NCBI RefSeq assembly: GCF_000150275.1
Contig: NW_002060946.1
Coordinates: forward strand, 3,491,454-3,555,453
Length of the DNA stretch: 64,000 bases
Direction of reading: 5' to 3'
DNA from: Trichoplax adhaerens
Taxonomy: Eukaryota; Animalia; Placozoa
Both the position numbers and the translations under genes were made by a program. The notes below the pieces were generated by a model. That model was not told where the DNA came from and searched no databases. It saw only the letters and a program-made list of their open reading frames with translations. Numbering within the stretch: the first letter of the stretch is position 1; every line of letters begins with the position of its first letter. Shown piece by piece: positions 1-64,000 of this stretch.

Positions 1-374
1 TCCAAGGATGGTCAATCCAGTCCAAGTCTGCTAGTAAATCCATGAAAATGCGTCAAGTGAAAACAAAGACTATAGACTGGACTGGACCTACTGTATTCTA
101 CTCTACACTACCTGCAGTATCGTAAACTGCCGACCAGAAATGTAAAAGTTGGCCACAGAAAGAGGAGCGTTTCAATCATTTCAACTCTTAAAATGTGATT
201 AGAAATCGATATTGCGTGTGGAAGAGAGAGCATACAACATTGGCCACACAGTCCAGTGGTTACTGTAATCATATAAACCAAAAATTGGCTATCGTAATCT
301 TGTCCAAAATTGATTTGTAGACTGATTGGGTCGTAAAGTACTACTTGCTGCGGAGTGAATGAGGTGGAAGAAAT

Positions 375-3300
375 ATGGATACGGAAGATCTCAGTGATAA
401 CGAATATGAATCCTACTATAACGCAGGCGATTTTCAGGTACTGATGACATTGCCAACCATTTTAATTCAAGTTCTTAGCATACTTTCATTGCCTAGAATA
501 ACAATGATTCCATTTATACGCTATGGTACTTGTTGATCATGGATCATTTTACTCATGTATCATGTCAATGAACGTGATTGTACAGGAAGAACAACCAGAT
601 AATGACCACAATGCCGACGATGAAGACACCATGACTGTTATTGAGGAATGCAAACGTAAATTCTCCAATGACGACTCTGTTATGGAATCGGATCTTATTG
701 TACATATTCGAAAGTTAGTAATCTCCCCTTGAGCAATATTATTTTCATTTTTTTGCTCACATTGGCTATCAACCGCTGCAGTATAAACGAGTAGTCAACT
801 ACTGAACTCTGCAATAGGCATTGCTATACACTGGACTCTTAGTTTGCAGATTGCAGCAGACATGCACAATTAATGCAATACCGTCCAAATTGTTCACTTC
901 CTCCGTCTTCTTAGGCTTAAATCACTTCTCTTTATTGTAACACATCTAGGCAGAATTGATTGCATGACAAATATTTTGCTGTTAGCGATTCCTATAAATA
1001 ACTAAATAGAAAGAAAATTGAAAAACTTCTGTTGATCGATTCAAGTGCTTACTGCTTCCAAGTAAAACACACCGACTACTTTTCTAATAGTCTTTAGCTG
1101 ACATAACTCTTTGTCCTGACAACTATGCACAATTCTACATGATTTACTAACGTGTATAGTGCCAATTATCACCTAGCATAGCGTTGTTAATTATACAGTT
1201 ATGTGTGTCTATAACTTGGATTGCAAGTCATTCCTCATTCTTTGATGGAAATGATCAGTACAACTTAACAACTGTATTTATGTTATTGCTTCCATACTCA
1301 CTATTAACTTACCTTTTTTTTGTATAATGAATTATAATCAAGATATATTAAAGCTGGCGGAACACCTGAAGAACTGGTGCAGTTATTATCTGATCACTAC
1401 ATTGGTGAAGGAGAAGTTGCCAATGCTTACATCAAATGGCTGCAGGATTTAGGTAACAAATAGCGCTAATTGCTGTATCTAACTGTCAACGCGAGCTGGT
1501 TTATGCTAGATGATAGACTGTACTATTGTACGCGAAATATAAGTGTATTGATAGGACTAAATCTACCTAATTACCTACTTGAATATACAGTATTATGCAC
1601 TGTTGCTCCTACTACTGCATGTCTACTATCGCTGCAAGTTAAAGCATTTTAACTTTCTGATTGTTGTATTTCTGAAAGATACGTGATGCAATCTTTAAAT
1701 TTATTCTGTATATAAGTTCTGTAATATTCAGTTACTGAAAAATCTGTGGGTATTGCAGATCCATATGATATGGTTTTACAATAATAATTTATTGAGGAAT
1801 TGGTTAACTCATACTATCTCTATAAACTTCAAGTTATCTCATATATTGTAGTCTTATATTATGTTATTTTAATATTAATATCAAATTACTCTCATAACTG
1901 AAGGAGTCAAAGACGAAACTATAAATCGGACCTGCGTGGAGCATTTGCGAGAGGTGGTAATAAGTAAATTTGATCCTGCTAAAGCAGATTCTCTTTTTAT
2001 TGGCGAAGGAAAGGTTTGGAAATGAATTACACTCTTGTGATAGTCAAAATTTTGACAACAATTACTTTAATCTGTTTAATCATAACACTTGATCGATAGT
2101 AAATTCTTTAAACTATCAAACTAATCAAAAATTCGTTCTAGAATGTTACTTGGTTACAAGATATGATAGCCCAACCGTTTTGGCGTAATTTGTTCTATTG
2201 CTTAGCTGAACGATTTCCAGATTGTTTAGTGTGTAAATTCGCAGTTAGGGTATGACGATATGACTAGGATATTGGAGTGAGAAGAAAGATTAAATTGTCC
2301 AATCCTTAATATTTACTATATTTCATCTTATTGATGCAGTTGATTTCTGATGCCGGCTATCAAGACGACATAAACAACATTTCAACAGTTTGCCAGCACT
2401 TGGAATTATTTACTCGACAATTACAGTCATGTGTCCATAGTGTTATTGCTAAGGGGCCTACTACATCTTCTGCAGATGTTGATAATATGATTGTAAGTGT
2501 AGACTATGAAAAATTTATTAGTTATCTTGACGTTAATTTTTTCTATATTTTTGTGCTGTGATTAGAATATGGCTTGCCACACAGAACATGGTTATCTATG
2601 TTGCCAATTTTTCTTAAGAATACTCCTCTATGATATTGAGAACAGTCATTTAATTCGATTTTTGATGCAAAAAATAGAAAGTGGTGCTATATCCAGGTAA
2701 TCATATCTGTAATGTAAGGTATACAATGTGTATCGAACTTATACATACGGATGATGACGTTTTACAATCAAAAAGGTACATACAAAAAAATAATGTAGCT
2801 ATGTCATATTTTTACAGAGGACTAGCAGTCAGTGATATCGCAATGATCGTTAACGGCGTATACCAATATACTAATGTCAATGCAGCTGTTAACAATATAT
2901 TTTCTCGAAATGCCTTGGATTCCACGGATGTAGCTACGGTAATAATAACCAAAGAGATTAATTTATTGATATTCGTACCAATCTGTTTACGTATGGTAAA
3001 TTGTCCATATGCTATATTTATATATATATGATTAAAAATTTTACCGCAATATGCACTTACAAATGTTCTATTAATTTATTTGCAGTTGTATGAAGTCTAT
3101 TCGGGAGATGAACCACCTCCAATAGAAATCATAAGACATCCACGTTTTTTAGGTTTGCTCTTTAAAAAGCTATTCTCAATACTTCCTTATCATTTCTTTA
3201 TGTATACTGACAGTGACGACGTATCTTTACAGATTTGTTGATTAAGCGCCTTTTTGATCCTGATGACAAGATAGATGCAGACTTGAAATCAAAGTTATGT

Positions 3301-4515
3301 TTTCTTCTAGCTTACGCCGTTAGTGTTGTTGAAACAATCTCAGAGGTAATCAAAATAGATATATCTGTGATCAATGTCTCAACAACTTAAATTTAAGACA
3401 TTTCTATTGTTCATAATAGACTCAAACGTTATTGAATACTGATGACTTGAAAAGTACTACCAACGTTATCGGCCGTACGTTGGACATAATTAGTCATGCA
3501 GATTGTCGATCTTCCAATTATCTTTTATCAGAGATTGGAAATCTGTATCAGTATATTAGGTAGCTAATTGTATATTACCATACGTAAAGTATTATTGTAC
3601 GATACATAGCATTACGCTATTAAAATAGTATTTACGGACGCTAATGACATTTGCAGATATCCAGTAGTTGGTAGAGGATTAATTAATTGGGTGGATTGCA
3701 TCGTATCTTCGTCAAGCTTTTTCAACTATATGGGCGATTCTACGGCATTAATATACCTAGCAATTTTGGACGAAGTGAGCAATATCTGCAAATATTCATT
3801 TTAACTTTTAAATTGTCTGATCATTGGTCTTTTAATTTCTAGATTTGCACGCATCATCCATTACAGCATCCAACAACTTTTAACTTACTCATAAAATTTT
3901 TAGAATATGAATACAATAATGGCGATATAATGTTGATTGTAAGTCTATTGTTGTCTATTGATATAATTTCAATACATAAATACTTAAGTTTAATATGTTA
4001 TAATTATTAAACGTTATTTAGCTCCGATTTAAAAGACACATTATCGAATGCATGGTCCATTTAGTGAGTCGAGGTTATGTAGTCCCTGTACTGAATTATA
4101 TCAGGAAATGTCTGGATACCAACTCGATGGACAATTCACTTATTCGAAATTTTGTTTCTGGGGTAAATAATCAATAATTCATCATCTGTGTGAGTGTAGA
4201 CTTATAAAATGGAGTAATTGATTTATTTTTTATGTTGTTGTTTTTAGGTGCTTGATATCATAAGTCCTCCTTACACGCCAATTTTTATTGAATTATTCTT
4301 GCCGTTACTAAAAAGCGACGTTTGTATTTCGCTGCGACAAAGTCAGAATAAAGATGATCCCGCAGTAAATTTTATAGGTTTGTCAAAAGCCTACAATTGC
4401 TAAGTACTTACGTATATTGAAATAACTAAAATAAGATAATTTCTTGCGATTGCTTTGCCTAATTGTAGATTACTGTGAAACTTACAAGACCAGCGCAATA
4501 ATCACCGATCACTAG
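375..4515 (+). CDS. NELFCD: Negative elongation factor C/D (TH1-like), multi-exon
   Basis: Exon 1 375-437 (MDTEDLSDNEYESYYNAGDFQ, GT at 438). Next exons read EECKRKFSNDDSVMESDLIVHIRK/YIKAGGTPEELVQLLSDHY, matching recalled human ECLHKFSTRDYIMEP...RYFQAGGSPENVIQLLSENY. Later exons give FDPAKADSLF, LISDAGYQ, HLVSRGYVVPVL and VLDIISPPYT. TAG at 4513-4515; GT-AG introns. Confidence 0.93.
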
Positions 4516-6130
4516 ATATATGTAGATATAAGTCTCCCGCGAAGATAGCTGGTTCGAACCATAAGTTACTAATTTTTAGTTTGTTTTCCTTATACCATAC
4601 ACGTATAGTATAATAGACCTTGATTTTGAGAATTTCTACTAGTACTATAAATGGAATACTAGCGAATCTGTGGTTCGTATAGTTGTAAGCTGTACGTCAT
4701 AATTATGTTTACATGACTGTTACGAACGCTTATCATAATCACAGTCAAGCACTCTTTATGAATATGAAATGTTGTTGGTATTGTTGCAGACTTAAATGTT
4801 GATAGATTTATCCTATTTGCTATCGGCGCTTTTGATATACGTATTTCGGAACGTCATGTTTAAAATTTTTCTAGATCAAATAATACCGTCTTTTCACAAC
4901 CAAGCCATTGGATCGATTTTACACCTCTATATCGTCATTGAGTTATAGTCTACAGGCTAAACATAAGCCATTTTCTATCGTGTAATTTGTTGATGAAAAA
5001 ACAAGTAGATTGTATAACTAATGTTCGTTAAAATTATTATAACCTTAATGTGCATATTGTTGGATTAAAAATTTTATATATTACATAGAGTAAAATGTTT
5101 GCTTATCTGACGAAGTTACTGTACACCAACGTATATGACTGTCCTACTTGCAAACATATATACGGATTCTGAGGCAATTTACTAGCAGTGAATGTTTTTT
5201 ATACAGATACTCGTACGTCTATGTTTTAGTCATTACTAGTCAAATTTCTAACCCATGTAAGCTATCGCTAGAGTTATGGTAATATAATCAGTTATCATAG
5301 TAAAATTACTACTAGGACATCAACTCTTTGACGTCTAAAGTGATAAATAATCCAGTATTGCATGAGTAGCGGGGAAAAGATAATTTAGATATTTTTCCGA
5401 AATTATCCTGTACCATGCTGTACACGTACTATATACGCTACATTCTTCATCACCTATCATTTAGTGCAACATCTTGTCAGTTTCTAGGTAAGCATGCAAT
5501 AAACGGGAAGATAATCTGCGCAAAAGCAATAAATTACAAACAAGTTAACCGATAGGTTCCTGGATAGGCAAGATATTCGATCGATAACGTAGAATAAATT
5601 AATTTTTGGATTAACTGTTAATATAGTACTTAGTATATGATAGGGAATTAGGGATCATAAGCATATATGATTGATTGTAATTATAATGATGTAATTATTT
5701 AAATAAAAATAATACTCAAGATGCTACAAGGTTCTCTTTATCGCATCGCAATTCAACTGTCTCAACATACTCTGTTATGTACAGTACTCATAAAAGGCTT
5801 TAAAAGCTACGCCTTGCTTTAATATTGGTAGTTTCTAGCAGCGTCTTTTGGTTGATTTAACATTCATAATTTTAACAAATGCATTAATGCGCTAATTTTT
5901 GGAAATATACTCGTGCAGTACTGCTGCAAAAGTACTATACCACTACTAGAAAATGGTAGATACCTTTCTACTACTGGTGCTTAGTGCTGACTGAGCCATA
6001 GAGGTACTTCTATGGACCCAGCATTAAATTAATGATTTTGATCAGCGCACGCGTAGTTCAAGGACTGTTTCTTCTCCAACAAGTTTCCTGTCATTTAATG
6101 TCTCCCAGCTGCTGATATCCTTGATTGGCG

Positions 6131-9100
6131 ATGTTTATACCTTGTGACTCCGTTGATCTTCCAAATTGCTCTCAATATACCCTAATCTTGGTAAAATTTA
6201 GATTGTAGATGTTGATGGTAACTAGATTATACTTGTATAATGTCTACGATATGTCAAGATTAGTGTTACTTTTTGACTACGGATGTAATGTAAATTCTTG
6301 GAAGGTTAAATTAATCACGGAGGAAAAATAACATGGGTGTTATTAATATTTCTATCGAACTCTTTTTTCGTTTTTATCTACTTTCAAGTGCAAACTTCAT
6401 CAGTTGCATTATACAATTACATTAGAATCAATAGATAGTTTTAGTTTGCTTAATTTACACTGCATCGAATGCCATAAGTAATCGATCGCCCTATACTTGG
6501 ATTTTTAGAAATACTCTCGTACAACATGAACTGACTTATTTACGGCAAACTAGTGCTCTCTGACTTTTACCTGCCACGACCGTATTTAAGGATGAACAAA
6601 TTGAATAATCTATCTTGATCAAGCTAGTATTGGGTATAGTCAGCATTAAGCAAAGGCTATCAAGGGAATTGTTCTAGATCACGAAATAGAAGCAATGTAA
6701 TGGTTTTCCCTATACTACATGTAGTATTATTATTTTTGATTCAGCATAATTCTTTGTTGTTTTGCTGACGTAACGACACGTACGCAAGAATTTTGCAGCC
6801 AAAGCACGATGGTAGAAAGATTTACTTTATTCCATCATTGCTGTATGAAATTGGATACAATTTTGATGCAAAATTACGGATATCATACAATCATCATAAA
6901 GTAATGCGCTAAGAATTCTATTTAAGTAATAAATGAAACATGATGAGAAAGTCGATAGCCTGCTTCAGGCATCCGACAAAACCCGATTGATTGTTGAGTT
7001 TTCCCGTATTCTTAATGCCGATTAAGTCGTCCTTGTTGACATTATAATTATAATATACTGCACGATATGGTGATCAGTTATTAACTTTATGTAGGCAATA
7101 GCAAAATTTACTCTTCATTCCCTCTTGGGAATAAATGCATGATGTTGTAACTCAATCATTTTCGCTATATTTGAGTTCTATCTTCTGAGCATTACTTCTA
7201 TCTTATAGCCTTCATCCTCAGTACAAAATGTTGGCCAGTTAGCTGTGGATTTACTGATTTCTACCATGGACTGTCAACTGATTGGGTATTGGCATCATTC
7301 TTGTTTATTACCTGTGGTTGGCCATGATACATCCTGTAATCAGCAAGATAATAAGAATTGCCATAACCAGTTACTAACGCCTTCCCAAGGTAAATCAATT
7401 CAATTATGCATTACAGATTGTTTGAGAAGGAAAAATATATGAACGTATAATGCGATTGATACAGGCCAACTTTCAGTTATACGAGTATCAGCAGGGATTC
7501 TAGCATCAGTATACATTGTATACCATTTTAGCTAACTGTGTATCTCGGTAAATACTCGTATAAGTTGAATGAAATCAAGTTGCTTTATTAAATAGATTTT
7601 ATTTGCGTGCAATAGCTGCAATCACGGAAAACACTATCATAAGTAGAATAAACCAAATAATAAATGCCTTAAGCACCGGGATTAACTGTGTCATTCATAT
7701 AGCACATAGTAAAGATTAAAACTAATTAAGTACCGTATATCGTACAAGTATTGCGAGGTGATGATGCAGCGCTGCTTTTAATTCGTGGTACTGTTGGATC
7801 TTGTATGATCTATTGTAACATACGGCTATATATTAAATTTACCTACTATATTATAACGTGTTTACTAATTATAATATGTCTACTCTGTTCTTATCCATTT
7901 CCATAGTTTACATGTCTCGTACGCAAAAATATGTGTTTATGCAAATTCGCTCTCCAGTTATTTCGGTAAGTTTATTAATTATATGCGTCACATGGATGAT
8001 CTCTATATTATTATTACAGTAACGTATAAAGAGAGAAATATTCACTAGATTTCGTATAGTATTGTACAATATTCAATATTGATGATGTCGTATGAATTAA
8101 AGAGGTGAAGTTAATACATCATGTTAGATGGATACGAATCCATTTTAAGACATATATTTTAAGATCTAAATGGTCCTCGTTACGAAGTAACATTATCTTG
8201 GTGTCGGGGTTGTGTAATTTTACATTTGTGGCAAATGATGCTGTAGAATGTGTTGATATATGTTGGAAAGGTAATTTCAATAATTATGTCAAGAAATTAA
8301 TTTTGGTGTACAAAACAAATTTTAGGGTGGTGCCGCGACATTTTGTGCTGACCTTGTAAAGTGGATTAGTCAGAAGGGTTTCCATCGCGTTGTTCTTGCT
8401 ACGAGCTGTTACATTCACGAAAAAATTAACACCAGTATAGGAAGGTTTGATAACCCTGTAACTTCATATATGAACACGATACTTTGTTCCAAAGAGTAGA
8501 TAAAATTCAGACTAGTCATATTTGAAGCCTTTTTAAATTTGCGCGTATGTTACTGACAATATTGATAAAAATTTAAAAGATATTTCTGGGCGTGGAATAC
8601 TTAAGTAGGTTACAATGTTTCTTTACAGTGGATTTAGATATTTGACAAGTCGTGCAGCTTGTGAATTAAGAGATCGGTTAGAGAACAATTGCTCCTGGGT
8701 AGGATTAGAAGAATGCCCATCAACTATCGGCAAGTAGAATAGAAACTATTTGATAATAGATTTCATTACTCATAAAATTATAAAATATTAACTAAAATAT
8801 ACTCAGTATAGTTCTAACAGTAAAATGCTTTTTCTGAGAATTTCATCCTAAATAGCTAATTTTAATATCAGATGTCTAATTTAAGTAACTTTTATATCAA
8901 AATTAGATGGTGTTGTAGATCAAAGTGATACAGTTCTTATAGCTGGCGGAGGGTTTGCTAAGAAATTTTTTCTTGAATGGTATGTTATGACGTATTGTAC
9001 GCTGCCTTATAAAATTATAACATCAACCATTCAATGATTAATATTTCTCTCTTGTGATCATGCTTTCTATACTCTAGTAACAAAGAAAATATTCCTTTAA

Positions 9101-9545
9101 TTGTAATAATATCACTATGCACCGAAGGAAATGCTATTGAGATGGCGTTGCGATTGGATTCACATCTCAATGATTGGCTACAGTTTCTACCGGTAAAAAA
9201 TGATCATTTGCTATTATCTGCTAATAGTACTATAGCACTGATATACTATTGCATATGTAAAGGTTATAGCAATGTCTGTTTTTCATTTCTTGATAGCATC
9301 ATCAACAACAATCTTCTGTCCATCCGGAACAAGGATTACTTGGTATGCAATGATCAGCTTGAATAATATACAATATGCGTATATTGCTAAATTTTGACAC
9401 AAATATCTGTTATCGATATCGGTCGTTGCTCAATATCATATGTACGTATATTGATTGCTGTATCTTTGAATTTATAGCTCCGTGGATTATGCCGAAGTCG
9501 TGGGAAGTATTGCTAAACCGTCATGTTCCGTCCGATCTCTATTAA
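6131..9545 (+). CDS. PSMG2: Proteasome assembly chaperone 2 (PAC2), multi-exon
   Basis: Exon 1 6131-6190 MFIPCDSVDLPNCSQYTLIL. Exon 2 from 7209 PSSSVQNVGQLAVDLLISTM...CLLPVVGHD (human PAVSVGNVGQLAMDLIISTL). Later IAGGGFAKKFF and CTEGNAIEMA...LNDWLQFL. Last exon PWIMPKSWEVLL...LY, TAA 9543-9545. Confidence 0.92.
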
Positions 9546-10606
9546 GGATAGTATTAGGTTAAGATAGACTGCAGACTCTTTTCTGCATGATAAAATTTGT
9601 ACTATTAATATCTATATTAATGACTATATTTATATTATAAGCGAAATTTAAGTAGCATTTGCTCACGTAGACCCTGTAAATTGCTATTGTCATAAGGCAT
9701 TAACTTATCTTATCTGGCTATAAATACAGCATAATAGACTACGCTATATCTATGCGTGTATGCTATAGGACTTTTGTAAGAAATAAATAGCTTGAGCAGC
9801 GCAACTTTTTAGTAAGTAGTCGATGTTAAGAATCTTTATAATTATATGGTAATTTTCGTGGACTGTTGTACAATGTTTCTGTATGTATTACTGATCTGTT
9901 GCAGCTCATTTTAATAATAAAAAGGTATTAAGTGCAATATTCTCTTCAACTAGTGAGGAATCTATATAATTCAGGACACTATTTAAACGTACCATGGCAA
10001 CTGTAATTCTGAATCATTTATTAATTCGTTTCAATAATATTAGTTCAGTTAATAATACCATCTTAATAATGTGACGAGATATCGTATCAAAAATGAATTC
10101 TATACTGTTATACTTTAAATGTTGTCCTCGTAGGTATGTGATCATTTTCATTTTAAATTTTACAATAGTAATAATGTCTAAGGCCAAGTCACGCAGATTA
10201 AGTATATCCGTTTAAATTTCAAAATTAGAAGGTCAAATCAGTGTTACAGGATTTGAAGTAATAGTCTTATAGCATAAATACATGATATAAAGATATAATT
10301 TGAACTACTATATAGTATATATTATTGAAGAAAATTTGTAAATCAATCAAGATATCTGTGAAACCACATTCAATTTTCCACAGCATGCATTAGAACAACC
10401 AGAGTACTTTTCATGAAAAAGTGCAACCTTAACTAGGTACCGGAAGTACTGTACTACGCCAATATATACTTCATGATAGAATTTTTCTGATGTTAACTAC
10501 TACTAGATTATTATTTCATGATGTTGGTGTTGAAGTTTAGCAGTTGACAGTTTATATTAAAATTTCCAAGAATTTTAGTAGCATCTTTCATTGATGTAAA
10601 TATTGA

Positions 10607-13600
10607 TTATATCTTCCAAGGAGCGTTTTGTGATTGTATCTTTCGATTAATTTCAGCTAAGATATACATCGATTTTTCCTTTGGAATATTTAAGCGTATT
10701 GGTTTATCCATAAGTGGATAGGACAGTTTGTTCTCTTTATAGGTTGGTATTGAATAGATAATTCTGGACTTATTTTTGGATCCCTTTGGCCTACCTCTTT
10801 TTCTTTTGTTCGTATTATAGATCAAACCATTGGAATTATTGCCTAGGTTATTATGATTGATTGACACTTTGGATGTGTTCGGTGCTTTCGAGGTATAACC
10901 TTGATTAGTTTGAATCTATGCCAAGAAAATATTAAGCCGATATTTTACTGTATTTAAATGTACAAAGGACTAAAATAATAGTACATGGATTTGTTGGTAG
11001 GGATGTACTTTTGACAAATAATGTGTAAGCATGATTGCATCGATAATAACGGTGAATTAAACATTTCAAAATACTGTATAATAATACCAAAGCCACTTAC
11101 GCTGTTTGTCAGTTGTATTTTTCTTGGTCTGCCAGGTCCTCTTTTAATTCCATCCTCTACTTTTATCTTTGGTCGTTTCGTGAATGGCTTATTAGAACTT
11201 TTAACGACTTTTTCCCTTGGCTAATATTTTATTAATTGATGATGTTAAAATATGACATGGTAAAAATTATGATCAATGATATAGAGACAATATTTGTAAT
11301 GTGTTACACTTACCGGTACAATTTTTTTTAGATTGTATCTCGTGGTACGCTTTCTTGTAAGTTTTTTCCTTGTTTGTATATTGTTGAGAGATCTTGTAGC
11401 GATAGCTACAGAGTAGTACACGTATATATGGTAAGTACTTAAGTTTAATGATGATTTTTATATCTATTTTATTTTATTATTCTAACAGGTAAGCATTTGA
11501 GATTGTAATAAGGACAATCAAAATAAAGATCAATACTGCTGAATGGATTCTTTTCTCAATGAATGCCTACCATTTTGTGCTTCGCTCTCTTGACGGCTTC
11601 GATTAGCTATAAAGATATAACCACACTGACATACCTTTCTTGCAATTGGCACCTATAAAATATAAGATGATCAATTTTTAGCCACGTTCTTTATTACAGG
11701 AGTTTCATAATCCATAAATAGTCTCCGTGTCCACTGCTAAAAATGTAGTGTCTTTCGACGTTCTCTGCTGATTAAATTATGGTCACCAAATTTGAGATAT
11801 GCTACTGATTATTTATCATGGATGTCATCTGGAGAGCATTCGTAATAGTGTATTATCATTTTATATAAGTAAGGAAAAATTGATAATTTAATTTAAAATT
11901 CTGTTGTATGAGAGATGATTTTTTATATTTGGTAAACCCTTTATACATAATTTTAAATTGTAACAGCACTATCATAGTAATGTCAGTGTGTCATTGAAGG
12001 AGAGTTTACAGTCTACTGTATACCATCTAGCCATAGATATTTGATAACCAATTCTATTCTAATAGGAGGATTACATCATGTGCATTTGGTTTGCTTATGA
12101 TTCTCTTTATAAATTGGAGTTAGCCGTAATAACGTTATGATGCATTTAAAGGATTGTCTCTACAATATCGAAATGAATGCATAATCATTTTACTAAAATT
12201 ACTGTATGCGTAAATTCTCGACGTGTGAATGTAATTAAGTAATCAAAGTTATTAAATGTCCATTAAGAATAAGAATAAAGAATGAAATGCAGGACTACCG
12301 TATCTCTGTAACAAGATACTCGTATAGTAGTGTACAACTTTCAATACGTAGTCATCTTGACTATTCCAAAATGGCATTTGGATATTATTACCATCGTTAT
12401 TTGCATAGGAGTGCAGAATATGAATTACTAACGTGCGCCTACTAATTAAGAATATAATCCCCAAAATCTGTTTGAATAAAAATAATAACAAGGCAATTTG
12501 GATAAGCTACTTCTTATTCAAACGCTGGATGAGGATGAATTAGTCATTTTATCCTACTTTTTAGTGGTCCTATTTTTTCTTTTAGTACAGATTACATTTA
12601 GTAAGAAAGCTTTTTCAATATTAGTATTTATGAATGAGGAGATTAGTATCTTTTCAAGACTAAATTAGTGAATGATTGAAGGTGATGAGATTAATAGTGT
12701 GATAAAATTGTGCCATTTAGATAGTCCTCTTGGTGATTGTTGAAGAATATGGATAGTAAGAAGCAACGGAATGATGTTGCTTCTTACTTTCCAATGTGAA
12801 AAAAAAAGGCTTAACCATATTGCGAAAATTTTGAATTGAAATAGAATACAATTTCACAAAATAAGTGAATATTCAGAGCGAACTGAGAGATTGCCATGAT
12901 GGGTTGTACTATTTGTCATCGCTGATGCCATATTAAGATATTTTACAGAAAGAATAAATGGACGAGTAATTTTTTATTTTACCTCCTCCTGCTTGATCAT
13001 TCAAGTTATGATTAGAAATCATTATGATCCATTTTATTTTTCATTTTACTCTTGTGTCAAAATGAATTTGTCGATCGTTGTTAGCTTGTAAATGATTGTT
13101 GTTGATATTGGTCGATCATATAACGCCACTTATAGCGTCCTTCTCCTCGAACTTGTATTTTATTGTATGAGTAAATATGTTGGGTGTCATTTTGAGATCG
13201 GGATCTTGAAATCAATTTGTATCAAAATTTTCAGGTATCTATTATAATAATTTACGATGAATGAAATGCATTTGTCAAAGGTAGACATCATGTCACTAGT
13301 TTGTGTCAGTAGATGTAGTCTATAAATCGTTCGGTAAAAGCGATTTATCATTAAAATTGATCATTTTTGATATTATATCATTTTTTTTTGGGGGGGGGGA
13401 AAGGATTTATCCTATAGTTGGTGTAGGTACTGCCTGTTTTCTTTTTGGACTAGCGATTTGGCTGTACTGCTTTACGCTTGTATGGATGAGAATATTATTT
13501 CAATGATTAATGATGAATTATAATTTGAATGAAAATGGATGATAGAGTTTGTATGTTAAAATAGAAGGACATTGCTATTTATGAAGAGGCAATTTCTTTT

Positions 13601-14418
13601 TTTTTGAAATGGACATTGGGGCCATTTGGACTTTCAACGATGGCCAAGAAATTGCAGTTTATGCCTATTGCATTTTCCCTGACATCATCTATCCTACTGT
13701 ACAGACTATCCAAATTGAAGGCAAAGCAATCCGGGAAGGCGATAAAATAAAATGGATTTTCCCTGTGTGTTTTCCATCAAAGATGGCCCATTTTATAAGC
13801 GATACTCTATCCCATGGTTGGCTATTGGAGATGATGTATCTCCTTTTAAATAGGGTTGCCAATGGAAATGCCAATTCGTTGAAGGATTAGAGTAGAAGTA
13901 GTCGTCTGCGCAATCATGGACAATGACGTATTACTGTATTATTGTTATCCAAATAGTAAATAGTGATTTGGAGCTGCTAGTCTAATGAAGGATTGAATAT
14001 CCAATGAGCAAGCCAAGAGGAAATTATCCAGTTGCATTAGCTCATTTTCCAGCTAGCAGTAATAGCGCTGACGCCATACTAGTTAGTTCCAATGTCCAGC
14101 CATGTTGCTCTTGTGTATTGAGCAAGAACCCTTTTTGGACGATACGATTTGCTTTCTCTGCCTCTCCTTGCTGTATATGAACAACATTTGAATCGATGAT
14201 GCCTATTCCATATCTCCATATCATAATATCATTTCAAGGTTATTATTGAATCATTCTCATTTATAGAAATGAATAATTTCAATTGACTCCCTCCCTCCCC
14301 CCCCCCCAAAAAAAAGGATATGGCATCGTTTTATTCTCATTTTTCAATTAAAAGACGCCGCAATTGCAATCCTTGGACTAACCTTGCTCTGGCAATTGGG
14401 GCAACTTTTTCGAACCAT
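10607..14418 (-). CDS. C16orf87: UPF0547 / C16orf87 homologue (zinc ribbon, two AT-hooks), about 212 aa, 5 exons
   Basis: Exons 14418-14383, 11652-11571, 11405-11314, 11220-11101 and 10915-10607 splice in frame with GT-AG. N-terminus MVRKSCPNCQSK/VPIARKVCQCGYIF (human [24 protein letters not shown]). C-terminus ILAEINRKIQSQ (human LAEINRKIINQ). AT-hooks KRGPGRPRK and KRKRGRPK. Confidence 0.9.
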
Positions 14419-14898
14419 TATCAGCGGATGATGGTGATTGATTGTCTGTTATACAACGTCAAAGTAGAAAGAGATCATAGAGAAGGATAGTCTAGGCTTA
14501 AGATAGTCTTATCCTTCTAGAGTGTAGAAGGATAATCTAGGCTTCCATAATCGTCCATCCCATGATGGGCCAAATCATTTTTGCTGTTGGCAACGAGCAA
14601 CATCCAAAACTGCAGTTGTCCAGGTACTGCAGACCGACTAGGAAAGCCGTGGCTTGTGATAGGGTAGTGTATCCAATGAGTGATAGCGTAATACGATTGT
14701 GGCTGTATACCGGCGTCGACTACTGCAAGTCGTATGAGTCTGCACCGGCACAGTCAGAGCATGACGATGCTTGCGCTTATCATGTGCAAAATGAGCTGTC
14801 ACTTAAACAAGGGTATTATTCCTACGAAATCCCTTATTGAAAAGAGGCTAATACTGACACTTTATTTTGCACATTGCTTTTCTTCCTGGATCTCTTGC

Positions 14899-15862
14899 AA
14901 GCAAATTGCAATTTTTTTCTAGCATTTCTCTTCTTTTCATGGCAGAAATGCCATCTTTCAAGATCAGTCTGGACTGGATTAGGATATACTGTAGACTACT
15001 CAGAGAAGTACAAGAGTACAGTAGAAGAATACGCATAGGCTTAAGCTAATTGCAATTATTTCTCTTGTCATCCATGCACAAAAATCCTTGTCTTACTCAG
15101 GGACGATTTCCTTTCAATGGCAGAAATCCTTGTCTTACTCAGGGATTTCTCTTCTTTTCATGGCAGGAATGCCATCTTTCAAGATCAGTCTGGACTGGAT
15201 TAGGATATACTGTAGACTACTCAGAGAAGTACAAGAGTACAGTAGAAGAATACGCATAGGCTTAAGCAAACTGCAATTTTTTTCCTGCATTTCTCTTGTG
15301 ATCCATGCACAAAATCCTTGTCTTACTCAGGGATGATCTCCTTTTAATGGCAGGAATCCTTGTCTTACTCAGGGATGATCTCCTTTTAATGGCAGGAATC
15401 CTTGTCTTACTCAGGGATGATCTCCTTTTAATGGCAGAAATCCTTGTCTTACTCAAAGATGATCTCCTTTCAATGGCAGCAATACCATCTTTCAAGATCA
15501 GTCTGGACTGGATTAGGATATACTGTAGACTACTCAGAGAAGTACAAGAGTACAGTGGAAGAATACGCATAGGCTTAAGCAAACTGCAATTTTTTTCCTG
15601 CATTTCTCTTGTGATCCATGCACAAAATCCTTGTCTTACTCAGGGATGATCTCCTTTTAATGGCAGGAATCCTTGTCTTACTCAGGGATGATCTCCTTTC
15701 AATGGCAGAAATCCTTGTCTTACTCAAAGATGATCTCCTTTCAATGGCAGCAATACCATCTTTCAAGATCAGTCTGGACTGGATTAGGATATACTGTAGA
15801 CTACTCAAAGAAGAAAGTCAGAGAAGTTCAAGAGTACAGTAGAAGAATACGCATAGGCTTCT
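14899..15862. repeat. Hierarchical tandem array: constant block of about 95 bp x4, separated by 2, 4 and 3 copies of a 42-bp subrepeat
   Basis: Block CCATCTTTCAAGATCAGTCTGGACTGGATT...CATAGGCTT starts at 14951, 15172, 15485 and 15756. Subrepeat AATCCTTGTCTTACTCAGGGATGATCTCCTTTTAATGGCAGG lies between blocks. Confidence 0.95.
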
Positions 15863-16587
15863 TCTCCTAGTCTATCAATGATGAAAGACTTTAGGGCTAT
15901 CGTTGCAATTTGCAAACTCGGACAACTGCTTCGGCGATTAGAATAAACGACAGTCTTAGCCATTACTCCATATAATCTCTGTAGACATGGCAGATTTCTT
16001 GACTACATGATGGTCCAAAGCGTGGCCCAGCCTAAGACGACAAGCCCCAAAAAGGGCAATGAGTGGAAAGACTACTCAATAAGATGAATAAAGTACTGCG
16101 AGCTATCGTTGTTGTTGTTGTGCTAGGCTAAACTGCATCGTCCTTGAGTATCAGCGTGTATTTATGTTTCATGGTTTATATCATTCAAATCGATGAGAGC
16201 AATCAATAAAACCAAAGACTATTCAATGATGAATGCATTTACAGTTCAGTGGATAAAGCCCCAACTAGTGAGAGTGATAAACTGCAGGCTAAACTTGAAG
16301 GGTAAGTAGAACCCAAGGTTGAACTCGGTTGTAAATCCAATAGACTCCAGCTACCGATCGATGCAGTTTCTAAATGTACGTGTTGTGATCATCAAAATAG
16401 AACGAGGACTCAAAAAGATACACAACACCATTTCCACATAGCAAGTGCATTACTGCTGTCGATCGATGCCACAACAGTAACATCTAAAATTGAATACTCA
16501 GCGAAAATCAATCAATCCATCTTAAAATCATGGACAACCCATCGTTCAGTATGATCCACTGACGAAATGGATGTTGCTCGTTTGCAC

Positions 16588-17766
16588 CCGATTGAGCGAG
16601 AGCAACGCCATCGAGGCTAAAATTCAATTACAAAGTCAAAATAAAATCAATCGTCCAATAGAATGAACTCAAAATGATTGCTATGTTGAGTATTTCCACG
16701 TAGCAAGTAGATACTGCTACTGGTTCAGTTATCATAGCCTAAAATAGAACTCGATCACCATCAATCTTGTTGATCGAGATGGGTCAACGAGGCAATGCAA
16801 TCCTCATCATCATACTGCCGTACCGATTGAGCGAGAGCAAGGCTAAAATTCAATTACAAAGTCAAAATAAAATCAATCGTCCAATAGAATGAACTCAAAA
16901 TGATTGCTAGGTTGAGTATTTCCACGTAGCAAGTAGATACTGCTACTGGTTCAGTTATCATAGCCTAAAATAGAACTCGATCACCATCAATCTTGTTGAT
17001 CGAGATGGGTCGACGAGGCAATGCAATCCTCATCATCATACTGCTGTACCGATTGAGCGAGAGCAACACCATCGAGGCTAAAATTCAATTACCAAGTCAA
17101 AATAAAATCAATCGTCAAATTGAATAAACTCAAATGATTGCTATGTTGAGTATTTCCACGTAGCAAGTAGATACTGCTACTGGTTTAGTTATCATAGCCT
17201 AAAATAGAACTCGATCACCATCAATCCTGTTGATCGAGATGGGTCGAAAAGGCAATGCAATCCTCATCATCATACTGCTGTACCGATTGAGCGAGAGCAA
17301 GGCTAAAATTCAATTACAAAGTCAAAATAAAATCAATCGTCCAATAGAATGAACTCAAAATGATTGCTAGGTTGAGTATTTCCACGTAGCAAGTAGATAC
17401 TGCTACTGGTTCAGTTATCATAGCCTAAAATAGAACTCGATCACCATCAATCCTGTTGATCGAGATGGGTCGAAAAGGCAATGCAATCCTCATCATCATA
17501 CTGCTGTACCGATTGAGCGAGAGCAAGGCTAAAATTCAATTACAAAGTCAAAATAAAATCAATCGTCAAATTGAATAAACTCAAAATGATTGCTAGGTTG
17601 AGTATTTCCACGTAGCAAGTAGATACTGCTACTGGTTCAGCTATCATAGCCTAAAATAGAATGTCCATCGAAAAGGAATCTTGAAAATCGCAACTCGATC
17701 ACCATCAATCATGATGATCGAGATGGGTCGACGTGGCAATGCAATCCTCATCATCATATTACTGTA
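16588..17766. repeat. Tandem array, 5 units of 226-235 bp (last unit longer)
   Basis: Units starting CCGATTGAGCGAGAGCAA at 16588, 16823, 17049, 17283 and 17509; near-identical. Each contains the inverted repeats GTAGCA/TGCTAC and CTCGATCA/TGATCGAG. Confidence 0.96.
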
Positions 17767-17914
17767 GTCAATCAATGGATTAACGTGGCAGCCTACCACT
17801 GGCCTAGATAGTCATTGCTGCCGTCGAATTTGTAGATGGGATAGATAGAATATAGAAGAAGCGAGACGATGAAGAAGAAAGGGATAGAGTACAATGGAGG
17901 CACTGTAACTAAGC

Positions 17915-17925
17915 AACATGGCGGC
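17915..17925 (+). promoter_or_regulatory. YY1-like motif upstream of GLG1
   Basis: AACATGGCGGC matches the YY1 consensus AANATGGCGGC, about 400 bp upstream of the GLG1 ATG. Confidence 0.4.
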
Positions 17926-18318
17926 TAGAGTTTGGTCTATATGACGTAGACTATTTTAAGGAGAGGTATAGCCAAGTGTATGCTAAATTAAGATGGAAGG
18001 CAGCCAATTCTTTTTGCCCTAATGTAAATAACTTACTACTATACTTTCTGAATTGCATCAGTGGCTAGAGTGGCAAGTAGAGACGGTAGCAATCGAGTAG
18101 TAGACCTACTCCAATTAGTAGCGTATAGTAACAGCTGGCTACAAGCAGTCGCGCAAGTGTAATTAAGTCTATACCGACGACGATCAAGTTCTTCATCGTT
18201 TCCGGCCACGGTTAATAGGATTGTCGAGCTTTTCCCACCACTAGGATTGGGGAGAAAAGCATTGAAGGAGGTCCTATAGGGTTTTCTTTGCCCATTTTTA
18301 CTACCTATAGTCGCCATC

Positions 18319-21300
18319 ATGAAGTTAATCAATCGCCAAAAGTGGATAGTAATTGTTTTACTTCTTGCTTGCACAAGCAATCGACGACATCATGTTCATG
18401 CAATGGATGGCCATGGCGATGATGATGCCAGCCAACAACATTCTAAAACGGTCGATAGGCACAATCAAGCAGCCGATGATAACCCTGCTGATGGTCAACA
18501 TCCATTTCTATCGCATCCAATCGATCACAAGGCAAAATCGACAGCTGATTCGCAGGATAACAACAACGACGAGAAACGACTTCAACATTTACAAGGCGAT
18601 AATAAGGTGGATCCACCATCCAAAAATGAGTTACCACTAGATGATAACGATATTCGAAAAGAAGTAGAAAGGAAGGAGAAGCAACCTCTAGCCGATACTA
18701 GTGTCAAACCTCATCCTCAATCCAAGGATGAGAATTCAAATGAAATGCAATCGAAAGACGAGCGATTCAAAAATGAGCAAGATAACCCTTCCAGTGATAA
18801 TAAGCAGAAAACAGCCCAACAGCATGATAACCCAGTCGATCAGAAGAATGCTCATCGCCTTGATTCTAACCATGCTAGCGATAGTGATGGCCAGCAGGAT
18901 CAACAGGAAGTTCAATCTCAATCCAAGGACAATCCAAAGGAACCGCAATCGAAAGACGAAGGACTAAAAAAAGTGGACCATGATAAGCCTTCCACTGATA
19001 ATAATGAGAAGAAAACAGCCCAACATCATGATAACCCAGTCGATCAGAAGAATACTCATCGTCCTGATTCTAACCAAGAAAGCGATGATGATGGTCAGCG
19101 GGATCAACACAAACTTCACTCTCAATCTAAGGATAATCCAAATGGACAACAATCCAAAGACGAAGGATTAAAAAAGGTTGACCAAGATCAACCTTCCGCT
19201 GATAATAATGAGAAGAAAACAGCCCAACATCATGATAACCCAGTCGATCAGAAGAATACTCATCGTCCTGATTCTAACCAAGCGAGCGATGATGATGGTC
19301 AGCGGGATCAACACAAACTTCACTCTCAATCCAAGGATAATCCAAATGGACAACAATCCAAAGACGAAGGATTAAAAAAGGTTGACCAAGATAAATCTTC
19401 TGATGATGACCAAAAGGAAACAACCCAACATCATGAAAATCTAGTTGATAATAGTATTCGTCGCTTTAATCCTCCGCAAGCTAGAAGTGATGATGGCCAA
19501 GAGCAACAACCGAGGAAAGCCAACAACAAAATACCGCCTAGTGCCAAGGAATACACTAATACTGATACAAAGAGTAATCAAGTGAAAAAGGACAACTCCA
19601 AATCGCCACCATCTTCTATTAACGCTTTTAAGGAAGGCCATGAGTGTGGACGTGATGCTAAACGTTTTTGCTCATCCGACGATAGGAATGCTTTGTCCTT
19701 GCTTGTATGCTTACAGACTGAACCTCGAAGGAATGTAAGTATTTTCTTAAATAAACTACTATCTTGCCAACAGTATACTCTACAGATTGAATTAGCATCC
19801 ATCAAAAAGGAAATCATTTCCGCTTTCCACTCATATCACATAAGTAATGCAGCCATCAGCCACGATCAGCATACCACTTGCACTAAGTAGATTGGGATAC
19901 AATCGTATCGTTGTTGATGGCTTGATCATTTCACCTTCTTAAACTTTTTTGCTATATCACTAATGTAAAGGACGCGAACTCGTACAAGAGTTCAATCGAG
20001 CTATTCAAGGATAGGATAAATTCATTTTTTGCCATGCTCTATATTCTACCACTTCGCCACGGAAAATGGAGTATAGACTGATATAGCAATTGACAAAGAG
20101 ATGACAAGAAATTGTGTTGGATAAAACCATATTAGATGACTTTAATCGATGTCGATAGTGCGTAATATCATAGACCTTGATCAAAATCCTATCTTTCACT
20201 AGCCAACTAACTATATTACACTAGTAGTAATACCTGTTATTCGCAAGTAAATCACTCTGCTGTACAAGGCACATCATCTTGAAAAATTTCCATTCTATCC
20301 AAAATAGAAAGTTATGTCATAATGCTGTGTAGTACAGCACAACTATTACTGCGATATATCGATCGTTTCGACGGATACACTTTTCATTTTACGCACTTAA
20401 CTTATTCCGCTACCAATGTCATTGATACAAAGATCCTCTTGAATATAAACATCATCATCGACTCTTCCTTTCCAAGTAGTAACAATTACGGTACATTATA
20501 TAATCGTAAAATAATTCCATTTGTATCTTCAATTTTCATGACAGTAGTAGACAATACAATTTCTTTTCGTTGACATTTCCATCTTGTACTATTCGTGCCT
20601 TATTTTGTAAACAAGAAGATCGAATTGAAATAATTATGAATGATTACAGTCTATCGCTTGGATACTGCAAACTGTGCACTACTCCCCCCATCTTTTTCAA
20701 TATAGTTACGGTACATTCATTATACGATCACGCAATAATTGACTAGTATCGTCAATTTTCATTTTTTTTTTACCAACAATTTCTTTTCCTTCACCTTTTT
20801 ATCATGTACTACTTAGGAGTAAATTCTATTGTACATTGAAGAATAGGATGAATGAATTTATTAATGATGATAGTCTACTACTTGTACTTTTTTAACAATA
20901 AATTACGCAACATTATGGCTATATCATTATGGGATAGCTTCGCTAGTATAGTCAACTTTCATTTCCATTACCAATTCCTTCTCGTTGATATTTCAATCTT
21001 GATGCCGATCGCTATCTTGTAGTGCTCATGTTTTAGTTGGAAAAGAAGAATACAAAGTGTAAACGATGATCGCTAATCACTAGGATACGATGAGAAGGAG
21101 CAATGGATCGTATACCCGAGCAATGTTCTCGCTTTTGACGTTGATGTGCACCAATTTCATCGACGCTTAAGATATTATGTTTACTAGGATAGTAATCACG
21201 ATTATACTGTAAGGAAGCCTATCCACATGAACTACTAAAAATTTCTAGTAGTCTATGCTATGCATACCTTGAGATCTTTAAAGTAGCTCTTACTACAATT

Positions 21301-24300
21301 TCTTTCCATTGAAAAGGAGCAACAGATCATAGACTCGAGCGATATTCTAACGTTTGGCTTGATGTATATCAATATCATTGACACTGTGGATATCGCGTCT
21401 GTTAATGACTGGATTTATCGCATCGATTTTCGTCATGATCATGTCGTAAATTCTAAATCATAGCATGCAATTAAGTTGGTAGGCTAGTTTTGTAATATCC
21501 ATTTCCATTTATTCAACAACATGCTACAATAGTTAGAATTTCAACCTACGCTCTATGAAGATATCATCAGTGCACACTTTTTATAGAGTGGTTATTAACT
21601 ACAATAAATTCTGTAGCCTTGGATTACTTCAATAGTTCTAATTCATAGATCCACCTGTCGTATCCTTGTAATGAGTAACGATTGAAGTAAAATGTATTAC
21701 TTGCATACACAAATGATCACAGTTTTACAGATACGTCGACAATTACAGCAGTATATCAGTTTTAAATAATCGATAATTCGTTATAACATCTGTTATGTAT
21801 GTATCTATGTTATTCATTCACACGATAGTTATTCCGGGAGCAGCTAGTCAAAATTAATCTTTTTATTTATCAATAACCTGTGCTTATATGCTTTCACTAA
21901 TAGCACAACATGCCATCATATTACGCGAACTTCACTAGCTAAATTTAGGGCGATGATGTAGGCTATCTTACACAACTATATGAAGAGTTACAAACGATTA
22001 CATATTAATATTAAATCTTACATACTCATCTAATTTACTTTATAATTGTCATTACTTATTTTTACAATACCGTACATATCAGCATCCATCCTATTGTACA
22101 TTATACATAAATTATTTTGGATGGCACATCGGTATTCAACAACAACGAGTTCCTGTCTAATGAAATACTAGGAAATAGTATAATATTTTAAATTACTCTG
22201 TAATTGATTAATACCAGGAATACATTTTACGATAGAGCATCCAACAGTTCATGATTCAACTTTGAGAAATGTTTTATCTTTTTATTCCAATAGGGTCAAA
22301 AACTTTCTTCAGCTTGCCAAAAAGTAGGTCCTTCATTCACTATTAATTTGATATAATCATTAAAAAGTATGTAATACTATTGAAATCTTTGTTCTATAGA
22401 AATTATGGCAATATAAATTGACGTTAACAGAAGATCAACGTTTCGATCATGCAGTCACTGCAGCTTGTTCAGCTGCAATAAAAGTAAGTTAGATAAAAGT
22501 AAAGATTAATAACGTCGTATGCTAACACATTAACTGATCACTGTTCAAGCAGTTATGATACATTCTATATAGATATGGTGCAGTAAAAATATTAGCAGGC
22601 TATAAAACTATACTAAATGTGAACTATTATTAGCGTTATAACATTCTCATCTCTGTTACTGTATTTCTCTGCTAAAAATTGCCGGTTACTTCTGCTTTAT
22701 ACGGATCGAAAGTTTTTCACGATTATATTTATCTTGCACGACTGACGGTATCGTCATTTTTTCGGCTTACTGAAATTTCTACATTGCTAATTCTACTTTT
22801 AATATATTTAGACAACCAATTGCGATAAAGATCACAGGTCTAAGGGTAACACTATTGGGTGCCTACTCCAAAATCGACTAAAAATCAACAATTATATGTG
22901 TATTCAGTTATTATTAAAATTACGAATGATTATCTTCACCAATTACAAATTCGTAAAGCCACTATTTAACGCATGCCGAGAGGATATGGGCACCACTGGA
23001 TGTGGTAGTAACGAAGTTGTTGATAGTTTTGTAAGTCAACGTTTTTTTAGTCTGTCTTTTTAAATTTCATTTGAAAATAGCACCTAATCAATATACCACA
23101 TTCAACATGTTAATATTAGGGTGCAGTATCAAAAGGGGCAGTTATTAAATGTTTGCAAGATAAGAACCAACAGCTATCGAAATCTTGTCGTGAAAGTGTC
23201 TTTAATGTCTCGGAATCTCAAGCTGAAGATTTTCGCCTCGATCGTGCATTTTATTCCGCCTGCTATCAGGATAAAAATAAGTTCTGCCGTAATGTACCTC
23301 CTGGTAAAGGTCAAGTGTACAAGTGCTTGATGCAAAATCAAAACGATCCCCTAATGTCGGAAGAGGTATTGCTCGCATATACTGACGTAATCTTGACCGA
23401 TGATAATCGATTAATTGTAATATACCAACTTTCTACAACTATGCATGATCATCAATCTATGTAGATAATACCTTCAAATGTTTGAATATTAAGAATAAAT
23501 ATACAGTAATTACAGCTAACTATTGGATACTTTAGACGAAAAATAATTCCCATACTGTATGTCGGCTATTTAAATCAATTGCATTTTAACTACTTTTAAT
23601 ACAAATGTTTAATGATATCAACTACTTATAGTGTAAAGCACAATTACGACGACGTGAAAGATTGGCGGCCTTAGATTATCGAGTGAGTATGAAGTATTGA
23701 CGGATACCACGTTTTAATAGTTGTAAACTTTGCTAACAACTTAGAATCGTCTTACACTATAAAATAATGATATTATTGTGTTAATGTAATATTTCTATTT
23801 TTTACCTAAGGTTTTATATAGCTTCGCTTCTTCATGCCGTAATGATATTACAACACACAAATGCCATGTACATTTAACAAAGGAAGATGTAAAACCAAAC
23901 AATGAAGTAACAGTAAAAAAAGTAATTGGTTTAGGAAGAGTTATCGATTGCTTAACAAATGCATCTATTAATGGTAATATCCTAATTAAAATTATCATCA
24001 AATTTCTGATCGCAGTTTTTCAATGATAATCGCTTATTAAAAATTTCATTTTTAGGTCATCGATTAGAAGGTCAATGTAGAATTCGCGTCTTCCAAATGC
24101 GACGCTTACTTTTTTCACAATTTAGGCTATCCCTTCCTTTAGTTCAACAGTGTGGGGCAGATATAGTAGACGGATGTGACGAAAAGTCACTATCTGGTAA
24201 AGAGAATACTCTCACTTGTTTACTGAAAATAGCTCCTTTAGGAAAGTTGAGACCAGAATGTCTACGAGAGGTAAATACCTATGGAAGCATCGATAAAAGA

Positions 24301-27300
24301 TGTCTGTCCTAATAATATTCTCTGAGCTATATGAGGTCAAAATGTTGGGTTATAACCTTTTGAAAATTGGTGCAACTTTAAAAATAGGTTAGCCGATTTA
24401 TGAAGAAAACCAATTTGATAGGGGACTATCGCGTCAGCAATGATCTATTTGCTGCTTGTCAGCCAATAGCTGATGTTGCATGCAAAGAAATTGTTGACTA
24501 CAGAAGGTAGAGTGTACTGTACATTGAGGCGTAGACTATCGATCATCTATACTTAGTGATTGCATAGAAAAATAAAAACGAATTCTTTTTCCATTAAAAT
24601 ATGTATAGGAAACTGACATGCTTGATGGAGAAGAGAAATTCCAATATTATGACAGCTGATTGTCGTGACCATTTGCACTACATTTTATTTTTTATTTCAA
24701 GAGATATGAGGTGAAGTAACTGAAATTCTTGAATACTGTACAATCTGTATAACTTAAAGATTTATATTGTAAATCAATTTTGTAAGTAAGTTAGTGAAGC
24801 AGAAAAATTGATATCTGTATTTCGTAGGGTTGATCGACTACTGTTTCGCGTATGTTCGGCGCCTGTACAACAATGCGGTTATTCCCTTCGTAAAAATTCT
24901 GATAGGATATTTTCTAGCCTGACATTTAGCTGCTTGTATAAGCAAATATTACATCCGGAAAAAAGCAAAGTAAATAGTAAAATATTCAGGAAACAATTTT
25001 AACTCTCAAGTTAAACAGCAAATTACTTAGTAATATTCCATCTCATATTGCAGAATATTTCGAACGTTTGTAGTTCAATGGTTAAAAAAATTATGGTTCA
25101 GAGAGGAGATGATGTTGATTTACACCCTGAAATTCAGAATGCATGTCTTTCGGATTTAGGAAAGTTCTGTTTAAATAAAGTTAAACATGGGCAGGTATAG
25201 CGAGCAGATGTTTTTAGATATAGCTTATTGTATCCGTTAAATGTAACTTATATGCAATTAAAATGTACTTAAAAATTGATAATCTTAAAAATCTAGGAAA
25301 TAAAATGTCTTCAAACTAATCTTAAAAGCCTATCTAGCCAATGTCGTCGCTCAATAGGAAATTTTACTGTTTTAGAATCTGAGGTAAAATTACCGCAAAG
25401 AAGGGTATTTCATTTTACTTTGATCTAGCAATATGGTTATTTTTTATTGTGTGATCATTCTGCTATCTTGATATTTTTACTTTTAATGTGACGATAAAAT
25501 CAAGTTTCACATTGTAACTGCCTTTCTCATTATTGACAGGATATTAGACTCAATGAAAATTTGTATCGTACTTGCCTTCCTGCTGTCAAAAGATATTGTT
25601 CGGTTTGCTGATATATTGCAGTAATAAATAATTTCCTCTGTTCTAGTACTAATTTTAACATTTCGAAACGTTTTAAATAATCTCGGTATTAAAAATAAAT
25701 TTTATACCTTGCTTTACTAAAAATTATTCACATGATTATCGTAATCCGGTAAAATATCTTATACCATATCTAAATCGTTAACTTTTATATGTTGTAGGAT
25801 GTAAAGAGGGCGCCTGGTAACATACTACGTTGCCTTATTAATAATAAGAATCAAGTCAATATGGAGAAGGAATGTAGGGTTGAAATTGAAGATTTTCAAC
25901 AAGTATATGCTGAAAAAGTGACTTATATTATTATACAAATTTGAATAGCTTATCCTAAAGACCTTTAATCAACGTTAACAGGTTCGATTAAAGGATTTTA
26001 GATTTTCTGTGAGATTAAAAAGTTATTGCAAAACTGAAATCGAAGAGAATTGTCAAGGCATGAAATCAAGGTTATTAGCACATATTAGTAATTTTGTGAG
26101 CTACTTTAATTCATGAAGCTTTCAATGTCTATAAATAGGAGTGATATATTAACATGCTTGGGGAAGCTATATTCAAAAGGTAAAAGGAATAGCAAGAAAC
26201 TGTCTAAAAAGTGCCGAGGACATTTGCATTCTGAATATTTCCAGCGGGTACTTGATTAATAGATTTGTTATTACAATTATCATCTTTAGTGTAAACTTTA
26301 CGGCGAATAGTGAAACTATTTGTAATTCTAATCTTCATTACTTTAAAGTCAGAAGATATCCGTTTAGATCCAGAGTTGTATCGCAGCTGCAAGAACGATA
26401 TCACACGATTCTGTGCTTCTGTGCAATACGGCGGTGCCGAAGTACGTATTAATTATTAAATTTATTATTAATCCGTACTTTTATTATAAAATATGCTATT
26501 TATGTGAATACACGTACAGGTGGAGCAGAGCATACTCAAATATTCAATTTTATGCTATACCACTTAAATATTATCAGGTTTTCGAATGCTTAAGACAAAA
26601 TGACTTACATCTTTCAACCAGCTGTAAGAACCTATTGCGTAAACGTGAGGTATATGTTCTGTACAAGACAAAATATAGACCTGAATAGGAATCTGGATAA
26701 AGTACATAATGTGGTAATATTATAGTTGTTGTCACTTGTCGGTGACATCTAGTACTGTACAGCCGTTGGGATCTCGAAAGCTCCGTTTAGAGTCGCAAAC
26801 GTGCTACCCACCGGCTACTTTACAGTACAGTTTACACAGCAAAGTGCTCGTTGGTAGTCCTGGTGAATCTAGATTTTGTACATTTTTGTAGAATTCTATA
26901 TGGTGTGCTTGTGCAAGATTTAATAATTTGATGTAGTGAATTTGCAATGCAATAAACAATTTTATGTTCAAATTGCATTACTTTCAGGTGTTAGAAATCA
27001 AACAGCCAAAGATTGATTACTTCCTAATAACGAATTGTAAGCTAGTTATCATGGTAAGATCAACTAATTTACCTCAATGTACTTGTTGTTTTTGAGCTAG
27101 AGCTAATTTATATGATTAAATCAAAAGAAATTCTGTAAAGGAGTTCAAAGCGGTCCATCCATGTTGCAATGTTTGATTCAGAATAAAGATAATTCCGTAG
27201 TAAATGACAGGTAAACTATGACAAGATTCATAATTTATAAACTAAATCATTATACTAATCATTTTCGGACATGATAGGTGTAGAGCTGCAATAAAGCGCA

Positions 27301-28677
27301 GACAGATCATTGTATATGAGGGTATGCATTTATTTTTAATTCTTGAATAATTTTTAAACTATCATCCCATTCGAAGGGAGAAAACCTTTATTCAGCGTTT
27401 ATCAATTCCTTTATCAGATTATAACCTGATTCCCGTACTAAAGACCATGTGCGATAAGGATGTCAAACTTCATTGCAGGAAAAATCACCCATCTAAAGGC
27501 TTGGCACCAATTATTAGCTGTCTTAGGAAACTTCTTTTAAAACATGTTAGAGAACCGTACAGATCAATGGTATAATTAGATTATGTCCACTAATATTATT
27601 CTATTATTTATTTTTATCGTGTAGAAACTTTCCGGCGATTGCTCTACTGCAGTTAGACATTTAGAGGAGGCACAAGCTAAAGAATTTCAACTTGATCCCA
27701 ATCTTCGAGCTATGTGTTACGTCGAGGTTATTAAAACTTGACAATCTATTGCTTAGTTTTTAGTTGCAAATCTGTAAAAATTTGCAACTACTTATTTGCT
27801 TTAGGTTTCAACTTTCTGTCCGGGTACTAGACCAAACGAAATTAATATTTGCTTGAAGAGAAACTTTGGACTCATAAAAAATCATAATTGCAGCTTGGTA
27901 ATTTACGGATACATACATTTCCTATGTTAAATGCGTACAAGCTAGGATGTCTCGTAAAATTCTGAAATCTATGCTATTATTTTATCATTGTAATTAAGGA
28001 AATTATCCGAATTGTTGCCGAAGAAGCTGAGGACATCAAAGCTGATCCAGATTTATATAGCAAATGTCTTTATGATATCAAAAGACATTGTATAGATGAA
28101 CTTGAGATAAACTCGCAAGGTATTAAATAAAGTTGTGAAAGCTTTCAGTTTTCTCATATGCATCAACGTAGTTTATCAAACTTTTGATTTTATGCTTTTT
28201 AAATAAATCTTTCACTGTATTATTTCATTAATGCAGTGTTGGCATGTCTATGGAAAGCAAATAAAAGTCGAAAAAAATTCGATCTTCAATGCAAGGCTGA
28301 GCTGGAAAAGAAAGCCAAACAATTATCAGAAATGAAAGAGGTGACCTAAATAATTGCCTTCGTTATTGTATTAGATGTTTAAATACGTTGTAGACTTAAT
28401 CTATGTATGGCATAAGTTTTGTATGCTGTACAAAATATACTATCAGAACTAATATTCTACGTACAACATCATTTTCAATCATTTATTTTAGGAAATATCG
28501 AAGGGCGAATATCAACAGCTAAATAATCTTGGTGATGTCGTAGGAGCTATTACTGAATCAGAATCGAAAAACTATTTAATTTTTGTTTTCTGTGGAATTA
28601 TTTTGGCGATTTTTGTGGGAGGTCTTCTATTTGGGCGTATTAGTAAGCGTTTACCTCGGGCTCAAAAGAATGAGTAG
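18319..28677 (+). CDS. GLG1: Golgi apparatus protein 1 (ESL-1/MG-160/CFR), multi-exon
   Basis: Signal peptide. Exon 1 18319-19734 ends in the first Cys-rich repeat (ECGRDAKRFC...LLVCLQ). Many Cys-rich GLG1 repeats follow (LWQYKLTLTEDQRF; ESQAEDFRLDRAFYSACYQDKNKFCRNVPPGKGQVYKCL). Last exon SKNYLIFVFCGIILAIFVGGLLFGRISKRLPRAQKNE* is a TM segment plus basic tail (human SKNYIL...CGRITKRV). TAG 28675-28677. Confidence 0.95.
18718..19500 (+). repeat. Coding tandem repeat in GLG1 exon 1, about 3.5 x 204 bp (68 aa)
   Basis: CAATCCAAGGA-type unit starts at 18718, 18919, 19123 and 19327; peptide QSKDNPNGQQSKDEGLKKVD...KKTAQHHDNPVDQKNTHRPDSNQ..DDDGQRDQHKLHS. Confidence 0.93.
20480..21390. repeat. Old, diverged tandem duplications of about 200-220 bp in GLG1 intron 1
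   Basis: TTACGGTACATT-like anchors near 20486, 20706 and 20903, each followed by CAATTTCTTTTC-like blocks. A second pair AAGGAGCAA...CGAGC...TTGATGT lies near 21095 and 21313. Confidence 0.65.
26752..26828. other. Fold-back element in a GLG1 intron (possible degenerate mini-MITE or structured RNA)
   Basis: GTACTGTA-C-AGCCG-T-TGGG ... CCCA-C-CGGCT-ACTT-TACAGTAC outer stem, plus an inner CGTTT/AAACG stem; GC-rich compared with the rest of the intron. Confidence 0.45.
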
Positions 28678-30228
28678 AATTATTCGTTATTGGTAAATCA
28701 TGACTCTCGCTCAATATTAACAATTCTTTTATCAAATCCATACGATACACTGTGTACGTGCTCAGTTTTTTCATCAAGCACTCCATATTGTTATAGTATA
28801 AAGAAAATTTTAAATGCAGTGATTATAATGATTTACCGCAGTCTCGCCAATTAACTGATAATATCGACGTTAATGTACTGTAAAGTTTACCTTCTATATA
28901 TATACTACCAATTATAGCGTTGGCAAAGTATTAAATGTAGGTAAAGCAATATGAATTAACTGTACGTATGCTTAGCCTGAGCGTTGCTACGGCAGACACG
29001 CTTATGTAAATTTTAACGATTGTATTCATATGCAATAAAATCTACCTTTTGCAGGTCCTTCCTTGTAGCCAAGCGTCGTTTATTTGCCCATTTAATTCAA
29101 TTTGAAGGCTCTTCTTTATGCTGTATTCAAATATATCTTGTATACCGTATAAATCAGTGTATGATAGATACGTTGATGCCTGAAGCTCTGTAATGATAAT
29201 TATTAGTATATTAATTATGCATGTTCTGTAGACTAACAAGTCGAACTTGTATAGGTATAGATTACATAATTACAATGTATTTATGGATACAGATAGCTTG
29301 CTGAGATTGTATACTTTGGTCAGCCATCATGATAAGGGAAAATTAATACTTACCATAGTACTTACATTTACTGTTTTAGTCAGAACTTACTTGTTAATGT
29401 GACTCATTGATAATCGTACTGTATTCCGGTTGCGAGATACGTATGTCCACTTGCATAGTATAGTTGGAGGCGTTAATGCACCAAATGATAAACAGTGCTA
29501 GCATATTGATGTCGTTGTACAGCATTCTTCACCTTCTTCTTCTGTACTCTTTTCGCGTTACCTTAAATATCGTCTCTTTGCTGGTTATGATATCCTTGAG
29601 TGGCTGTTAGTCTTGAATAAAGGGTTTGTATCCATATCTAAGTGATATTAAACAGAAATCCTTGTAATAATGGAGAGTATTAATGATGCACTAGTCAATC
29701 CATAACTACTAACTCTGTATAACTATTGCGTAGAACACACTCAAAAATTTCTTCTACATATACTCTAAAAAAGTAGCTCTACGCTATTGCCTTTTGTTGA
29801 TATTGCACACACCGTATCGTAGCTGACTGATGTAAATTAAAACCTTTATAAATAATTGCCATTGCTTGGCTAATGCATACATTGATCATAGGCGTGTAAC
29901 TGCATCACAACCACTAATTTGTGTATAAACATTATTTCCAAGTATTTAAAGAGTATCAAGATTTATTTAAGGTGTATTGTATTGCTTTGCCGTCCTTCAT
30001 GTAGGCGTACAGTATCATCGGAGTATGCTTTATTAATTAATTAATTAATATATGCAGGTAACTCCGTAGCAGTCAGTCATTTCTACATTGCATAAAACAT
30101 AGGGTAAAGATTTGTTTTAGGTGGAGTATGTATAGCAATACTTTTTTCTTCCCTCTATATAGTACCATTGCATTACTTTATGTATTAATAATTATTTTTT
30201 TACCATTTATACCAACTTAATATAGATG

Positions 30229-30437
30229 AAGAGAACGGCTTAATGCCTTGGTGTATGTCAATAGTCAAGAATATCTGTGAAGCTTTTCCTTCTTTCCTCG
30301 ATATAGTGGCATTGCATTATTTTCTGCATGAATAATTATTTTTTTTCACCCTTCATGCCAACTCGATATGGATTAAGAGAACGGCTTGATAACTTCCGTG
30401 TATGTCAATAGTGAAGAAAATTTGTTAAGCTTTCCTT
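30229..30437. repeat. Diverged direct duplication of about 62 bp
   Basis: AAGAGAACGGCTT...GTGTATGTCAATAGT.AAGAA.AT.TGT.AAGCTTT occurs at about 30229 and about 30375. Confidence 0.8.
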
Positions 30438-31107
30438 GTATGGAAAGCAAATATGCCAAAGGCGTCTTGACGGCAGATAATAAACAGTATGATTGTTTGA
30501 TAAGCCATTGGGATTGTACGTATATTAATAAATAATAAAAAGGTTTAGTTGAGCTAAAAGCGGTCAATCGCTGCCATCATCTATGAGTACTGTATATCCA
30601 TTTTAGAAACGTATACCAGTTTGTTTTCGACTTGAGAGGCATTGAATAGCCCTCCACCAAGTTTCCCCTTACAAGTGGAAAGCATAAGTTTGATCGTATA
30701 CAGTAATGCAAGTTTTGAAATGGTCGTTGAAAAAATATTAGCCACTGTTCTGTATTCTGGTCAATCATTTCTGATGTATTGGAGACTGCTTGATTTTTGA
30801 TGAACTACACACTTGAGGTTCTACATGGCACAGTTGGATTAATTGAATTTGTGAGATTACAGAGAGAATGAAATTATTCTTACCGATCAATAAGACTGTA
30901 TTTGAATGGATAAGTTACAACATCCTGCTGATTTTGTTATTTTAGTGCAGTACATTTTTAGGCTACTGTACGTGATATATTTTATGGATGCATTGATAGA
31001 ATAGAATATTAAGCTAATGAGCTCAACAATGGTACCAAGGTGCACATTGACCAACGGTTGGTGAAGCACCAATGTGCATTATTGACGAGAGTCAATATTA
31101 TGGCCTA

Positions 31108-31888
31108 TTTAGCCACTAGTGAAAAATCGCTTGGACGAAAAGCTGCATTCATGGGCTATGTCAACAATCTTTCCATGACAATACCATTACGACATCCCAC
31201 CTAGGATTGAATATTTTCAAATTATGCAACCGATCGGATTTTCGGTTGTCTCTATCTAGAGGTAAAAATGAGGCATTTATTAACACATTGGTCTACTACT
31301 CATTTAGCCACTAGTGAAAAATCGCTTGGACGAAAAGCTGCATTCATGGGCTATTTAAATAATCTTTCCATGACAATACCATTACGACATCCCACATAGG
31401 ATTGAATATTTTCAAATTATGCAACCGATCGGATTTTCGGTTGTCTCTATCTAGAGGCAAAAATGAGGCATTTATCAACACATTGGTCTACTAGTCATTT
31501 AGCCACTAGTGAAAAATCGCTTGGACGAAAAGCTGCATTCATGGGCTATTTAAACAATCTTTCCATGACAATACCATTACGACATCCCACATAGGATTGA
31601 ATATTTTCAAATTATGCAACCGATCGGATTTTCGGTTGTCTCTATCTAGAGGCAAAAATGAGACATTTATTAAGACATTGGTCTACTAGTCATTTAGCCA
31701 CTAGTGAAAAATCGCTTGGACGAAAAGCTGCATTCATGGGCTATTTAAATAATCTTTCCATGACAATACCATTACGACATCCCACATAGGATTGAATATT
31801 TTCAAATTATGCAACCGATCGGATTTTCGGTTGTCTCTATCTAGAGGCAAAAATGAGACATTTATTAGCACATTGGTCAACTACTCAT
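31108..31888. repeat. Tandem array, 4 x 195 bp
   Basis: Units starting TTTAGCCACTAGTGAAAAATCGC at 31108, 31303, 31498 and 31693, with few substitutions; internal hairpin CAACCGA/TCGGTTG. Confidence 0.97.
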
Positions 31889-34800
31889 GTGGCAGCCATA
31901 AGCGACGACGGTATCATTGCCTAATCCTTCATCCTTGATTGATTTTTTTTCTTATTATTGTAACGGTCGTCTTTTACGACTGTGCTGCGCTATGCAAATT
32001 GAAATAATGTGCATGAATTTGGAGCTCTTTTCATGCTTGACTCCAGGGACTTTTGCATCAAAATGAGCAAGCTTCTATGATGATATTATCATCCTCATTA
32101 CTAAAATAATATTAGCCTTTTGCTGTGATCTCTCGGCCGTCTCCATTTCTACCCAAGCCAGAGCACACATGAATGGATTGTGTTAGCTCGGGCCTTCGTC
32201 CCCGCCCATCATCGTTGAAGAGAGAAAGCTTGCCTGGTTTCAAGCCTTTACTGAATGGCCCATGCCTGTATGTATGCGCGCGCCTATTTGGGGTCAATGG
32301 CCGAGGTCAATCGGCGGGGTCATGGTTGGCAACCAGGTTTGCAACCAGCTCTCCGCCATCATGCGCGATGAAAAAAAGCAAATGAAGAATGGTTAGTGGC
32401 GTGCTGAATGAATCATCATCACAGGCCATGAATTGTCCAGGGTATACTGAACTGTAGCAGCAAGTCTTGAATTCAAAAAAATAGCCCGCTGTAAAGGGCT
32501 TTTATTCATGACTCCATCCATTTCTTTTCACCATTTCAATAGTTTTTTTTGTTGTTGGCATGCGTTGCATTGTACTGTATTGCTACCATATTAGACGTCA
32601 TATTATACGTACAGTATGAGTTGATGGCTTGAAAGCTTGAACAACAACTGCAGTCGATGCCGGTTGCCGGTATCCTACAGGATGTACTCTACCCATGGAC
32701 ACAATGTACTGTAGGTGAGCACCGTTGGTACATGATCCAGTATCCTTCTCTACAGTACCAACACTACAGTGTACAGTCGTTGAGCAACACCTTGGCTTGT
32801 CGACAAAAATAATAAAAATAAACACAATCTGTGTTTGTTTTTAGTTTTGAAAAGCCCGACAAGTATATCAACGCATTCTACGATCGTGAGGTAGAAAGTG
32901 GAGGAGAGATCTTCAAGTCCCAACTGGAACATCTTGATTAATAGAGTAAGTAGTTGGATGGATCGTTATGTAATTTTAAAATAGATCAATGCAGTATTTA
33001 TCAACGGATGAAAACAACAACTTGCAAACCTGATCAGTTCAACTCGACATGTTACGCTGATGATACATCACCCATGCGATGGCAGGGTGTGCTTGCATTT
33101 TTTTTCTCTTTCCTCTATCAGTGGTCTACTTTTCCATCGATCGACCTACTACTATACAGTATAGACGCTAGACGCTGTTTTATTAACGTAGAGCTTGTTA
33201 GTGATCGTCTTGGATTGAAATACTCCAAGTCTATCTTGATTCTTACCGTTAATAACTGGTCGAAATGGATGTCATTAAATAGAAACCATGACTTGATCCA
33301 AACATGCTAACCCAAACTTTTTGAAGCTGATACAACATCATTTCATTATAGCAAATATTTTACATCTGTCGAAATTGTTTCCGCCTGTATGAATATCACT
33401 CACTCACTTTGTCTATTCTACACTGTACAGTAACCATCGCTCACTTTGGTCATAGACTGATAGCAAACTCTCTCGCTATATCTGTTAGACTAAAAATTTA
33501 CTAAAGTCGATTACAAAAGTCTCTCCGCTCACAGTACTATACATGAACATTATTAACTGAATGATCGATCCAACGACCTTTATCGCAAATAATACCGATT
33601 CAATTCCATGGATAAAAATGGCCCCCCCCCCAAAAAATAGACGGTACAGCATAGAAAACGAATATTTTAAAATTCATCGTCCTAATCGACTTCAGATAAA
33701 CTCCATGATTCTACTGCTAGTCGAGATGAAGGCGTTATGAAGCCGTTCTAATTTTACCAAAGCCGGTGAAACTAGAATAGATTCCACGCGTATTCAGTAC
33801 TGCAGTACAGAAATAGTATAAGGCATTGGCGTATAACATATGTAAATGAATAGGTTTAGCCATTCACCATTTTACTATTAATGATTGATTGATTGATGGT
33901 TGCATGTTGACAGTAGAGTATCTGAGTGTAATCCTACCTTGCCTATACTCTACTTATAATATGCGCTTGACTGACAGAAACACTACCTAAACAACTATGT
34001 CCACTGAACCGGTTTCGCTAGTGTTGTAGTCAGCATCCAATATCCAACAAGGAACTGGGCCTCTATTAGCTTAATGAAGCTGCTCTACATATTGCAGTAG
34101 TAAGCCATGCAAGATTCTACAGAGCACGTTGTTGTTGAAGGAAATCCTAGCTCAAGAGGCAAAACGGCGGATTGGCATGGATACAATACAATTTATTGCA
34201 AGCGATCTTTGACAAGGGACTATTTTCTTGTAGTCTTTTAAGTAGCCGTATGCTTACCCTTTTATATCGCATACTATATGAAATAAGTATCATCATGCCC
34301 TCCAAATAGTATTACTGCTATACTCTATCCAATATTGGCAGAGTCTGTTCGACAGTATTAGCCGGCGACAATATTTCCATAAAACAACATTAGTCATGGT
34401 AGCAATAAATTGACCGGTATGGCAAGAATTGTTCCCAACTGTAAAAGTCAAATATTATTCGTACATACGGGTATAAACTACTACTAAAAGAAGACTTTTA
34501 AGTAGTCCATGATACTAGCATGCGATATGGCCAATCAATTTGGCCAGATTAATTTAATTAATTGAATTAGGGTGCACATTCCGCAGATTGTCAAGGAATG
34601 ACACAGGAGATCTCCAGTTGTACAGTACTAGGAATGAGTTCATTACTCATAGGTAGGAGAAAGTCCATAGCCTATTTATTGATTGACGATAAAACGAGAT
34701 GCATTTGGCAACATTGCACGTGGTAGTAACTTGGCCGATGCGAAACACCGGTCTTCGGATCAATTCATGCGGCAAGTTTTTTTTCGGTTAAAAGAAAAAT

Positions 34801-34935
34801 AGTCACGTTGTTCGCCGCGATGTATGCATAGAATTTCATACAGCTGTTGGACCGATAGGACAGTATTACCGAATATAATTTAATTAAGTGGCAAAAGAAA
34901 ATTAAAGTAGACGAAATGACCAGAGACAGTACTGT

Positions 34936-34948
34936 AGGTCAAAGGCCT
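34936..34948 (+). promoter_or_regulatory. DR1-like nuclear receptor element upstream of CPT1 copy 1
   Basis: AGGTCA-A-AGGCCT, about 1.1 kb upstream of the ATG at 36029. Confidence 0.35.
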
Positions 34949-36028
34949 CTGAAAAAATTTACTTTTTACACATCCTAGAGACGCTAATTGTATATATATA
35001 TATAGTGCACTCAAATTGGTAAGAAAATTGGCCAAGTCCCAATGAGTAAAAAAGGTAGTTGTTGTGAGACAGCGGCTACTTGTTTTCAAAAAGGAAAAAT
35101 ATTTCATATAGGAAATGCGTCCAAAGCATAAATATAGTACTAAAGTACAACCGCATCAGGACAATTGCCACCCATGACTTTTACGGGCATTTTCTACCCC
35201 TGAAGAACTATTTAGCTATTCAAAAATCGAAAAATTCTTCTATCATTTACATTTATGTGTTACTTTTTATAATTTAAGACACATTAACTCAAAAAGATTT
35301 AGTTATGGATGGCAATTATCCGGGTGACAGTTGTCCTAAAACCATAAAATGCTGCGCTTGATTTTATATATTGTCCAATTCGATTATGTGTATAGATGCA
35401 CACATACTTTGCCAAGAAATCACTAGAGGACACCAAGTGTGTGTGTAATGTCTTCTTGACGAGCACATGAATTGGAATTTTTATGTCGTTACAATTCAAT
35501 ATTATTGCAAAAAAAACGATTTATATTGTTACGATTTAAGAATATGTACTTGCTGTGTAAACTTTACAGTAGAAGTACGTAGTTAGTGCGAGTAGTGTTC
35601 AATAAGCTAATTTTGTAAACCTTTACGCGAAAGCAATCTTTATTCTTACATTATTTCATCGTGCAACGTACAGTAAACGACTTCAACTAAAATTTTATCC
35701 TCTTATTACAATAAAAAGAAGTTCCTGTTTTTTATCAAGAGGAGAAAGTTTTTTATTTTAAGAGGGGATGAGCAAAAGAATTCAAGACATATTTATTTAC
35801 AGTATATTATGCCACTAGATTATAAATTACCAATAGAGCGCCAGTTACTAGGGTAATATTTTAATATTAGTTGATATTAAATAAGTGAATAGGAGTGTAC
35901 GCAAATTAACAAGAAACTGCATACCACGGATTGAGAAATTTTCACCTAACGTTCGCTTGAACTTTTTGTAGGTACAAAAGTTACTTCACAACTTTACCCA
36001 TATTATTCTGCGCACTCAAATTTGAGAA

Positions 36029-38341
36029 ATGGCGGAAGCAAGGCAAGCTGTTGCATTCCAATTTACAATCACCTCTAATGGGATTTTTATCGACTTCAAT
36101 CAAGTAGGAATCAATAATGCTATTCAAACAGTATTACACGCAATACGGCTGAAATGGCGCAACTTCCGTAATTCTCTACATAAGAGTGTATTTCCAAATT
36201 CTGCTAAATCGTATCTAATTATCGCGATGGTATTAGTTTTACTGCGCTATCTACAGTTTGGGCCGGTAAAATATCTCTTTCAATTAGAAGCTTACATCCC
36301 TACGCAGGATCCTCGAATTACCATCGCCACTCATGTTGTTATATTAGCAACGGTATTGTGGATCACCTTGGCTTATTTTAAGCGATACATGTTAAAAGTT
36401 TTGCTTATGTACAAGGGATGGATATTTGAGAGCGGAGGAAAGATCTCGCTCCAAACTAAAATTTGGTATGGCTTGATAAATATGTTGAAGTGGAAAGGAA
36501 AACTCCAGTTATTAAGCTATCAGTCTTCACTGCCACGATTGCCAGTCCCTTCTTTAGAATCAACTACCAAAAGATACCTCCAATCAGTACGTCCGTTAGT
36601 TAACGACGAAAAATATGACCGGATGGCCAAGCTGGCCAATGAATTCCAGAATGGTATTGGATGTAAACTCCAACGTTATCTAGTTCTTTATTCATGGTGG
36701 GCGAGTAACTATGTCTCTAGCTGGTGGGAAAATTATGTCTATTTACGGAGTCGTGAATCACTCCTCATTAATAGTAACTATTACATGATAGATGGAGCCA
36801 CTGAAGAAACCGTGACCAACAGACAAGCTGCTCGCGCAGCAAGCATAACAAGAAGTGTAATACAATATCGCCAAATGATAGACGATGAGAGCTTGGAACC
36901 ATTGATACTTCGGGATTCAATTCCGATGTGTTGTAAGCAACATCTTAGGCAAATGAATACTGCAAGATTACCCGGAAAGGAATTTGATAAGATTGCCCAT
37001 TACAGTTCAAGCATTTCTCGTCATATTGCCGTTCTTCATAAAGGTCGCTATTACAAGCTTGATTTGTATCGCGGTCCACGCTGGCTAAAATTAGTGGACC
37101 TAGAAAAGCAATTTCAGCGTATCATTGATGATGAAGAAGAACCACTACCGAGTGAATTACACTTGGCTGCGTTAACAGCCGTAGACAGGACTCGCTGGGC
37201 TACAATACGTGAAGAATACTTCTCAAACGGAATTAATAAGCAGTCTCTAGATGTAATCGAAAAATCTGCTTTTGTTCTTGTATTAGACGATACCGAACAA
37301 TTTTATCAAGAAAATGATCCTAGTAAGTTTAATTCATTTTGCAAAGCATGCCTTTGCGGTAACGGTTACAACAGATGGTTTGATAAATCAATGACTGCAA
37401 TCATTTATGCTAATGGACGATTTGGAGCGAATTTGGAGCACACATTTGCAGATGCACCAATATTTGGTCATCTACTTGAATATCTCATGACAAACGATGC
37501 ATCTCCAGGAAGATTTAAGCCGGATGGCCATTGTGATGGTGAATCCAGCGTGGACAATATTGGCCGTCCTACCCGATTGAAGTGGGATATTCCTTCTAAA
37601 TGTTGTGAAGAAATTGAAGATTGCGCCCAAATTGCAAAGTCGGCCATAAGTGATCTCGATCTTTATGTGCTAGATTTTACTGAATATGGCAAAGGATATA
37701 TGAAAACTTGTAAAGTTAGTCCTGATGGTTACATGCAAATGGCGTTACAATTGACCTACTATAGATTAAGTCGTCAATTTTGCTTAACCTACGAGTCAAG
37801 CATGACACGATTATACAGAGAAGGTAGGACTGAAACTGTTCGACCTGTTACTACGTTGTCTACAGAATTCGTTCACACTATGTGCGATAAAAAGAAAAGC
37901 AGCGCTGAAAAGCGTCAAGCTTTAAGGAATGCTTGTGAAAATCATGCTATGTTAGCAAAGGAAGCCATGTTGGGTTATGGGATCGATCGCCATCTGTTTT
38001 GCTTATATGTTGTATCAAAATATCTTAAACTCGATTCACCGTTTTTAAAAGAAGTATTAAGTGAACCTTGGCGCCTGTCTACTAGTCAAACCCCTCACAG
38101 GCAGACGAAATTTTGCAAAGATGATGATTACGATGCTTGCGCTAAAAAGTTATCTGCTGGTGGTGGATTTGGCCCAGTGGCAGACGACGGCTATGGCGTT
38201 TCTTACATTTTTACTGGCAATCGATATGTAGTCATTCATATTACATCAAAGAAATCCTGCAGAGGTACAGGTTCCGAAAAATTTGCTAAAATGTTGAGAA
38301 AAAGCCTACTAGATATGCGAAAAATCTTTCAAGATTCTTAA
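36029..38341 (+). CDS. CPT1: Carnitine O-palmitoyltransferase 1, copy 1 (intronless CDS, 770 aa)
   Basis: MAEARQAVAFQF N-terminus, two TM segments, LPRLPVP, WWENYVYL, NRWFDKS, catalytic EH(T)FADAP, TYESSMTR, GIDRHLF, WRLSTSQTP and GGGFGPVADDGYGVSY. Likely 5'UTR intron acceptor TTTTTTGTAG ending at 35971. Confidence 0.97.
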   Translation: MAEARQAVAFQFTITSNGIFIDFNQVGINNAIQTVLHAIRLKWRNFRNSLHKSVFPNSAKSYLIIAMVLVLLRYLQFGPVKYLFQLEAYIPTQDPRITIATHVVILATVLWITLAYFKRYMLKVLLMYKGWIFESGGKISLQTKIWYGLINMLKWKGKLQLLSYQSSLPRLPVPSLESTTKRYLQSVRPLVNDEKYDRMAKLANEFQNGIGCKLQRYLVLYSWWASNYVSSWWENYVYLRSRESLLINSNYYMIDGATEETVTNRQAARAASITRSVIQYRQMIDDESLEPLILRDSIPMCCKQHLRQMNTARLPGKEFDKIAHYSSSISRHIAVLHKGRYYKLDLYRGPRWLKLVDLEKQFQRIIDDEEEPLPSELHLAALTAVDRTRWATIREEYFSNGINKQSLDVIEKSAFVLVLDDTEQFYQENDPSKFNSFCKACLCGNGYNRWFDKSMTAIIYANGRFGANLEHTFADAPIFGHLLEYLMTNDASPGRFKPDGHCDGESSVDNIGRPTRLKWDIPSKCCEEIEDCAQIAKSAISDLDLYVLDFTEYGKGYMKTCKVSPDGYMQMALQLTYYRLSRQFCLTYESSMTRLYREGRTETVRPVTTLSTEFVHTMCDKKKSSAEKRQALRNACENHAMLAKEAMLGYGIDRHLFCLYVVSKYLKLDSPFLKEVLSEPWRLSTSQTPHRQTKFCKDDDYDACAKKLSAGGGFGPVADDGYGVSYIFTGNRYVVIHITSKKSCRGTGSEKFAKMLRKSLLDMRKIFQDS

Positions 38342-40419
38342 AATCATATTCCTTCTTACAAATTTATGGCCTTCATTGAACTAGAAGCGTTAGTTTACTT
38401 ACCACTGTATTCTCAGATAAGATAGTTAATTGTATCTCGGTTATCAAGCGTCGTTAAATTGATCAATTTTATTTTGTATGCAATAAAGTAAGATCGTACT
38501 ATCGTTAGCTGCTTCATGCCAAAATTATCAAGGTAACTAGATGGTTATCATTCAACACTAGGTTATTTATAATCTGCAGTGTGATACGGAATTGATAAAT
38601 ATTCCTTATTGCGATATTTTGTTTAGCAACGTTATAGCACTTTGAAAGAGTGTCATTCTTGAAATACCGGAGAGATTACTTACGACTTTGAAATACTGTA
38701 GTATAAATCCAAGTTTTCGTAATAGTAGATAGTATATAATTGCTATCAATTCGTCGTATCATTGCTTTAGTAACTAGAAATAGGTACATTTCCATTTGAT
38801 AACGGATGGACCCTTTACAAGTTCAGATTTGAAGTCCGAAATTATGATACTAATTCATGTTATATGGAAATTGAACAATTTATAATGTAATTTATTTTTA
38901 TGCTATTTAACGCAGCAGCAATGCTTCTTTTATTCAAATTTGGGTAATGTATATCGTTGTATGAAGGCATTGCTGCAAGATCAAATTTCTGGCGATAAAT
39001 TTACTGCATGCAAGAGCACTGTGATTACTATGTATGCCTATAGTAGTATATGCTTATACGTATTTTACCGTTTGTGAAAGTGTTTTGCCTGTGTGGTGAA
39101 AATTTAATATTACTTAATTCACTCTCAAATGACCGACTTGGAAGATACTACGTGATCTATGTTTCTAAATGCTTTGTGCCGGCGACATGCTTCCTAGTCT
39201 GTATATCTGTAAATAAATACAGTTGGCTCTGCAATGAATAAAAAGTAAAATTGTATCACTTCTATTATTAAGAAAGTTGGTCAACACTGTGATTCGTATT
39301 AAGGATAGCAATGTTAACTTTGTTTGCAATTAGTAATGATTTTACATTTCTAGAGATAATCGTATTTCGGTCAATTTTATAAATTACACCGCATAGATGT
39401 CAATAAGAAGCGTATGTTGTGCTCAATGATTTATAGCATATTGGCATACTGTACATATTTACCGTACATGAGTATGATTTTCTGTAGTCGTAACTATTAT
39501 AAATCTATAGAGGTACAGTATATGCGTAAATATCATAAATCCGTAGAGGTATATACGCGTCAATAAATTATTATTATTATTAATAAATCTACTTCCATGA
39601 TGGAATTACTCGGAGTTTTAATCATTTTTTTTCTCTGTCTCTCTATCTTACGAAAGATACCACAAATACGTAGTGCAAGCAAATGCTATCCGCAATGTAG
39701 AGGCGCAAACATTAGAATATTTATTTTACTATTTTTCTTTCAATATGTTACTGAGCGACATAAAGTATATTTTCAAATACGCGTACGTGATACATGATAC
39801 TAGTGTAGACTGTAGACATACAATATACAGTATTACTTGTGTTCTGGTTACTTCGATATGCTATTGCTTGCTAGTTAGTGAGTAACTACTGTATAGTATA
39901 TAATTCTAGTAGATACCCTGCCTAAAGTAAACCTTGTACTGTACAAGTTTCTATTATTCCAGTATGTAGGTACTTGACAAGTGAAAAAGGAAAAAGACAT
40001 TCGTCAAATTACATAATCGTACTGGCTGCATGGCTATGTACATCTGAGCCAAAATATTTGTTGACTGATATGTTTTACTGTTAAAACAAAACATGTATAC
40101 TCGTCTATTAAAAACACAAGTATTAGCTAAATAGTTAAGTAGCCAATAGTCTTGAATCGGTTGCTTTATGTTGGAAAAGCGTCAACATAAAATCAATATT
40201 TCGCAGGCGTATTGCACGTATGCAACGCTTGAATATACTGTACTGTACAGTGTACAATATAGAGAGAGAGATTCTGTATCTACTAACGTTATGGCTGAGT
40301 GTACATATGCGATGGAAACGATATAAATAACCATCTGCATTATTTACAACCCCCCAAAATGTTTAATAATGATAATAATAATAATTGTTATTATTGTTTT
40401 GGAATTGAATTGTTCTACT

Positions 40420-40432
40420 TGGACTTTGACCC
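40420..40432 (-). promoter_or_regulatory. HNF4-type DR1 element
   Basis: TGGACTTTGACCC = GGGTCA-A-AGTCCA on the minus strand, containing the HNF4-preferred CAAAGTCCA core. Confidence 0.5.
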
Positions 40433-42245
40433 AATCCAATCATTTTTTTACAACTGCAGTTTACAGGCATGATGTTCTCATGACTTGAGGCCTGTTCTAA
40501 TTATATCAAGAAATCCTGGGTAGCTTGACTAATAACGGGTATACTTTTATCGCTCATTCTGGTGTAGGCGTCTAAAATAAGTGTCGGTTTATCATGGTTC
40601 AAGAGGATCATGATCGTGATTGTAGGTGAGCAGTCGTAAGCAAGCTGTTAATCCTATCTCGTACTAACTCCACTAAAGGAGTCATCATGCGATCATAAAT
40701 TGGTAGCATGCTTACGTGAAGATCAAGAGTTGTTATCTATGCTATATCTACAGTATGTCTTTATGTACATACTGTACTGTACAGTGGATATATCGGGGCT
40801 TTACTTACAGTATGTCATTCTTCAAGTTGATTTCTTGAACCATCAACTACAATACTGTGTTGTACAGTGTCGTATTTTCGCCTCCTCGCTGGCGATAAAC
40901 AATCCAATTACTCCTCCTTCTTTTATCATGCATATGAGTTGTTGACAAAATTAGCCATATTGTACTGTATTTGCATGACTATAGGTTTAACCTGGCTTTA
41001 ACTATGTTATTCACCGACTACAGCACCATACTGTACGGTGGAATTTCATTTCAATCTTTCCCACCCGATAAGTAATAAATAAATAACTAAAATAATTCTA
41101 TCATAAATAGTAAATAGTGCAGCACTGTCAATAATTAAATTACAAAACTGTACAGTACAATTCAGTATCGACGCATACTACGGATTGACGACCCAATTTG
41201 ACAACTCGTGAAGACCTTGGTACATGCGTACTGGCGGCAAAATGTCCATAGTACTGTACACTGTACACTGTACACTGTACAAACCACCCAGCCAATAACA
41301 CCGTTACCCTCCATATATCACATGCCACCCATTTAAGCCAGGGCAACATCATACGGCCATTGAAAAAAAACTCATTGGCGTCTTGGACAGTGAAAGTTGC
41401 ATTAGCCAGCATAGGACTAGGCAAAGAAAAACGTGAATCTTAACCTATATCTGTTATGATAGCATTCAGCTTATTAACAAAGTCAAGGTATGTAATAAAA
41501 GTCAGTAATGTAACAGTTTATTGAATTTCTTTGGAGGACTTGCAAATGTGTGATGATTGGCAAAAAGTGGATGTTTATCGTTATGCGCTAGGCAAATTGT
41601 CAGTGGGGTCCACCGTTAAAGTACACAATATTGAGTCACGTTAGCAATTGATAGGATACTGATATATAAAATTGACTTATCCAATATCTTAGACTGTACT
41701 CAGTACATAAAATGAACATGATAAATGGTAAAAATGGAATTAAAACGAGTTTGGACATTTTGAAGTTCAATCTTCAATCTTGAGTTCAAGGTAAAGAACA
41801 AAAACAGACCCCAGTGGGTACTGCTGATACACTCGTTCTGTACTGTACTGTACTTTAAAAAAGCGCAATGAACTTCGGTGACACTAAGGAAAATAAACTG
41901 TATAGGCTAAATCAAGTCCTGCCTGTCCAGATCGATTTTGAACACGAGTGTTGACAAATTGGAACTTTCAATTTTTCACGTCATCTTGCCATCCAAGTTA
42001 ATCGCGCTGTACACTACGTTGTACGTAGTCGACAAACTTTCTATACTGTAACTTGATTGAAGAATAATCATCATACTACACCACAATAGCAGTCAGCGTA
42101 TATCGGTCTTTCACTACTATTGTGCATATTTTCGGTAATTGTCTGTTGTCCTTCTCGGTACTGGAAACAGTCTTATGCTTACCGTTTATTCCATTTCATA
42201 TACTGTACAATTTCATTCATACTCGTGATTGAATAACAAAATTAT

Positions 42246-42258
42246 TGGACTTTGTACT
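42246..42258 (-). promoter_or_regulatory. HNF4-type DR1 element
   Basis: TGGACTTTGTACT = AGTACA-A-AGTCCA on the minus strand. Confidence 0.45.
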
Positions 42259-42717
42259 TCTTCCATTTTCCATATTGTTATCCGCTGCTGTGTAATTTTG
42301 TGATTGTCTACACTGTACAGTACTGTCCCACTACTTTCCATGCCGTAGGACACCTACTGTGATACTATGTGCAATTCCGTAAAGGCGGAGAGTGGGTGTT
42401 TACTGGTTGGAAAAAAAAGGAGTTGCCCACGTTTAACTTAATAGTACTGTAAAAGACTCCTACAGAAGAATAATATACAGTATCATCGTCTAAGCTGTTG
42501 ACACTGAGTACTGTATCTGAGTAAGTTATTATGAACGGGCCTACTCCCACATGCATCGGACGTCCTACGCATCATTGGTATTATATTGTTGTATATTTGT
42601 TTTGCGCGATAACGGCCAACTACAGCACTGTAAACATTGGACCAATTCAGGTGACAAGCCTAATCCTGATTCCCAATGACTCCAGTTCACAACTATCGTC
42701 AATTCTGTAGTGTAGGA

Positions 42718-43028
42718 GACGATCTTGATAGATAAATACTACAGTACAGTCGTACTCTTCATCCATTATAATTATTCAACAGAAATTATTTCAATGAACT
42801 AAGACTTCAAGGGGTCCGACCGAATTCTATATACAAATGGTAGGATAATAATAGAATAGAAGAGCGAGCAGAAGACGGTCTTGATAAATACTACAGTCGT
42901 ACTATATTACTATTAAATAGAGACTACTTTAAAGGGTCCTCCTGTAGAATAATCGGAGAAAAGGTAGGAGATAAAAATACTGCTGTAATCATCATTAAAC
43001 AGAGACTATTTCAATCAACTAAAACTTG
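42718..43028. repeat. Diverged local duplications
   Basis: GACG.TCTTGATA..AATACTACAG..TCGTACT at about 42718 and 42874; ATT.AACAGA.A.TATTTCAAT.AACTAA.ACTT at about 42774 and 42994. Confidence 0.7.
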
Positions 43029-43510
43029 CCTCATGTTGGTAATGCCCTAAATTCGATAGAATAATCCAACAGCTAGTAACAGAGTCAAACAACATCATAT
43101 AGTCAATGCAGTAACTACAAATATACCTAATTGTCAAAATAATCGCAAGATTAGCATACACCGTAGCATGCGAACTAATGGAATGTTTCTCTTTCATAAA
43201 TTAGCTAGAGAGAAATAAGGAAAAGAAATCAACACTAATCTTGAATAGTAGTAAAGAATCAGAAACACCCAACGTGGTTAAGGTTAACAAAGGAAATCGT
43301 AGCTTATCTTCTTCGTATACTGTACAGTATAGGACACTGAATTTCGCACAAGCGCTGGTTCGTCAATTGGCTTATTCAGAAATTTACACGGCTTCTTAAC
43401 TTAATTTATATTCCAGCCTCCTTTGCTGTACAGTATACGTCTATATCCCCCTTAAAAAGAAAATTAAATTCGCTACTTGAGTATTGTTTCCATTTCTGAA
43501 CTTATCGAAG

Positions 43511-45814
43511 ATGGCTGAAGCTAGACAAGCTGTAGCTTTTCAATTTGCAGTTACCGATGAAGGTGTGGTCGTCGACTTTAACAAAGCCGCAATTTCCAAC
43601 GTTGTATCCGTAATTCGCCACTCTGTACGGTTACGATTACATCGTCTGTATAACACCTTGTTAAAGAATATTTTTCCAAACACTACCCAATCATATATTC
43701 TAATAGTTATAACGCTATTATTGGCGCGTTATCTAGAAGCTGGTCCTTCTGTCATACTATGGAATATTGGCACTGAACTTAATAGTATTAATCATAATAT
43801 TACTGGTTTACTTTATGTTGGTTTATTGTCTATAATTATATGGTTGACATTAGCCTATATCGAACGCTACACATTGAAGCTATTGCTAATGTACAAAGGG
43901 TGGATGTGGGATGCTCCTAAGAAGACCTCGTGGAAAACGAAAATATGGTATACGCTCATGAAGCTTTTATGCGCTCGTAAACATTTACGTCTTTACAGCT
44001 ATCAGGCCTCCATACCAAAGCTATCCGTACCGTCACTGCAATCTATCTGCAACAAATACTTGAGTTCGGTTAAGCCCCTGATGAATGATAAAGAATACTC
44101 TGAAATGGAGCGGTTGGTAGATCAATTCCGTAATGGAATTGGTAAAAGATTACATCGCTATACTGTATTATATTCTTGGTGGGCGACCAACTATGTTAGT
44201 GACTGGTGGGAGAAATATGTTTACCTGAAATGTCGCGGCTCTTTGATGATCAACAGCAATTACTATGCTGTTGATTCGGCGGTTTCTGTGCCAGTAACTT
44301 CTATTCAAGCTGCTAGAGCTGCTAGTGTTGCCCACAGCCTTCTTTTATTTCGGCAATATGTAGATGACGAAACTTTGGAACCTCTCGTACTCCGTGATAT
44401 TATTCCAACATGTTCTAAACAGTATTCAAGAATGTGGAATACTACGCGGATTCCTGGACGCACGTGTGACTACATTGCACATTTTGATTCATCCGTCTCT
44501 AGGCACATTGCTGTATACCATCGTGGGCGCTTTTTTAAGGTTAATGTGTATGATGGCGATAAGCTTCTAAGCCCTACTGAATTAGAACAGCAGTTTCAAA
44601 CGATTGTAGACGATTCAAGTGAGCCTCAACCTGGCGAACTCCATTTGCCAGCACTAACAGCTCAAGAGCGCTATTATTGGGCAGTAGCACGAAGATCTTA
44701 CTTTGCTGCTGGCGTTAACAAACAATCGTTGGATACTATCGAAAAATCTGCTTTTGTTGTCATTCTGGACGATACCTCACAGCATTACAGCGATTCGGAT
44801 CCTTCCTTATTGAATTCCCTATGTAAGTCAGCACTGCATGGAAACGGAAACAATAGATGGTTTGATAAATCAGTCAACTTGATCATTTACGCCAATGGCA
44901 GGATGGCCGGCAACTTTGAGCATTCTATAGCAGATGCGCCTGTTTTTGGCCATCCCTACGAGTTTGCAATGATTAATGATTCTATCATTCCAGGACGATA
45001 TGATAGTGATGGGCATTGCTCTGGTAAAATCGTCAACAAGATAACTCCACCGAAACGGTTACAATGGAATCTTTCCGACGATTGTATTGAAAAAATCAAT
45101 GAATCATATGTGTTAGGTTGCAAAATGATTGATGATCTTGATTTATATGTCTTAAATTTTCAAGAATATGGAAAAGACTTCATGAAAAAATGTCGTGTCA
45201 GTCCTGATGCTTATTTACAGATGGCTATGCAACTGACATATTACAAGTGTAGCAATCGATTTTGCTTGACGTATGAATCTTCTATGACACGATTATTCCG
45301 AGAAGGTCGCACAGAAACCGTACGCACTGTTACCGACTTATCATGCAAATTTGTGCTTGCAATGCTGGATAAAACTAAAACAAATAAAGAACGTCTAGAA
45401 TTACTTCGTCAGGCCGGCAGCCTCCATCAAAAGACGTACAGACAAGCAATGTGTGGTCAAGGCATTGATCGTCCTCTTTTTTGCATGTACGTGATATCCC
45501 AGTACCTTAAAGTCGACTCACCATTCCTGAAGAAAGTTTTAAGCGAGCCTTGGCAACTATCAACTAGTCAAACACCCCATCAGCAAACAAAGTACGCTGG
45601 CGACAAGTATGATGCAAAGATAGTATCAGCAGGTGGCGGTTTCGGACCAGTTGCTGATGATGGTTATGGTGTTTCTTACATTGTCACTGGTGAAAGCTGT
45701 TTAATGATCCATATAACTGCCAAAAATTCTTGTCCTACAACCAGTGCGAAGATGTTTGCGGACACTTTGCAAGAATCTTTGATACAGATGAGAGATTTTT
45801 TTTCTGCAGCTTGA
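43511..45814 (+). CDS. CPT1: Carnitine O-palmitoyltransferase 1, copy 2 (intronless CDS, 767 aa)
   Basis: True ATG at 43511 (MAEARQAVAFQF); the ORF track starts earlier at a TTG. Same motif set as copy 1: EHSIADAP, TYESSMTR, WQLSTSQTP, GGGFGPVADDGYGVSY. Confidence 0.96.
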   Translation: MAEARQAVAFQFAVTDEGVVVDFNKAAISNVVSVIRHSVRLRLHRLYNTLLKNIFPNTTQSYILIVITLLLARYLEAGPSVILWNIGTELNSINHNITGLLYVGLLSIIIWLTLAYIERYTLKLLLMYKGWMWDAPKKTSWKTKIWYTLMKLLCARKHLRLYSYQASIPKLSVPSLQSICNKYLSSVKPLMNDKEYSEMERLVDQFRNGIGKRLHRYTVLYSWWATNYVSDWWEKYVYLKCRGSLMINSNYYAVDSAVSVPVTSIQAARAASVAHSLLLFRQYVDDETLEPLVLRDIIPTCSKQYSRMWNTTRIPGRTCDYIAHFDSSVSRHIAVYHRGRFFKVNVYDGDKLLSPTELEQQFQTIVDDSSEPQPGELHLPALTAQERYYWAVARRSYFAAGVNKQSLDTIEKSAFVVILDDTSQHYSDSDPSLLNSLCKSALHGNGNNRWFDKSVNLIIYANGRMAGNFEHSIADAPVFGHPYEFAMINDSIIPGRYDSDGHCSGKIVNKITPPKRLQWNLSDDCIEKINESYVLGCKMIDDLDLYVLNFQEYGKDFMKKCRVSPDAYLQMAMQLTYYKCSNRFCLTYESSMTRLFREGRTETVRTVTDLSCKFVLAMLDKTKTNKERLELLRQAGSLHQKTYRQAMCGQGIDRPLFCMYVISQYLKVDSPFLKKVLSEPWQLSTSQTPHQQTKYAGDKYDAKIVSAGGGFGPVADDGYGVSYIVTGESCLMIHITAKNSCPTTSAKMFADTLQESLIQMRDFFSAA

Positions 45815-47002
45815 AAATACCGTAAACATCGTTAATAGGATCATAAATTTATCGTACTATGCCTTCCCTTACTTCACATTAATTTGTAAAATGCAATGCA
45901 GTTATATCTTTGGAAATTCTTTGATAATGATAATGGCACATTATTGCATGTAACAACCCACTATCATTTTCAATAGTAATCGATTTCATGTTAAACATTG
46001 CACTTAATCCATACTGTAGAATCCATAGTTATTAATAGGCTGTCATGTTGATTGTGATGCAAATTATTTTAAATTTTACGTACACCGTACGTGGATACAT
46101 ATTGTTGCTATAGTAAAGAGCTAATCATGTCTAAATTACAGTATATACTGTACAGTATTCGCTGCTTCGAATATTGGTAATCATGAACAATATAGCATTC
46201 AGTACATCAGTACGTTCAATAGAATACGAATATCGTACCAATTTTATTCCATGATACTGCTTTGCAATATCTTCGCTAGAATTCAGCTAGTCTGATAACT
46301 TTTGATTGTCATTTCATATTTTCGCATTTCAACGAATAAATAAATATGCGAGTGACAGATATCCATTTTTTGAAGTGTTACTTTTTGGGTATTCGTTGTT
46401 TATGTAACAGGTCACGCGATACGTTCCTGAATTTACCATTTTGTAGCTATTCAACTGTAACGGTAACTCTAATTTCAGCGTTTAATTGCTTAGTGCTTCA
46501 CTCTACTCTACCGTTAACTATGCAATTAATTACTCCAAATCAACACAAAAATGTTCTGCATTTAACATCAGGGGATGCTCCACAATTTAAGTAAAATATA
46601 AAGGGCGAATAAGCTGTTTGCTCATTAAAGATAGCGAGAAGGATTTGCACAAAATTGTCGAGCAGATACTCGTACATATTTTACATTATTTATTACCACA
46701 TTTTATAATTTACAAATAGAAATAATATAATTTACTGGGTAATTTGATAGCTACGATACCGCATTTATACACGGGATAAAAACTTCTAAGCAACTATTAC
46801 GAACACAAAACGCTTACGTACGACAATACAGTCATAGAAAAAGTGTAAAATTTCGCTTGCAAACAATCTGTATGAATGAAAGCGTCTACTGAATCTGCAA
46901 TACATTAATAAATGTTACATTATCTTACCTAAATCATTTTGTAACAAGAGCAAGATCATATAAGAGTATTTTGCATTTAAATTATAGTGTATTTATACAC
47001 CT

Positions 47003-47006
<4 letters not shown>

Positions 47007-47036
<30 letters not shown>
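47007..47036. repeat. (AT)n microsatellite between the convergent CPT1 and CNOT1 3' ends
   Basis: About 15 AT units. Confidence 0.95.
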
Positions 47037-47042
<6 letters not shown>

Positions 47043-47359
47043 ATGAAAACGAAAGTACAGCATAAGAATAAGGTAGACTATTATATAAGATGTCCCGCTG
47101 TTATCAAAAGCACTTTGCAAAATTATATAGATCTGAGTTGATATTAATATATACTGCTAACAGATAAATACAGTGATTAACAACAGCTAAATTAGAGATA
47201 AACCACATCAAGAAAAGTTACCATCAATACAGAGTATCAACTGAGTCATTTTTGTACAAGTTTACCAAAGCTGGCCAACTAAACCTTAATATAAATGAAA
47301 CATTAACGTTATCACAGATTTCAAATTTTATTGAAGTATCAATTAGAATAACTATTACG

Positions 47360-50300
47360 TTATTCTTGAACTTCGCCAGCTTCTTTAGATACCGAAATCG
47401 GTCTAGCTTGCTGGATCTGTGGCGCTTGTTTTGATTGCATACAGCTTCGAGCTACAGATTCGAATAGCCTATAAAAGATATGTCATTTTCGGTCACTTTC
47501 TGAAGGCCAAACAACAACAAACTGCACCTATGTTAGCACTATTCATAAAATCAATTCATACAATACATACTTTTCTATTTCTGGGGCACAATGTACAAAG
47601 CTATGAGACCAAAATTTATAAATTGGATTTTTAATCAATTCAATAAATGTTATCAATAGCCCCCAAGGATGTGGTCTATTCACTATAAGTCGTTCCAGCA
47701 ATACCCTGCAATTTTTACAGTAATGGTTACCGCAATGATCACAATAATCAAATATAAGTCAATTAACCAACCTAGTAATTTGCTCTTGAATAGCTTCAGA
47801 ATTTGCTTCCATAAATAAGTACAGTAGAGTACAACTAAAGTAATGCGTATGGCTATTCGGATAACGAAGCTGATTGCAAATCGCATTTATAAACAAATAT
47901 CGACCTACGCGTCAAAGGAAACATTGTAAGTATTATACAGTCTTAGATTAATAATACCTTATATGAAAAACAGAATTAAAATAACCTTCGTTATCTAGAA
48001 CGGCAAGATTCTGAAAAATATCCATGTGAGCAGAATGAGTAATGGTCGATAAAGAAATAGATAAATTTTTGTTTCGAATAAATTGAATTGCTTGAGTTCC
48101 AACATATAGCACCAGAGCGTTTATCAAAGGCATATTATAACGCGTTCCTGGCTCAGAAGGCATCTACAAAAGTTGATAGTGACAATACCATATAAATGAC
48201 TACGTATAGTAGGATAACGAACAGTGACAAACTTTACAGTGCTAGTTAGTACCTGAACTGCACTTCTCATTTCAGACAAGAAAGTCACTGGTTGACGATT
48301 TTTCAAGTAAGAATCTAAATCCTATAAATAAGTGAAAGACATCATAAGATCACAAGCAATGTTAATCAACGTGATATTCCGTTATTGCTCCTACTTTTCT
48401 AAATGTCTGAGGTTGAATGGCAGCAGTGAAGTTGTTCAGTACGCGAGGAGCGTGATTTATTTCTGGCAACATGTCAACCTGAATGTTCAAAATATTAAAA
48501 TTTTGGATAAACAGAAAATAAGTGCAAATCAAATTAAACTATGCTATTGAATAAATTCACTCAAACCTTCAGATTTGGGCCAAACGGATCAGGCAATCGC
48601 ATGCTTCGCGGATATGCACTTAATATTAAATTTTTCAATTGAATACAATTTGGAGGGATCACATCGCAAAATGCAAAATGGCATTCACATAAGAATTCAG
48701 GAAAATCATGTAACAGTACAAGTAAAACCCGCAAGGTTCCCTATCATAACGCGAACAAAATAACATTCGATGGTAAACATGCGTTAGTTTCAATGCTTAA
48801 AGTTACACTAAGGGCGTTAATAAATACCTTATAAAGAAGTTGAGTCTGTTTCGCTAGTTCGGCATTGCGTAGAAATGGAGCTAGGAATTTGAATAAGTCA
48901 AGTAGCAACTGCTGAAAATGTGCCCATCCCTACACCGGTAAAATTATCAGCATTAAAACAGAGCAAATTATATTAACGATATAATAACGTTAACACTATA
49001 CACTAAACTATATAACGATACCTTCTGCTGGGAAGTGCCTAGTAATCGAGATATCATTATTCTGTGAGATACTAATTCTAACCAAGAATAAGAGAAACCT
49101 GGCACCCTATGCGGTCGGAGTGCATGCAACATATTGCTATAATAAACAATCATAAAAGCATAAATGGTAATGAATAGTCCGAAAGGCTTATTTTGAACGT
49201 TAAAAGGCAACAAATCGATTACCAAAGTGCAGAAAGAATTGCGGAATTTAAATTTTCTAAAACTTGATCAACCCCGTTAAGTTCCTCAAGCAACATCACC
49301 AAAATACGATGATACGGCAGTTGATGAAAATCAGCATGACGCATGTCATGATCTTGCATCAAGACTCCCGCAATGAGTCCAAGTATCTAGTATTAAACAT
49401 ATTAATGACACAGATGATTCAAGGGTGTGAACAAGTACAAATATACAAATACACGCAGTACTCAAGCCAAACCTTGTTGAGCATACTAATTTTGCTATTG
49501 CTAGGTTCGCCAGCATGTTTTACGATTAGGACTACCAATCGGCCAAACGCATCTAAAGTTTGAAACAACTTGATTCGAGAATGCGCATTCTGTGTCTTTA
49601 AAAAAGAATCGTTCCTCAATTAAGCTATTATGTTAGAAGATATCAATAGTACGTACAATAAATATACTAACCACGTCGTGAAGATTTCTATAAGTCAACT
49701 CTACGCAAATTTCCACACTCACACGGATAAATCTTAGTAGCATCTCATCATTTTTGAGCATACCATGTTGATGTAGCTATCGCAAATATATTTAATAGCA
49801 AATCAAGAGAAGTCATTAAAATCTTACATGTCAGATAACTAAGCAAAATACCTGGTTAGCAAAAACTGCAAACGCCCTCTCGCTATCTCTTCCAGATACT
49901 GGTTGAAGGTATAACCTGACCCATTCACGTAACAAAAATTCAGTCTTTTCAAATAGAGCTGCTTGATCACTATCTCCAGGATTTCCTCGTACGATAGAAC
50001 TTGCAGCAGGAAGACTGCTTGGAGTTTCATGGCTAGGATTAGATCGTACTGGCGTATCTTCTTCCCTACTTTGTCTGTTAGGTTGCGCAATACGATTTAA
50101 TGTCTCTAAAGTTCGATAAAAGTCTGACTCTTTGATGTTATCTTGTGGGTCATTTAAAAATTTGCCAATTAATTGCAACGCAAAACTTGCAACAGTATAG
50201 TTACTGCTATTATTTATAGACTGCGCCAAGTACGAATCAAAATCTTTCATAACAACCAATCGACTACGGATCAAGATCTCTACTGCTTCAACATTCCAAC

Positions 50301-53300
50301 GATATTCTTCTCGGCATTCGCAAATAAATCTAGTTATACATTTTGCTGTCCAAGCCGGACCACAAGCTTTTGGATCTTGTAACGCTTTTAACAGCATCAC
50401 ATGACCAGCCCTAAATCGCATATTTAGTTCAGATTCTGAAGCCACCAGAAGTTCCATAAGATTTTCTACACACTATTAAAAATATAAGTTTCACAAAATT
50501 AAAAATATTATGAGATAAAGCTTGAAATACAGAAAAGAGTTACCTTAGTGATTAATGATGTAAGTTCTGTTCCATTTTGATTCATTCTTATTTGTACTAC
50601 AGCATCAAGTAATGAACGCAATGCAAGAACTTGAGGTTTCGGACTAGTATTCTTGAGTGCAATAAGATGGTGTTGTAATTCAGATCCGCACTCGTCCAGG
50701 ATAATATTTAATTCGTCGGTTGGATTTGATGGCTAAAGGAGAAAGTAGTTAAACTTTTATAGCAGATAGATCATAAATGTTAGTATATCTCAATCAGCTA
50801 GAATCCCTTTATTTCCTTACTTGTGATAAAGCTGTCAGCTCAGGAAATCCTTGAGAAATAGCAATTGTAGAATCGGTTATTGGAGCAAAACCAGGAACAT
50901 TTTTAGCAAAATCGTCATAGATAGTCTGCTTTTGTGATCCCGGGCCACCGACCTAAGTTTTTAGTTCAAGAACAAGAATTATTAGATCCAACCCAAAGTA
51001 AAAGTATTCTACTACAATGTACATATATTACTTTCAATCGGATTGCTTCAGGCATTCGTTCCGCCTGGTATTGTAAAACAGCATGATCGTAATAACGTCG
51101 ACCTTCACTGCGTGCATGCTTTCTTATTTCGAATTCCTAAAGTTAGTTGTTATAAAATAACAATTAACTAAATGATTTGGACAAGTTTGTGTTATTCATA
51201 AACTTACCGCAGCTAATGCTTTATTAATTTCTAAGAGAGCTTTGTCAACCGCAGACTTTTGTACGAAAGCACACGCATGTTCGGTATTTTCATTAGCAAT
51301 TATCGTTGCAGCCTCTTCTATTATATCTTTCATGTTTGAAGTATTCTACAAAATTTTTGAAGAAAAATAGATCAATTCTAACGATAATAATCGCATTCAT
51401 TGTATGGCGATCAGAACCTACTCTTAAGTTAGACATAAAAGCAGATTTTAGATTGTTAGAAATGGCCATATGTAGCGCTTCACGACAGGTAATCAATGCC
51501 ATGCCAGCAGTGAAGTAGCGTAACATATTATGAGACCCTGTTTTAAGATGGGTTTCGTCAGGGTCTAAGGCAAAATCCTATAGTAACGAAATAGCCACAT
51601 TAATATATAACGGTAAAATAACTAGAACACGTTGAATTAAAAATATAAAGATAATATTTTACCTTCTTTATTAGTTTTTCTACGGTATTTATTACAATTT
51701 TGATAGAGCGCTCAGCAACAGGAAGGAGTAATTCTTGAACTGCACGTTCTATAGCGACTTTTACATAGCTTTTTAAATGCGGATTTTGTTGAAATAGGCG
51801 CAACTAATAATATACCGTTTAACAGTAATGTTATTACTCTAAATTTTTTGTATTAGTCTTTTTACTACTACAAGATATAATATTCATAACATGTAAATTA
51901 TCAGTACCTGATTATTTATGACTATACCAGATGATAATCCGGCAACTGTCGCACTTAATTTGTTATAATTGATCGAAGGCGGGGGATGAGTTCCTTCATT
52001 CGGAATCACATGTTGAATTTGTTGCTGACCGCCTATAAAATCCACCACGTTATTAAGTAATTGCAATATATAAGTTACTTCACCACTGAAAAATACAAAT
52101 TTACCATTCTTGGGTCCTTTCATTGGATTATCAAGCTGATGACGTTTTAGTCTATTCAATCTCTCTGGATCTTGCAATACGTCAAATTTCGGTATATCCT
52201 ATGACAGTTCAAATTTTGTGTTCTCAAAATTAAGATAGCGTATAATTGTAATATAAAAACTCGGCTACCCTCAGACATTTATTTCATAAATGCTTTACTA
52301 ACCTCAATGGCAATATTTAAATTCTTACACAATATTTCCACTTCGAATTTAATATTTAGCTACATGTAGCCAAGAAGATAAAAATTACATTACGATCGTA
52401 TGTCAGGTGAAGTTAAATTTAAATCGTATATAAATATCATTTATTACGTACAGATACGCTAATAATTATTGACTTACCTTTAGATTTGGTACTTGATGAA
52501 TTTCAACTAATACACCCAAAATAGCCATTATCCAGGGACAAGGGGGTTTAAATACCTGATGTCAACGTACGCACGAAAAATTTACACAATATTCAAACAC
52601 AAATATAAAAGAAACTATAACAAACATTCTCGAGGATTTCACTAATTGTTGTGTTTTCTTACCCTACTTTGATTTACGCTATCGAGTACTTTAGTAACGA
52701 ACGGAATAACAAATAGCATCTCCTATAAATGATAAAATAGTAGCCATTTAGATTAAACTACAATGACACTACCGTGACTGTATATGCTATCTATCACAAA
52801 ATATTTTAGTCACCTGTTCACCCTTAAAGTAAGCCTCAATCAAAAGAGATTTGATATCCATTTCCTAGCAGCAAAACATTAAATTTAGTTAAAGTATAAA
52901 CGCCATTAAAATTACAAGTTAAAAACATACATACTTTATACAAGATTGGTTTATTACGTGCCAACGTTAAAATCCCAAGCCAATGGCCCAAATTTTTCAA
53001 TATCACACGATCAGAATATTCATTTGAATTCTTTTCCATTTTTAGCAAAACCTTTAAATAAAATAAATTGTACCTAACTATTAAAATTTGTAGAAAATTA
53101 AAGAAAAACATTCTTATTATTAAAGAATATATTTTACCTTAATATTTCTATAGGTCTCATGCAATACATCTTGATACAACTCTTTCGAATTATACGCTTC
53201 AACGACTGACGAGTAAAGAGTATGAAAATTATGTTCAATACTGACTCGCCTCATAACTAAATAACGACTAAACCATAGTCTGTATTTAGCCCCAACCAAT

Positions 53301-56300
53301 CCTTTTAGTTCTTCGCACTATTCAGAATGTAAAGATTTAAAATAGTATTTATTATAGTTCACGGTATAAGAACGTTGTATAGTGCTACACTGTAATATAT
53401 TCTAGAATATCATCTAATAGTGACGCATAGCAAGGGATACTACATTACTTAATACCGCTATTATGTTCATATATAGTGTAAATATATATACATAACTTAA
53501 CATAAATGTACGTAAGTATGCATATTGATAAAAAATTGACTAGTACTGCACATTTACTCATAGTATTAAATAGTGATAACTTTATTTATGAACATTATAC
53601 TACTAAGATGTACCTTAAATTTAACGTTTGAATTAGATAAATTGTTAAAGATGAAATGGAATTTATCCTGAGTAGCATTCGGAGGTTGCTCGAACGGAAC
53701 ATCAATCGCAGCCAGGAGAGTACCAATATTGGTAGCACCGGCGATGGATAGTGTTTGTTCAACAGGTGGTTTCATAACTGTTGATATCACCGGCTTCGTT
53801 CCAGAATCTGACATGCTAGATGACACCTGTGCTAATACCTGAGTATTTTGTTCAGAGTCTTCAGTAGTAGCTGGTTGTACAGGAGGCTCTTGAGATTGTT
53901 TGCCATATTCTACATAAGCAACCAACGCAGGAGGAAATTCACGAAAGTGAGGAATAACAGCAAGATGATCACAATATTTTGGATAATCTTTTAATCTATT
54001 TTTAAATCTGTCCAAAGCTGTAATACCAAATTTATGCATTTTACTATTTGGAGGCTTTTTTAACGCTTCTAAAACATATCTTAGCGCTACGCCTAAATCC
54101 ATATAAGTCACCAAACCCTGCTCTATAATTCCACCAAATAAGACTGCCGTAGTATGCAACTCCAAATCAGGATACTGCGGAAAATATTTATATTCTTCGA
54201 TTAAATTACGTAACATACAATGGAAGATATCATTTTCCTTTTTTACAGTTGAATCTTTGAATTTTTTCAATAAACTCAACATTTCATTAATAGAAATTGT
54301 AGGTTCTGGAAGACGATTGTATAATTTTTGAAAGTAAGCGTTAGCTTCATCTTCTACGCTCTTAGTAAAAGTATTATCTGCACCTGACCATACAGCTGAT
54401 AAATCGGAAACTGTAGGATGCGATTGAGGGTTTGAACTTGATGGCTGATTGATGACCGAAGCCTTAGTTTCACTAGGTTTTGGAATATTAATCGCCTGAG
54501 ATGGTTTCTTTGTATGCATAGGAGTATGATTAGCGATCATAAGCTTAACCGCTTTCGTGTTCTCCTCATCGATACTTCCTAACTGACTTTGTAGAACGAT
54601 TAACATAGTTGTAACAGTATCTGTCGGTAAAATAGCACTCTTAGGTAAATCTCTTCCACTATTTTGCGAGATTAGCAAAGAAGGCGCTCTTCTATCTAGA
54701 AATGAAATGCAAGCTCGAATGAATTCATCTTTATGTTCTTTCATCTTGTCGGTCATCCATTTATCTAATTTTAGGTACTCTCGTCTAGCGGCTAATGCCG
54801 CTAAATCGATTACAAAGGGGAAAGGACCAGTATTAAGCAAAAGAGATAGAGCCTTGAGATCCTGTGAAACATCTAGTATTCTCGATAGTCTTGTTTGATC
54901 AAAAGGATCGTCTTGCATATACCAATTCGCCATACAATGCAAAATCAATTGACGAATAGATGCTGACTGTCCCTGACCATGCCATGCGTAGTGAAGAACA
55001 CTTGAAGAGTTTGGGTGATTGCCTAAGAAAACGGGCATAATCATTGCAACTAATTCGTTTCTTAGTGTATGCCAAGTAGGGTTAGTTTGCAGTAAAGATA
55101 ACAAAAGAACATCAGGGCAAATTTTTGCTGGGTAAGCAAATAATGATAGTACCCGATCGTAGTGGCCACATTCGCCAAGTCTTAGCAATGTTTCTACTAA
55201 ATTTAGTGACTGCCAATTTGCGATATGTTTATTTCCCTCTTCTGGAGGAGCCTTTAATATATCAGTAACAACGGTATGACATGGATAATCTCCAAAGCAC
55301 AATACTTCAGGGTGACGCAGTGACTGCTCAATGAATGATAGCTGGCCTTCAGTATTCTTCCAATTTCGATAAATGAGATCTATTGGAAATGTATCCTGCT
55401 GACCAATACGATAGGCATGTAAAATTAAACGGAGTCCTTCTACATCAGAGATAACAAACCCAGGATAATCTAGCTTAGCAATTACTTCCATCCAGTTCAT
55501 GGACGGGACTACATCTTTAACAGCTTCAATAAAGACAGTAACATTCCAAGAATTACTAGATGATGATAAATCTTGCTGTTTTTCCTTTTCCCAGGAATTA
55601 GTATTATTAGTTAAATTTTGGATGGGCATCTGATCAGCAGCATTACATGTTCGAATCATTATTCCAAGTACTTTTGCGACTGCAGCCGGTTTCAAAGTCT
55701 CGTAAGGTATCAAATCTAATACTTTCTTTGCCTCTTCGATGCTATAGTTATTAGATTTATTTGTTAATGATATCATTTTGACACATTCAGGATAACAACG
55801 CACTAATAAATTAAATATATTTATTGATAAGTCTGTATAAACCTCGCACAGCAACCATAACCAATTTCTGCCATGATATCACATAGTTCATCTTTTATCT
55901 AAGATTATAGAGGTGAAGGTAACAAATCGCATATATCGTTAAGGCAAGAATGACTTCAAATTACTAAATCAACTTATACGCATTCTTACCGGAATACTAC
56001 TAAAACCAGTAGATTTTAATAAATTTCTGAAATAAAAAAGTTACACTGTGAAATGTGATACTCTACATTTTAGTATATACGCAATTTCTATTTACATATC
56101 GCTGTCAGTTGTCGTATAGTCATGGTACAGTAGTGGATCGAGAAGGATTGGTACTCTGTCTCTTGGAAAGTCTATCAATTGATATAAAGTTTAAACCATA
56201 AGAGTCAATTTCCAAAGTAAACTTTTCTATGATAGCGCTAACAATCTATGTAATCATTATTTCAACTTAAAAGCATCTTACTGTCACTTAAAATTGTTTA

Positions 56301-59300
56301 ACTAGCTTATTTATAAGATCTTTCAAGTTGAATATTACTAACAACAATTATGCGTATACGATACCTTGTCTTAACATCTCAATAAAAGCGTCTGCTTGGG
56401 TATTACTAATTCCGGTTTTTTCTGAAGAGTTATCAATGATATAGCAGAGTAGCTGATGTATCACTTCTACTGCTATATCACCTAGGCCATCTTCGTTGCT
56501 ACCAACATCTGATGATATAACAAATTTGGTAAAAGACAGATTAAATTGTAAATATATTGTTAGCATGTAACTCTACTTGGGTAATTTTACTGATAACTGG
56601 CGATTCATCCAACTACTATTGCTATATGCAAATTATACAATTTCTACACGTTGTATTACGCAACTCTTCAATGCTAAGTTGTGAAATAAATTTAAAGAAA
56701 GGTACTATCATATGCAGATTTAAAGTAACACAGACTCGAAAAGCTCATATACACGTATCATCTTACCGGAATCAATGTAAGACTGTAACAGTTCTGGTAA
56801 TTTTTCCTTTAAAAACCTTTCCGCTAAAATAAATTAGAAGGGATAATATTACTGTATCATTCCATACTAAACCATTCACTTAAACGACACAAAAAAAAAT
56901 CTTAACCCTAACAGATAAGCAATATTATTATTATCTGTAGACTATACCTTGTGTTTTCAGTTCAATATTAGATGCATGGATTAAGCCCAACCCTATTACA
57001 ATCTATTTTAATTACAGTTTTAATAATTAATATTGATACTATGACAATCGTGTTTAAGAAATCAAACATTTATCTTGCAGACATAAAAGTAGCCAAGATT
57101 AGTGTAAGGTACCTCTTGAATTTTGCTTAGTTTCAAAACTTGGCTTATTCGGGATAATAACTGAGGTGACGGTTGAAGGCTCTGAAAGTAATGAACATGA
57201 TAATTTAGAATGGGAATAAAAATGTTGTAGTATGATATTCAAATGTTCATTAATCCAGAATGTAGATTTTCAATCGGATTCAAGTCAATTTTGATAGTTA
57301 ATACTTTTTTCAATCCATCATCCTTCAATCCAGTTTTGGCACATACGTCTATAACGTTGCAACGTACAGTTTAATTTATCATTTATTAATGCTCACCTTT
57401 TGTTTGGGCAAAGGTTCATCTATGGCGTAGCTTAAGATAGTTGCTACATTAGCTTTTGTAACTAAACCGCTACACTCTTGCGATAACAGCTGGATCTAGA
57501 TAAAGATACACGAAGATAACATTATGCCACTAGAAATAACGGTAGTTCTTTATCATGTATCGTCCTGGTTAAAAGGTCGATTCCTTGTACTGAATTTTAA
57601 ATAAAACGTCTAATTGTACTTGTCAGTATGTATCAGTTCAAATCAGTCAACATCAGGCGGCCACTTAATGTGAAAAGTAGATCATGGCTTGATGAGCAAT
57701 TGCCAGCTTGGAATAACAAATTTGCGTGCTAACATCACTCTTTATTGTTGGTATTTCTTTTATTGCTGACCTCTACGCTGTAGTTTTACTTACAGCTTAG
57801 TTCTATTTTTTAGCGACTTAGAACATTACATGTTCACATAATAGCTATTGTATAGTACAGCGGAGGATAAGAGTGTACAGTAAATAGCACGGTTGATTGC
57901 TGATACAATTGGTGTAGACGACTACTAAGCTGTTATGTATAGCACTACTGTGCCGTCAACTATTACTATTGCAGCCGAGAGGTACTCATACATACAATAC
58001 TACAATTTACTCACGTAAATTTGGCAACAGTTTTGATAGAACTGCAACACAAAGACAAAAGATACCCAGCTAGTTTTACTGTATAACATAATAATTTTAT
58101 GATTTCTACTCTGCTTCCCTTCATTTCGACGTGATTCATTACTGATTTACTGTACAGTATCCCACTCGTTGCAGGCTTGCAATTGGTGATTGATGAGAAA
58201 ATGGAATGTTCAAATTGATAGAGAAGTATTGACTAAGGACAGCATTATACGTTACATACTATAAAATATAGCATACCTGATAGAAATCTTTACCGCTACC
58301 TTTATTATCCGCGTTGAAATCAATTTGTGAGAATAAAACACGGTACAAATGTTTCTCCGCTTCGGTGCCATAGCGTTCAACAAGCTATAGATACATATTA
58401 AGAAAACAGAAGAGAAATTGAGATGTAATATTGTATGTCCAGATTCAGTTACGCATCATTTTTTTGCTTCTCCACTAGGCAATACTGTAGTAACAACAGT
58501 ATTCCTGGGACAGTCTAGATATTAAGAGGATTTCACAATTTCATTCTCATACTACCCAGTGATGGCGTGATAGCGTACAAGTAGTAATATTTAGCTGCAA
58601 GATTTGTGCCATGAAATACTAATAATTATTACATAGAGAATTGCTGTAATTATAGTCTCCATTGCCTATCTTGGTAGCCGGCATTGAACGAGTGACTTTG
58701 AAGATTGAATCGATTACTACAGTATGAAGTTGCAGTTACAGAATTACGTACAGTACTGTACTCTGGTTCTAGTGTCTACAGTACTGTACAACTACGGACA
58801 CTCAAAGTGTACTGTACACTGTACAGTACTGTACGCGTACTGTACGCCCAGTACGGCCAGTCTACAACACGACTGGATTTGAACATACCGTGCCCTGTAC
58901 AGTACACTATAGTTCAGTACTAAATCCATAAGCTTCATGCCTAAAATGGGTCCGCAAAAATGCTGGAAAAAAACGGAATAGCTAGCGATGATCAAGTGTA
59001 TAACATGTATGAAGAAATGACTTTTGGCATCCACTATTCTTTGACTCTACAGTAATAACAAAACAAAGATGAACACAAATTCTTGGCAGTAGAATCGCTG
59101 TTTCCCTACTAATAATATAGCTACGGTTTTCTTAATGTCAGGCCTCGGATTTGAACTCACTTGATTCACAGGATATATATTCTCATGTACTGTACAGTAT
59201 GTGCACTTTACTTCAAAGCTGTGAACAAAACAATATACAATAGACAGGAACAGTATAGTATGTATGTGTAGGAATCATTGACATTAAGAGATCGCAGAGA

Positions 59301-60356
59301 ATCTTGAACGATAAAATCTATTTGAAGTTACATTATGTGGGGGATAGACATGTTGTAATATACATATATATACGTCGCCAAGAAGATAAGTGTCAAAAGT
59401 GGTTCATTCACCAAAATTTCAATCAACTATACAGTACAGTACTGTGTAGCATGGACTACTCAATCTTACGGTAAAATTGAGTCATCCATGTGTGTGTAGT
59501 GTCTTGAAGTTAGCAGAGCCGTAGCTGTTTTCAAGAATCAAAATACGGCAGATAGGAATAAGCATCAAGATACGCGTGGTTGTACTACTCTATCTTGGCA
59601 TAGCGTAAAGAAGTATAATACTCATCTAACCTAAAGAAGTAAATCGTTTGTAACCATCACCATTGCAATAACTGACAGTAAGCTATCCTCAAGATTGATG
59701 ATTAGACTATGATTGCCACTTCTAAACACTACGAAACGTACACCACACAAGACAATAAACGGACCACTACAACAAGGTTGGCAAAGTTACGTACGGCAGT
59801 GCAATTGAGCTATCTTTATTATATCGTCGTATAAACGAATAACTCTCTAATCTAACCAACCTACACTTTGATCTTACTGCACAATTGGAATTGAAAAGAT
59901 GGTCTATTGCCTATTACAAGCATATCAATCGAATATTGGGGTATAAAGGCCTTTGAACAAATGAGACAAAATTTGAATGCACGCAAGTACTCAACACTGT
60001 ACCGTGTATATTGTATGTCCTATCGAAAATGTAGAATGTTTGTATGCATAAAAGTCAAATTAGGAAGCATTAGAGTAAAGTTAATGAACCTAGAATAGGC
60101 TGTAGTTGACAGAATGAAGCTATCTTCAATCCAAGAATGTAATACCGTTTATTGGTATTGGTAAGTTTGCATTTTCCAGTCAAAAATCATGCAAGTTCAA
60201 GTCTGTACTTTCACGCTTTAACGAATCTATGGTAAGATAGTAAGTAGACCGTACCTGAGCTAATTCAAGTGTGTGCGACTTGGCAGTTTTCTTATTTAAA
60301 TTAGTTACCAAATGGGTAATTTGTGAAAGTGCTAAGGACAGTGGATCCGTGTCCAC
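47360..60356 (-). CDS. CNOT1: CCR4-NOT scaffold subunit 1, multi-exon; apparent start codon is GTG
   Basis: First coding exon 60356-60255 [34 protein letters not shown]. Exon 58384-58277 [23 protein letters not shown]...SGKDFYQ. Large exon 55741-53614 with [20 protein letters not shown] and [11 protein letters not shown]-terminal [36 protein letters not shown] and LFESVARSC. Stop 47362-47360. Confidence 0.96.
58749..58920. repeat. Cluster of TA-delimited CAG/CTG/CACTG modules (ACAGT-type simple repeat) in a CNOT1 intron
   Basis: For example, 58810-58844 reads TA-CTG-TA-CACTG-TA-CAG-TA-CTG-TA-CGCG-TA-CTG-TA. Confidence 0.85.
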
Positions 60357-60423
60357 GACAAATGTCTAAAGGGAGTTTTATCACATTAATCCACTTTGAT
60401 CCGTTGAACTCGATTGTAGTCAG

Positions 60424-60757
60424 TACAGTCATGGACTTCTACTGTACAGTACAGTAACTGTAATTGGGTAGTAAACGTGTCGACTTGGGTGTGGTTTACG
60501 ATACTGTGAGCCAAACTTTTCACTGCGTAGTGGCCTGTACAGCATACAGTACTGTGTTTTCCACACACTGCGTGTACTGTACTGTACAGTACATTACCAT
60601 ATCCAGCATTACTGTACTGTAGTAGAAATTGCTGGTAGTACGGTAGAGTACTGTACTGTACAGTGTACAGTACAGTACTGAAAGCGTTGTCACTCTTCTC
60701 TTCCATTTTGTATTGTAATTACAGTACTGTACAGTACAGTACTGCACCGTGTACAGT
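60424..60757. repeat. Dense cluster of TA-delimited modules just upstream of the first CNOT1 coding exon
   Basis: For example, 60639-60677 reads TA-CGG-TA-GAG-TA-CTG-TA-CTG-TA-CAGTG-TA-CAG-TA-CAG-TA. Confidence 0.85.
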
Positions 60758-60797
60758 GAAAAGTCTTCTGCTCCTAGTTTTGCCAACCAATACTGTC

Positions 60798-60950
60798 CAG
60801 TAGGCCCAGCCATAATAACCCCGATTACTCAGATTAGACCTGACTCAGACACTCAGCGTTAATAGCTTTGACAATAATGTACTGTATCATCGTTTAGGCT
60901 ATTTACGCTGAGTATCTGAGAAATCGGGGTTATTATGGCTGGGCCTACTG
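60798..60950. mobile_element. Tc1/mariner-type MITE, copy 1 (153 bp)
   Basis: TIR CAGTAGGCCCAGCCATAATAACCCCGATT... / ...AATCGGGGTTATTATGGCTGGGCCTACTG; right flank TA (left flank TC); nearly fully palindromic; no coding capacity. Confidence 0.8.
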
Positions 60951-61144
60951 TACAGTATCATTACTCATGCAATTCAAAAAGTCTTCTGCTCCTGGTTTTG
61001 CCAACCAATACTGTACAGTGTACAGTAATACGCAATCTGAGAAATCGGGGTTATTATGGCTGGGTCTACAGTGTACAGTACTGTATCCATTATTCATGCA
61101 TTTCAAAAAGTCTTCTGCTCCTGGTTTTGCCAACCAATACTGTA

Positions 61145-61292
61145 CAGTAAGCCCAGCCATAGTAACCCCGATTACTCAGATCAGACCTGACTCAGATACT
61201 CAGCGTTAATAGCTTTGACAATAATGTATCATCATTTAAGCTATTTACGCTGAGTATCTGAGAAATCGGGATTATTATGGCTGGGCCTACTG
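61145..61292. mobile_element. Tc1/mariner-type MITE, copy 2 (148 bp)
   Basis: TA at 61143-61144 and 61293-61294 flank CAGTA...TACTG TIRs of about 37 bp. Confidence 0.83.
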
Positions 61293-61483
61293 TACAGTAT
61301 CATTACTCATGCAATTCAAAAAGTCTTCTGCTCCTGGTTTTGCCAACCAATACTGTACAGTGTACAGTAATACGCAATCTGAGAAATCGGGGTTATTATG
61401 GCTGGGCCTACAGTGTACTGTATGACCATTATTCATGCATTTCAAAAAGTCTTCTGCTCCTGGTTTTGCCAACCAATACTGTA

Positions 61484-61631
61484 CAGTAAGCCCAGCCATA
61501 ATAACCCCGATTACTCAGATTAGACCTGACTCAGATACTCAGCGTTAATAGCTTTGACAATAATGTATCATCGTTTAAGCTATTTACGCTGAGTATCTGA
61601 GTAATCGGGGTTATTATGGCTGGGCCTACTG
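61484..61631. mobile_element. Tc1/mariner-type MITE, copy 3 (148 bp)
   Basis: TA at 61482-61483 and 61632-61633; 37-bp TIR with one mismatch; inner arms ACTCAGCGT.AATAGCTT / AAGCTATT.ACGCTGAGT. Confidence 0.83.
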
Positions 61632-62545
61632 TACTCTACAGTATCATTATTTATGCATTTCAAGAAGTTCATGGCCCTGTGTACTGTACAGTACAGTACA
61701 ATACGCCAACATGCATGATGATGACTGCACTGGAATAAAAGCGTACAGTATTAATCAGCCGTGCCAAATGACAAAACTACTGCCAATATTAATTAATTTC
61801 AATTTCAATCTGGAATTTTATTTGATAAATCAATTGGATGGTTTTACTCTACAGTATCTCACAATTTAGGAAAATTTTCTCAATCTGATTCACATCGAAA
61901 TCTTCAAGCCTTCAATCGAATTTTTCTAATCTCCTTTTCATTCATGAATATGTTTCTAATCAATAGGGTTGCTGCAAGTGTTTACTATACGGTTGTTCGT
62001 CAGAAATCAATTTCAATTGAATTCATTCACTATACTGTACAGCGCAGTGTACAATGGACTTTACTGTGTTTCGGCAATCAGCAGTTGGCAATGGATGAGG
62101 TACTGCACAGCAAGTCTCCATTTAACGTCAATTTGGTCGAGTCCCTAATTATAGTCCCTGATTATACAGTATATTACGTGTATAACATAGACATTACATA
62201 GATTGCATTACGTATATACTGTGTATATTATAGCACAGTAGTTCATTACTTCATTCATCCTGATTGTAAATTCTAAATTTTGAATAGGTAAAGTGTATAT
62301 CCATATGCTTTATACATCGCCGTACGTTACGGCAAATAGTATAACATAGATATAAAAAAAATATATATATATATATAGCGAATAGCTACGGCACAGGTAG
62401 ATAGCTGTATATTACGTAATATGCATGCCCATTGCGCCAATTTCTAGAATTGTCCTAGGAATTTCTCTGCACAAAACCAAAATAATGAGCGTAACACTGG
62501 CTGCAACGAAACTGCAAATATCTGCAGCTATTTTTTATTTTGCAG

Positions 62546-62740
62546 CAATGGCTAACTACAGAGTTGAAAACTCGACTCGAAAAAGCGAAAGAGAGCCTGT
62601 TTGGAAATTTGTTCGTGGCTGATGCTTGTCAGTTGTCACAGAGATCATTGATTGGAGATCTCGATGATGTGATTGCGACCAAGCGTAAAGCAGCAGTCGG
62701 CACTAGTACATTATTGGAAAGGATTGCAGACGGACGATAG
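62546..62740 (+). other. Possible terminal coding exon of an unidentified gene
   Basis: Strong acceptor TTTTTTATTTTGCAG ending at 62545, then 64 open codons (QWLTTELKTRLEKAKESLFGNLF...IADGR*). No homology recognised and no upstream exons established. Confidence 0.25.
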
Positions 62741-62908
62741 CATTACTGTACCACTCCTTTGCTCAACTATCCATAATAGAAAGAGCAAATATGAATATGT
62801 ATTTATTCGGGATTGCACTCATACCCATTTTTTAACCCGCTAATGTGCAGGGCATGTGCTACTTGCTGAGTCCAGAACGTATCCGTATTTTGCAGCACAC
62901 TGCAAGAT

Positions 62909-63092
62909 ACTGTACTGTACAGTGTCCAATGTGCACACCACGGTCACTACAGTAGTGTCGAGGTTGATACTTGGACTGCATTACTACTACTGTACTGAGG
63001 GGTAGTCAATCCCGTTGGCACAGTACAGTACGGTACAGTGTACAGTGTACAGTATTTACATCCTGTCAGAGGAGTACTGTAACTGTACTGTA
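62909..63092. repeat. Cluster of TA-delimited modules
   Basis: 63024-63054 reads TA-CAG-TA-CGG-TA-CAGTG-TA-CAGTG-TA-CAG-TA. Confidence 0.85.
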
Positions 63093-64000
63093 TCAACATG
63101 AAGGAACTCAACAGTGAGCGAGCGAACCGAACCTTAAGGGGAGGCTGCGACGAGTGAATTTCTTCAAAAGGGGCAGAAAAAACGTGTACTGTATATATAG
63201 TCGTCAACAGGTTTCTTGGACTACTGTATTCATACTTTGATACGGTAGTCATCATTGCAAAGGCTAGGCAAGATACGATCACTTCTTACAACATTAACTA
63301 TCCATTCTTCTAGCTTTCTATACTAGTACCACATGGACAAGGAAGATTGATTGCAAAGGGTGAAGTACAACAAGTAGCCTTTCCCTTTTGCGGTTTAGCT
63401 CGCTAGCGATAGATTGATAACTCTCTGTTCCAAGCAAGCACTACTGCCGCTGACAACCGTAGACTAACTATATGGTTTGAAGCGTTTGAACCTTGACCGC
63501 CAGTCATTCACTATAGCTATTGCACTCTTCTCCACAGCTATCCTACCGATGGATTGCAAGATAAGGTTAAAATTTGATTTGACAAGAATTAATGTATTAT
63601 ATTATAATTCCAAGATTGTGAATAAATGTTGGATAATTTCATATGTGCATGTGGCAAATGAAGCTTCAATTATCTTTGACATGAATATCTATCCTTTCGC
63701 CCGCGCTACACAATAAAATGCATAATCTCAATCTGATAGACTACTGTAAGACAATCAACTAATTACAGTGCTACTAAGGTTATCCTATGTGATCGCGCGC
63801 TCGTTATGTTACCAACTTAGGATTTAATGGACTTATTTATACGCGTGCTGCAGCTGTAAAATAGTGTCTACTTCACAACTTCGATCCTCACAAGATTAAA
63901 GTACATACTCTCTTGTCATCGTTTTGTATTTCGTCAACGATTAACCATGGTATTTGCAGGGGCATGCTCCGATTAATTACAATGAGTAGCAACAGTCATA

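Follow-up and report, generated by a model that had tools for sequence, protein, structure and literature searches.

Evidence for an insertional origin of the ACAGT repeat of Trichoplax, with transposon excision as a candidate cause

In the Trichoplax genome, a mutational process turns TA into TA-CWG-TA (where W is A or T) at sites that hold no earlier repeat. Five independent gains of this kind were found, each of exactly CWGTA and each with its flanking bases intact, and we consider an insertional origin of the 5-bp unit of the ACAGT repeat very probable. This repeat has stood as an unexplained oddity of Trichoplax since 2010 and is now appearing in models of three-dimensional folding. Wang et al. 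(2010; PMC2871265) reported that ACAGT makes up 78% of Trichoplax pentanucleotide repeats, with 54% lying within 1 kb upstream of genes, and treated it as a tandem repeat and possible binding site, offering no origin; theirs is the report of an abundant, gene-associated ACAGT to which the first-pass annotation of this DNA had referred. The feature analyzed here is the same one, in the same genome and in the same position near genes. It departs from the earlier view in consisting mostly of single heptamers or short mixed-orientation stacks, which appear to come from insertion.

We propose that insertion events built up the ACAGT 'microsatellite' as a composite, to which slippage contributed only in a minor way; the account as a whole, its transposon step included, could in our judgement equally be right or wrong. 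Under the proposed mechanism, the 5-bp unit would be the scar of a Tc1/mariner element with CAG...CTG ends and a 3-nt staggered cut. The TA target would be duplicated, and the two CAG overhangs would pair with a central A·A mismatch that is resolved randomly to A or T. Every scar would add one TA, so that scars could stack, and scars in the order CTG-TA-CAG would create the palindrome CTGTACAG, an 8-bp sequence that is the preferred landing site of a hAT-like MITE. When this MITE was excised, two copies of CTGTACAG short of one base would remain, CTGTACA-S-TGTACAG, and these would constitute a 7-bp module and the core of a recurrent 29-mer. Slippage would account for the lesser share of same-orientation neighbours (about 16% of all adjacent pairs), and the words, which pile up in non-coding DNA near gene starts, may, judging from the literature, have come to serve as chromatin or promoter signals.

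Form and arrangement of the enriched heptamer

The window, that is, the whole 64-kb stretch of DNA analyzed (35% G+C), contains TACWGTA 157 times (TACAGTA 69, TACTGTA 88), whereas 100 dinucleotide-preserving shuffles of the window gave a mean of 13.35 (sd 3.45, maximum 20) and none reached 157. Inspection by eye had suggested many tens of copies against an expectation of about 15, and both statements are borne out. The enriched word is the whole heptamer T-ACWGT-A, all seven positions being needed according to variant counts in the window. Specifically, among the 16 words of the form xACAGTy, the one with x = T and y = A was counted 157 times versus 13.5 expected, and the other 15 mostly lie near expectation (at most about 2-fold). 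The exception is TACAGTG (30 versus 8.7 expected), which is part of the 7-bp modules; it is also the exception among the single-substitution variants of the heptamer, which otherwise stand at 1 to 2.5 times expectation. The centre letter is A or T, with C and G found 14 times each as against 157. When TA-N(3-5)-TA words were counted in the window, a check that the first-pass annotation had proposed, CTG, CAG, CAGTG and CACTG stood out: among TA-NNN-TA words, CTG is enriched 12.8-fold and CAG 10.4-fold, followed by CGG at 3.0-fold, and CAGTG and CACTG head the TA-delimited 5-nt cores at 16- to 21-fold.

TACAGTA and TACTGTA are the canonical footprints of Sleeping Beauty (preprint 10.1101/659086). 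The units described here resemble Sleeping Beauty/Tc1 footprints, TAC(A/T)GTA, in having the same letters, the A/T centre, a gain of 5 bp and a duplicated TA. By contrast, no clear excess over a high background was visible for the non-canonical scar words of Sleeping Beauty (TACATA, TATGTA, TACGTA, TACTA and TAGTA).

Most of the heptamers stand alone. In the window, 104 of the 157 are single units, and lone heptamers without a preceding G and without a following C number 44 versus 9.3 expected. Arrangement was further analyzed in a 183-kb set made up of the window and 40 loci. Most of these loci were selected by means of the 29-mer or the MITE and are rich in arrays; three that overlap the window (L009-L011) and one from another sample (L041) were left out. 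The flanks of isolated heptamers in this set are about those of any TA. Words one substitution away from the heptamer show an excess of about 161, compared with an excess of about 143 for intact words, and this excess is skewed toward transitions (90 over 7 words versus 71 over 13 words), as expected from steady production followed by neutral decay.

The remaining heptamers form short arrays. Eight TA(CWGTA)n arrays with their spacers occupy 60424..60757, just upstream of the start of CNOT1 (minus strand, ~60367). A search of the 105.6-Mb assembly (1,414 contigs), which was also the scope of our other genome searches, with positions 60380-60760 returned matches of only 70-80% that were driven by the arrays, and the spacers proved unique. 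Spacers as mobile units were ruled out, being single in the genome. Four TA-delimited parses quoted in the first-pass annotation are exact. These are 60639-60677; 63024..63054, which reads TA-CAG-TA-CGG-TA-CAGTG-TA-CAGTG-TA-CAG-TA; 58810..58844, in the 5' intron of CNOT1, which reads TA-CTG-TA-CACTG-TA-CAG-TA-CTG-TA-CGCG-TA-CTG-TA; and 41252..41279, which reads TA-CTG-TA-(CACTG-TA)x3 and amounts to a run of the 7-bp module, (ACTGTAC)x4.1.

In the 183-kb set, the 828 TA(CWGTA)n runs comprise 575, 151, 57, 26, 11, 5 and 3 runs of 1 to 7 units, respectively; 69% are single units and the longest pure run has 7. The centre letter is A in 613 units and T in 645. Adjacent units share their centre letter in 250 of 430 pairs (58%, p = 4e-4) and differ in 42%, and the two kinds of orientation switch are equally common (92 versus 88). 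If neighbours made by slippage are taken as identical and those made by independent events as 50% identical, we estimate that slippage accounts for about 16% of adjacent pairs. The modules found between canonical units are CAG (142), CTG (137), CACTG (33) and CAGTG (22), with no other exceeding 8. Runs end without a partial unit in 41-57% of cases, a phase test that is blurred by decayed units and by the 7-bp modules.

Heptamer units are strongly over-dispersed along the DNA (mean 2.45 per kb, variance 16.3), with peaks at 39-47 kb and 58-63 kb. High densities occur ahead of the CNOT1 start, within the 5' intron of that gene, in the region separating the two CPT1 genes and in the convergent spacer at 46.0-47.8 kb. 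Long open reading frames hold few: the four longest share a single heptamer, at 44161 in the second CPT1 gene. The centre letter showed no strand bias with respect to CNOT1 transcription (12 versus 10). The first-pass annotation had further suggested that repeated insertion and excision would write a tape-like record. The near-random orientation within arrays agrees with this picture, but stacking is several-fold above what even targeting of TAs would give: 18% of units sit on an existing run, whereas runs hold 4.4% of TAs, so that a tape model needs either a several-fold preference for scar TAs or local hopping. In this respect the proposed scars also differ from Tc1-like footprints in any reported host, being far more stacked and clustered.

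Gains of CWGTA at repeat-free TA sites

Three of the five gains lie inside copies of the MITE family, where the family consensus or sister copies give the ancestral state, and the other two are differences between strains. MITE copy A carries a 5-bp gain, CTGTA, at 60882..60886 (AATAATGTA^TCATCG); neither the tandem sisters B and C nor the family consensus has it, as three-copy and family alignments show. At the same TA, an unrelated MITE copy (L016) has CAGTA. A further copy (L023) has CAGTA at CATTA^TTC, with C and G absent nearby. Across the family alignment, CWGTA accounts for three of the four insertions of at least 2 bp, the remaining one being a 16-bp partial duplication. A P-nucleotide (hairpin) origin of CAG at repeat-free sites was rejected, since L023 offers no local C or G to copy.

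For the comparison of strains, contigs of four public runs, which carry two organism labels, come from four studies and are about 1% divergent, were aligned with positions 58300-63300. The repeat-free TA at 58770..58771, ggttcTAgtgtc (ggttcTAgtg), reads TA-CAG-TA at full depth in run X1 and, on one 147-base contig, at half depth in run X7; this difference (place 58769) is not polarised and is a gain relative to the reference only. Similarly, the TA at 60863..60864 in the MITE (GCGTTAA^TAGC) has TACAG in one X1 contig, which may be an allele or a copy from elsewhere and is a gain relative to the family consensus either way. Finally, the lone TACAGTA at 58718..58724 is extended by another TACAG unit in X2, X5 and X7; as this gain stands beside an identical unit, slippage and a second scar are indistinguishable there. 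TACAG makes up three of the six strain indels of at least 3 bp among the indels listed, alongside a TA-repeat change, a TGTA tandem duplication and ATT, and two of the three TACAG polymorphisms do not adjoin an identical unit. Gains in the strain contigs are thus not limited to duplications of adjacent units, the pattern that the first-pass annotation had named as telling against footprints; lone gains are present.

A hAT-like MITE and the 7-bp module

A foldback MITE with hAT-like features (copy A, ends TAGGCCCAGCC...GGCTGGGCCTA) lies beside the arrays at 60801..60947, between an 8-bp target duplication at 60793-60800 (CTGTCCAG) and 60948-60955 (CTGTACAG). The family to which it belongs is found at a minimum of 60 places in the genome. 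Locally, a 339-bp unit is repeated 2.6 times in tandem (60759..61634) and holds three MITE copies together with solo TIRs; the three tandem copies differ by three 5-bp modules, two of them in-array.

The first-pass annotation had described this element as CAGT-ended and TA-flanked, a description that has to be given up. Nearly every MITE end is preceded by ...CTGTACAG-TA-GGCCC, a context that invites the misparse TA|CAGTAGG. Copies with non-palindromic flanks reveal direct 8-bp duplications and termini of the form TAG...CTA, and the apparent CAGT end is part of the preferred target CTGTACAG. Exact target duplications outside arrays are CTGTATAT (L012), ATGTCCAT (L027) and TTGTACAT (L028), and further direct 8-bp repeats lie on both sides of the MITE as CTGTACAT (L026), GTGTACAG (L018) and GTGTGCAG (L033). 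These duplications rule out a parse of the element as TA + CAGT.... Exact 8-mers were found at 14 of 28 MITE ends, as opposed to 5 of 28 for a control 8-mer.

Elements of the hAT superfamily make 8-bp target duplications at nTnnnnAn targets and have YARNG termini. Of the MITE targets, 19 of 28 fit nTnnnnAn, and the terminal TAGGC agrees with YARNG at four positions of five. Together, the 8-bp duplications, the partial fit to nTnnnnAn and the TAG...CTA termini point to probable membership of the hAT superfamily, to which Ac/Ds, hobo and Hermes belong. In contrast to typical hAT elements, this family shows an extreme preference for one palindromic 8-mer in a repeat and includes many half-elements. 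These half-elements terminate at internal TAs, and two of the TAs concerned have also received 5-bp gains. The palindrome CTGTACAG is formed by a CTG unit followed by a CAG unit, and as the MITE lands in this palindrome inside arrays, it exploits the arrays and does not make them. Some transposons are known to target or seed microsatellites, among them microsatellite-targeting non-LTR elements, mini-me and micron. The present case is like these in that a repeat and a mobile element are tied through target choice, and unlike them in that the repeat itself seems to have been written by excision scars. We know of no description of a repeat written in this way, and a literature search found none.

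The MITE also bears on the second kind of module. At 60649..60677 lies a 29-nt perfect odd palindrome, TACTGTACTGTACA-G-TGTACAGTACAGTA, with the 15-mer CTGTACA-G-TGTACAG at its centre. Searched as an exact word, the 29-mer has 74 copies in the genome (39 forward, 35 reverse; reversed control 0), set amid unrelated flanks. To the left of TACASTGTA the flank is CTG in 65 cases versus CAG in 12, and to the right it is CAG in 62 versus CTG in 16. With both sides taken together, CTGTACA-S-TGTACAG is the form in 41 of 55 copies, versus 25% expected (p = 2e-14). This form equals two copies of the hAT target minus one base, which is lost or complemented. When a hAT element is excised, the nick lies one base inside the flanking DNA, the flank forms a hairpin, and one base is lost or complemented in the footprint. 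The 15-mer accordingly has the form of an Ac/Ds-type footprint. From the flank statistics and this known chemistry we infer, with some reserve, that the 7-bp module probably originated as a hAT footprint; a 7-bp tandem duplication of other origin would give the same appearance, and the module is itself repeated, as (ACTGTAC)4 at 41253. The identity of each module had earlier been thought to reflect the end sequence of a transposon family, and for the 7-bp modules a hAT target duplication minus one base fits better.

Candidate agents and competing explanations

We then consider what could write the 5-bp unit. The 183-kb set, equal to about 0.2% of the genome, contained no CAG...CTG TIR pair flanked by TA other than the mis-parsed hAT MITE, and that MITE alone provided words recurring after TACAG. 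Inverted ends anchored at TA were absent from all loci and from the surroundings of each Tc1, pogo and DDE_3 hit. Six-frame HMM searches of the genome for transposases returned one DDE_3 frame (L042) and three pogo-like frames (L043-L045), all four open, single-copy and TIR-less, as well as four weak Tc3-HTH hits, likewise without TIRs; the mariner domain had no hit genome-wide, a result of little weight because control genomes also had none. The protein of L042 is identical in Trichoplax sp. H2 (TrispH2_008830) and 54% identical to one on a placozoan-like metagenome contig. Its first catalytic aspartate is an alanine, in the 54% orthologue as well, whereas a 34% relative keeps the DDE triad. 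The protein, which had no match among solved structures, looks domesticated, and with this aspartate replaced the gene was ruled out as the agent.

The reading of the repeat as Tc1/mariner excision footprints, with which the first-pass annotation began, is thus upheld in one part and not in another. The CWGTA gains at repeat-free TAs and the near-random orientation of units speak for it; against it, the 183-kb set yielded no CAG-ended, TA-flanked TIR family, so that the enriched cores in effect match no TIR ends found, and the genome searches yielded no TIR-bearing Tc1/mariner or pogo gene. Here the comparison with Sleeping Beauty and Tc1 also breaks down, as no donor element or active transposase was found in the genome. 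The lack of matching ends and transposase weakens the transposon reading, and it is awkward because gains that are polymorphic among strains about 1% apart imply that the agent should be recent. Tc1/mariner-type excision is the best explanation of the 5-bp unit that we can offer; it is unproven, and we are evenly divided on it. The missing transposase poses a sharp and testable question.

Selection on a cis-element provides another account, which we regard as unlikely. TACWGTA would be the palindromic site of a putative placozoan promoter, insulator or loop-anchor factor, and its copies would have been selected near genes. This would suit the sharp definition of the heptamer, the presence of 54% of ACAGT repeats within 1 kb upstream of genes with an enrichment of ribosomal and kinase genes (PMC2871265), and the enrichment common to two other placozoan-like contigs whose flanks cannot be aligned. 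It would also suit the recovery of a repeating ACAGT by a model trained on Micro-C, which picks out repeating ACGG/ACAGT motifs in Trichoplax (10.1101/2024.11.14.623548). Kim et al. (2025; PMC12221973) have tied loop anchors to transposon TIRs ('Mutator') at placozoan housekeeping promoters. The setting described here is like that of these two studies, with housekeeping promoters (e.g. CNOT1), transposon ends and short repeated motifs; they address three-dimensional contacts, and the present analysis addresses origin. Selection leaves unexplained why new copies are 5-bp insertions at TA. Furthermore, the one-off variants are transition-biased and as numerous as expected under neutral decay, the words are plentiful as well in a 5' intron and in a 3'-3' spacer between convergent genes (46.0-47.8 kb), and one dimer is unlikely to read both 7-bp and 9-bp palindromes. 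Later co-option of words that arose by insertion may be compatible with this account, and the gene association and the Micro-C model leave room for selection behind part of the abundance.

All five gains lie 7-100 bp from existing arrays, which leaves room for copying from a nearby template. Templated repair of breaks at or near TA, in DNA rich in arrays and palindromes (polymerase-theta-type end joining, or template switching), would prime on the TA of a nearby TACWGTA, copy five bases and re-anneal on the next TA, and arrays would spread without a transposon. We judge this improbable, although the strong clustering of the words would follow from it, no transposon agent was found, and two of the three TAs hit in the MITE lie near the foldback centre, with half-elements ending at these two. 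Such repair usually gives deletions and fillers of varied length, whereas the gains are all exactly 5 bp with no loss of flank, and the 16-bp partial duplication is the sole filler-type insertion of another kind in the MITE alignment. Moreover, even where the window is poor in arrays, lone heptamers exceed expectation about 5-fold, and their flanks are those of ordinary TAs.

That hAT footprints alone produced both kinds of unit is very unlikely. Repeated insertion and excision of the MITE at CTGTACAG, in which the loss of 1 nt from the two target copies would leave a gain of 7 and the loss of 3 nt a gain of 5, would draw on a targeting that is demonstrated, on hAT-type transposase frames in the genome (five dimerisation-domain hits in open frames of 261-687 aa) and on the 15-mer rule, which holds for the 7-bp modules; CTGTACA+GTACAG does give a gain of 5. 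CAG at sites such as CATTA^TTC, with no C or G nearby, cannot arise in this way. One would further expect many gains of 6 and 8 (TACATGTA, TACAGCTGTA), but they were counted only 12 times and once, respectively, and the 5-bp units obey no flank rule for the centre letter. The hAT-footprint reading stands for the 7-bp module only.

Plain slippage of an (ACAGT)n microsatellite, with point mutations at the centre mimicking switches and GT slippage giving the 7-mers, is hardly credible and, as the main origin, is already largely refuted: ACAGT and ACTGT do differ at the centre only, so that an apparent switch is a single base change, the strain polymorphism at 58717 duplicates an adjacent identical unit, and same-orientation neighbours are in modest excess, but near-homogeneous and long arrays would be expected where 42% of neighbours differ and no run exceeds 7 units, the restriction of the centre to A/T is not a mutational pattern, slippage cannot act on the 575 single-unit runs, and the bases gained at repeat-free sites are absent locally.

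If the repeat was indeed written by scars, it would preserve a legible history of mobile-element activity, in a genome believed to harbour hardly any active transposons. Scar writing would also provide a route from transposition to new regulatory words and to landing sites for other elements, could explain the clustering of transposon ends at housekeeping promoters, and would warn that motif enrichment at promoters can be mutational as well as selective. A wider and more speculative version, which we think unlikely to hold, is that a TA-specific cut-and-paste system present across placozoans (low-copy, lost from assemblies, or a TIR-less pogo-like gene) wrote ~10^5 scars, that the scars generated CTGTACAG and with it the landing pad of the MITE, and that scars and MITE ends were co-opted as a code for housekeeping promoters and loop anchors. 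The main 'microsatellite', the main MITE family and the three-dimensional promoter hubs would then share one mutational history.

The same words were found on two contigs that, from composition, word content and orthology, we take to be from other placozoans. A Logan contig (L041), which carries a CPT1 orthologue of 76% identity, bears 7 heptamers over 2.9 kb of flanking DNA, none of it alignable to the window, and a second placozoan-like contig (L046) carries TA-CAG-TA-CAGTG-TA, TA-CAG-TA-CAG-TA and TA-CGG-TA-CAG-TA. The process, or the selection pressure, thus seems to reach beyond this genome.

Half-copies and the left end of the hAT-like MITE

The foldback hAT-like MITE that lies beside the studied feature is represented at eight loci of the same genome (L014, L015, L017, L018, L026, L027, L028 and L033, each near position 1500) by half-copies of 63-178 bp. 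An exact 8-bp duplication still flanks each of these half-copies, and the inner end of every one of them falls directly after an internal TA; two of the internal TAs at which they stop are also sites of 5-bp gains (TA to TA-CWG-TA). This coincidence suggests that the half-copies arose from a transposase using cryptic ends, or from half-excision. At the left end of the MITE in a further locus (L013, about 1490-1506), the 8-bp target copy ATGTACTG is separated from the MITE terminus by TACAG, and this terminus has GA in place of the expected TA. The TACAG may be an additional scar at the terminal TA, with a point change afterwards.

Transposase-like genes

A Tc1/IS630-like gene encoding 361 aa with HTH_28 and DDE_3 domains (L042:886-1968, or G000:C1409:3537586-3538668 in the Trichoplax assembly) is present as one copy without TIRs. 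Trichoplax sp. H2 encodes an identical protein, and a counterpart with 54% identity lies on another placozoan-like contig; both this counterpart and the L042 protein carry alanine in place of the first catalytic aspartate. The gene looks like a domesticated transposase. A pogo/Fot-like open frame of 550 aa (L043:400-2804) lies between TA|CAGTA... at 400 and ...TACTG|TA at 2798. These end words are ~2.4 kb apart and the likeness of the ends ceases after 5-9 bases; the pairing may be due to chance, with an estimated probability of roughly 10%.

Variant modules, tandem repeats and a gene spacer

The variant module TA-CGG-TA or TA-CCG-TA (window 60639-60648 and 63029-63035; locus L005) numbers 36 + 46 in the 183 kb of window and loci, is found at 3x expectation in the window, and recurs in another placozoan-like contig (L046:107-113). 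A Micro-C model paper describes a repeating ACGG motif, which is said to be part of a transposon (10.1101/2024.11.14.623548).

Tandem repeats of 226/460 bp (16588-17661), 195 bp (31107-31888) and 313 bp (15082-15754) in the window have identities of 94-97%. In some of their units a lone TACAGTA is present in each copy, and the word is therefore older than the duplications. A 523-aa open frame at 18319-19890, which contains a 204-bp tandem repeat (3.6 copies), had no match in Pfam. TACWGTA is also abundant in the 5-kb spacer separating two tandem, intronless carnitine O-palmitoyltransferase 1 genes on the plus strand (36029-38341 and 43484-45814), which share 56% identity.
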